A stretch of DNA of 64,000 nucleotides. Source: Octopus vulgaris. Its lineage: Eukaryota. The first letter of the stretch is position 1. Every line of letters begins with the position of its first letter. The DNA lies in assembly GCA_951406725.2 (NCBI GenBank), contig OX597842.1, positions 21,080,001 to 21,144,000 of the forward strand, in the 5' to 3' direction. A model generated the notes under the pieces. It was given only the letters and a program-made list of their open reading frames with translations. It did no database searches and was not told where the DNA came from. Both the position numbers and the translations under genes were made by a program. This document shows, piece by piece, positions 1-64,000 of this stretch.

Positions 1-88
1 CCGAGACCGGCCGCGATAACTGAATTTCCGCGAAGTAGGGACACCATATTTACAGTATTTATTTAACGTGTATTTGGACTTTTAAAAC

Positions 89-488
89 GGATCTTTTCGG
101 TTTGAACGGCAGTTTTTTATAGCGGTGTCATATGAAATTGTCACCCATAATTATGACCCTAGAATCGATCTATATTGCATTTCAATCTGTTTTAGGGTTA
201 GGGGTGGAGGAAGGGTATCTTTTTTTCTTCAGAAATGTACATAAACCCAATCTATTTCTTAAACGAGGGACATATTCATACGGCACAGAATGTTGTTTTT
301 TTTTACCTCAATGGACGTCATTGATTGGTTGAAATTGCAGAAATTGAAGAAAAAAAACCCAACAAATATCTTACAAACTATCGAATTTTCTCAATAAAGC
401 CAAGAGAAAAAGATGTTTTATAAACACATTCTACCAGTATACGAAGTTTAAAATTTTTTAGTTACTGCCGTTCAAACCGAAAAGATCC
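89..488. mobile_element. MITE with GGATCTTTTCGGTTTGAACGGCAG terminal inverted repeats
   Basis: Left end ggatcttttcggtttgaacggcag, right end ctgccgttcaaaccgaaaagatcc. About 400 bp, with many near-identical copies in the window and an internal ttagggttagggg. Confidence 0.85.
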
Positions 489-574
489 AAAAATTGTTTT
501 TAGCTTTTTTTATTTCCCCATGATAGTATGAATTCCAGTATGTACAAAACAAATGGAGTGCTTAAGGATGAAAT

Positions 575-998
575 GTAGAGTCGACCACAGCAGAATTTCA
601 ACTCAGAACAAAAAGACGGAAGAAATACCTATTTCTTTACTACCCACAAGGGGCTAAACATAGAGGGGACAAACAAGGACAGACAAACGGATTAAGTCGA
701 TTACATCGACCCCAGTGCGTAACTGGTACTTAATTTATCGACCCCGAAAGGATGAAAGGCAAAGTCGACCACGGCGGAATTTGAACTCAGAACGTAAAGA
801 CAGACGAAATACCTATTTCTTTACTACCCATAAGGGGCTAAACACAGAGGGGACAAACAAGAACAGACAAACAGATTAAGTCGATTATATTTAATCGACC
901 CCGAAAGGATAAAAGGCAAAGTCGACCTAGGCGGAATTTGAACTCAGAACATAACGGCAGAAATACCGGCGTGCTAACGAATCTGGTTGCTCGCCGCC
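575..998 (-). mobile_element. Stacked tRNA-derived (CORE-like) SINE copies
   Basis: The block gtcgacc..ggcggaatttgaactcagaac (B-box-like gagttcaaattcc on the minus strand) occurs three times in tandem. The head ggcggcgagc ends at about 998. A further fragment lies at 2807-2945. Confidence 0.7.
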
Positions 999-999
999 T

Positions 1000-1665
1000 C
1001 CCCCCTTCCTCTCTCTATAACACCACTTGCTCGACTGCTACCCCTTTTGTACTTCATTCTCTCTTTCCGCTACTCTTTTTGTAAGCTCTATCTTTCACAT
1101 TCCCTCCCTTAAAGCTCCTATGCAACTCTACCTCTCACTGCTACTCTAATTCTCTTTGTCTTCTATATCATTACCCTCCTTTTCCTTCTTGAATGTAATA
1201 CCACTCCTGCCACTCCGCTTGTATTTTCATTCTTTCTCATTCACCCTGTCATAGTTCTTATGTAATCTTCCTCTAACTGCTACTCTTTCATTCTCTCTCT
1301 ATTTCTCCCTCCTTCTTTTCTCTCTTCCTCACTATGATACTAACAGCACGTTCCTCTAACTGCTACTCTTTCATTCTCCGTCCTTCTTTTCTCTCTTCCT
1401 CACTATGACACTAACAGCACGTTCCTCTAACTGCTACTCTTTAATTCTCTCTCTCTTCAATATTATTCTTTCCTCCCCCCTTTAATACAATACTCTCCTC
1501 CTACTGCTATATGGTGTCTCTTTACTCGACCTCTCATAATCCTTATGTAATATGCCGCTAGCTGCTACTCTTTCTTTCTCTGTCTTTGCTCCCTCTCTAT
1601 CCTTTACTGCTGGAATGCTTCTCTCACTCTCACTATATAGCAGTACCTCTTACTGTAACTCTTTC

Positions 1666-1705
<40 letters not shown>

Positions 1706-1740
1706 CTTTCGACTCCTCCGCCTTCTATTCTCTGCATGGC
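1000..1740. repeat. CT-rich low-complexity region with (CT)n microsatellite
   Basis: Pyrimidine-rich tract with recurring ctaactgctactcttt and (ct)n at about 1668-1700. A similar tract lies at 3390-3920. Confidence 0.8.
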
Positions 1741-2130
1741 CGCTTCAAATAGCGAGTATGAGCAGCAAATCTTGTTAAATTTCTTCGAAACACTGCAAGA
1801 TTTTGAAATTTTTACCATATTATTTTTTTTTTAAATGTAATTTATATGTAGTTTTCCACGTTGAAAACGAAAATCATATTTGTTTTCTTTTTTCTAGATA
1901 ATAATAAAAAAAAAGTTACAAGCATTACAAAATATGTAATTTTAACCAATCGAATGCCTTTATTGCCAGATATGCCGGACTTCGTGACTTTTTGTCCCCA
2001 TGGGAACAGCACACACGCGAAACCTTTACATGGTCTCTCGACCCGCTAGAAATAACAGCCAAATCTTCCTTTACCTCAGTGGCTCTCATACATATTTTTG
2101 CCTATGGACCCTCCTTCGATTTCCATTTTA

Positions 2131-2548
2131 GGATCTCTTCGGTTTGAACGGCAGTTTTTTCTAGCGGTGTCATATGAAATTGTTACCCATAATTATGACC
2201 CTAGTATCGATCTATTGCATTTCAATCTGTTTTAGGGTTGGGGTTAGGGCTGGGGGGAAGGGTATCTTTTTTTCTTCACAAATGTAAATAAACCCAATGT
2301 GTTTCTTAAACGAGGGACATATTCATACGGCACAGAATGTTTTCACCTCAATAGACGTCATTGATTGGTTGAAATTGCAGAACTTGAAGAAAAAATACAA
2401 ACAAATATCTTACAAACTATAGAATTTGCACAATAAAGCCAAGAGAAAAAGATGTTTTATAAACACATTCTACCAGTATACGAAGTTTAAAAGTGTTTAG
2501 TTACGTGGAAATTATTTTTAAAAACTACCGTTCAAACCGAAAAGGTCC
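2131..2548. mobile_element. GGATC-MITE copy
   Basis: Same TIRs and internal sequence as 89-488. Confidence 0.85.
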
Positions 2549-3075
2549 AAATTTTCTTAAAATCATAGCCTTCCGTCATAAAAAATATCGCCCGTTTTCG
2601 GCATAACAAAAACCGTAACCCTAAACACCGGGGGTACGTATTCTTTACTTTCGCCCCTTCCGGTAATACAGTCCTTGTCTTTCTAGAAAACAGAATTACT
2701 AGGAGTTGGTTCCCAGTCCCTTCTAGTCGTTTCATACGCCATGCAGGGAATACGGGGACTGCATTCTACCGATCCCCCACCACAGTCGCAGGTGAGGCGT
2801 GCTAGTTACCTATTTCTTTATTACCCACAAGGGGCTAAACACAGAGGGGACAAACAAGGACAGACATAGGTATTAAGTCGATTACATCGACCCCAGTGCG
2901 TAACTGGTACTTAATTTATCGACCCCGAAAGGATGAAAGGCAAAGGGACCCTTACGGGTGCTACCACTCCGGGCCAGAGTAGGACATAGGAACAATAGTA
3001 GCTTGAGGTGGTTCCACATTCCTCAAACCCTGAAACCAGGGCCGGAGGGTCCCACTGCCGGAAGTAGTCTAGTGC

Positions 3076-3260
3076 GATCCTTCGGTATAGGTACCGTAAG
3101 TGGCTTTCTTTAAATTTCTGAAGGTAACAGAAACCCTTTTCTCCCACCCCAAACGCTAACCCTAACACAAACCCTAATCCTAACCGTAACGCTAACCCCC
3201 CATATATATGAAAAAAAAACCACTTTCTTGAAATGTATCCGGTACCTATACCGAAGTTAC
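3076..3260. mobile_element. Small MITE with cttcggtataggtaccg TIRs and internal telomere-like (CCCTAA) repeats
   Basis: cttcggtataggtaccg (3080-3096) is the reverse complement of cggtacctataccgaag (3240-3256). A degenerate ctaacc array lies inside. Confidence 0.65.
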
Positions 3261-3920
3261 GTCGTTTAGAGTCATACCTAGGTATAATATATCTGAAAAC
3301 AGCATAGGGTGGTCACAACTGGAGCGACGTTAAAATAAATATATCAAGACAGGATTTACCAAGGGCTAGACACGTAATTGGTTTTCTAACTACTACTCTT
3401 TCACTCTCCTCCCTCTCTCTCGTTCTATATTGCTTTCTTCCTCCTCCCTATTTCATAATACCCTCATTCGATTGCCCATTCTTTAGTCTTTCACATCCAC
3501 CTCTCTAAATCACTAAGTAAGTATCTCTCTAACTGTCACTCTTTAATAGTGTTACCCTGTCTCTCAGTCTATCTTTCTTCTGTTTTCCCTCCTCTTTCCT
3601 TTCACTCTACTCCTTCGTAGTTCCTCCTCCTTCTAATACTTTCTTGTCCTACTACTACTCTTAGACTTTCGCATCCACCTCTCTCAGTCACTATGTGACT
3701 ATCCCTCAAACCATTACTCTCTGATTACATCTCCGTCTCTTAGTTTGTCTTTTACCTAAGTAATTCTCTCCTCCCCTTCACGCTACTACTTCCTAGCTCC
3801 TCCTCCTCCTCCTCCTCCTTGTTATATTCTATCACTTTTTCCTTCCCCTACTACTCTTATACACTATTACTTTTTCGTCCCACTACTACTCTTACAGACT
3901 TTCACCTCCACCTCTCTCAT

Positions 3921-4099
3921 CCCTCGTTTAAGAAACAGATTGGGTTTATTTACGTTTCTCAAGAAAAAAAGGTGCCCTTCCCCCACCCCTAACCCTAAAA
4001 CAGATAGAAATGCAATAGATCGATACTAGGGTCATAATTATGGGTGACAATTTCATATGACACCGCTATAAAAAACTGCCGGTCAAACCGAAAAGATCC
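3921..4099. mobile_element. Partial GGATC-MITE
   Basis: Half element in inverted orientation, ending ctgccggtcaaaccgaaaagatcc. Confidence 0.75.
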
Positions 4100-4554
4100 T
4101 TAGGGTGATGTATAGAGGGAGGAAAATGACCGGAAAGGAGAGAAAGTGACATCAGGAAGGGACAAGGAGGACCATTAAAGGATGTTCCGTGAGGAAGCAA
4201 CAGGTTAAAGATGGCATCCTCTTTACGGGGTCAACGACGCAGTTAACTTATGTGCTGAAAAAGGAGTAGACTTTATTAAAATAATCTGGTGTAATTTTGG
4301 AAAAACTCAAGGTAATTTATTGACAGAATGGACAAAGAAATTCACTGGAGCGGAAAAAGGAACAGACATTATCAAAATAATCTGTTGAATGGGACAAAGA
4401 AAATCACTGGAGCGGAACCAACAAGTCAGCAGAGCCATCTATTGGAGAATTAGAGAAATGCAATCATACCAAGGGAAGTAACCTCTACAACACAGTTCCC
4501 TTCGTTTATTAATTAGTGCATTTAATTAGCGATCGCTGGACTCGCATTTTATAT

Positions 4555-4570
4555 CCGAATACGGTAAGTT
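4555..4570 (+). promoter_or_regulatory. Putative splice donor of a non-coding first exon of ZNF gene 1
   Basis: gaatacg|gtaagt is conserved upstream of the paralogs (16333, 32193, 39899). A matching acceptor ttttatatttcag lies at 6151, with equivalents near 17877, 24381 and 33747. Confidence 0.5.
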
Positions 4571-5337
4571 TACAAAGATTCACTTTAACGCTGTAATGGT
4601 GATAATAATACTACGAATAGCAATATAAATAATAGAATTATGTAAACCTCTCGCTGTCACTGTAATTATTTCGAAGCGGGAACCTGTCAGCATTAGGAAA
4701 TTATAATTACTCGTCTTAATTAATGAACTTTGAAACTGAAATGTTGATTTGATGCTTATAAAATACTATGACCGACTGATACATGTGATAGAACTGAAAT
4801 TAATTGGTAAAGTGAGAATAAAACAGCGTAATTAATTAGTAGAATGTGAGGAGTCCGATTGAAGAATTCCACATTAATATATGTTATCCTGTTGTTTATG
4901 AGGCATTGATAAAACGGTAAGTTGATAAAGATTTACTCTAATGTTATATTAATAATAGTAATGATGATGATGATTTCAAAACTGGCCCAGGGTCAGCAAT
5001 CTTTAATACGAGCGATAAGTCGATTGCATGGGTCCCGGTTTTTTCCCGAAAGAGATGAAAGAAAAAGTCGATCTCATCCGTATTTGAACTCAGGACTTTC
5101 CGCCGAGGTTGGCTTTGTATTTCATTCCATTCCGTGTGAAGAAAATAATAATGATGATGATGATAATAGTAATCTTTTGATAATTAAAACAATAACCTTT
5201 TGTTGTTTTGACTTGAAAATTGGCGGGAGGGCATAAGTGAATTACATGGACCCTAGTACTTGATTGCTTCTTATTTTTTCTACCTGGAAATGATGAAAGG
5301 GGACCTTGATGTGATTTGAACTTTGAGAGTAATGATG

Positions 5338-5985
5338 CGATCTTTTCACTTTGACCGGCAGATTTTAAAAATAATTTCTATGTAACTAAAACATTTTAAA
5401 CTTCGTATACTGGTAAAATGTGCTTAAAAAACATGTTTTTCTCTTGGCTTTCTTGAGAAAATTCTGCATTTTGTAACATATTTGTTTAATTTCTTGCATT
5501 TCGGCAATTTCAACTAATTAATGACGTCTATTGAGGTGAAAACGATTTCTGGCGGCGTTATATGAAAATGTCCCTGTTACATATTATATATTCGTTTAAG
5601 AAACAGATTGGGTTTATTTACATTTCTGAAGAAAAAAAGATACCCTTCCCCCAACCCTAAAACAGATTGAAATGCAATAGATCGATCGATACTAGGATCA
5701 TAATTATGGGTGGACACTAAATAGGGAACGGTTTTGTTATCCAGCTCTGTTTACGAGTGACCCCTCAGTTTATGGCCATGGGGTATCTTTTTTCTCATAA
5801 AAAACAGGGACATTTTAATATGACGCCGCCAGTATATGTTACGGCAGAAATCGTTTTCACCTCAATAGATGTCTTTGATTGGTTGAAATTGCCGAAATGC
5901 AAAATATTAAACAACAAATATGTTACAAACTACAGAATTTTCTCAATAAAGCCAAGAGAAAAAGATGTTTTATGTACACATTCTA
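5338..5985. mobile_element. Composite GGATC-MITE, right end deleted
   Basis: Equivalent to 23317-24052 but truncated on the right. Confidence 0.75.
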
Positions 5986-6517
5986 ATAAACTTGTGTGGG
6001 TATACCATTGTTTCAATGCCTCAATGAACTCTGACCCCTGTAAACATTGACATTAAATGGCTGACAGTGTTCCTGTTGCAATATTTACAATGTTGAATTA
6101 CTATGTCACTTAACTATCCTCTTTATCTTACTGCATCTTTTTATATTTCAGAATATCACATCATGTTGACATGAAAGAAATTACTTCGTTCAGATGTGCC
6201 TTTGATATTTTTATCAACTAAAGGAAGACGATATATTTATAAGGAGCATTCATCTATACATCAACGTTTCTATATAAATATAATCTATGACAAACAACAG
6301 CAGAATATTTTTCTTGTCTGGAATGTAGAGGAGGTGATTGCTTTACATATTTGGATAACTTTACAAACGAGTTGACAGTTTTCACCTGTTGATTTAGGTA
6401 TTAAGTAAGATCACAGAAGAAAGAAAGATTAACATTAAATTATTCTCTAAAAAAAGTAATGCAAATGGACACAAACATATTCATAGAAAAGAAAAAAACA
6501 ATATTATTGTGATATAT

Positions 6518-11622
<5,105 letters not shown>

Positions 11623-11972
11623 TACAATGGTGACTTGACTAATTATAAGCATATTCATACTGGGGAAAAACAATATCACTGTGATATCTATGGTAAATCA
11701 TTCTCTCAAAAACGCCATTTATATACACATGTGAGTATTCACACAAAAGTGCAACCATTCAGTATTAATCTTTATTACAACAATTATGGCTATGTTTTCC
11801 TGCTGAAAGACAGGGCTATCTTTATCTCTTCAAATATGATGTTATCGACTTCAATTTCAATAATGTCAACATCAAATTCATGAATGTCATGTATATATAT
11901 GGAAGTATATCAACAATGTCTTAGATTTCTGAAGATGATTGCTCTGGATTTTTGAGCAATTTGTTTTGAGAG

Positions 11973-11999
11973 AATAAAGAAATGGGAATAATGAATAAA
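11973..11999 (+). promoter_or_regulatory. Paired AATAAA polyadenylation signals (ZNF gene 1)
   Basis: aataaa at 11973 and 11994. The same pair is conserved behind genes 2, 3 and 4 (about 19730, 26533, 35648). Confidence 0.5.
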
Positions 12000-12597
12000 A
12001 GGTTACACTGAAGTTGGTTTTGTCTATGTGTTTTCATCATTGTCGCTGTTATCATCATCATCCTTTAGTGAAATTTTTTTTTTTTACTGGCATGGGTGGC
12101 ACAGTGTGACATGAGCTGGCAACCCATGATGCTGCACTAGGTTCCAGTCTGATTTGTTTGGGTTTCTTTGGGTGTATTCTCCTAATAGAGTTTGTGCTTC
12201 AAATATATGTGTGTATGTGTGTATATATATATATGTAAATATATCATCATCATCATCATCCAATGAAAAAAAATATATATTTACAATGATACCGAGGTGA
12301 AGGGGTTCCGCCACACTTTTACCAAGCAAAAATAAGGAGTTTGCTGCACATTGCGAGGTCAGGGTACTTGATTCCATGCAAAAAATCTGAGTTTTTTTGT
12401 TTGTCCTTATGAAAATCTTTTGGGTGAAAATAATAAAATTTACCCGAAATTCTTCTGGACACAAACTTCTCCGAAAAAAATTGTGACAACAAATTCGTAT
12501 GTAATCGTATTCTATACCATCTAAAAAGTATTGTGATCGTAATCTATCTCATCAGAAATGTAGTCATGGAAAATTTTGAATTACTGTTAATCTACCA

Positions 12598-12787
12598 AAT
12601 CATCATCATCAATTAACGTCCGCTTTCCATGCTAGCATGGGTTGGACGATTTGACTGAGGTCTGGCAAACCAGACTCCAATCTGATCTGGCAGAGTTTCT
12701 ACAGCTTGATGCCCTTCCTAACGCCAACCAGCTGTAGAAACTCTGCCAGATCAGATTGGAGTCTGGTTCGCCAGACCTCAGTCAAAT
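12598..12787 (-). mobile_element. RTE-tail SINE fragment with internal inversion (hairpin)
   Basis: (cat)n tail plus ttccatgctagcatgggttggacg. Arms 12649-12706 and 12730-12787 are inverted copies. Also present at 28372-28508 and 36354-36492. Confidence 0.85.
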
Positions 12788-14022
12788 ATACATATATATA
12801 TATGTACAAATGATAAGAAGACAGAAAATTGTTTAACACATCGTGGCTGGGCAGTAAAAACAGTTCCTCTCGTACTAAAATTCCTGTGATGGGTGAAAAG
12901 TTATTCGACCAGCGACTTCGGAAAATGGGAGAAACTATTAAATAGATAACTTGACATTTGCTCAGGAATTAAACAATGAAGATATTTATGTTTGTGGTGG
13001 CGAAGTTGTGTGATCTGCAGTAGAGTAGATTAAATCGCCTCCCACCAAGCAGACCAACTTCGTGGCCTTAGAGTGTGTAGGCAAGGGAAGAGAGATGCAA
13101 AAAAAAATGAGAATTATATATATATATAAAGCTGAAGTTGTCTGTGTATGGCAGGTTTGGTAGCTTTCAAATAACATTATCTCCTCTGAGACCCTGTGGC
13201 ACAAGTTGACCAAACTTGAGAGTATGATAGAAGAAGGCTTACTCTTCCTTCTGTAGAAGAAAAAATTCAAATCGGACCATGTTAACACCAAAAATTATTT
13301 ACATCACAAAGGTGCTTTTTCTCTATGAAAATCCCTATTTATTACGATTTTTTGACTGCTGTGTCGTCATTTTTCGGTGTATTTCAACCAGAAAAATGTT
13401 CACTTAAAGAGGATAACAAGCTACATAATGCAAAATTTTTACTTTTAAAAAATTCCAATTTTAAAGGGTCGTAAAGAAAACAAGCCCGAGCAACGCTGGG
13501 CTATACTGCTAGTATATATATAAAGAGCTATGTGTAATGACTGTATGACCCAAGGTATTTGTAATCAGTCTCCCTTCTACAGGCCACCAATGTCATCCAA
13601 GTGAAGGCCAAAAGCCAATGCAGCTTGGCACCAGTGATGTTGCAGCTCATTTCTAGAGGTGAGTGAACTGGACCACCATGAAATAAAGTGTCTTGCTCAA
13701 GAACACAACACACAGCCTGGTCCAGGAATTGAACTCACTACTTAATGATTGTGAACCCAGCATTCTAACCACTGAGCTATGTGCATCTCTCTCTCTCTTT
13801 CTCTGTGTGTATACATACATACATATATATGAATGTATATACAGGAGGCAGCTTCTATATATGGCTGAAATGAGAAGACCCAGAATAGCTTTTCCTATTT
13901 TTAATTCCAATATTTATAGCTTGTACTTAACATTAAGGTTTTTAATAAAAATTACTTAATGAGTATAAGACTTTATTTAGATGTATATTAAATAAATAAA
14001 TAAACTAATTAATTAATAATTT

Positions 14023-14790
14023 AGGCGCAGGAGTGGCTGTGTGGTAAGAAACTTGTTAACTAACCACATGGTTCCGGGTTCAGTCTGGTATATGTGTGTG
14101 TTTGTGATTGTTCCCCTAACATTGTTTGACAACTGATGCTGGTGTGTTTATGTCCCCATTATTTAATGATGTGTAACTGTTCTTAGAATCATGTCTATTT
14201 AAAAGAAAACTGAAGGGTAAATATAAAAAAAGTCAATAAGGCGCAGGAGTGGCTGTGTGGTAAGTAGCTTGCTTACCAACCACACAGTTCCGGGTTCAGT
14301 CCCACTGCGTGGCACCTTCGACAAGTGTCTTCTGCTATAGCTTCAGGCCGACCAAAGCCTTGTGAGTGCATTTGGTAGACAGAAACTGAAAGAAGCCCGT
14401 CGTATATATATATATAGGAGTGGCTGTGTGGTAAGTAGCTTGCTTACCAACCACACAGTTCCGGTTTCAGTCCCACTGCGTGGCTCCTTGGGCAAGTGTC
14501 TTCTACTATAGCCTCGGGCCGTCAAAGCCTCATGAGTGGATTTTGTAGACGGAAACTGAAAGAAGCCTGTCGTATATATATATATGTGTGTGTTTGTCTC
14601 CCCAACATTGCTTGACAACCGATGCTGAAGTGTTTACGTCCACATTACTTAGCGGTTCGGCAAAAGAGACCGATAGGATAAGTACTAGACTTACAAAGAA
14701 TAAGTCCTGGGGTCGATTTGCTTGACTAAAAGGCGGTGCTCCAGCATGGCCGCAGTCAAACGACTGAAGCAAGTAAAAGAGAAAGAGAAA
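14023..14790 (+). mobile_element. Cluster of three tRNA-derived SINEs (ggcgcaggagtggctgtgtggtaag family)
   Basis: A-box-like tggctgtgtgg and B-box-like ggttcagtccc, with heads at about 14023, 14240 and 14416. Only one copy sits at the paralogous sites 30421 and 38412. Confidence 0.8.
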
Positions 14791-15254
14791 GGGTTACATT
14801 CTCTCTATAGATTAGTATAAAGGAGCTAATTTTGAATTCCCATATACAAAGTAAACAATCAGGTGGGGTTGGTTGTATTTAACAGGAAAAAACTAACCAA
14901 ATAAGGGAGTATGGAATTTTAAATATTGGGGACTAAAATTAATATCAAACTATCCATAATCAATACAGCTTAGATATTAGTATGAAAGAAATCATCATCA
15001 TCATTTACTGTCCGTTTTCCATGCTAGCATGTGTTGGATGGTTCGACTGGGCTATGGGAAGCCAGGAGGCTGCACCAGGCTCCAGTCTGATCTGGCAGTG
15101 TTTCTACAGCTGGATGCCCTTCCTAACGCCAAGGACTCCGTGAGTGAAGTGGGTGTTTTTTAGTGCTACCGGTACGGGCTGCATGAGGCTGGCAAAAAGC
15201 CCCGATTTGTTGATGCTTTTATGTGTCACCGACATGGACGGCGCTGGTATCTTC

Positions 15255-15659
15255 CATGTTCGGGTGGAAGGAGACTGGAATAGGGTAGCCATTGACATCA
15301 TGAACTATTGGGAAAATGTATACCCCTCAATGGTCGACTGTGGTCCAGAGCAGATGGCTATATGGAGAGAGATCAGGGCAGAGAGTGCTGCCAAAATTGC
15401 CAGAAGACAATGGAGGTAGTCTTCTGGTACAACATACCGTCCAGGTTAGGGCAAACCGAAGAGTCTGCCTCGAAAAGAGCCATATTCTAGTGAAAAGGGA
15501 GACATCTCAGCATGGTGTCTGTACAGTTCGAAGACGAGGTGTGGGTGAAGACCCTGAATGCTTGTGTAGGGCACTGGCCATAAATTTATAACAGTCGGAC
15601 TATAGACAGGAACCTCACAGCTGGCTACTTAGTGAGTTGCTCTGCAGAGAAGGGACTTC
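15255..15659 (+). pseudogene. Gypsy-type integrase core fragment
   Basis: WNRVAIDIMNY..MVDCGP..AIWREIRAESA resembles the first Asp region of rve integrase. It is frameshifted and duplicated at about 31235-31638 and 39228-39633. Confidence 0.6.
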
Positions 15660-16058
15660 CGATCTTTTCCGTTTGACCGGCAGTTTTTTCTAGCGGTGTC
15701 ATATGAAATTGTCACCCATAATTATGACCCTAGTATTGATCTATTGCATTTCAATCTCTTTTAGGGTTGGAGGTGGGGGGAAGGGTATCTTTTTCTTCAG
15801 AAATGTAAATAAACCCAATCTGTTTCTTAAACGAGGGACATATTCATACGGCACAGAATGTTTTCAACTTAGTAGACGTCATTGATTGGTTGAAATTGAA
15901 GAAAAAAACAACAAATATCTTACAAACTATAGAATTTTCTCAAGAAAGCCAAGAGAAAAAGATGTTTTATAAACACATTCTACCAGTATACGAAGTTTAA
16001 AAGTGTTTAGTTACGTGGAAATTAATTTAGAAAACTGCCGGTCAAACCGAAAAGATCC
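15660..16058. mobile_element. GGATC-MITE at the junction between the gene 1 and gene 2 units
   Basis: Full TIRs but no matching TSD. Paralogous copy at 31639-32019 and stub at 39634-39680. Confidence 0.85.
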
Positions 16059-16881
16059 TAGAATATACAAATATACTTTGTTAAATTAATCTGGTGAGAA
16101 TTTAAAAAAAACTTGAAGATGGAGTTATTGACAGAAAGGGACAAAGTTAAAAAAACACCGGAACGAATCCTACGCGTCAGTAGCGCTCTCTATTGGAAAA
16201 TTGAGGAAATACAATCATATCAAGGGACACAACTTGTACAAACATCAACCACGAGGCCAAAGTAGCTAATTAGGGAAGTTAATTAGGGAGGTTAATTACC
16301 GATCACCGAGTCGCTGTTTATTTCTGAATACGGTAAGTTTACAAAAGATTTACTTTCAGGCTGTAATAGTGTTGATAATACTACTAATAATAAGGTAAAT
16401 AATAGAATTCTGTGAACCTCTCGATGTTACAGTAATTATTTTTCCAAGCGGTAACCTGTCGATAATTAGGAAAATATATTTGTTCGTCTTAATTAATAAT
16501 TTCCAAACTGAAATGTTGATTTGTTGTTTATAAAATACTATGACCGACTGATACATGTGATATAAAGTAAATTAGTTGGTAAAAATGAATGTAATGTGGC
16601 ATAATTAGTAAAATGAGAAGAAACCGATTGAATAATTCCACATTAATTAATTCTGTCCCGTTGTTAATTAGGCATTGATAAAACGGTAAGTTGATGAAGA
16701 TTTGCTTTAAGGTTATATTAATATTCGTAATGGTGGTTTCAAATTTCGGTCCAGGGCCAGCAATTGTTTTAGGGCGAGTGGGAGTCGATGACACGGGCCC
16801 CAGAATTTCCTGTAAGGGATGAACGGCAAAGTCAACCTCGGCTGTATTTGAACCCAAGACTTTCTGTCAAGATCGGCTCTG

Positions 16882-17548
16882 GGATCTTTTCGGTTTGAAC
16901 GGCAGTTTTTAAAAATATTTTCCACGTAACTAAACAGTTTTAAACTTCGTATATTGGTAGAGTGTGTTTATAAAACATCTTTTTCTCTTGGCTTTCTTGA
17001 GAAAATTCTATAGTTTGTGAGATATTTGTTGTTTTTTTCTCTTCAATTTCAACCAATCAATGACGTCTATTGAGGTGAAAACATTCTGTGCCGTATGAAT
17101 ATGTCCCTCGTTTCAGAAACAGATTGGGTTTATTTACATTTCTGAAGAAAAAAAGATACCCTTCCCCCCACCCTAACCCTAAAACAGATTGAAAAGCAAA
17201 ATATCGATACTAGGGTCATAATTACGGGTGGACACTAAAAAGGGAACGGTTTTGTTATCCAGCTCTGTTTACGAGAGACCCCTCAGTTTATGGCCACAGG
17301 GTATCTTTTTTCTCATAAAAAACAGGGACATTTTCATATGACGCCGCCAGTAAATTTTACGGCAGAAATCGTTTTCACCTCAATAGATGTCTTTGATTGG
17401 TTGAAATTGCCGAAATGCAAGAAATTAAACAACAAATATGTTACAAACTACAGAATTTTCTCAAGAAAGCCAAGAGAAAAAGATGTTTTATAAACACATT
17501 CTACCAGTATACGAAGTTTAAAATCTGCCGGTCCAAGCGAAAAGATCC
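16882..17548. mobile_element. Chimeric GGATC-MITE in the gene 2 intron
   Basis: The left end comes from the 400-bp family. The right end is shared with 23317-24052 and is followed by taatgatg. Copy at 32726-33415. Confidence 0.75.
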
Positions 17549-18243
17549 TAATGATGTGCAGGGCACTGACCATGGGCTCATCGTAGACAACATGAAGACA
17601 GGGACCTTCACTGCTGGATAGCTGGCGAGCTGGTCCAGAAAAGGGAATTCCGGTTGGCAACATGAAGTCTTAAATCAAACATTTTTCTGAAAGGTAAAGG
17701 TGAAGTGTGTAGTAAACTTGTGTGGGTATACCAATGTTTCAACAGCTCAATGAACTCTGACCCCTGTAAACATTGACATTAAATGGCCGACAGTGTTCAT
17801 GTTGTAATATTTACAATGTTGAATTACTATGTCACTTAACTATCCTCTTTATCTTACTGTTTCTTTTTATATTTCAGAATATCACATCATGTTGACATGA
17901 AAGAAATTACTTCATTCAGATGTGCCTTTGATATTTCTATCAACTAAAGGAAGATGATATATTTATAAGGAGCATTCATCTATACATCAACGTTTCTATA
18001 TAAATATAATCTATGACAAACAACAGCAGAATATTTTTCTTGTCTGGAATGTAGAGGAGGTGATTGCTTTACAAGTTTGGATAACTTTACAAATGAGTTG
18101 ACAGTTTTCACCTGTTGATTTAGGTATTAAGTAAGATCACAGAAGAAAGAAAGATTTACATTAAATTATTCTCTAAAAAAAGTAATGCAAATGGACACAA
18201 ACATATTCATAGAAAAGAAAAAAACAATATTATTGTGATATAT

Positions 18244-19077
18244 ATGACAAATTATCCTGTCATAATGAATAATTTAACTGAACCTAAAAACCCTGATACA
18301 AGAGAGAAACCATATTTCTGTGATGTCTGTGAAAAATCATTCTCTCGAAGAAATCACTTGACTATTCACAAGTGTATTCATACAGGAGAAATGCCATATC
18401 ATTGTAATGTCTGTGGTGAATCATTTTCTCTAAATAGCACTTTAACTCGACATAATCGTGTTCATACAGGAGAAAAGCCATTTCATTGTGGTATCTGTGG
18501 TAAAACATTCTCTCAAAGTAATGGCTTAACTAAACACAGGCGCGTTCACACTGGAGAGAAACCATATCATTGTGATATCTGTGGTAAATCATTCTCTTGT
18601 AGTAGCCACTTGTCTGATCATAAACGCATTCATACAGGGGAAAAACCATATCATTGTGATATCTGTGGTAAAGCATTCTCTGAAAATGGCACTTTAACTA
18701 AACACAAACGCATTCATACAGGAGAGAAGCCATATCATTGTAAGATCTGTGGCAAATCATTCATTGAAAGTGGTAACTTGAATAAGCACAAGCGTGTTCA
18801 TACAGGAGAGAAACCATATCATTGTGATATCTGTGGTAAATCATTTTCTGAAAATAGCCACATGTCTAAACATAAACGTATTCATACAGGAGAGAAGCCA
18901 TATCATTGTAATAGCTGTGGTAAATCATTTTCTGAAAACACCACTTTAACTATTCACAAATATACTCATACAAGCGAGAAGCCATATCATTGTGACATCT
19001 GTGCTAAAACATTCTCTTGTAGTAGCCACTTGACTAAACACAAGCGCGTTCATACAGGAAAGGAATTATATCCTTGA
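18244..19077 (+). CDS. C2H2 zinc-finger protein 2 (9 fingers)
   Basis: ORF 18235..19077 with ATG at 18244. It stops at TGT>TGA in a tenth, decayed finger, and further decayed fingers follow in the 3' region. Confidence 0.92.
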   Translation: MTNYPVIMNNLTEPKNPDTREKPYFCDVCEKSFSRRNHLTIHKCIHTGEMPYHCNVCGESFSLNSTLTRHNRVHTGEKPFHCGICGKTFSQSNGLTKHRRVHTGEKPYHCDICGKSFSCSSHLSDHKRIHTGEKPYHCDICGKAFSENGTLTKHKRIHTGEKPYHCKICGKSFIESGNLNKHKRVHTGEKPYHCDICGKSFSENSHMSKHKRIHTGEKPYHCNSCGKSFSENTTLTIHKYTHTSEKPYHCDICAKTFSCSSHLTKHKRVHTGKELYP

Positions 19078-19987
19078 GATATCTGTGGTTAATCATTCTC
19101 TTATAATACTCACTTGACTAATCATAAACATATTCATACTGGGGGGAAAAATTCACATCACTGTGATATCTGTGGTGAATTATTCTTTCAAAATGGCTAC
19201 TTCAGTACACATGTGAGTATTCACACACAACTGTAACTGTACCAGTATTGAAATTTATTACAACACGACAACAATAACTTCTATTTTTCTCTGCTAAAAG
19301 GCGTTTTTTTTTATCTCTTCAAATTTGATGTTATCAACTTCAAACTCATGAATATGAACCTGAATGCCGTGTATATATGGAAATATATCAACACAACAAA
19401 GCCTTTGAGGTGTCTTAACTAGACATCATCGTATTCATTCAGGGGAGAAGCCATATCAGTGTGATATCTGTGGTAAATCATTCTCAAAACAATCTCACTT
19501 CAGTACACGTTTGTGTATACACACTCAAGTATGACTATATAAGTTTTAAAATTTGTTACAACATACCTAAAATTACTTCTAGTTTTTCTGCAAAGAGACA
19601 GGGATTTTTTTTATCTCTTCAAATTTCATGGTATCGACTTCAATTTCATCAATGTCAACATCAAATTCAGCAAAGACTTTGATTTCTGAAGATGGTCATG
19701 CTGGAGTTTTGAGGAATTTGTTATTAGAGAATAAAGAATTGGGAATAATGAATAAAAACTGAATTAAACTGAAATTGGTTTTGTCTATTAACTTTCATCA
19801 TTGTCGTCATTTTCATCATCATCATCCTTCAGCGATAGCTTTTCTTTATATGCTGTCATGGGTGGGACAGTTTGACATGAGCTGGCAAGCCCTAATGCTG
19901 CACTAGGTTCCAGTCTGATTTGTTCTGGTTGCTTTGGATGTATTCTCCTAATATTAACCAGTTTACATTTTATGCTGTGTGCTTTAT

Positions 19988-20355
19988 ATCATCATCATCA
20001 TCATCATTTAACATCCGCCTTCCAAGCTAGCATGGGTTGGACGATTTGACTGAGGACTCGTGAACGAAATGGCTGCACCAGGCTCCTTTCTGATCTGGCA
20101 GAGTTTCGACAGCTTGATGCCCTTGCTAATGCCAACCACTCCAAGAGTGTAGTGGGTCCTTATACATGTCACTGGCATGAAGACTTGTCAGGCTGTACTG
20201 GCAACGGCCATGCTGAAATGGTGTTTTTTACCTGCCACCTGCACAGGAACCAGTCCAGCAGCACTGGCAATGACCTCTCTCGAATACTTTTTCACGTGCC
20301 AGTAAGGCAATGCTGGTGACGATCATGCTCAAATGGTGCTTTTTACCTGCCACAC
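19988..20355 (-). mobile_element. RTE-tail SINE / LINE 3' fragment
   Basis: (cat)n tail and gatgccctt..ctaatgccaaccactcc motif. Similar copies at about 14993, 30973, 38964, 40540, 50092, 52050 and 59200. Confidence 0.75.
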
Positions 20356-20677
20356 AGCATATATATATATGAAATTTAATAAGGGTAGAAATTGATATTA
20401 ATCAATTAAAACCAGTGGCCTAGCATATTAAATAAATCCGAAGATTAAGATATTTTTTACATACAAAATTTAAAGGACTGACCACTAAAAGTTAGTGGTC
20501 AGTCATTTAAGTTTTGTATGTAAAAAAAAATGTATACATATGTGGAAGGGCATCCAACTGTAGAAACTCTGCCAGATCAGACTGGAGCCTGGTGCAGGCA
20601 ATTTAAAAACACAAAACAAACACCACCTCCTTTTCACTTCCCACTCTCTCCCTCTCATGACCTCACTGTCCCTCCTC

Positions 20678-21836
20678 GGATCTTTTCCTTTTGAACGGCA
20701 GACAATTTCTACTTTACTAAACACTTTTAAACTTCATATACTGGTAGAATGTGTCAAAATAAAACATCTTTTTCTCTTGGCTTTCTTGAGAAAATTGTAA
20801 TTTGTAAGTTTAACATAGTGTAGTGATCCTGTACAACGGTGCGCGCGCGTGCGGGGTTGGTGCTTTCACCACCGGAAGAAGGAATTTGCTGACGTGGCAG
20901 TTTAGCTGAGAGGCAGGGGAGCGTGAACCTTAAAAGGGTCCGGAGAGATATAGCAGCGGCAGGCAGTGACTTGAGACACGGCGACTGAAGGCACCGGACG
21001 TGTAATTCTCTCTCTGTCCGGACTTGATATAGCAGCAGTCGGCAGAAGACTTTTAACCAGGATTTGTTGCAGACCACATCATCTCTCTCCTGATGCCATT
21101 TTGACCAGTGCTGTTGCATTTGAACATTGTAAAATCTTACAAGCGATAAAGTTCAGCTCTGACACATCCATACCAAAGGGATACCAGATACACCACTTAT
21201 TTTTTACCGTTATAAGACAATAAAGTATATATATTTTTTACGTCTGCGTTTTGTGTTTTCTGACTGGTAGAATCTGGATATTAAAGCAACGGTAATTTGT
21301 ATGCACCACATGCACTCTAAAAGTGCATGAAGCTACTCGTTCCCGTTACAATAGTTTAATTCTTCGAACTTTAACCACTGAATCGCCTCTAATTGAGCTA
21401 AAATCATTTGCTGCGTCTAAAACTGAAACAACATCCTGTCACTAATCCTAACCCTAAATTTGTTTATTTTTTTATTGTTAAATTAATTTAATTGTTACGC
21501 GTGTAAAAAAAAACGTCCATTGCTTTAGTTTTTTTTACACGCGTAACAATTGAGAAAAGAAAAATTAGGGTTAAGGTTAGGTTGAGGGTTAGTGACAGGA
21601 TGTTGTCTCAGTTTTAGACGCAGCAAATGATTTTAGCTCAATGGAGGTAATCGATTGGTTAAAATTGCCGAATTGCTCGGATTTTCAGACGAAATATCTT
21701 ACAAACTATAGAATTTTCTCAATAAAACCAAGAGAAAATGTTGTTTTATAAACACATTCTACCAGTATACGAAGTTTAAAAGTGTTTAGTTAACTAGAAA
21801 TTGTGTTGACATCTGGCGTTCAAAAGGAAAAGATCC
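20678..21836. mobile_element. Non-autonomous DNA transposon (GGATC TIRs, 8-bp TSD; Merlin/Mutator-like)
   Basis: Ends ggatcttttccttttgaacg...cgttcaaaaggaaaagatcc, flanked by ccctcctc (20670-20677 and 21837-21844). An internal long palindrome lies at 21390-21640. Confidence 0.88.
20819..21350 (+). mobile_element. Solo LTR (Gypsy-like) nested in the MITE
   Basis: TGTA...TACA termini, 4-bp TSD atag (20815-18 and 21351-54), internal aataaa near 21219, 532 bp long. Confidence 0.8.
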
Positions 21837-21950
21837 CCCTCCTCTTTTGCTCTGCTTCTCACTTCAGCTATACTTCCTCTTCTTCTTGTCGCCCTTTTCA
21901 AGCCTAGCCAGGTTCATGGAACCGGTTTCCCGGTTTCTGTGACGTATGTG

Positions 21951-22428
21951 GGATCTTTTCCTTTTGAACGGCATTTCAGCAATTTTAACCAATTGATTAC
22001 CTCCATTCAACTAAAATCATTTGCTGCGACTAAAAGTGAGACAACATCCTGTCACTAACCTTAAACCTCCCCCCTATCCCTAACCCTAAATTTTTTCTCT
22101 TACTTGTTAAATTAATTTAATTCCATTGCTTTAGTTTTTTTTACACTCGTAACAATTAAGAAAAAAAAAATTTAGGGTTAGGGGGGAGGTTTAGGGTTAG
22201 TTACAGGATGTTGTCTCAGTTTTAGACGCAGCAAATGATTTTAGTTCAAAAGAGAGCATAGGATTGATTAAAATTCGAAAAATTAAACTACGTTAAACAA
22301 ACAAATTGCAATTTTCTCAAGAAAGCCAAGAGAAAATAATGTTTTATTTTGACACATTCTACCAGAATACGAAGTTTAAAAGTGTTTAGTTAACTAGAAA
22401 TTGTCTGCCGTTCAAAAGGAAAAGATCC
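21951..22428. mobile_element. GGATC-MITE at the left breakpoint of the gene 3 duplication
   Basis: TIRs are present but there is no TSD. Sequence immediately to the right matches 4243 onward. Confidence 0.85.
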
Positions 22429-23316
22429 AATTTATGTGCTGGAAAAGGAGTAGACTTCATTAAAATAATCTGGTGTAAACTTGGAAAAACTGGAAGGTAA
22501 TTTATTGACAGAATGGGACAAAGAAAATCACTGGAGCGGAACCAACAAGTCAGCAGAGCCATCTATTGGAAAATTAAAGAAATACAATCATACGAAGGGA
22601 AGTAACTTCTACAACACAGTGAACCTCTCGATGTTACAGTAATTATTTTTCGAAGCGGGAACCTGACAATAATGAGGAAAATATATTTCTTCGTCTTAAT
22701 TAATAACTTTGAAACTGAAATGTTGATTTGATGCTTATAAAATACTATGACCGACTGATACATGTGATAGAACTGAAATTAATTAGTAAAGTGAGAATAA
22801 AACAGCGTAATTAATTAGTAAAATGTGAGGAGTCCGATTGAAGAATTCCACATTAATATATGTTATCCTGTTGTTTATGAGGCATTGATAAAACGGTAAG
22901 TTGATAAAGATTTACTCTAATGTTATATTAATAATAGTAATGATGATGATGATTTCAAAAGTGGCCCAGGGCCAGCAATCTTTAATACGAGCGATAAGTC
23001 GATTGCATGGGTCCCGGTTTTTTCCCGAAAGAGATGAAAGACAAAGTCGATCTCATCCGTATTTGAACTCAGGACTTTCCGCCGAGGTTGGCTTTGTATT
23101 TCATTCCATTCCGTGTGAAGAAAATAATAATGATGATGATGATAATAGTAATCTTTTGATAATTAAAACAATAACCTTTTGTGCTTTTGACCTGAAAATT
23201 GGCGGTAAGGCATAAGTGAATTACATGGACCCTAGTACTTGATTGCTTCTTATTTTTTCTACCTGGAAATGATGAAAGGGGACCTTGATGTGATTTGAAC
23301 TTTGAGAGTAATGATG

Positions 23317-24052
23317 CGATCTTTTCACTTTGACCGGCAGATTTTAAAAATAATTTCTATGTAACTAAAACATTTTAAACTTCGTATACTGGTAGAATGT
23401 GCTTTAAAAAAATGGTTTTCTCTTAGCTTTCTTGAGAAAATTCTGCATTTTGTAACATATTTGTTTAATTTCTTGCATTTCGGCAATTTCAACCAATTAA
23501 TGACGTCTATTGATGTGAAAACGATTTCTGCCGTAACATTTTCTGGCGGCATTATATGAAAATATCCCTGTTACATATTATATATTCGTTTAAGAAACAG
23601 ATTGGGTTTATTTACATTTCTGAAGAAAAAAAGATACCCTTCCCCCAACCCTAAAACAGATTGAAATGCAATAGATCGATACTAGGATCATAATTATGGG
23701 TGGACACTAAATAGGGAACGGTTTTGTTATCCAGCTCTGTTTACGAGTGACCCCTCAGTTTATGGCCACGGGGTATCTTTTTTCTCATAAAAAACAGGGA
23801 CATTTTCATATGACGCCGCCAGTATATGTTACAGCAGAAATCGTTTTCACCTCAATAGACGTCTTTGATTGGTTGAAATTGCCGAAATGCAAGAAATTAA
23901 ACAACAAATATGTTACAAACTACAGAATTTTCTCAAGAAAGCCAAGAGAAAAAAGATGTTTTATAAACACATTCTACCAGTATACGAAGTTTAAAATTTT
24001 TTAGTTACATAGAAATTATTAAAAAAATCTGCCGGTCAAAGCAAAAAGTTCC
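23317..24052. mobile_element. GGATC-family MITE with 8-bp TSD
   Basis: Flanked by taatgatg (23309-23316 and 24053-24060). Confidence 0.85.
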
Positions 24053-24744
24053 TAATGATGTGTAGGGCACTGCCCATGGGCTCATCGTAGACAACATGAA
24101 GACAGGGACCTTCACTGCTGGATAGCTAGCGAGCTGGTCCAGAAAAGGGAATTCCGGTTGGCAACATGAAGTCTTAAATCAAACATTTTTCTGAAAGGTA
24201 AAGGTGAAGTGTGTAGTAAACTTGTGTGGGTATACCAATGTTTCAATGCCTCAATGAACTCTGACCCCTGTAAACATTGACATTAAATGGCTGACAGTGT
24301 TCATGTTGTAATATTTACAATGTTGAATTACTATGTCACTTAACTATCCTCTTTATCTTACTGCTTCTTTTTCTATTTCAGAATATCACATCATGTTGAC
24401 ATGAAAGAAATTACTTCGTTCAGATGTGCCTTTGATATTTTATCAACTAAAGGAAGATGATATATTTATAAGGAGCATTCATCTATACATCAACGTTTCT
24501 ATATAAATATAATCTATGACAAACAACAGCAAATATTTTTCTTGTCTGGAATGTAGAGGAGGTGATTGCTTTACATATTTGGATAACTTTACAAACGAGT
24601 TGACAGTTTTCACCTGTTGATTTAGGTATTAAGTAAGATCACAGAAGAAAGAAAGATTGACATTAAATTATTCTTTGAAAAAGTAATGCAAATGGACACA
24701 AACATATTCATAGAAAAGAAGAAAACAATATTATTGTGATATAT

Positions 24745-26145
24745 ATGACAAATTATCCTGTCATAATGAATAATTTAACTGAACCTAAAAACCCTGATAC
24801 AAGAGAGAAACCATATCAATGTGATGTCTGTGGTGAATCATTCTCTCGAAGAAATCACTTGACTATTCACAAGTGTATTCATACAGGAGAGAAGCCATAT
24901 CATTGTAATATCTGTGGTGAATCATTCTCTGAAAATGGCAGTTTAACTAAACACAAACGCATTCATACAGGAGAGAAGCCATTTCATTGTAAGGTCTGTG
25001 GCAAATCATTCATTGAAAGTGGTAACTTGAATAAGCACAAGCGTGTTCATACAGGAGAGAAGCCATTTCATTGTAATATCTGTGGTAAATCATTCTCTGA
25101 AAATGGCAGTTTAACTAGACACAAACGCATTCATACAGGAGAGAAGCCATTTCATTGTAACATCTGTGGTATATCATTCATTGAAAGTGGTCACTTGAAT
25201 ACACACAAGCGCATTCATACAGGGGAGAAGCCATATCATTGTAATATCTGTGGTAAAACATTCTCTCAAAGTCATCACTTAACTAATCACCAGCGCGTTC
25301 ACACGGGAGAGAAACCATATCATTGTGATATCTGTGGTAAATCATTTTCTCTAAATAGCACTTTAACTCGACATAAATGTATTCATACAGGAGAAAAGCC
25401 ATATCATTGTGATATCTGTGGTAAAACATTCTCTCAAAGTTATCACTTAACTAATCACCAGCGCGTTCACACGGGAGAGAAACCATATCATTGTGATATC
25501 TGTGGTGAATCATTTTCTCTAAATAGCACTTTAACTCGACATAAATGTATTCATACAGGAGAAAAGCCATATCATTGTGATATCTATGGTAAAACATTCT
25601 CTCAAAGTTATCACTTGACTAAACACCAGCGCGTTCACACGGGAGAGAAACCATATCATTGTGATATCTGTGGTAAATCATTTTCTTGTAATAGTCACTT
25701 GACTGTCCATAAACGCATTCATACTGGTGAAAAATCATATCATTGTGATATCTGTGGTAAATCATTCTCTCGTAAATGTCAATTGGTTAATCACAAACGC
25801 ATTCATACAGGAGAGAAGCCATTTCATTGTAAGATCTATGGCAAATCATTCATTGAAAGTGGTAAATTGAATGAGCACAAGCGTGTTCATACAGGAGAGA
25901 AGCCGTATCATTGTGATATCTGTGGTAAAACATTCTCTCGAAGTAATGCCTTAACTAGACACTGGCGTATTCACACTGGAGAGAAACCATATCATTGTGA
26001 TATCTGTGGTAAATCATTCTCTCGTAGTGACCACTTGTCTGATCATAAACGCATTCATACAGGGGAAAAGCCATATCAGTGTGATATCTGTGGTAAATCA
26101 TTCTCTGAAAGTCGTGTCCTAACTAAACACCAGTGCAGGATATAA
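24745..26145 (+). CDS. C2H2 zinc-finger protein 3 (16 repeats, 13 canonical)
   Basis: ORF 24736..26145 with ATG at 24745. Fingers 10 and 13 have Cys>Tyr, and finger 16 lacks the last His. Confidence 0.92.
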
Positions 26146-27130
26146 ACCATATCATTGTGATATCTGTAGTAAATCATTCTCATACAATAGTGACTTGACT
26201 ATTTATAAGCATATTCATACTGGGGAAAAACCATATCACTGTGATATCTATGGTCAATCATTCTCTCAAAAATACCATTTATGTACACATGTGAGTCTTC
26301 ACACAAAAGTGCAACCATTCAGTATTAATCTTTATTACAACAATTATGGCTATTTTTTTCTGCTGAAAGACAGGGCTATTTTTATCTCTTCAGATATGAT
26401 GTTATCAACTTCAATTTCAATAATGTCAACATCAAATTCATGAATGTCATGTATATATATGGAAGTATATCAACAATGCCTTTGATTTCTGAAGATGATT
26501 GCTCTGGATTTTTGAGCAATTTGCTTTGAGAGAATAAAGAAATGGGAATAATGAATAAAAGGTTACACTGAAGTTGATTTTGTCTATGTGTTTTCATCAT
26601 TGTCGCTGTTATCATCATCATCCTTTGGTGAAATTTTTTTCCTTTACTGGCATGGGTGGCACAGTGTGACATGAGCTGGCAAACCATGATGCTGCACTAG
26701 GTTCCAGTCTGATTTGTTTGGGTTTCTTTGGGTGTTTTCTCCTAATAGAGTTTATGCTTTGTGCTTCAAATATATGTGTGCGTATGCACACACATATACA
26801 TGTGAGTATGTGTATATATATGTAAATATATCATCATCATCATCATCATCCAATGAAAAAAAATATATATTTACAATGATACCGAGGGGAAGGGGTTCCG
26901 CCACACTTTTACCAAGCAAAAATAAGGAGTTTGCTGCACATTGCGAGGTCAGGGTACTTGATTCCATGCAAAAAATCTGAGTTTTTTTGTTTGTCTTTAT
27001 GAAAATCTTGTGGGTGAAAATATCAATATTTACCCGAAATTCTTCTGGACTCAAACTTCTCTGAAAAAAATTGGGACAGCAAATTCGTATGTAATCGTAA
27101 TCCAAACCATCTAAAAAGTATTATCATCGT

Positions 27131-28311
27131 AGGTGTAGGTAAAAACTCTATAAGATGCACCAAGCGTAAGCTAACGACACATAAGAGGTGCAGTAATGTC
27201 AAAGGAAGGCTAACTAGGAAGATAGTTTTTGTATGTGGCAGATGCTCAGGAGCAATAAACACTGAAAATGCTCTGAGACCTACTTCTGCCACATTCCAGG
27301 GAGAAAAACTAGAAATAGGTGATAGCTTCCGTTACCTAGGTGACCAAGTCAGTAGCGGGGGCAGGTGTGTTGAAAGTATAACTGCTAGAGTAAGAATAGC
27401 TTGGGCAAAGTTCAGAGAGCTCTTACCTCTGCTGGTGACAAAAGGCAGACTGTATGACGCGTGTGTACGAACAGCCATGCTACATGGCAGTGAAACGGGC
27501 CGTGACTGCTGAGGATATGTGTAAGCTTGCATGAAATGAAGCCAGTATGCTCCGATGGATGTGTAATGTCAGTGTTCATACTCGACAGAGTGTAAGTACC
27601 TTAAGAGAAAAGCTGGACCTAAGAAGCATCAGATGTGGTGTGCAAGAGAGATGTCTGCTGGTATGGTCATGTGGCGAGAATGGATGAAGATAGTTTTGTG
27701 AAAAAGTGCCATACCCAAGCGGTTGAGGGAACCTGTGTAAGAGGCAGACCCAGGAAAACCTGGGACGAGGTGGTGAAGCACGACCTTCGAACTTTAGGTC
27801 TCACTGAGGAAATGACTAGAGACCGAGACCATTGGAAGTGTGCTGTGCGTGAGAAGACCCGGCAGGAAAAGTGAGACCATAACCCGGGATGAGCCAGTCC
27901 ACTTATACATACCTTTTCTTCTGGGGACACAAAACTCTACTTGTGAAGACCTGTTGAGGCAAGTGAGAATCGAAATCGATCAACATCAATGGAAATTGCA
28001 GCTGTGATACCAGTGCCGGTGGCACGTAAGACATCCATCCGAACGTGACAGTTGCGAACACCGCCCCGACTGGCCTTGTGTCGGCGGCACGTAAAAAGCA
28101 CCATCCGATCGTGGCCGTTTGCCAGCCTCATCTGGCACGTAAAAAGCACCCACTGCACTCACGGAGTAGTTGGCATTAGGAAGGGCATTCAGCCATAGAA
28201 ACATTGCCAGATCAGACTGGGCCTGGTGCAGCCTTCTGGCTTCCCAGGCCCCAGTTGATCCATCCAACCCATGCTAGCATGGAAAGTGGACTCTAAACGA
28301 TGATGATGATG
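27131..28311 (+). mobile_element. 5'-truncated RTE-clade LINE, specific to the gene 3 unit
   Basis: Degenerate RT C-terminus (SFRYLGDQV, WYGHVARM, RGRPRKTW), 3' UTR and (tga)n tail. Absent at the equivalent sites near 12540 and 36250. Confidence 0.85.
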
Positions 28312-29390
28312 AATCTACCAAATCATCATCATCATTTAACGTCTGCTTTCCATGCTAGCATGGGTTGGACGATTTGACTGAGGTCTGGCAAACCAGACTC
28401 CAATCTGATCTGGCAGAGTTTTTACAGCTGGATGCCCTTCCTAACGCCAACCAGCTGTAGAAACTCTGCCAGATCAGATTGGAGTCTGGTTCGCCAGACC
28501 TCAGTCAATATACATATATATATATATGTACAAATGATAAGAAGACAAAGAAAATTGTTTAACACATCGTGGCTGGGCAGTAAAAACAGTTCCTCTGGTA
28601 CTGAAATTCGTGTGATGGGTGAAAAGTTATTTGACCAGCGACTTCGGAAAATGGGAGAAACTATTAAATAGATAACTTGACATTTGCTCAGGAATTAAAC
28701 AATGAAGATATTTATGTTTGTGGTGGCGAAGTTGTGTGATCTGCAGTAGAGTAGACTAAATCGCCTCCCACCAAGCAGACCAACTTCGTGGCCTTAGAGT
28801 GTGTAGGCAAGGGAAGAGAGATGCAAAAAAAAAAATGAGAATTATATATATATATATAAGGCTGAAGTTGTCTGTGTATGGCAGGTTTGGTAGCCTTCAA
28901 CTAACCCCATCTCCTCTGAGACCCTGTGGCACAAGTTGACCAAAATTGAGAGTATGATAGAAGAAGGCTTGCTCTTCCTTCCTTAGAAGAAAAAATTCAA
29001 ATCGGACCATGTTAACACCAAAAATTATTTACATCACAAAGGTGCTTTTTCGCTATGAAAATCCCTATTTTTTACGATTTTTTGACTGCTGTGACGTCAT
29101 TTTTCGGTGTATTTCAACCAGAAAAATGTTCAATTAAAGAGGATAACAAGCTACATAATGCAAAATTTTACTTTTCAAAAATTCCAATTCTAAAGGGTCA
29201 AAAAGAAAACAAGCCCGAGCAACGCTGGGCTATACTGCTAGTATATATATAAAGGGCAATGTGTAAAGACTCCTTCAGTCATTAATGACCATGGCATTGC
29301 ATCTAGGAAGTTCACCTCAAAGGCACAACTCCAGGCAAGGTTCTTTTCATGGAAGACCAGCTGTTGCCCATGCACACCAGTCTCCCCTCT

Positions 29391-29961
29391 CATCATCATC
29401 ATCATTGTTCGACCGTGGTCGAGACAATGGAATTTACCATGTTACGCCAGACTTCACGGTCCATCATGGCATTACGGAGGTCCTGTTGCTGGATGCCTGT
29501 ATCCCTGGAGATTACATCAGGGTAGGAGAGTGTGCGCCCTCTGGTATTGTGAGTAGATGTCTTCCAGAGGAGAAGAGTAGAAATTGCCTCGTTTTCCGTT
29601 CTACAACAATGTCCAGCAAACTGGACTCTCCTACCTTTCACAAGAGATGACACAGGTGGTAGTTTCCTATATATTTGCATTTTGGTTGGATGGTGGCTCC
29701 ACGAGAGATTTTGAGCTCTCATAAGGAGGCGAGTGTAGGTTCCATCCAACCGCCTCTCAAGCTGCTTTGATAACGTCCAGGTTTCTGAGCCATATAGTAG
29801 AATTGGTTCGACTGTGACTTTGAAGATTTCAAGTTTGAAGTCTCTACTTAGATTTGATGACCAGATCTTATGCATGTCATTACAGGCTGACCAGGCCATA
29901 CCCTTTCTAGTTAGAACGTCTTTCCCAGATGATGATATGTATGACCCAAGGTATTTGTAAT
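29391..29961 (-). mobile_element. 5'-truncated RTE-like LINE inserted in a SINE
   Basis: YKYLGS...LYGSETW..RGR motifs, (tga)n tail and 13-bp TSD cagtctcccctct (29378-90 and 29962-74). Confidence 0.88.
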
Positions 29962-30420
29962 CAGTCTCCCCTCTACAGGCCACCAATGTCATCCAAGTGA
30001 AGGCCAAAAGCTAATACAGCTTGGCACCAGTGATGTTGCTCATTTCTAGAGGTGAATGAACTGGACCACCATGAAATAAAGTGTCTTGCTCAAGAACACA
30101 ACACACAGCCTGGTCCAGGAATCAAAATCACTACATGATTGTGAACCCAGCATTCTAACCACTGAGCTATGTGCATCTCTCTCTCCCTCTTTCTCTGTGT
30201 GTATACATACATATATATGAATGCATATACAGGAGGCAGTTGACAAAGCCAGCTTCTATATATGGCTGAAATGAGAAGACCCAGAATAGATTTTCCTATT
30301 TTTAATTCCAATATTTATAGCTTGTACTTAACATTAAGGTTTTTAATATAAATTACTTAATGAGTATAAGACTTTATTTAGATGTATATTAAATAAATAA
30401 ATAAATTAATTAATAATTTC

Positions 30421-30770
30421 GGCGCAGGAGTGGCTGTGTGGTAAGTAGCTTGTTAACTAACCACATGGTTCCGGGTTCAGGCCCACTGCGTGGCACCTTG
30501 GGCAGGTGTCTTCTGCTATAGCCTCGGGCCGACCAAAGCCTTGTGAGTGGATTTGGTAGACGGAAACTGAAAGAAGCCCATCGTATATGTGTATATATAT
30601 GCGTGTTTGCGTTTGTTCCACGAACATTGTTTGACAACCGGCAAAAGAGACCGATAGGATAAGTACTAGGCTTACAAAGAATAAGTCCTGGGGTCGATTT
30701 GCTCGACTAAAAGGCGGTGCTCCAGCATGGCCGCAGTCAAATGACTGAAACAAGTAAAATAGAAAGAGAA
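30421..30770 (+). mobile_element. tRNA-derived SINE
   Basis: Same family as 14240. Paralog at 38412-38762 and an inverted copy at about 51095-51415. Confidence 0.8.
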
Positions 30771-33700
30771 AGGGTTACATTCTCTCTATAGATTAGTATA
30801 AAGGAGCTAATTTTGAATTCCCATATACAAAGTAAACAATCAGGTGGGTTTGGTTGTATTTAACAGGAAAAAAACTAACCAAATAAGGGAGTATGGAATT
30901 TTAAATATTGGGGACTAAAATTAATATCAAACTGTCCATAATCAATACAGCTTAGATATTAGTATGAAAGAAATCATCATCATTTACTGTCCGTTTTCCA
31001 TGCTAGCATGGGTTGGATGGTTCGACTGGGCTATGGGAAGCCAGGAGGCTGCACCAGGCTCCAGTCTGATCTGGCAGTGTTTCTACAGCTGGATGCCCTT
31101 CCTAACGCCAACCACTCCGTGAGTGAAGTGGGTGTTTCTTAGTGCTACTGGCACAGGGGCTGCATGAGGCTGGAAAACAGACCCGATTTGTTGATGCTTT
31201 TATGTGTCACCGACATGGATGGCGCTGGCATCTTCCATGTTCGGGTGGAAGGAGACTGGAATAGGGTAGCCATTGACATCATGAACTATTGGGAAAATGT
31301 ATACCCCTCAATGGTCGACTGTGGTCCAGAGCAGATGGCTATATGGAGAGAGATCAGGACGGAGAGTGCTGCCAAAATTGCCAGAAGACAATGGAGGTAG
31401 TCTTCTGGTACAACATACCGTCCAGGTTAGGGCAAACCGAAGAGTCTGCCTCGAAAAGAGTCATATTCTAGTGAAAAGGGAGACATCTCAGCATGGTGTC
31501 TAAAGTTCGAAGATGAGGTGTGGGTGAAGACCCTGAATGCTTGTGTAGGGCACTGGCCATAAATTTATAACAGACGGACTATAGACAAGAACCTCACAGC
31601 AGGCTACTTAGTGAGTTGCTCTGCAGAGAAGGGACTTCCGATCTTTTCCGTTTGACCGGCAGTTTTTTCTAGCGGTGTCATATGAAATTGTCAGCCATAA
31701 TTATTGCATTTCAATCTCTTTTAGGGTTAGGGGTGGGGGGAAGGGTATCTTTTTCTTCCGAAATGTAAATAAACCCAATCTGTTTCTTAAATGAGGGACA
31801 TATTCATACGGCACAGAATGTTTTCACCTTAGTAGACGTCATTGATTGGTTGAAATTGAAGAAAAAAAACAACAAATATCTTACAAACTATAGAATTTTC
31901 TCAATAAAGCCAAGAGAAAAAGATGTTTTATAAACACATTCTACCAGTATACGAAGTTTAAAAGTGTTTAGTTACGTGGAAATTAATTTAGAAAACTGCC
32001 GGTCAAACCGAAAAGATACTAGAATATACAAATATACAAATATACAGGTGAGAATTTAAAAAAAACTTGAAGATGGAGTTATTGACAGAAAGGGACAAAG
32101 TTAAAAAGACACCGTAACGAATCCAACGAGCCAGTAGCGCTCTTAGGGAGGTTAATTAGCGATCACCGAGTCGCTGTTTATTTGTGAATACGGTAAGTTG
32201 ACACAGATTTACTTTAAAGCTGTAATAGTGTTGATAATACTACTAATAATAAGGTAAATAATAGAATTCTGTGAACCTCTCGATGTTACAGTAATTATTT
32301 TTCCAAGCGGGAACCTGTCGATAATTAGGAAAATATATTTGTTCGTCTTAATTAATAATTTCCAAACTGAAATGTTGATCTGTTGTTTATAAAATACTAT
32401 GACCGACTGATACATGTGATATAAAGTAAATTAGTTGGTAAAAATGAATGTAATGTGGCATAATTAATTAGTAAAATGAGAAAAATCCGAATGAAGAATT
32501 CCACATTAATTAATTCTGTCCCGTTGTTAATTAGGCATTGATAAAACGGTAAGTTGATGAAGATTTGCTTTAAGGTTATATTAATAATCGTAATGGTGGT
32601 TTAAAATTTCGGCCCAGGGCGAGCGGGAGTCGATGACACGGACCCCAGAATTTCCTGAAAGGATGAACGGCAAAGTCAACCTCGGCTGTATTTGAACCCA
32701 AGACTTACTGTCGAGATCGACCCTGGGATCTTTTCGGTTTGAACGGCAGTTTTTAAAAACATTTTCCACGTAACTAAACAGTTTTAAACTTCGTATACTG
32801 GTAGAATGTATTTATAAAACATCTTTTTCTGTTGGCTTTCTTAAGAAAATTCTATAGTTTGTAAGATATTTGTTGTTTTTTTCTTCAATTTCAACCAATC
32901 AATGACGGCTATTGAGGTGAAAACATTCTTTGCTGTATGAATATGTCCCTCGTTTAAGAAACAGATTGGGTTTATTTACATTTCTGAAGAAAAGAAGATA
33001 CCCTTCCCCCCACCCTAAAACAGATTGAAATGCAATAGATCGATACTAGGGTCATAATTATGGCTGGACACTAAAAAGGGAACGGTTTTGTTATCCAGCT
33101 CTGATTACGAGTGATCCCTCAGTTTATGGCCACAGGGTATCTTTTTTCTCATAAAAATCAGGGACATTTTCATATGACGCCGCCAGTATATGTTACAGCA
33201 GAAATCGTTTTCACCTCAATAGACATCTTTGATTGGTTGAAATTGCCGAATTGCAAGAAATTAAACAACAAATATGTTACAAAGTACAGAATTTTCTCAA
33301 GAAAGCCAAGAGAAAGAGATGTTTTATAATCACATTCTACCAGTATACGAAGTTTAAAATTTTTTAGTTACATAGAAATTATTTTAAAAATCTGCCGGTC
33401 AAAGCGAAAAGATCCTAATGATGTGTAGGGCACTGACCATGGGCTCATCGTAGACAGCATGAAGACAGGGACCTTCACTGCTGGCTAGCTAGCGAGCTGG
33501 TCCAGAAAAGGGAATTCCGATTGGGCAACATGAAGTCTTAAATCAAACATTTTTCTGAAAGGTAAAAGTGAAGTGTGTAGTAAACTTGTGTGGGTATACC
33601 AATGTTTCAATGCCTCAATGAACTCTGACCCCTGTAAACATTGACATTAAATGGCTGACAGTGTTCATGTTGTAATATTTACAATGTTGAATTACTATGT

Positions 33701-34012
33701 CACTTAACTATCCTCTTTATCTTACTGCTTCTTTTTATATAATTTAGAATATCACATCATGATGACATGAAAGAAATTGCTTTGTTCAGATGTGCCTTAG
33801 ATATTTTTATCAACTAAAGGAAGATGATATATTTATAAGGAGCATTCATCTATACATCAACGTTTCTATATAAATATAATCTATGACAAACAACAGCAGA
33901 ATATTTTTCTTGTCTGGAATGTAGAGGAGGTGATTGCTTTACAAGTTTGGATAACTTTACAAATGAGTTGACAGTTTTCACCTGTTGATTTAGGTATTAA
34001 GTAAGATCACAT

Positions 34013-35406
<1,394 letters not shown>

Positions 35407-35919
35407 TGAGTATTCACACAAAAGTGCAACCATTCAGTATTAATCTTTATTACAACAATTATGGCTATTTTTTTCTGCTGAAAGACAGGGCTATTTTTAT
35501 CTCTTCAGATATGGTGTTATCGACTTCAATTTCAATAATGTCAGCATCAAATTCATAAATGTCATGTATATATATGGAAGTATATCAACAATGCCTTTGA
35601 TTTCTGAAGATGATTGCTCTGGATTTTTGAGCAATTTGTTTTGAGAGAATAAAGAAATGGGAATAATGAATAAAAGGTTACACTGAAGTTGATTTTGTCT
35701 ATGTGTTTTCATCATTATGGCTGTTATCATCATCATCCTTTAGTGAAATTTGTTTTCTTTACTGGCATGGGTGGCACAGTGTGACATGAGCTGGCAAACC
35801 ATGATGCTGCACTAGGTTCCAGTCTGATTTGTTTGGGTTTCTTTGGATGTATTCTCCTAATAGAGTTTATGCTGTGTACTTCAAATATATGTGTGCCTAT
35901 GCACTCACACACACATGTG

Positions 35920-35978
<59 letters not shown>

Positions 35979-37376
35979 CATCATCATCCAATGAAAAAAA
36001 TATATATTTACAATGATACCGAGGGGAAGGGGTTCCGCCACACTTTTTCCAAGCAAAAATAAGGAGTTTGCAGCACATTGCGATGTCAGGGTACTTGATT
36101 CCATGAAAAAAATCTGAGTTTTTTTGTTTGTCTTTATGAAAATATCAAAATTTACCCAAAATCCTTCTGGACTCCAAATTCTCCGAAAAAAATTGTGACA
36201 ACAAATTCGTATGTAATCATAATCTATACCATCTAAAAAAGTATTATCATCATAATCTACCACATCAGTCATGGAAAATTTTGAATTTCCATTAATCTAC
36301 CAAATCATCATCATCATTTAACGTCCGCTTTCCATGCTAGCATGGGTTGGACGATTTGTCTGAGGTCTGGCAAACCAGACTCCAATCTGATCTGGCAGAG
36401 TTTTTACAGCTGGATGCCCTTCCTAACGCCAACCAGCTGTAGAAACTCTGCCAGATCAGATTGGAGTCTGGTTCGCCAGACCTCAGTCAAATATATATAT
36501 ATATATATGTACAAATGATGAGAAGACAAAGAAAACTGTTTAACACATCGTGACAGGGCAGTAAAAGCAGTTCCTCTGGTACTAAAATTCGTGTGATGGG
36601 TGAAAAGTTATTTGACCATTGGCGACGGAAAATGGGAGAAACTATTAAATAGATAACTTGACACTTGCTCAGGAATTAAACAATGAAGATATTTATGTTT
36701 GTGGTGGCGAAGTTATGTGATCTGCAGTAGAGTAGACTAAATCGCCTCCCACCAAGCAGACCAACTTCGTGGCCTTAGAGTGTGTAGGCAAGGGAAGAGA
36801 GATGCAAAAACAAAAAAAAAATGAGAATTATATATATATATAAGGCTGAAGTTGTCTGTGTATGGCAGGTTTGGTAACCTTCAAATAACACTATCTCCTC
36901 CAAGACCCTGCAGCGCAAGTTGACCAAACTTGAGAGTATGATAGAAGAAGGCTTGCTCTTCCTTCCTTAGAAGAAAAAATTCAAATCGGACCATGTTAAC
37001 ACCAAAAATTATTTACATCACAAAGGTGCTTTTTCTCTATGAAAATCCCTATTTTTTACGATTTTTTGACTGCTGTGTCGTCATTTTTCGGTGTATTTCA
37101 ACCAGAAAAATGTTCAATTAAAGAGGATAACAAGCTACATAATGCAAACTTTTTACTTTTCAAAAATTCCAATTCTAAAGGGTCGAAAAGAAAACAAGCC
37201 CGAGCAACGCTGGGCTATACTGCTAGTATATATATAAAGGGCAATGTGTAAAGACTCCCTTCAGTCATTAATGACCATGGTATTGCATCTAGGAAGTTCA
37301 CCTCAAAGGCACAACTCCAGGCAAGGTTCTTTTCACGGAAGACCAGCTGTTGCCCATGCACACCAGTCTCCCCTCT

Positions 37377-37947
37377 CATCATCATCATCATTGTTCGACC
37401 GTGGTCGAGACAATGGAATTTACCATGTTACGCCAGACTTCACGGTCCATCATGGCATTACGGAGGTCCTGTTGCTGGATGCCTGTATCCCTGGAGATTA
37501 CATCAGGGTAGGAGAGTGTGCGCCCTCTGGTATTGTGAGTAGATGTCTTCCAGAGGAGAAGGGTAGAAATTGCCTCGTTTTCTGCTCTACAACAATGTCC
37601 AGCAAACTGGACTCTCCTACCTTTCACGAGAAATGACACAGGTGGTAGTTTCCTATATATTTGCATTTTGGTTGGATGGTGCCTCCACGAGAGATTTTGA
37701 GCTCTCATAAGGAGGCGAGTGTAGGTTCCATCCAACCGCCTCTCAAGCTGCTTTGATAACGTCCAGGTTTCTGAGCCATATAGTAGAATTGGTTCGACTG
37801 TGACTTTGAAGATTTCAAGTTTGAAGTCTCTACTTAGATTTGATGACCAGATCTTATGCATGTCATTACAGGCTGACCAGGCCATACCCTTTCTAGTTAG
37901 AAAGTCTTTCCCAGATGATGATATGTATGACCCAAGGTATTTGTAAT
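37377..37947 (-). mobile_element. Duplicated RTE-like LINE fragment
   Basis: Copy of 29391-29961 with the same TSD (37364-76 and 37948-60). Confidence 0.88.
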
Positions 37948-39680
37948 CAGTCTCCCCTCTACAGGCCACCAATGTCATCCAAGTGAAGGCCAAAAGCCAA
38001 TACAGCTTGGCACCAGTGATGTTGCTCATTTCTAGAGGTGAGTGAACTGGACCATCATGAAATAAAGTGTCTTGCTCCAGAACACAACACAGAGCCTGGT
38101 CCAGGAATCAAAATCACTACATGATTGTGAACCCAGCATTCTAACCACTGAGCTATGTGCATCTCTCTCTCCCTCTTTCTCTGTGTGTATACATACATAC
38201 ATATATATATGAATGCATATACAGGAGGCAGTTGACAAAGCCAGCTTCTATATATGGCTGAAATGAGAAGACCCAGAATAGATTTTCCTATTTTTAATTC
38301 CAATATTTATAGATTGTACTTAACATTAAGGTTTTTAATATAAATTACTTAATGAGTATAAGACTTTATTTAGATGTATATTAAATAAATAAATAAATTA
38401 ATTAATAATTTCGCCGCAGGAGTGGCTGTGTGGTAAGTAGCTTGTTAACTAAACACATGGTTCCGGGTTAAGGCCCACTGCGTGGCACCTTTGGCAGGTG
38501 TCTTCTGCTATAGCCTCGGGCCGACCAAAGCCTTGTGAGTGGATTTGGTAGACGGAAACTGAAAGAAGCCCGTCGTATATGTGTATATATATGCGTGTTT
38601 GTGTTTGTTCCCCTAACATTGTTTGACAACTGGCAAAAGAGACTGATAGGATAAGTACTAGGCTTACAAAGAATAAGTCCTGGGGTCGATTTTCTTGACT
38701 AAAAGGCGGTGCTCCAGCATGGCCGCAGTCAAATGACTGAAACAAGTAAAATAGAAAGAGAAAGAGTTACATTCTCTCTATAGATTAGTATAAAGGAGCT
38801 AATTTTGAATTCCCATATACAAAGTAAACAATCAGGTGGGGTTGGTTGTATTTAACAGGAAAAAAGTAACCAAATAAGGGAGTATGGAATTTTAAATATT
38901 GGGGACTAAAATTAATATCAAACCATCCATAATCAATACAGCTTAGATATTAGTATGAAAGAAATCATCATCATCATTTACTGTCCGTTTTCCATGCTAG
39001 CATGTGTTGGATGGTTCGACTGGGCTATGGGAAGCCAGGAGGCTGCACCAGGCTCCAGTCTGATCTGGCAGTGTTGCTACAGCTGGATGCCTTTCCTAAC
39101 GCCAACCACTCCGTGAGTGAAGTGGGTGTTTTTTAGTGCTACCGGCACAGGGGCTGCATGAGGCTGGAAACAGCCCCGATTTGTTGATGCTTTTATGTGT
39201 CACCGACATGGATGGCGCTGGCATCTTCCATGTTCGGGTGGAAGGAGACTGGAATAGGGTAGCCATTGACATCATGAACTATTGGGAAAATGTATACCCC
39301 TCAATGGTCGACTGTGGTCCAGAGCAGATGGCTATATGGAGAGAGATCAGGACGGAGAGTGCTGCCAAAATTGCCAGAAGACAATGGAGGTAGTCTTCTG
39401 GTACAACATACCGTCCAGGTTAGGGCAAACCGAAGAGTCTGCCTCGAAAAGAGCCATATTCTAGTGAAAAGGGAGACATCTCAGCATGGTGTCTGTACAG
39501 TTCGAAGACGAGGTGTGGGTGAAGACCCTGAATGCTTGTGTAGGGCATTGGCCAGAAATTTATAACAGACGGACTATAGACAGGAACCTCACAGCAGGCT
39601 ACTTAGTGAGTTGCTTTGCAGAGAAGGGACTTCCGATCTTTTCCGTTTGACCGGCAGTTTTTTCTCGCGGTGTCATATGA

Positions 39681-39936
39681 AAAAAAACTTGAAGATGGAG
39701 TTATTGACAGAAAGGGACAAAGTTGAAAAAACACCGGAACGAATCCTACAAGTCAGTAGCGCTCTCTATTGGAGAATTGAGGAAATACAATCGTATCAAG
39801 GGACACAACTTCTAAAAGACATCAACCACGCGGCCAAAGGGAAGTTAATTAGGGAGGCTAATTAACGATCACTGAGTCGCTGTTTATTTGTGAATACGGT
39901 AAGTTGACAAAGATTTACTTTAAGGCTGTAATAGTG
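39681..39936 (+). pseudogene. Orphan 5' stub of a fifth ZNF unit
   Basis: Matches 16105-16371 including gaatacg|gtaagt (donor at 39899). Homology ends at ctgtaatagtg and no finger exon follows. Confidence 0.7.
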
Positions 39937-39986
39937 GGTACTTGTATCACAGAGTGGTCCCGGTTGCGCACACGCGGATTCGCGCT

Positions 39987-41615
39987 AGCCAGACGTAGGT
40001 ACTCGATACTCGAGATCCTACGAGGTGACTTGCGCATGCGCTGTGCGCGATTCGCGCATGCGCGTTACACCCCCACCCCCCTATATAATTTGTGAACTTA
40101 ATGAGTTAATTTCTTCACACAAATGTATATAATTTTTGGGATAAAATTACAGAGTAACACCTCCACGATTTTCACTAAAAAAAAAACACAAAAAAAACCC
40201 CGGATTTTTTAGATACCTTTCTGCTTTTTAAGACAATAAAGTGTTATTGGAGGGAAATCTGGCTGCTATTTCTAGCTGCCTGAATGACAACATAGCGATT
40301 TACAGATAAATGAATTAATTACTATTTTACAGAATAAAATTAATGAATTAATTATATAAATTAAATAATTCTTGAAAATGAATTAATATTAATAATATTT
40401 TTTGAACAAAGTAAATAATTTATAAAACTTAAATAATAATTTTTTTTACACGAACGCGAACGTATATAAATTGTGAAATTTTTTTTTTTTTTTACAGACG
40501 TATATAATTTGGTAAACTCAATGAATTAATTTCTTCATGTCATCATCATCCGTTCTCCATGCTAGCATGGGTTGGACGGTTCGACCGGGGATCTGGGAAG
40601 CCAGAAGGCTGCACCAGGCTCCAGTCTTATCTGGCAATGTTTCTACAGCTGGATGCCCTTCCTAACGCCAACCACTCCGAGAGTGTAGTGGGTGCTTTTT
40701 ACATGCCACCCGCACAGGTGCCAGGCGAGGCTGGCATCGGCCACGATTCGGATAGTGCTTTTTACGTACCACCAGTCCAGGGGTCCTGGCATCTGCCGGG
40801 TGCCAGTCATAGGATTGGTTCAATTTCGATTTCACTTGCCCCAACATGTCTTCGCAAGCAAAGGGGGTTGGCATGGGTGCCTGTCGTCGGATGAGGTTCG
40901 ATATCGACTTCGCTTGCCTCAACAGGTCTTTGTGTATAAATGTATAAATTTTTCGCAGTAAATTCTTTCCGTAGAATTTATCAAAAAACGCGCAAAATTA
41001 TTCCGTAGAATTTATCAAATTAAAAAACGCAAAATTAATTTATTTTTTGAAATTGCAAATTATTTAGAATATAAAACAAATGAAGTTAAATTTTAAAAAT
41101 AAATGTCATATACTTATACTCTGTTAGGTGCTGTGTTCACACTTCAATTTACTATTTTCTAGAAATGTTGCTTTTCTAATTGAAACCATTTATTATTTAA
41201 GTTTTATAAATGATTTACTTTGTTCAAAAAATATTAATAATATTAATTCATTTTCAAGAATTATTTAATTTATATAATTAATTCATTAATTTTATTCTGT
41301 AAAATAGTAATTAATTCATTTATCTGTAAATCGCTATGTTGTCATTCAGGCAGCTAGAAATAGCAGCCAGATTTCCCTCCAATAACACTTTATTGTCTTA
41401 AAAAGCAGAAAGGTATCTAAAAAATCCGGGGTTTTTTGGGGTTTTTTTTTTAGTGAAAATCGTGCGGGTGTTACTCTGTAATTTTACCCCCAAAATTATA
41501 TACATTTGTGTGAAGAAATTAATTCATTAAGTTTCACAAACTATATGGGGGGTGAGGGGTGGGCATGCGCAAGTCACCTCGTAGGATCTCGAGTATCGAG
41601 TACCTACGTCTGGCT
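39987..41615. mobile_element. Foldback/non-autonomous DNA element with about 450-bp TIRs and an internal SINE
   Basis: 39987-40439 is the reverse complement of 41190-41615 (agccagacgtaggtactcgatactcgagatcctacgagg...). A SINE lies at 40540-40930. Confidence 0.9.
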
Positions 41616-41901
41616 TAGCAATATTTAATACTTTCACTGTCATGTAATTTCTTTATTATGATTATATAATCGTTACATAGAAGGACAAATACAGGACATA
41701 CATGTAAAAAACAGTTAAGAGGTTCGATTAAAAATTTTCCATGACATTTGGATTATTCATTATAAAAATTCGTCTGTAAATTGTCCTTTACATGACCAAT
41801 AGAATATTATAACATTACATAAACTTTCGATCTTACCGAAGTTATAAACCCCGGCACTTTATAAGGCCCCGCAGCTTTTGTTTCCTCTCCTCCCTCCATA
41901 G

Positions 41902-44900
41902 TTAAGCTGGGTTTCTGACGCCCACCTTTTTTTCCACTTCCTTCCATCTTTTCTCATACACACCCCGTGGTAAGATCCTCTTTTCCAGCCCCATTTTGCT
42001 CTTCAGATGATATCTGAAGTAAGTGAGCAAGCCGGGGCCCGAGACAAAGGATCCTATCGCGACTCCTTCCATTCTTGTTCGCCACATGCATTCTTTTACT
42101 ACTGCAACCGTGCAGTGAAAACATGCCTCACCCTCCTTCGAGAGTCCAGTTGGCGGTATCATCTTAATCATAGACTCAGCCGACAGCTGTACTCGTCCCA
42201 GATGCGATAACACGTGTTCTGCGTAACTTATCAAGTCGGACAACTTCCGACAGTGTACAAAAGCGTGCTGGACGGTTTCATCGTCCAACTCGCACCTTGG
42301 ACACGTCGGTGGCACTGAAATTCCGTGCCGCGATAACTTCTCGCGAACAGGTAAAGCATTCCTATAGCACTGCCAGGCCAGGGATCTTTGGAAATTATCC
42401 AAGTACCCCGTCCCGAAAGTCTTTTTAAACAGGTTGATAAGCTGGTCTTCGTCAAACCCCAGAGCCCCTCCTAGGACGTCGTCGTTCTTTGCCTCTACCA
42501 GCCTTCTATAAAATACCGAGGTGGTATTTCCGCAGCCGGCCTTGCCCGCCTTGTGGATCAGCGTGAGTGCCTGTCGGCACTCCTTTTGCCATGAAGTCAG
42601 TTTCCATCTTTTGATGAGACCGGGTTTAAAATTCACTAAGGAGGCCGGTCTCGGGAAAAATCCCCCTGCCAGCGGACTCCACACCTTATCACCCTCCAGG
42701 TGGTGCCAGAGATGCTTCAGCCTCAACGCATGTCTGCGCATCATCAACCAAGGCATTCCTAACCCACCCTTTAACGGTTCCTGGCAGCAAACGGAGCGCC
42801 TCACAAGTGGCTTTCCTCCCTTCCACAAAAAGCGGAAAAGGATTCGCTCCAACTTGCTAAGCCATGAATCGGGGCAAGGGACAACGGTCAGGCGGTAAGT
42901 GATTACAGATGCAATGAACATCTGCACCACCTCCGCCCTTCCTTTCAAGGACAGAAACCTTCGGGACCAGGTCCGTACTATGGCCTCCACCTTGCTCGTC
43001 ACCTCACTCCAGTTCCTCTCCGTTTGGGAGTCTGGCCCAAACCAAACTCCTAGCAACTTAACAGGGCCATCCGTCCAGTGTCCCACGATACTGGACGATA
43101 TCGACTTGCTCCTCCAGGTGCCGAGGCGCAAGCCAACCGACTTGTCCTTGTTAACCTTTGCTCCTGCCACCGCCTCGTATCCTCTGATAGCCTCTTCCAC
43201 ACAAGGTAGCTGGGCCTCATTGGACACGATGAGGGTGACGTCATCCGCATAAGCAGTAACCGTCCTCCCACCTCCGATCTCATCCGAGTTACTTCCCAGC
43301 CTCTCCAACTTTCGCAGCAATGGCTCAAGAGCCAACACGTACAAAAGTGGTGACAAGGGGCACCCTTGACGAACTGAACATTCGATCGAAAACGGTTCCG
43401 TTAGGTAACCGTTTATCTGGACGGTGGACTTGATGCCGCTATACATAGCGGAGATCCACCCGCGAAATTCAGGGCCCAGTCCAGCCGCTTCGAGGACTGT
43501 CGCCAGGTACTCATGGTCTACTCTATCGAACGCTTTACTTTGGTCTAAATGGACCATTACCCCGCCCTTGCCGGTTAATTTACCCACCCTATCTAAGGTG
43601 TAGCGTATAAGGTGAAGGTTGTCCTGGATTGACCTGCCTGGAATTGCACATGTCTGTGCTCTCCCTACAAGTTTCTCCACGACAACCGTCAACCTTTTTG
43701 CCAACACCTTGGCCAGAATCTTTAACTCTACATTAAGTAGAGTTATGGGCCTGTAGTTACTAATGTTATCCCCCTTGCTCGGGTCTTTCTGGATTAGCGT
43801 CACCACTCCCCGGCTTACAGAACTGGGAATTCTCCCATTCTGCTGCCAGTTCGTGTAGACGCCTGCCAATATTCCCCCGAACAAGTCCGGCATACTTTGG
43901 TAAAACTCGTAGGGCAGACCATCCAACCCCGGCGACTTCTCCCCGGCGCATCCGGCCAGTATCCCCTCTATCTCCGCGGGAGTGATCGCTTCTTCACAGC
44001 ACTCCACCTCACGCCCCGAGAGCCGCGGTCCGCCGGCCAGGAAGTCCTTTAAGGTCCTCCCCGCTCCGGCGCCACACCACTCCCGAACACGCGGGCGAAA
44101 TGCTGGTGAAGAAACTTTTGCATCTCCTCCTGTCCATAGATCTTTTGTCCCTGTTCGTCAGTTAAAGACTTGATTGAGGCTTTGTTACCTCTCTGACTCT
44201 CCACTCGACGGGCCCATCCGGCTAATACCTTCTCGTTTCCCAGCGCGTAGCTTAGCTCTGACTCTGCAACCTTCGTGTTTGGAGTTAAGGTGACGGTACA
44301 ATACCGTCCTTACCGCCATCACTCCGGATGCAGAGCCAGCTTCCATTGCCTCGTTTAGATTCTTAACTAAATCGTCCTCTATCCTAGACCTATCTATCCT
44401 TAGCTGATTGCTAAATCTAATGGACTCTGAACGAATGGCTCTTTTGAGGGAGTGCCACCATCTATTGTTAATGATGGTGCCACACAATGCCCTCTGTACT
44501 AATACCTTAATCCGGGTACGGAAGTCTTCACAATTCAAAATAGCCTTGTTCAGCTTCCAGTACCCGGGTCCCTGTCTATGACACTTGTCTAATTGCATCC
44601 TACACGTCACAAATTTGTGATCCGTGTAAGGCACAATGTGAAATTGTGGACAACTAAACGTATCCTTATCTCTTTTCTTAATAAATATCCTATCTAGATA
44701 CGATCTGTGTGAGCCGTCGTTGTTACTCCACGTCCACTGTGGAACGCTCGGCTCATCCAGTCGGTAACGGTCCACTAGATCAAAGCTCTCTAGTAGACCC
44801 TTGAGGCTAGGGTTCCCCTTCCTATTGGTTGAGCCAACACTGTCGACCCGCGCTTCAAGGACAGTGTTAAAGTCCCCTACTAGGATTACCGTTTTCGACG

Positions 44901-45285
44901 TCGCTAAAAAGGGCTCCAGGTTCCGAAAAAAACCCTTCTGTCTACCCTCATTCGGGGCGTAGACAGCTACCAACCTGAAGGACTGTTTACTTACGTGAGT
45001 CACATCCAGAACAACCAGCCTGCCTTCTGGGTCCAGAAAGACAGTACTTACCTGCAAGTCCAAGCTCTTCCTGATAAGGACTGCCACGCCTCTGCCTCTT
45101 CCTCGGCTAGGAGAAATAAATTTCTCGAACCCATTTAGAAGAGGCGAGAACGCTTGGGCCTCGCTCATCTTGGACTCGGTTGCAATAGCTATGTCTACTC
45201 CATGTGTCGTGAGGTCGTTCAGGAAACAAATTTGTTTCCGTTTCGACCCCATTCCACGTACATTCACACAACCCAGCTTAGCCAT
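41902..45285 (-). pseudogene. LINE ORF2 (AP endonuclease + reverse transcriptase + C-terminal Cys/His zf-RVT), two frameshifts
   Basis: Endonuclease motifs NVRG, GDFN, SYLDRIF, TDH. RT motifs SPGLDG, YRPITLLN, DQSKAFDRV, RQGCPLSP, YADD, then CPRC..H..C. Frameshifts at about 44225 and 44060. Confidence 0.92.
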
Positions 45286-45311
45286 TGTCGGTGAGAGAAA
45301 AATAAATGAAC

Positions 45312-46745
45312 TTACGGTTGAGAAAGGGAGCATGACAGTTTGAATCTGCCCGCTTCCCCTTCTTCCTCCCTTGTGGTCGTGGCTGCAGGGCTCTTAACCG
45401 GCGTTGCCACCGGGCTCTGGGTGGGTGTGGTTGCCGGGGTTATAACGAGTTTACCCTCCAGAACTTCTTTTGTCACATCTCTAATCAGTCTGTTCTTTAG
45501 ATGTTCTTGAAGAACTTCCTCCTTCCACTCGTCTTCCTTTATTTTCGCGAAGCGAGTGGTTGCTTTTATGTCTGTAGCCTTGCTATATAATTTAAATTTT
45601 GAAAATTTATAGTATTTATATACCCTTTCATTTTTCTCATCAAAAGCGATGATCTTATCATTTTTTTTTAAAGACTTTTTCACATCTTGTTTTATGGGGA
45701 GGGGCTTGGCGAACTGTTTCCCAATGAAAACAGTGCCATGGGGGTAGGGCTGGGGGATTTGTTTCGTGTGTATGTCTGCGGTGCTTGCTGATTTTTTCCT
45801 TGTTTGGGGAGGGGAGTCCAGGGTGTTGTCTTTTTTTCTTTTGTGTGTTACCTGTGTGTAGTCCATGTGTTCGGTACAATCCGTTTCTGTTTCTATGCTT
45901 GTCGTCGTCTTGTTATCCTTTTCTGCCTTCTCCCCTTCAGTGTTTGAAGCACTTTGAGGAGGGGCTTCATTGGTTTTCTTCTTTTTTATGCAGTTCGAGC
46001 GGACGTGACCCTTCTCTCCACATTTAAAACATCTCGGTCTGCGTCCCTCTACTGATACTCTCATTGATGTTCCATCTTCGTTGAATATCCTATCGGGTAG
46101 GTTCTCTAATATCTTATTTTCCGCCTGAACGAGGAGCTCCAGCGTCTGTCCCTTCCAGCGTACCTCCTCTTTCCTTCTCATCTGCAGAATCGAAATTTCC
46201 CGCTCTATATTGTGCAGGACCGCTGCTGCTACCCACATTATATCGTACCCTCTCGGTATGTCCTCTATCAGCAGTTTCGCTGTTCTTTTTCCCATGTACG
46301 AGGGTAGCAGCATGATCTCATCATTTTTCAGGGTCAATGATGACACCTCTCTTGCTATCTCCGCTGAGTCAAAATGTGCCTCAACAGTAGCGCTGCGCGC
46401 ACCTCGAACGACATGGCGAATTTTGTCCCACACCGGGGACAAGCACTTTTCGACCATTTCGTTCCTGACGTCCATAATTTTCTTTTCTTTGTAGCTATAC
46501 ACTTTATATATGACTGTTTTCTCCTTTATTTCTTGTACCTTCGCCTGCGGCGGTACAAGTTTGACTTCGTTTCCTTCCATTTTTACCAAGTTCCTGAATT
46601 CGAACAGTTGTTCGATCTTGAATTCAACGTCCATCATGGTTCCGCCTACCGCGGCCGAAAAAGACTGTTTGGTTACTTCCGTTTCCTTTAATTCACTTGT
46701 TCCCATCGCGGGGAAGTCATTCTTCGACGCCAAGTCGAAATCCAT
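45312..46745 (-). CDS. LINE ORF1 nucleic-acid-binding protein with CCHC zinc knuckle
   Basis: Open 477-aa frame containing CFKCGEKGHVRSNC, stopping 26 nt before the ORF2 ATG. Confidence 0.88.
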   Translation of the reverse strand: MDFDLASKNDFPAMGTSELKETEVTKQSFSAAVGGTMMDVEFKIEQLFEFRNLVKMEGNEVKLVPPQAKVQEIKEKTVIYKVYSYKEKKIMDVRNEMVEKCLSPVWDKIRHVVRGARSATVEAHFDSAEIAREVSSLTLKNDEIMLLPSYMGKRTAKLLIEDIPRGYDIMWVAAAVLHNIEREISILQMRRKEEVRWKGQTLELLVQAENKILENLPDRIFNEDGTSMRVSVEGRRPRCFKCGEKGHVRSNCIKKKKTNEAPPQSASNTEGEKAEKDNKTTTSIETETDCTEHMDYTQVTHKRKKDNTLDSPPQTRKKSASTADIHTKQIPQPYPHGTVFIGKQFAKPLPIKQDVKKSLKKNDKIIAFDEKNERVYKYYKFSKFKLYSKATDIKATTRFAKIKEDEWKEEVLQEHLKNRLIRDVTKEVLEGKLVITPATTPTQSPVATPVKSPAATTTREEEGEAGRFKLSCSLSQP

Positions 46746-47365
46746 TCCTCAAAGAATGTTTCAAAAATTACCTCGAAGGTAATAACAATTTTAAATACAG
46801 AATTTTCTGCCCCGTAGGGCGAAAATTACCGTTACACAACGGGCACTGTTCAAATAACAATTAACACAAACAACGATGATCAAAATTTCGAACTCTCTCA
46901 ACAAAGGCAGCAATTTCTCAAAACGCAGGAAAATGTGGAAAGTATGAAATGAATGTAAAAAAAGGGATAATATATGAGAAAATAAAAATAAAACGAACGG
47001 GACAGTTTATGCGAACAAGTTCAAGGTTGAGAGTTCAAGGTTAGAAATGTATAGACGTCGTGGTATATTTTTTAAGGATTTCACATCAATAACAAAGTCA
47101 CTTTGATCCGTGAAAGAGAGGTGCAGCCAATGGTAAGTATCCAAGGGGTAAAGAAAATCCAATGTAGAGGTAAGAGTTGATAGTGGTGTTGGTAGAATAT
47201 AGGATGAAAGTGAGACCACCTGAGCGCATAATATATAACGGGAAGCTTTATGAAAATAGACAAAAGACGAAGGCAGGTTTACGGAAATAAACAAAAGACG
47301 AAGGCAGGTGGAAGACAAACAAACAATTGTATTAGTATGGTACTCAGGAATATAAATAAAGCAAG

Positions 47366-47403
47366 TCTTTTACGTTTCGAGCCTACGCTCTTCAACAGAA
47401 AGA
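47366..47403 (-). ncRNA. Minimal hammerhead-ribozyme-like motif (Penelope type)
   Basis: Minus strand reads UCUUU CUGUUGA A GAGC GUAG GCUC GAAA CGUA AAAGA. Stems I and II are perfect, with one core deviation (CUGUUGA). Confidence 0.5.
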
Positions 47404-47852
47404 TACACAGAGAAGAAACACAGAATGAAGGAGAAAAAAAATGCGTGCAGAGGCTAGCGAATCAACATGGCGATCTGATTTCGGCCAGAAGTCAAAGATC
47501 AAACGTGAGACGCAAGAGCAAAATTAGGGGAGATAATAGGGTTAAATGACCTCGCTCCAACATAAGAGTGTGTGTGTGTGTATGAGAAGAGTGTGTGTGG
47601 GTGTATGAGAGAGTATTAGTGCGTATGAGCGGTCTGGACGTGTGTATGCATATATGATGTGATGTGTAAAGTCGTATGGTGTAGTGTAGAGAGAGGAGAT
47701 GAGGGAAGAGGGGGGAGGTAACACGTATAATGTGTATTTGTGTGTATGTAATTATTGATGTAATTAGGTTATAATGACCTAATTACATTTGTTTTCATTG
47801 GTTAATCTAATAATAATAATTGTTTTTCCTCTCCTCTTTGTATAACTTTCAG

Positions 47853-47889
47853 GCAACACTATAGTGTGGTATCGTTGATGCTGGCCCAG
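47853..47889 (+). CDS. Ankyrin-RING-Death gene, exon (QHYSVVSLMLAQ)
   Basis: Polypyrimidine tract and tttcag|...cag|gttagt, phase 2-0. It reads as ankyrin helix 2 and joins the next exon in frame. Confidence 0.65.
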
Positions 47890-48194
47890 GTTAGTTAACA
47901 AATACATATTATATCCTCTCTCTAGTATTCAATATTTATATCATCAAAATACCAGTGAAATTCTGGGGGTAGATTTAATCAACTGCACTGCAGCAGCCTT
48001 TTAATATAGCAGGTCTTGGGTCTGTGAAGAATAATTATGTTGGTAATAACAATGATGATAGTAGTCGTAGTGATGACAGTCCAACTGACCACCACTGCTG
48101 ATAGTGCTATCTTTAATGGTCAGACAAAACAAGATCATTATGAATTCAACCCATATATATCAGATTATATATATCATCATCAACCACTCTGCCA

Positions 48195-48460
48195 TATGCC
48201 CGTGGGCATATGGCATAGTGGTTAATAGTACAGGCTACTAACCCCAAGATTCCAAGTTCAGTTACAGGCCGTGACTTGAATAATAATAATAATAATAATA
48301 ACAATAATAATAACATTGAAAAATACCTTTGGAATGAGAACATAGGTTCGAAATTTCCTCAAGACACCTGACAAAGGCTGGAGGGTATATCAGCCGAAAC
48401 ATTGTGTTAACAACAAACAAGATGAGGACAAATATCCATCAAATGTAAATAATGTAAATA
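48195..48460 (+). mobile_element. tRNA-headed SINE with Penelope-like tail
   Basis: tggcatagtggttaa A-box, agttcagttac B-box-like, (aat)n, and a tail containing ctgacaaaggctg..cagccgaaac. Confidence 0.6.
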
Positions 48461-48620
48461 ATGATGATCATCATCTTTTAGTGTCTGTCTCTCATGTGTG
48501 TGTGTGTAAATTGTTGGTGTCTGCATTTTATCTTATGTCCAATAATTTATTTGGCTTCTTGGCTGCTTTTTCCCTCTGCACGTATGTATAAATGTGTGTG
48601 TATATATGTATATATATATA

Positions 48621-48683
<63 letters not shown>

Positions 48684-49209
48684 ACCCAGAAAGAGAGTTA
48701 CTCTTGTCAGACACATTGCACACTCAGATTATGCAGCAGAGATAAGTTAAAGGTCCTTGTCCCCAGCAACAAAGCTAAATGTGGGCATGCTGAACTCAGT
48801 CCCTATTGCTTCGTTAATCCATTATCATCAGTACATGATGAATCAACTTCCCTTCTCCTCTCTCCCTGCCTAACTCAATGGATTAACTACCCTTACTGTA
48901 TTTGTCTACCTAACTTATTTACCTGTATTTGTATTAACATGGCTTTGCATGAATGCCGGGATGCAACACCCTTCACTGTTGGTGGTGACGATACCTGATT
49001 AACTCCTCTTTACAGGTATTCATACTAACACCTCTGTGCTAATGCCAGCACAACACCCACGTCCAGTGGTGTTAGCAAGCGTTACATGAATGATGCAGGA
49101 TTAAATGCAAGGACAACTGCTAATGACATGCTGGCAGGAAAATGCTAATAACAACTTTTTCAGATGCTGATAGCTGCAGCCAACTGAAGGGCTACTTCTA
49201 TGACACTTC

Positions 49210-49870
49210 AAAGATAAATGACCGTGACCTTCGTGGCTGGTGATTTCAATGGACGTGTTGGGCAGCACCCAGGTATCTTCCAAGGGGTACATGGTGGGAC
49301 ACAGAATTGTGGGAACAAAAACCATAGCCACCATGTACACCATGGAAGCCCCCTGCATGTTGCCCAACGTGCCCATTGAAGTCGCCAGCCACAAAGAGAA
49401 GGTCCCTGTCATTCATTGATGAGGTAGTCTGCAAGAGGGTGTCATAAAATCAGTCTTTCTGTTCATCAGGTAGCCCTGGCTGAGGGTCATAGGCTGAGAT
49501 AATGGTTGCTAATCCATGTTGCAGCACTAATCTAAACTTAAGTATTCCATCACAGACTCTGACTATCTTGATTATCTTATCAGCCCATTTCTCTGCAAGA
49601 AGTATACTCATGCCCCCGACTCCATCAGTGTGCCCTACCCAGAAAATCTTATACTTATGTTCTTTGCCTGTGAGGAACCTAGCAGAACTTCCTCTCCACC
49701 TTCTTGGATGCAGCACAAATCTACACATCTCTGTTCAAGCATGTTAACAATCTCACCAGACCTACCTTTCAATGTGCCGATGTTGAGAGTACTAACCCTG
49801 AGGGTGTTGAAGATATGGGTCCATGAGACCCTGGGATGGGGAATAGCAGCATCATGTACCTGAAAAGAAA
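49210..49870 (-). pseudogene. RTE LINE AP-endonuclease fragment
   Basis: TLNIGTLKGRSGEIV..CIQE..SAY..AGDFNGHVG, frameshifted. A further RTE RT scrap lies at 52890-53045. Confidence 0.8.
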
Positions 49871-49993
49871 GCTTGCATTTGGCAGAACCTATAAACATAC
49901 AATAGTCTTCAACCTGCAAACACTACACCATCATTTTATGCACTACATCATCACATAGGAGATAAACCCTATATATATAAATATATGTATATA

Positions 49994-50051
<58 letters not shown>

Positions 50052-50056
50052 TATAT

Positions 50057-50097
<41 letters not shown>

Positions 50098-50762
50098 CAT
50101 CGTTTAGCGTCCGTTTTCCATGCTAGCATGGGTTGGACGGTTCTACTGGGGTCTGTGAAGCCAGAAGGCTTCATCAGGCCCAGTCAAATCTGGCAGTGTT
50201 TCTACGGCTGGATGCCCTTCCTAACGCCAACCACTCCGAGAGTGTAGTGGGTGCTTTTTACGTGCCACCCGCACAGGTGCCAGACAGAGCTGGCAAACGG
50301 CCACGAATGGATGGTGCTTTTTATGTGCCACCGGCACGAGGGCCAGGCGAGGCTGGCAACGGACACGAAACGGGGCGGTGCTGGCAACGGTCGCGAAACG
50401 GAAGGTTCTCTTACATGCCACCGGCACTGGTAACACATCTGCAATTTCCATTGATCGATTTCGATTCTGATCGAAATCATTGCCATCATCCTTTCTGATG
50501 ATGATGATGATGATGATGATATATATATATATATATATATTTAAAATTAAAATCAAAATGTGGGTGAAAAATTGGATATTAATTTAATAACATCAATTTA
50601 AGACCAGTGGTCTAGCGTATAAAAAACTGAGATTCAGTAAATGATTTTCTGGAGAACAATTCTTAGTGGTTGAGACCTATGCGGATCTCTTTTTAGCACA
50701 ACGGCTTCCACATAGTGGTTTCCTCTTATATTTATGTATAAAATACTATTTACTGAATCTCA

Positions 50763-50824
<62 letters not shown>

Positions 50825-51414
50825 TTATGTATGTATGTATTGGGATTGTATCACCAATTATTATGACACGATACTGTTTACACTATAACCTTGTAGTAAC
50901 AATAAAACATATTACGGATCAGGGTAACAACGACAATCCATACACAAGCCAACAAACAATGAAAACAACACCTTACGACTTCCTGCAATTAACACCTACT
51001 CTCTCTGGTCTCTCACTCAGACTGCTACTATTCATAGTCATTCAGTCAAGTCTGTTCTTGCATGCGTTCTTTTGACTCTCGCCACAACATGTAATCGAGT
51101 CCAGGACCTATTCTATGTAAGCCTAGTACTTATTCTGTTGATCCTTTTTGCCAAATCGCTAGCTTACAGGGATGTAAACACACCAGCATCGATTGTTAAG
51201 CAATGTTGGGAGGACAATCACAGACACACAAACACACACACACACACACACATATACGATGGGCTTCTTTCAGTTTTTGTTTACCAAATCCACTCACAAG
51301 GCTTTGGCCAGCCCGAGATGATAGTATAAGACACTTGCTCAAGGTGCCATGCAGTGGTACTAAACCCTTGAATCATGTGGTTGGTAAGCAAGCTATTTAC
51401 CATAGCCACTCCTG

Positions 51415-51467
<53 letters not shown>

Positions 51468-51801
51468 AAATATATCTATATATATGTGTTTGTGTGTATC
51501 TCACTTCCATAACATTCATGTATATGTGTGTGTATGTACAGGAATGTTAAGGATGTGGACACTAACCAACTCACCTGTTTTATGAACCCCTTATTAATAT
51601 AGCAGCATCATAATTCTTCTTTACTAGTTTTGATCTGCTAATTATATGTTCACTCTTGTTCTGCTCCCCTAAAATTTACTATAGTGAGAGATAAATATAG
51701 ATTAGGCTGAAACAATCTGTTTAAGACCTCTTAATAGATTTATCATGTCCCTAACACATATCCCATGTACATTTTCAATTTCTATTTTTACTTCCACAAA
51801 G

Positions 51802-52014
51802 GATTCAGTGAAACTGGATATTGGGAATCATAAGAAAATAACACCATTGCTGGAAGCCGTCTCCAGGGCCCACCTCAGAATTATCCGTAAACTTATTATA
51901 CAGGGTGCAAATATTAATGCTGTCGACAATGATGGCAATAATTGTTTGCACCTCTCCATAATAAAGAAAGAGATGTTCCATTCTGAGGTGGAACCCATTC
52001 CCATTTTAGATGAG
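51802..52014 (+). CDS. Ankyrin-RING-Death gene, ankyrin exon
   Basis: TPLLEAVSRAH..GANINAVDNDGNNCLH. aag|...gag|gtaagt, 213 nt, phase 0-0. Confidence 0.9.
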
Positions 52015-53041
52015 GTAAGTTTTTAAAATTGTTTGTGAATATGTGTGTGTGGTTGGCATTAGAAAGGGCATGCAACCGCAGAAACTATGCCAAAACTGGC
52101 AATTGGTACCTGAGCAGCTCTGCAGCTGCCCAGCTTCTGCCAAACTATCCAACCCATGCCAGCATAGAAAACGAATTAAAAATGATGATGAGGAGGATGT
52201 GTGTATGTGTGAGTGAGAGAAAGAGAGAGATATAGAGAAACAGGCAGACATTGTTTGCTATTTTCTTTCACTCCCATCCACTTCTTTTCCTTTAGTATTA
52301 AATAATTCAGTTTCTCCTGATAGCACTAGTTGTATTATGTAACTAACAATATTCCATCTTCTTTCATCTTCAAAAGCATGGCCACTCCACTGTAAAGAAG
52401 GTAACCCGTCTTAAATATGTGTCATGTAAACACTGCCATAACTGTATGAAGGAGAGGTGACCAACGACAGAGATAAGTCTTTAAATTTAAGAAAGAGAAA
52501 TTCACAAACTGTTTTAAATATCGAATTTCAAGTTAAACGAGTTGAACTGTGTTAATTGCTAGAAAACATATTTCATTAATCTTTTTCAAAGAAAGGAAAA
52601 GGTAAATAAATTCGTTTATGGACAATTAGATTTAAAGAAAATATATTCATGGACTTCGAAGAAAGTTTCTTTTATCAGTATGATAATGAATATATAACTG
52701 AGATTATTCAAAGTTGATAATTAGGGTTCCAAATATTGCCAGGGCTTGGACTTTGTGTGTATACTGACTACAGTAATACCCCTTGCAATGATTGTAAATA
52801 AGGGAGATGTGAGGAGAATGAATTTACATTAAGATGTGTGCACAAAAGTGTGATGTCACGAGATTGTATGTATGACGATGTAACTAGACAGATAGTCATA
52901 GAGGCCCTTTGTTACCAACAAAGATAGAAGCTCTCTGAACTTTGCCCTGCTTAATCTTATTCTAGCAGCTATGCTCTTGGCGCATCCACCTCCACTACTG
53001 ACTTGATTACCTAGATAACAGTAGCTCTCAACTACTTCTAG

Positions 53042-53095
<54 letters not shown>

Positions 53096-54109
53096 TTGTT
53101 TGTTTGTTTGAAAGACCTCAGCATCTATCCACTGGTAGATCTGATGGTGTTTATTGTCTGTTGTTGCAGAATTTAAGCAACTCTTTGATTCCCTAATATG
53201 TAACGGTCACTACAGATGTGTGACTGTATTTCAGACAGTTGATGGTCACCTATGTATTGTTGTAATGTCTTCTTTGGTGAGAAGAAGCTACTCTAGCAGT
53301 CAATGACCCATTATTATAGGAATTGTCTATCAGACTAACAGTTTCAACAATTGCTTGACTATAATGTGCTGGTGTGTTGCCTCAACCACCACACCAATCT
53401 TTACTTCACTTCATCAGCCAAAAATGTTTCTTTATAAATTTTGGAAACATTATTGATATGCTTGGATATGTCTGTCTGGTGTTGGTTTTGTTGCTGTGTC
53501 TGAAGAAATTATTATGTTCTTGGTGTTCTCTGTTCATTGTTTGTTGTTATGGAAATGAGTTGCACTTAGTGACCAGTGAAACATTTCCCAATCAATATTT
53601 GGATTATCGAAATTACCAGTTTGAAAATATGGGTGACTGCTTTCATAGATGCAGATCTGAAGATGTCAAAAATCTGAGTTTTGATGGCAGTTTTGCAGAT
53701 GGTAAACAAATTCAAGTAGGAGTATATATGTTGTTAAAAAAATACTTCTTGTTGCGACCAGTTAAAATCTCCATAAGGAATTACAGAAAATCTTGAGTGA
53801 CCATAGACCATCACACGACCCCCATGGTAATTAGAATGGCCTTTGTGTAACAAAATGTAGCTTGCCATTGTTTGTTGTTATGTTGTTGTGTTATATTTAT
53901 ATATACAATACTCTTCTATAAGTATTTCTTTTGTTATGGCCAGTTGGCTTTATCAAGCCAGTTGTAAAGATAGGTTCTTGTTGGTTTGTTGTGTTCTGTT
54001 ATTTGTGATACTTGTTCCATTATATTTCCTACATTTGACATGATTTGCTTATCTATAATATATATTTGTGTAATATTCTACTCATCGTTTTATATTTCAT
54101 CATTTGCAG

Positions 54110-54288
54110 TGCTGCAAAGAGCTCCAACTGGACATGGATAGGAGGCTCTCTGGAATAGTAGTTTTGAGTTACCTTGCCAGCCAAGGAGCCAGCTTATACC
54201 ATCGTAATAAGAAGAAGAAAGTGACCCCATTGGACTACATAGAAAATCAACATTTGAAAGAAAAATTACAAACATTTTTACAATCACT
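54110..54288 (+). CDS. Ankyrin-RING-Death gene, terminal ankyrin exon
   Basis: YLASQGASLYHRNKKKKVTPLD. ttgcag|...ct|gtaagt, phase 0-2. Confidence 0.88.
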
Positions 54289-55286
54289 GTAAGTACTCAC
54301 TGGCAACGCCAAGATAAACCAGGACATTTTCTCTTTTGTATATAATCATGTTTATATGTTTATTTAGTTTGAATTTTCCCAATGTATTATTCCGTCATTA
54401 GTGTCTTGACTCAAGACAACAATAATGATTTCCAATTCTGGCACAAGGCCAGCAAGTTCAGGGAGGGGATAAGTCAATTACTACAGCCCCAGTTTTCAAC
54501 TGGTACTTATTTTATCAACAGCAAGGTAAAGTCAACTGCAGCTGAATTTGAACTCAGCATGTAAAGGCAGACGAAATGCCAGAAAGCATTTTGCTCTGTG
54601 TGCTAATGATTCTGCCAGCTTGCAGCCTTAAGACCACACAACAATAATAAGAACAATAAACAGAAAATACAGTTGTTAGTGGATCAAACGAAAAACACTA
54701 TTTTGATGACATTCACATGATTGCTTGTGTTGACTGATATACCTCACCATCCACCCCTGACTATTTTAGAGCTCGGTGACCTCCATGAAAATGTAGTACT
54801 AAATAATAAAGTGAATGAACCCATTTTGAAATTGCTATTTAGAAGTAAATAGGATTTATCTGTCTACCAACAATGTTTTCTCTCTCTCTCTCTTCTCTGA
54901 TTCAATCAGTTGTCATGTACGCTTTCATGTGAAAATAACCTAAAACACACACTAACAATGTGTATGTCATCATCATCATCATCATCATTTAACGTCTGTT
55001 GTCCATGCTGGCATGGATTGGACTGTTTGACTGGAATGGCATGTTGGAAGGCTGCACCTTAGTCAGCCTTTGATATTTTCAGCCCACCCTTGTATGTGTA
55101 TGTTAATGTGACACTTGTATACACACAAACCTGCTTGTATGTAATTGTTTACAGTAGAATTTACGATGTACTCTTGTTGGTTACTGTTGTACCCCTTAAT
55201 ATTCTGTACTCTAAACATGTCCACAACGAAATATTTTATTATAAATGAATGTTAATGATGGGATGTGTTAATATTTTGTTCTACAG

Positions 55287-55429
55287 GTGTTGGTTTTGTC
55301 AAGAGAAAAAGGCTACTGTCACACTCCATCCATGTCAACATACCGTTATTTGTCAGAATTGCTGTTCTCAAATGACATTTAAGCAATGCCCCATATGTCG
55401 ACAACACATACTCCAGAAAAGTGGATTTG
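55287..55429 (+). CDS. Ankyrin-RING-Death gene, C3HC4 RING exon (MIB/IAP type)
   Basis: CWFC..PCQH..CQNC..CPICR. tacag|...g|gtaaga, phase 2-1. Confidence 0.92.
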
Positions 55430-56278
55430 GTAAGAACATTCTTTCTTGATCTGTCTGTTGTCTCATTAACTTTCTGGTATGGAATAATGCACTTCATGTT
55501 GTAGTGGAGACATGCAACTCCTTGTTTGTAACTATATATGATTAACACTTGTTATAATGTTTGCCATCCTTTTAGACATTTTATACTCACACTCGTTAGT
55601 TTTTAGATGTGATTAATGCTAAAAGAGACATTGTTTTCTGACTCTTTCACCTTTTGGCTTTACTTTTGAGTTGATTCGTTTTAATTCGAACATGAAGCCT
55701 GGTCATTGCTCCAAGGTGGTATCAGAAAGTTCACGGACTAGTTCTGTAGCATGCCAACAGATGGCAGCACACCGTTTCGCGCACAGTGAGAGCTAGCAAT
55801 GACTTTCACGAGGCAGTGTGCTGGGTGACACCACTGCGTTTACTTCAAAAGTTGTGAAATTTGTGCTTTTGTGGTCATTTGTAGGCTGTAGTCTGCAATT
55901 TTCTAATGGGCAGGAACAAATAACCAATGTGAAATTTCGCGTTAGACTTGTCCAGCAAAGACATAACAAAGAAACAACAAAACTAAGAGAAAAAGAGTGT
56001 TATGAAGTGATAACTAAGTGAGAGAATTTCAGAATTGTTAGATTAGTATATAGGATGTCTTAAGAGAAAGATGAGATTTAGAAAGGTTTACCCATTTTGT
56101 TCTTGTTGTAAATATTGAACTATTATATAGTAACAGCTTAGAAAGTGTTGACTGAAAGCATAGTGGTCACCAATTGACTATTGATGATATGAATGCCTTA
56201 CAATAATGGAATATAGATTATTAAAAGAGACAAAGAAATTTTACTATGAAGTATAAAACTTTGAAATGCTTATTTCAG

Positions 56279-56991
56279 TGTGTCCAAAGTTTGAAGAGAA
56301 AGCAGTCCAGACGGTTGCAGAGTCTGTTGGTGAGTATAAAATAACTGTAATTGAATTCTATAAATTTTACCTTCACCTGAAATATATTATTTGTGTGAAT
56401 GTCTGAGAACAGGTTCCATTCTTAATTTCCAATTCTTATTTCAGTGTGTCCAAGGTGTAGAGAAAAAGCAGTCAAGACGGTTGTAGAGTCTGTTGGTGAG
56501 TATAAAATAACTAATTGATTTCTATAAATTTTACTTTCACCTGAAATATATTATTTGTGTGAATGTCTGAGAACAGGTTCCATTCTTAATTTCCAATTCT
56601 TATTTCAGTGTGTCCAAGGTGTAGAGAAAAAGCAGTCAAGACGGTTGTAGAATCTTTTGGTGAGTATAAAATAACTGTAATTGATTTCTATAAATTTTAC
56701 CTTCACCTGAAATATATTATTTGTGTGAATGTCTGAGAACAGGTTCCATTCTTAATTTCCAATTCTTATTTCAGTGTGTCCAAAGTGTGAAGAAAAAGCA
56801 GTCAAGACAGTTGTAGAATCTTTTGGTGAGTATAAAATAACTGTAATTGATTTCTATAAATTTTACCTTCACCTGAAATATATTATTTGTGTGAATGTCT
56901 GAGAACAGGTTCCATTCCTAATTTCCAATTCTTATTTCAGTGTGTCCAAAGTGTGAAGAAAAAGCAGTCAAGACGGTTGTAGAGTCTGTTG
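56279..56991 (+). CDS. Five tandem 51-nt microexons (56279-329, 56445-495, 56609-659, 56775-825, 56941-991)
   Basis: Each is bounded by tatttcag|...|gtgagt, is phase 1-1 and is stop-free: VCPKFEEKAVQTVAESV, VCPRCREKAVKTVVESV/F, VCPKCEEKAVKTVVESF/V. Repeat period 164-166 bp. Confidence 0.8.
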
Positions 56992-57412
56992 GTGAGTATA
57001 AAATAACTGTAATTGATTTCTATAAATTTTACTTTCACCTGAGATATATTGTTTGTGTGAATGACTGAGAACAGGTTGTAGGAAAGAAAAGACACAATGA
57101 AGAGAAAAACAGTGTTATCAAGTGATAATTGAATGAGATATTCGCAGAAATGTTAGATTATGTAGGCTGTCTTAATAGAGAGAGAAAAGGGGAAGAATTT
57201 AGGAAGGTTAGTCTATTTTGTGGTGGTCCTGAATAATGAGCTTTAACATGGTATCACAGCAGAAAGTATAAAAATATTAGCCAAAACCATAGTGGTCACC
57301 AGTTGACCATTGATAATAGGAATGTCTGACAATAATAAAATATAGAATAATAAGAAAAATAATTAAAAAAAATTTAACTATATATTGTAAAACTTTTAAA
57401 TATTTATTTCAG

Positions 57413-57484
57413 AGAGTTTAAATTTGGATGAAAACCGCTCCCATAGCACATCGAAGAAGGTGGCAGTTAAGCAACAGCAAGTTG
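57413..57484 (+). CDS. 72-nt symmetric exon, diverged copy of the Death-domain exon
   Basis: tatttcag|...cagcaagttg|gtgagt, encoding ESLNLDENRSHSTSKKVAVKQQQV. Confidence 0.65.
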
Positions 57485-59559
57485 GTGAGTATAAAATAAG
57501 TCCGTAAGTGATTTCAAATTAGTTTTACTTCACTTGAGCATATTTTGTTTGTCAGAAGGACTGAGAACAGGTTCCATTCTTAATTTTCAATTGAAAAATT
57601 ATCTGTTTAATAATTCTTTTGAAGAAATTACTGAAATTTAAGAGAATGCCCACCAAGGTTAGAACAGACAAAAGTTAATGATGTCTTTTGGAATAGAGAA
57701 CTAAAATATGTTATTTGGTTGGGGGTGAACAAGTGCTTTAACGACAAGGCCTTCATTTTACATTTATACTGTGTTTACTAATAAGTTGTTGTTGTTTTAG
57801 CAGGAGTCTCTCATAATCTGACAGACTTACAATGAAATGCATTCCAAGTGTCAACATCCTGTCTTTTTGTCACTGATAGGAAATCTATCATTACATCCAT
57901 TAAACGCATTGTCTTTATCGAAGTAGAAAACACTGGCTTGCTACTGAGATAGCCATTGCTTCTTTGTTGTTTTTCTCTCTCTCTCGCATTCTCTTTTTGA
58001 TAGATACTAGCTGCAAGATGCAATAAATGACATTGTCCTCATCATTTATCATCTGATTTCCATGTTCCTGTGGAATGGATGGTGAGGGGGGGGGTCACGG
58101 TCCAAGTCAGTTCTTATTAGCAGTTACTGTCCACCTTCGTTGGTTGAGGATCATGTCCCACTAGAACATTCCAGCTTTCCTATGATGGTCTGCCCTTCCT
58201 AACACCATCCACTTTATAAAGGATCCTGGGTGCATTTTATTGTGGCACAAATACAAGAAAGATTGTTATGTATTCAACAAAATTAAACGTTCCTCTCTAA
58301 CTTATGCAAAGAAATATCAGACATGTTGAAAGAAGAAAGGAAAGTAAATGAATTAGAGAGCAGCTCGTTAAGAAACCTTATGAGGTTACCCGGAAGCTGT
58401 TTGCAGATGCTAAGAGTGGCAGGATAAAATGTAATAAATGAAATCCAACTTAGGTATGGTTAGTGGTCAGTAGGGATAGCTAGAAAAGCTTTTTTAGCTA
58501 TTCCTACTGACCACAATATATATATATTTAACCTGCCAAGGTGATGAGCAAGTACCAGTTGTGTACTGGGATTGATGTAATCAATTAGTCCCCTCCTCTG
58601 TAATTGCTGGCCTTGTACCAAAATTTGAAACCAATATTATCCATTCCTGTTCAACTGTTTTCAATTCGCACACTACTACATGAAACCACAACATGCCATT
58701 ACGGGTTTATTTCTGCTAGTTATAGGCCTGAATGTCCATGTTAGCTAACTGCAGGTTACTCTCATTGTCAGATGATTAACCTTGGTCATTACATTGTATC
58801 GTTTAAAAAGAAACAATGTTTTAGTAGTTGAATTAAGCTTTTATTATTATTATTATTAATTATTATTATTAACATTCATTCTCTGAGTTCAGTACCTTCT
58901 TGGGTTGACTTTTCATTTCATTCCTCATGGGTCAGTAAAACAATTACAAGTTACATAACATGTCAAACTAATTGACTTCATACTCTCTCCTACAGATCTA
59001 TCCACTTGTATTAATCGAAGAATTCATAATTAGCATTCATTTTTCAAAACCCTCGTTACCACACTATATTGCTGTCCAACTGAATCATCTCTTCCAATCA
59101 TATCAAGTAAAACCTTTCGCTTTTCTGTATATTTTGGTGAGACTTCAGTTGGCTTTTTAGTGAGACTGATTGTTTGGTGTTTTAGAACGTGACCTTTAAA
59201 CCAAGTATTGAGAAGACGACCCATCAAGCCAAGTAAAATTGCAGTCGTGGCAGATACTGGTGCCGTGCTGGTGGCATGTAAAAGCACCCATTGCACTCTG
59301 GGAATGGTTGGCATTAAGAAGGGCATCCAGCCGTAGAAACCATGCCAAATCAGACTGGAGTCTGGTGCAGCCTTCCAACTTGTCAGCCTCAGTCAAACTG
59401 TCCAATCCATGCCAGCATGGACAATGGACGTGAAGTGATGATGATGAACTGGAGGGGCACATACAGGAGATCTACACTGATCCTAAGTGAGATAATTCAT
59501 TCCCACTCATGGACAGTTTGAAATGCCCCCAAAAAACCATGAATCAAATCTCAACTTGG

Positions 59560-60620
59560 TGGTTTCTAGCAGAAACAATTATATAGCTGAGTGAAGAAGG
59601 CAAAAGCAAAGAGTGACCCAGGAGGTGATGGTGTATCATAGAAAGTATTGTACACAATTATGTTATAAGCTGTACTTAAAGAGTTGTGGCATAAAGGTGA
59701 AATGGTTGATGAGTAGTACAAAGCAGAAAAAAATTACTTACCAAAGAAAGCTGAAACAGAACTGATTGAGCAGTTCAGACCCTTTTCAATCTTGAATGTA
59801 GATGGCAAGATTTATATGGGTCCAGTTGCCAAGAGATCAGCTACACATCTCCAAAATAATGACTATGAGACCGAGAGTGTCCAGGATGCTGGAATTTCCA
59901 GAATCACTGGATGGGTAGAACATGATTTTTCAATCTGCAATGCAATACAAGACACAAAGAAGAATAAAAGGGATTTGAACGTTGTATGACCTGATCTGGT
60001 TGATGCTTATGGTTCTGTACCACACAAATTAGTGATGGAACCAATGAACTTCTTTTATATATGAGAGAAGATTAGAGATCTGGCTAGAAGCTGCTGTAAT
60101 AATTTCAAAATGTGGTTCCTGACAGAAAATTTCACAACAGATATTGTTTTGAAACTGTAATTGCTGTAGGTTGCACAATATCAGTCATTTGGTTTGTGCT
60201 TGTTATGGAGATGTTACTTAGATCAGCAGATTGATCAGAAGAAATGGCTCGAGTGAAATCACCCAAGAAGGAATTTAAAAGATGATATAACAATACTAAC
60301 AAGAGACCAAAAGGGTATGCAAATAGTTCTGGATGGACTGGATTAACTAATTCTTTGATCAAGAATGGGGTTTAAACCAAATAATTAATGCAGTCATGTG
60401 TCAAAAGGTTAGCTGAAGCAAGTGAAGTTCAAAACAGCATACAAAACCATGTCAAGGGTTAAAGAGAAACCTCTAAAATCTATTGGACGATGGTATGCTA
60501 CCTCATTGTCCAGTGAGAGTAGAGGCATAGAGGTCATGGCACAAACTGAAGGCAATAGCTAAGACAACATTTCCTGGCAAATAAAAGATTTGATGCTTCC
60601 AGTTTGATCTATATCCCTGC
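59560..60620 (+). pseudogene. Decayed R2/Hero-like reverse transcriptase
   Basis: PGGDGVSY, QFRPFSILNVDGKI and DLVDAYGSVPH motifs, with many stops. Confidence 0.7.
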
Positions 60621-61155
60621 CTTGCTTATAAAATCCTTGAGTATCAGTTTTTATGCAACATTTCAGATTTTTTTACTGCTATAATGTATGGATGAACAAT
60701 TAAATATAGTTAATAAGATTTTGTGAAAGCATAAAGTGTTTGGATACCTGATATGTCTTTGTTCCTCCTCTGCCCACCTGGAAAGAAATCTGCTTCATTA
60801 AGAAGTCTTCTAACATCTCAAATACATGTGGCACATATATAAGAAAAAAAAATGAAAACTAAAAGAAAAACAGTGTTATCAAGTGATAATTAAATGAGAT
60901 AATTGTAACATTGTTAGATTATTTAAGATGTCTTAATAGAGAAAGGAAATTGAGGAAGGTTAGTCTATTTTGTTGTAGACCTAAGTATTGGGCTATTTAC
61001 CTGGTCCCACTGGAGAAAGCATAAAAATGTTGACCAAAAACAGAGTGGTCACCCGATGACCAGCGATGATGACAGGTATGTCCCACTATAATAAAATATA
61101 GATTATTAATAAAGAATTTTTACTCAAGTATAACAGTTGCAAATATTTATTTCAG

Positions 61156-61227
61156 AAACTCCAAAGTTAGAGGAGAAGTGTCTCCAAGATGTTGCAAAAC
61201 TGTTAGGAGTCGACTGGCAGCAAGTTG
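61156..61227 (+). CDS. Ankyrin-RING-Death gene, first Death-domain exon
   Basis: ETPKLEEKCLQDVAKLLGVDWQQVG fits the death-fold helix 1-2 pattern LxxVAxxLGxDW. tttcag|...|gtgagt, phase 1-1. Confidence 0.78.
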
Positions 61228-62533
61228 GTGAGTATAAAATAACAGTACTTAATTGATTTCAATAAGTGTCAGCTTTTGTTTGTCAGCATGACTAAGAGAA
61301 GATCCCATTCCTACTTTCCAATTGAAAGGCTAGCTGTAAAGTGATTCTATTAAAGGTGTTGGTATTACTGAAACATCATAAAATAGCCACCGAGATTAGC
61401 GGGGTCAGTAAAATGGCTAAATTAGAGGACACAATTGATTTAATATTGTCTTTTGAGAGAGCAAATTAAGATATGTCATTTAAGGGTAAACTGGTGAGTT
61501 AAGGATATTTTTTTTTTGTTTGTTTTACATTTTTACTAAGTTTACATTTTGTTGTTTTTTCTTTGCAAAATGCTTGTTTTAATCAGAAATACGATGGAAA
61601 GTGTTTCAGGTGGGACATCTCTGTCTTTCAGTTGGTAGTACAGGACTACATCATTAAGTGCATCCTTTTTTACATGCTCCTGTGTATAGTGAGTGACATG
61701 TTGCAGTCACTCCAGTGTCCATTTAGTTGTGAACCACTCTTCACTGACATGTAATGCTTGATTGTACGTAGGTGGATGGTGTTTATGTTGGTGATTCCTC
61801 TCTTCTTTCCTGCAAGTTAAAACTCTCCTCTTTGCTTGGTTTAACTTAACACCTCTCTATTACACTGAGTAACAACGATTTTTGTCCATGGATAACAATT
61901 GTTATTTCCTAGAAAATACGAGAATGGCTAGTATCTCCTTCAAACTTTGCTTTCGTCACAATATATACCTTGTAGACCTCACACATTTCAGCTGATGTTG
62001 TTTCACAGTGATTTTACGCTGTTGTCTTGATAAATTCACCACAGACACAGCAGAATGTATCTGCCAGATGCTTACAACCTCTTGATGCCATCTGTGATGA
62101 ATGCAGTTCTTGGATAGTTAGAAATAAACTGAACTGGTGATCTTATGATCCCTTTTTTTACACTGGTATCTATGTTGCCAGAACGTTCTAGAAATTCTTG
62201 GAAATTTTAGTAACTTCTTGATTATAGTTCTAGAAATTTCTAGAAAATTCTGCTTCAGTGACTCAGCACTGAATCTGTCTGGAAATAGGTTTCAAAACAT
62301 TGATGTCCAGGTGACAAAAGCAACATTTGAAGGGAACAGATGTCCTTTCCTTTGATTTCTTGATGGAAATAAATAGGAAATAACACTTAACTTATCAAAG
62401 ACAACAAAAAATTAAAAGTTTGTTAAGCAGTGTTATTGATTTCTCTCTAAATCATGTTCTTGAACCATTCAAAGAGATCCTTATTATGAGTCATGAACCC
62501 ATGTTGGCTACCAAAATGTGTTATACTTTTGTA

Positions 62534-63777
62534 TTGGGTCATCCCATAAGTAATGCAGTGTTTTCAATTGTATGAACTAAAAGTCGGAGGGGGATGGGAT
62601 AAACTACCTGCATCAACTTGCTATAAAAGCAGTACCTTGTACTTATTCTTAGTGTGAGTTTTGAAGAGTGCAGTTAAATTTTAACAGTTATTTTTTCAAA
62701 GCTATAATGGAAGTGACAAAGGAGCATATTCGACATATTTTGCTTTACGAGTTCAGTAAAAGCAACAATGCAACAGAAAGTGCGAGGAATATTAATGCAG
62801 TATATGGGAATTGGACAATAAGTGTAAGCCAGTGTCAATGGTGGCTCCAGAAGTTCCGAGCTGGAAACTACAGCCAAGAAGATCAACTTTGTTCTGGAAG
62901 ATATGTAGAGCTTGACGAGGACATCCTGCAAACCCTGGTGGAACAAAATCCCATTGTAACTAGCAGAGAAGCTTGGATTTGGTCATTCAACCATTCATCG
63001 ATACTTGCATGGTATTGGAAAAATCAGCAAATTGGGTCAATGGATTGCGCACAGAGTAAATGTGTGCTCTTCTCTGCTGTCATGTCTCATGAATGAACCT
63101 CTTTTGAACTGAATAGTGACTGGTGATGAGAAAAGGGTTCTCTATAAATATGTTATTCACCAAAGACAGTGGGTAGGGAAAGGAGAAATACTGGCACTCC
63201 AGAATAAAAAAGGTCTCTACCCATGTAAGGTGCTGTTATCTGTTTGGTGGGATATGAAAGGTTTGGTCCACTTTGAACTTTTAAACCCTAACCAAATGAT
63301 AACAAAGGAGATCTACTGCGAGCAGCTTGAGTGGCTTAAGTCAGTGCTAGAAGAAAAATGACCATCTTTGGTTCCAAGATGACAGGTGTTCTTCGATCAG
63401 GATAATGCTTGGCCACATACAGCAAGGATGATATTCCAAAGGCTGGAGCAGTTTGAATGAGAAACAATTCCCCACCCACCATATTCACCAGTCATTGCCT
63501 CATCCGATTATCCTTTATTCTGCAGTCTTCAAAATCATTTGGACAGAAAAAAATATGAATTCTGTAGATGCAGGCAGAACAGTAGTGGAGGAATATTTTT
63601 CATCACGGACAAGTCAGTTTTGGAAGAGGGGCCTTGCAAGTGCGCCAGATAGATGGAAGAGCATTGTAAAAAATGAAGGAGAGTATATTTTAGGTTAAAA
63701 AAGAACTCTGATTATCTTAATTTTGAAGAATAAAAGATGTATAAAACAAATGCATTATTATTTATAGGATGACCCAA
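62534..63777 (+). mobile_element. Decayed full-length mariner transposon
   Basis: TIRs ttgggtcatcccataa / ttataggatgacccaa with TA on the left. Transposase spans 62707-63698 (HIRHILLYEF, TGDEK, LSVWWD, DNA.PH) with frameshifts and stops. Confidence 0.9.
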
Positions 63778-64000
63778 TGCTTTGTGTAGTTGAGATCATT
63801 CTGGTATCTTGTCTCTTTGTATTTGAATTGGCCCAGATATGCCTAGTAGTACTGGTATTGTCTGATAGTTCAAACCATATCTTCTAGATATTTCTAACTC
63901 TTGATATGCTTTAGTTATCAATTATTCAGAAGAGGAGAAACATCACAGACAACTATTTCAGGCATTGACCATGGAATGTTATCAGATGGCCAAAATGGGA

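Follow-up and report, generated by a model that had tools for sequence, protein, structure and literature searches.

The tandem array between the RING and Death-domain exons of this Octopus vulgaris gene is built from copies of a single cassette, i.e., its five 51-nt exons and one 72-nt exon, all of phase 1-1, are copies of the intron-exon cassette that carries the first Death-domain exon. Our preferred reading, to which we assign a probability of about 0.55, is that frame-preserving copies of Death exon 1 were amplified as a 166-bp unit, likely encode a disordered linker, and that the K-x-V/T-Q-T motif of the family is predicted to dock the dimeric hub LC8, whereby two chains would be zipped together in the stretch between RING and Death domain. 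The gene is one of dozens of ANK-RING-Death genes that derive from Mind bomb and form a large, apparently undescribed family in Octopus. All positions refer to the window, i.e., the whole 64,000-nt stretch that was analysed (assembly GCA_951406725.2, OX597842.1, 21,080,001-21,144,000, forward strand). The following features were located:

47853..47889 (+): most 5' exon found, an ankyrin exon remnant, with the ATG of MLAQ at 47878
51802..52014 (+): ankyrin-repeat exon, phase 0-0
54110..54288 (+): last exon of the ankyrin region (phase 0-2), with homology to the stretch where the MIB1 ANK region ends
55287..55429 (+): RING-HC exon of phase 2-1 with all eight zinc ligands
55964..56278 (+): duplicated intron sequence flanking the first cassette (repeat families D8, D9, D11, D7; alignment test)
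56279..56329 (+): unit 1, 51 nt, EEKAVQTV, i.e., an LC8-type anchor with hydrophobic +2; joints 55429>56279 and 56329>56445
56445..56495 (+): unit 2, 51 nt, CPRC, anchor lost (VKT); joint 56495>56609
56609..56659 (+): unit 3, 51 nt, CPRC, VKT; its joint to 57413 may derive from a paralogue
56775..56825 (+): unit 4, 51 nt, CPKC, VKT
56941..56991 (+): unit 5, 51 nt, CPKC, VKT
57413..57484 (+): 72-nt exon, a decayed copy of Death exon 1 that kept its full length, without LC8 anchor; joint 57484>61156
61156..61227 (+): Death-domain exon 1, 72 nt, phase 1-1, covering helix 1 and the beginning of helix 2

Tandem Repeats Finder reports 4.9 copies of the 166-bp unit at 56265-57077 with 95% matches. 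The original prediction described each unit as an acceptor, a 51-nt stop-free phase 1-1 exon and a donor, which we find at five positions; the only indel among the units is indeed intronic (array introns of 115, 113, 115 and 115 nt), and a CxxC motif (CPRC/CPKC) is present in four copies, namely units 2-5. The encoded peptides are CPKFEEKAVQTVAESV, CPRCREKAVKTVVESV, CPRCREKAVKTVVESF, CPKCEEKAVKTVVESF and CPKCEEKAVKTVVESV for units 1 to 5 (exons 56279, 56445, 56609, 56775 and 56941), SLNLDENRSHSTSKKVAVKQQQV for the 72-nt exon at 57413 and TPKLEEKCLQDVAKLLGVDWQQV for Death exon 1 at 61156. All seven exons from 56279 to 61156 show the ATTTCAG acceptor and the GTGAGT donor, and none has a stop in the phase 1-1 frame. 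Since the last base of every exon is G, every junction codon starts with G, such that any combination of these exons is free of stops.

With regard to the origin of the array, the introns flanking the small-exon and Death exon 1 cassettes are 71-74% identical to one another. Compared pairwise over the 330 nt upstream, the cassettes of unit 1, the 72-nt exon and the Death exon share 239/338, 242/336 and 246/334 positions with alignment scores of 279-318 (shuffled maxima 58-72), and the downstream flanks score 83-127 (shuffled maxima 35-53). This is in accordance with the earlier claim that unit 1, 57413 and 61156 are copies of one cassette. The proposed alignment of the unit exon with the Death exon holds as well, i.e., unit 1 shares 32/46 nt with the Death exon at a score of 33 compared to a shuffled maximum of 24. 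Intermediates with Death-like tails exist (EDKGVQSDAQLLG) and are similar to the EDKGVQCE site of gephyrin (PMC12057147). A tree built from the flanks only did not fix the number and direction of origins (5-6 label changes, 2 of them forced by strong branches). The duplication itself is observed: the Death exon 1 cassette was copied repeatedly, and shortened copies of 36-78 nt in multiples of three were kept in the mRNA.

RNA evidence was taken from contigs of presumed RNA runs from three studies, irrespective of read depth. These contigs join the small exons at the predicted GT..AG borders, and the RefSeq models of the O. sinensis orthologue, which differ from each other in 17-residue steps, include them too; that is, the small exons are truly spliced, as had been proposed. 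Contigs carrying the 3' end of the 54110..54288 exon overhang at 55287, and a loose contig end behind 61228 is identical to the start of Death exon 2, which begins 688 nt beyond the window end (contig position 21144688). Several unit-to-unit joints contain an extra A that the units of this gene lack, and contig joints may come from paralogues. In-frame copies number 0-8 per paralogue, and annotated isoforms of the O. sinensis orthologue and of paralogues skip units in frame. The suggestion that units can be skipped in any combination without frameshift agrees with phase arithmetic and annotation: skipping is supported for the family and may also occur in this gene itself, for which paralogue reads cross-map. 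The joints, the isoform models and the selection on frame rule out a purely intronic minisatellite. Mutually exclusive use of the exons is ruled out as well, given that units are joined in series. The tandem exons of Dscam are mutually exclusive, unlike the octopus units. The O. vulgaris model CAI9743648.1, which runs from the RING straight to Death exon 2, was rejected as the main form, i.e., it deletes helix 1 and the contigs pass through the small exons.

Upstream of the array, no additional ankyrin exons were found 5' of the gene, neither in the upstream part of the window nor in the preceding 30 kb, and the O. sinensis orthologue models likewise begin at MLAQ; the N-terminal ankyrin array present in paralogues is absent here. 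The arrangement of an ankyrin region followed by an IAP/MIB-type RING resembles the Mind bomb proteins MIB1/MIB2, and the end of the ankyrin region aligns to MIB1 (PDB 8v0e; residues 4-124 to 246-377, E 3.7e-12). The MZM/REP substrate region of Mind bomb gave no Pfam match in any of the 6 family proteins scanned, and Mind bomb's terminal dimerising catalytic RING is replaced by the repeat linker and the Death domain. The RING of this gene has both its eight zinc ligands and the P-I-C-R end, while paralogue RINGs vary in the end motif and some are broken. This single RING is nearer to a non-terminal Mind bomb RING (scores 132 vs 66 and 77 vs 51). According to bioRxiv 10.1101/2024.03.01.582834, MIB1 dimerises and functions only via ccRING3, and RING1-2 alone are inactive. 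The label of an E3 ligase is unsupported because the RING matches a non-terminal one of the kind inactive in MIB1; by this analogy, E3 activity of the family appears doubtful.

Pfam Death (PF00531) matches the O. sinensis orthologue (P0025) with 34.9 bits (cut-off 22.6). In the AlphaFold2 model, residues 184-272 form a linker of low confidence (mostly under 50) flanked by confident domains, and the confident helices 281-358 form a helical death fold. The C-terminal helical domain resembles the Death domains of ankyrin-G (4o6x; TM 0.78 by target, rmsd 1.6) and FADD (3ezq/6aci; 0.71-0.77), both with E above 0.001 when the complete multi-domain model was the query. The Death domain, for which a death-fold match of the 61156 exon with the downstream exons had been proposed as a check, is real judging by the orthologue. 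With the complete model, Foldseek returned nothing at E <= 0.001, and the ESM Atlas search gave no usable hit. Unlike in FADD and ankyrin-G, the Death domain sits behind ANK-RING, and its first exon became the source of a linear motif. The linker is predicted to be disordered with the LC8-type motif inside.

We examined 183 linker cassettes, of which 16 are splice-dead and 167 have intact AG..GT borders. Among the latter, 160 are multiples of three, none of them with a stop (0/160), and 7 are frameshifted; frame and lack of stops are under selection across this set. The K-x-V/T-Q-T anchor is kept in 9/13 old cassette lineages although their flanks diverged at 35% of sites. Neutral simulation of the old lineages gives P = 0.003-0.04 for anchor retention and P = 0.001-0.006 for the lack of stops, where the test presupposes a star tree and a motif-bearing ancestor and most of the flank tree lacks resolution. 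Within 48 family proteins, the motif was counted 30 times in 2,256 linker residues and never in the remaining 18,771 residues, and 0/44 Death exons carry the anchor. A relative in O. bimaculoides has four diverged repeats of 17-18 residues with K-x-V-Q-T. Using the published position rules of PMC6607443, the LC8 core is passed by 35/60 old-family exons, 25 of which have the favoured D/E at +2, and by 30/83 young-family exons. The resemblance of KAVQT in unit 1 to an LC8-binding motif, pointed out originally, thereby turns out to be the conserved signal of the family.

The gene at hand holds only one anchor, compared to up to 6 per product in paralogues. A Q anchor with buried -1/+1 residues fits unit 1 and not units 2-5; K replaces the anchor Q in 4/5 units, and the V at +2 of unit 1 is a residue disfavoured by the rules. 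Many TQT peptides fail to bind LC8, and a tested peptide ending in IQTVV showed no binding (PMC6607443 Table 2). Judged by its motif, unit 1 is the only likely LC8 site in this gene, predicted to be weak and to act as an on/off element. Units 2-5, where CxxC was gained, are most likely length spacers because the anchor Q was lost to K and no confident fold is seen. The 17-residue period implies a gap of 9 residues between 8-residue motifs, a spacing that PMC10046861 links to homogeneous LC8 loading.

The data can be read otherwise. Within the young subfamily, 53/83 exons fail the LC8 rules, none has the favoured +2, the anchor is absent from 17/29 stretches and pN/pS is close to 1 (1.11 inside young arrays, 0.99 from one array to another), i.e., the motif is there without evident purifying selection. 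The array might be a passive spacer, in which a 166-bp minisatellite holds a symmetric exon by chance, selection acts on frame and stops only, and peptide and skipping are tolerated noise in this subfamily. The changes seen (11/34 possible synonymous, 39/103 possible non-synonymous), the nearly even anchor usage among 49 distinct young exons (24 Q vs 25 K), the frameshifted and splice-dead cassettes, and the missing ankyrin array of this gene fit this scenario. However, old lineages retain the anchor beyond neutral expectation, several young genes multiplied anchor-bearing units 4-6 times, and exons are more variable than their own introns (50/138 vs 42/231 possible changes, P = 0.0002), an excess that drift alone would not lead one to expect. 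We regard this explanation as rather unlikely. Exons about 3 times more variable than introns could also point to a bait or epitope, i.e., a fast-changing arms-race surface (e.g., a protease or effector target) whose exons are shuffled for variety and whose LC8 likeness is a relic. Recombination is heavy (96/153 site pairs fail the four-gamete test), and the excess also appears in one type of Death exon 1 (27/201 vs 8/231), but synonymous sites are as elevated as non-synonymous ones and intron homogenisation or constraint fits equally. We regard this reading as the least credible.

Metal-binding knuckles had also been suggested. In that case, CxxC units would be zinc knuckles, paired within one chain or between two, that displace LC8 docking in part of the young subfamily. 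CxxC tracks anchor loss (K in 14/17 distinct CxxC units; odds ratio 8.9, P = 0.002), although shared descent can explain the association; 16/17 of the 36-nt units lack the motif core but retain CxxC and occur as many as five in a row, and a CPKC unit is also found in O. bimaculoides (P0019). On the other hand, the Cys codon toggles between TCT, TGT, TTT and TAT via single changes, and CxxC is absent from 15/29 young stretches and from all old lineages. AlphaFold2 models show short hairpins around CPRC, but pLDDT at CxxC is 23-55, and for a paralogue with four CxxC units no confident linker fold was obtained. With no confident fold and the second Cys in only 18/74 young 51-nt units, the knuckles are unsupported, and we consider a zinc clasp very improbable.

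Under the LC8 reading, conservation suggests that the helix-1 register K-C-L-Q-D turned into K-x-V-Q-T, which would be an LC8 site in an unfolded context. LC8 bridging would then stand in for the coiled-coil RING3 through which MIB1 pairs, and which the Death domain replaced here, and would pre-arrange the Death domains for signalling. Valency and spacing would vary because unit number differs between paralogues (0-8, evident in the genomes) and isoforms skip units (partly evident in transcripts); exon number likely tunes how two protein copies are held together. A wider scenario seems improbable to us: the duplicated Death helix exon became a spliceable LC8 module, joined later by a competing CxxC metal clasp in the young subfamily, and gene copy number and exon skipping would decide, in dozens of octopus death-domain adaptors, whether a form is LC8-zippered, zinc-clasped or monomeric.

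The multivalent LC8/DYNLL clients ASCIZ, Nup159 and KANK1 L2 likewise place repeated Q-anchored motifs in a disordered linker with spacing in the favourable range, and weak sites can cooperate (PMC10046861, PMC12803091, PMC6607443). Unlike in these, each predicted motif here sits in one symmetric Death-derived exon and the number varies by paralogue and isoform. Tandem symmetric exons for disordered modules are likewise phase-symmetric, encode a disordered product and are exchanged as modules (PMC3632108); unlike those, the octopus exons multiplied together with their introns as complete units of a 166-bp minisatellite. Our literature search listings described neither the family nor exon-encoded LC8 valency. 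Annotation misnames family members as MIB2 or ankyrin-3, and O. vulgaris models omit the small exons and part of the Death domain. If LC8 binds, the birth of a short linear motif out of part of a folded domain could be traced here, and the genome still holds full-length intermediates. The family would then offer a natural library whose members differ, by exon count, in LC8 valency (0-6 sites), motif strength and spacing, and LC8 multivalency and motif birth would become directly testable questions.

The RING exon of the gene in the window is 100% identical to named proteins of Octopus vulgaris and O. sinensis (the orthologue LOC115225502). The following features were located (the last two outside the window, G000:C29:21080001-21144000, on the same contig):

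6398-8020, 18124-19202, 24679-26271 and 34001-35386: four C2H2 zinc-finger genes in tandem, all with an N-terminal stretch in common
47853-47889, + strand: small first exon
51802-52014 and 54110-54288, + strand: ankyrin exons
55287-55429, + strand: RING exon
between RING exon and Death exon 1, + strand: six small exons
61156-61227, + strand: Death exon 1
starting 688 nt past the window end, + strand: Death exon 2
28.5-30.2 Mb of G000:C29 (L028, L030, L032, L034): 151-bp arrays, a variant form with up to five 36-nt exons in a row, in which CxxC is kept and the LC8 motif core deleted

No additional ankyrin exons were found in the upstream part of the window or the preceding 30 kb (G000:C29:21050001-21080000), so the gene is without the long ankyrin array that P0011 and other paralogues have. 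In O. sinensis, the models begin at the same methionine and likewise miss this N-terminal array. The gene is still open and spliced, and is possibly a sensor-less adaptor or decoy. A non-LTR retroelement-like sequence (41905-46748, - strand; long open frames of 478, 402 and 751 codons) lies about 1.1 kb upstream of the first remaining exon and may be the trace of the break by which the ankyrin array was lost. Between Death exons 1 and 2, the intron holds, at about 62650-63760, a decayed sequence which we take to resemble a mariner-type transposase. The zinc-finger genes belong to a cluster adjoining the ANK-RING-Death gene. Behind the ORF 6398-8020, the final finger in a C2H2 zinc-finger gene has given rise to a 76-bp unit (normal unit, 84 bp), repeated in 46.5 near-identical copies at 8091-11621; the frame shifts at each copy, so that a coding repeat has turned into a satellite.

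All tandem-array features claimed by the original prediction were found in the window sequence. Its reading of the small exons as copies of one intron-exon cassette held as well: the upstream introns of the three large cassettes are 71-74% identical, far above shuffles, and the small exons and Death exon 1 therefore descend from one cassette. After cassette duplication, the first cassette multiplied its 166-bp part five times. Pairwise comparison of the window's units shows 2-9 differences over 51 exon sites and 1-2 over 115 intron sites.

Genome-wide, the unit search gave at least 78 matches (from 40 scored of 296 candidates), the donor-pattern search 178 matches and the RING-exon search 53 candidates, 40 of them scored. 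From the window and an incomplete sample of 60 fetched stretches, we collected 230 cassettes, i.e., 45 Death exon 1 copies, 183 linker cassettes (lying between RING exon and Death exon 1) and 2 that were truncated at the end of a stretch and left out. Linker cassettes are under selection for frame: AG..GT is intact in 167/183, and 160 of these have a length that is a multiple of three (36, 51, 57, 66, 72 or 78 nt; the cassette picker is biased to lengths near 51 or 72). Stops are absent from these 160, and the two observed are both among the 7 frameshifted copies, some of which may be assembly errors. Copy number varies: across 29 stretches, the 166-bp arrays have 0-8 in-frame units each. Among the matches listed (20 of 150 named in one listing), named relatives of the same architecture come from three Octopus species only. 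In O. bimaculoides P0111 and P0208, a related Death domain terminates a long protein annotated as adhesion GPCR, after a Ser/Thr/Gln repeat; the same module may have moved onto receptors.

The small exons are spliced: in six presumed RNA runs, taken from four studies, contigs show GT..AG joints at the predicted borders. Among the joints listed, these connect RING exon and unit 1 (runs X1, X2), units 1 and 2 (X2, X3), units 2 and 3 (X2), unit 3 and the 72-nt exon (X1, X2, X5), and the 72-nt exon and Death exon 1 (X3, X4). Loose contig ends match the exon preceding the RING exon and Death exon 2. Only the joint of unit 3 with the 72-nt exon has at least 31 letters on each side (48 in X1, 32 in X5), the others having 20-26. 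X15, a large unlabelled run that covers introns, contains 0/4 listed splice joints.

The proposed free skipping of these exons stood in part. The joint of unit 3 with the 72-nt exon has the look of units 4-5 being skipped, but the paralogues L017 and L025 carry such a unit immediately before their 72-nt exon, and several joints contain an A with which only paralogue units begin. Since these joints may stem from paralogues, the contigs do not prove skipping in the window gene. Annotated models, which are automated and prone to the same paralogue cross-mapping, do vary in their units: RefSeq models of the orthologue reach at least isoform X17; of nine different ones retrieved, some have unit 1 or a CxxC unit as their only unit, others two to four units, and the 72-nt exon is missing in some. 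The fourteen models of one paralogue cover nearly every combination of four units, none included, and an O. bimaculoides gene has three annotated forms. The O. vulgaris models P0001 and P0020-P0023 join RING straight to Death exon 2, omitting every small exon and Death exon 1, which is likely an annotation gap.

The older cassettes, which are widely spaced, code for DKETQTQ, DKASQTE, EKEVQTE, EKGVQTV, DRCVQTE, DKGVQSD and DNEVQTE. PMC6607443 describes LC8 motifs as having Q at 0 (the anchor), buried T/V/I-like residues at -1 and +1, a large one at -3, a polar one at -4 and P/D/E at +2. The peptides fit this motif and are predicted to bind LC8. The anchor is conserved in 9/13 lineages (picked from the flank tree, one exon apiece), 8 of them also with K/R/N at -3; neutral simulation on a star tree gives P 0.002-0.04 for such retention. 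In 48 related, non-independent proteins, the motif occurs 30 times in 2,256 linker residues vs 0 in 18,771 others. None of 44 Death exons has it; one Death exon type has EEKCLQDV at the corresponding register, and the intermediate exons of 72-78 nt retain Death-like tails. A standard LC8 gene of 89 residues is present in the genome.

In the young 166-bp arrays (introns 3-5% apart), the LC8 motif is eroding or switching. The anchor position is Q in 24 and K in 25 of 49 distinct young exons; 30/83 pass the core LC8 rules, none with the favoured +2, and in the window only unit 1 does. Lysine at the anchor is absent from the motif variants named in the passages of PMC12057147 consulted. CxxC needs only a single base change, co-occurs with K at the anchor position and is retained in 16/17 of the 36-nt units, from which the LC8 motif is deleted. 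The Rad50 zinc hook is the model behind a zinc-hook idea for these units; the suggested metal-binding knuckles found no backing from AlphaFold2, which yields no confident fold for the units, and the linker is predicted to be disordered. Exons, which are shuffled among units, vary more than introns, and pN/pS is about 1; diversifying selection, intron constraint and intron-biased homogenisation all fit this excess.

Concerning the host protein, Pfam matches ANK, zf-C3HC4_3 and Death, and the ankyrin-region end aligns with MIB1. The Octopus relatives P0061 and P0063 bear a second RING where the Death domain would be. The E3-ligase label is doubtful: all ligands and the P-I-C-R end of the window gene's RING are intact, but the retained RING scores higher vs first than vs terminal RINGs, and among paralogues the end motif varies and some RINGs are broken. 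Since, moreover, MIB1 dimerisation and ubiquitination are attributed to the terminal coiled-coil RING3 only (bioRxiv 10.1101/2024.03.01.582834), 'adaptor derived from a ligase' is the safer label.

We propose that the linker motif would bind LC8, which may pair two chains of the ANK-RING-Death protein and so substitute for the lost dimerising part of Mind bomb, with exon number tuning this pairing. Closely spaced weak LC8 sites can bind cooperatively (PMC12803091) and linkers of 6-9 residues favour uniform loading (PMC10046861), so that the weak unit 1 stays a candidate site. The ingredients are each known already; their combination did not turn up in the literature listings searched. The window locus contributes the young minisatellite form, the anchor loss with CxxC gain, and a truncated host gene.
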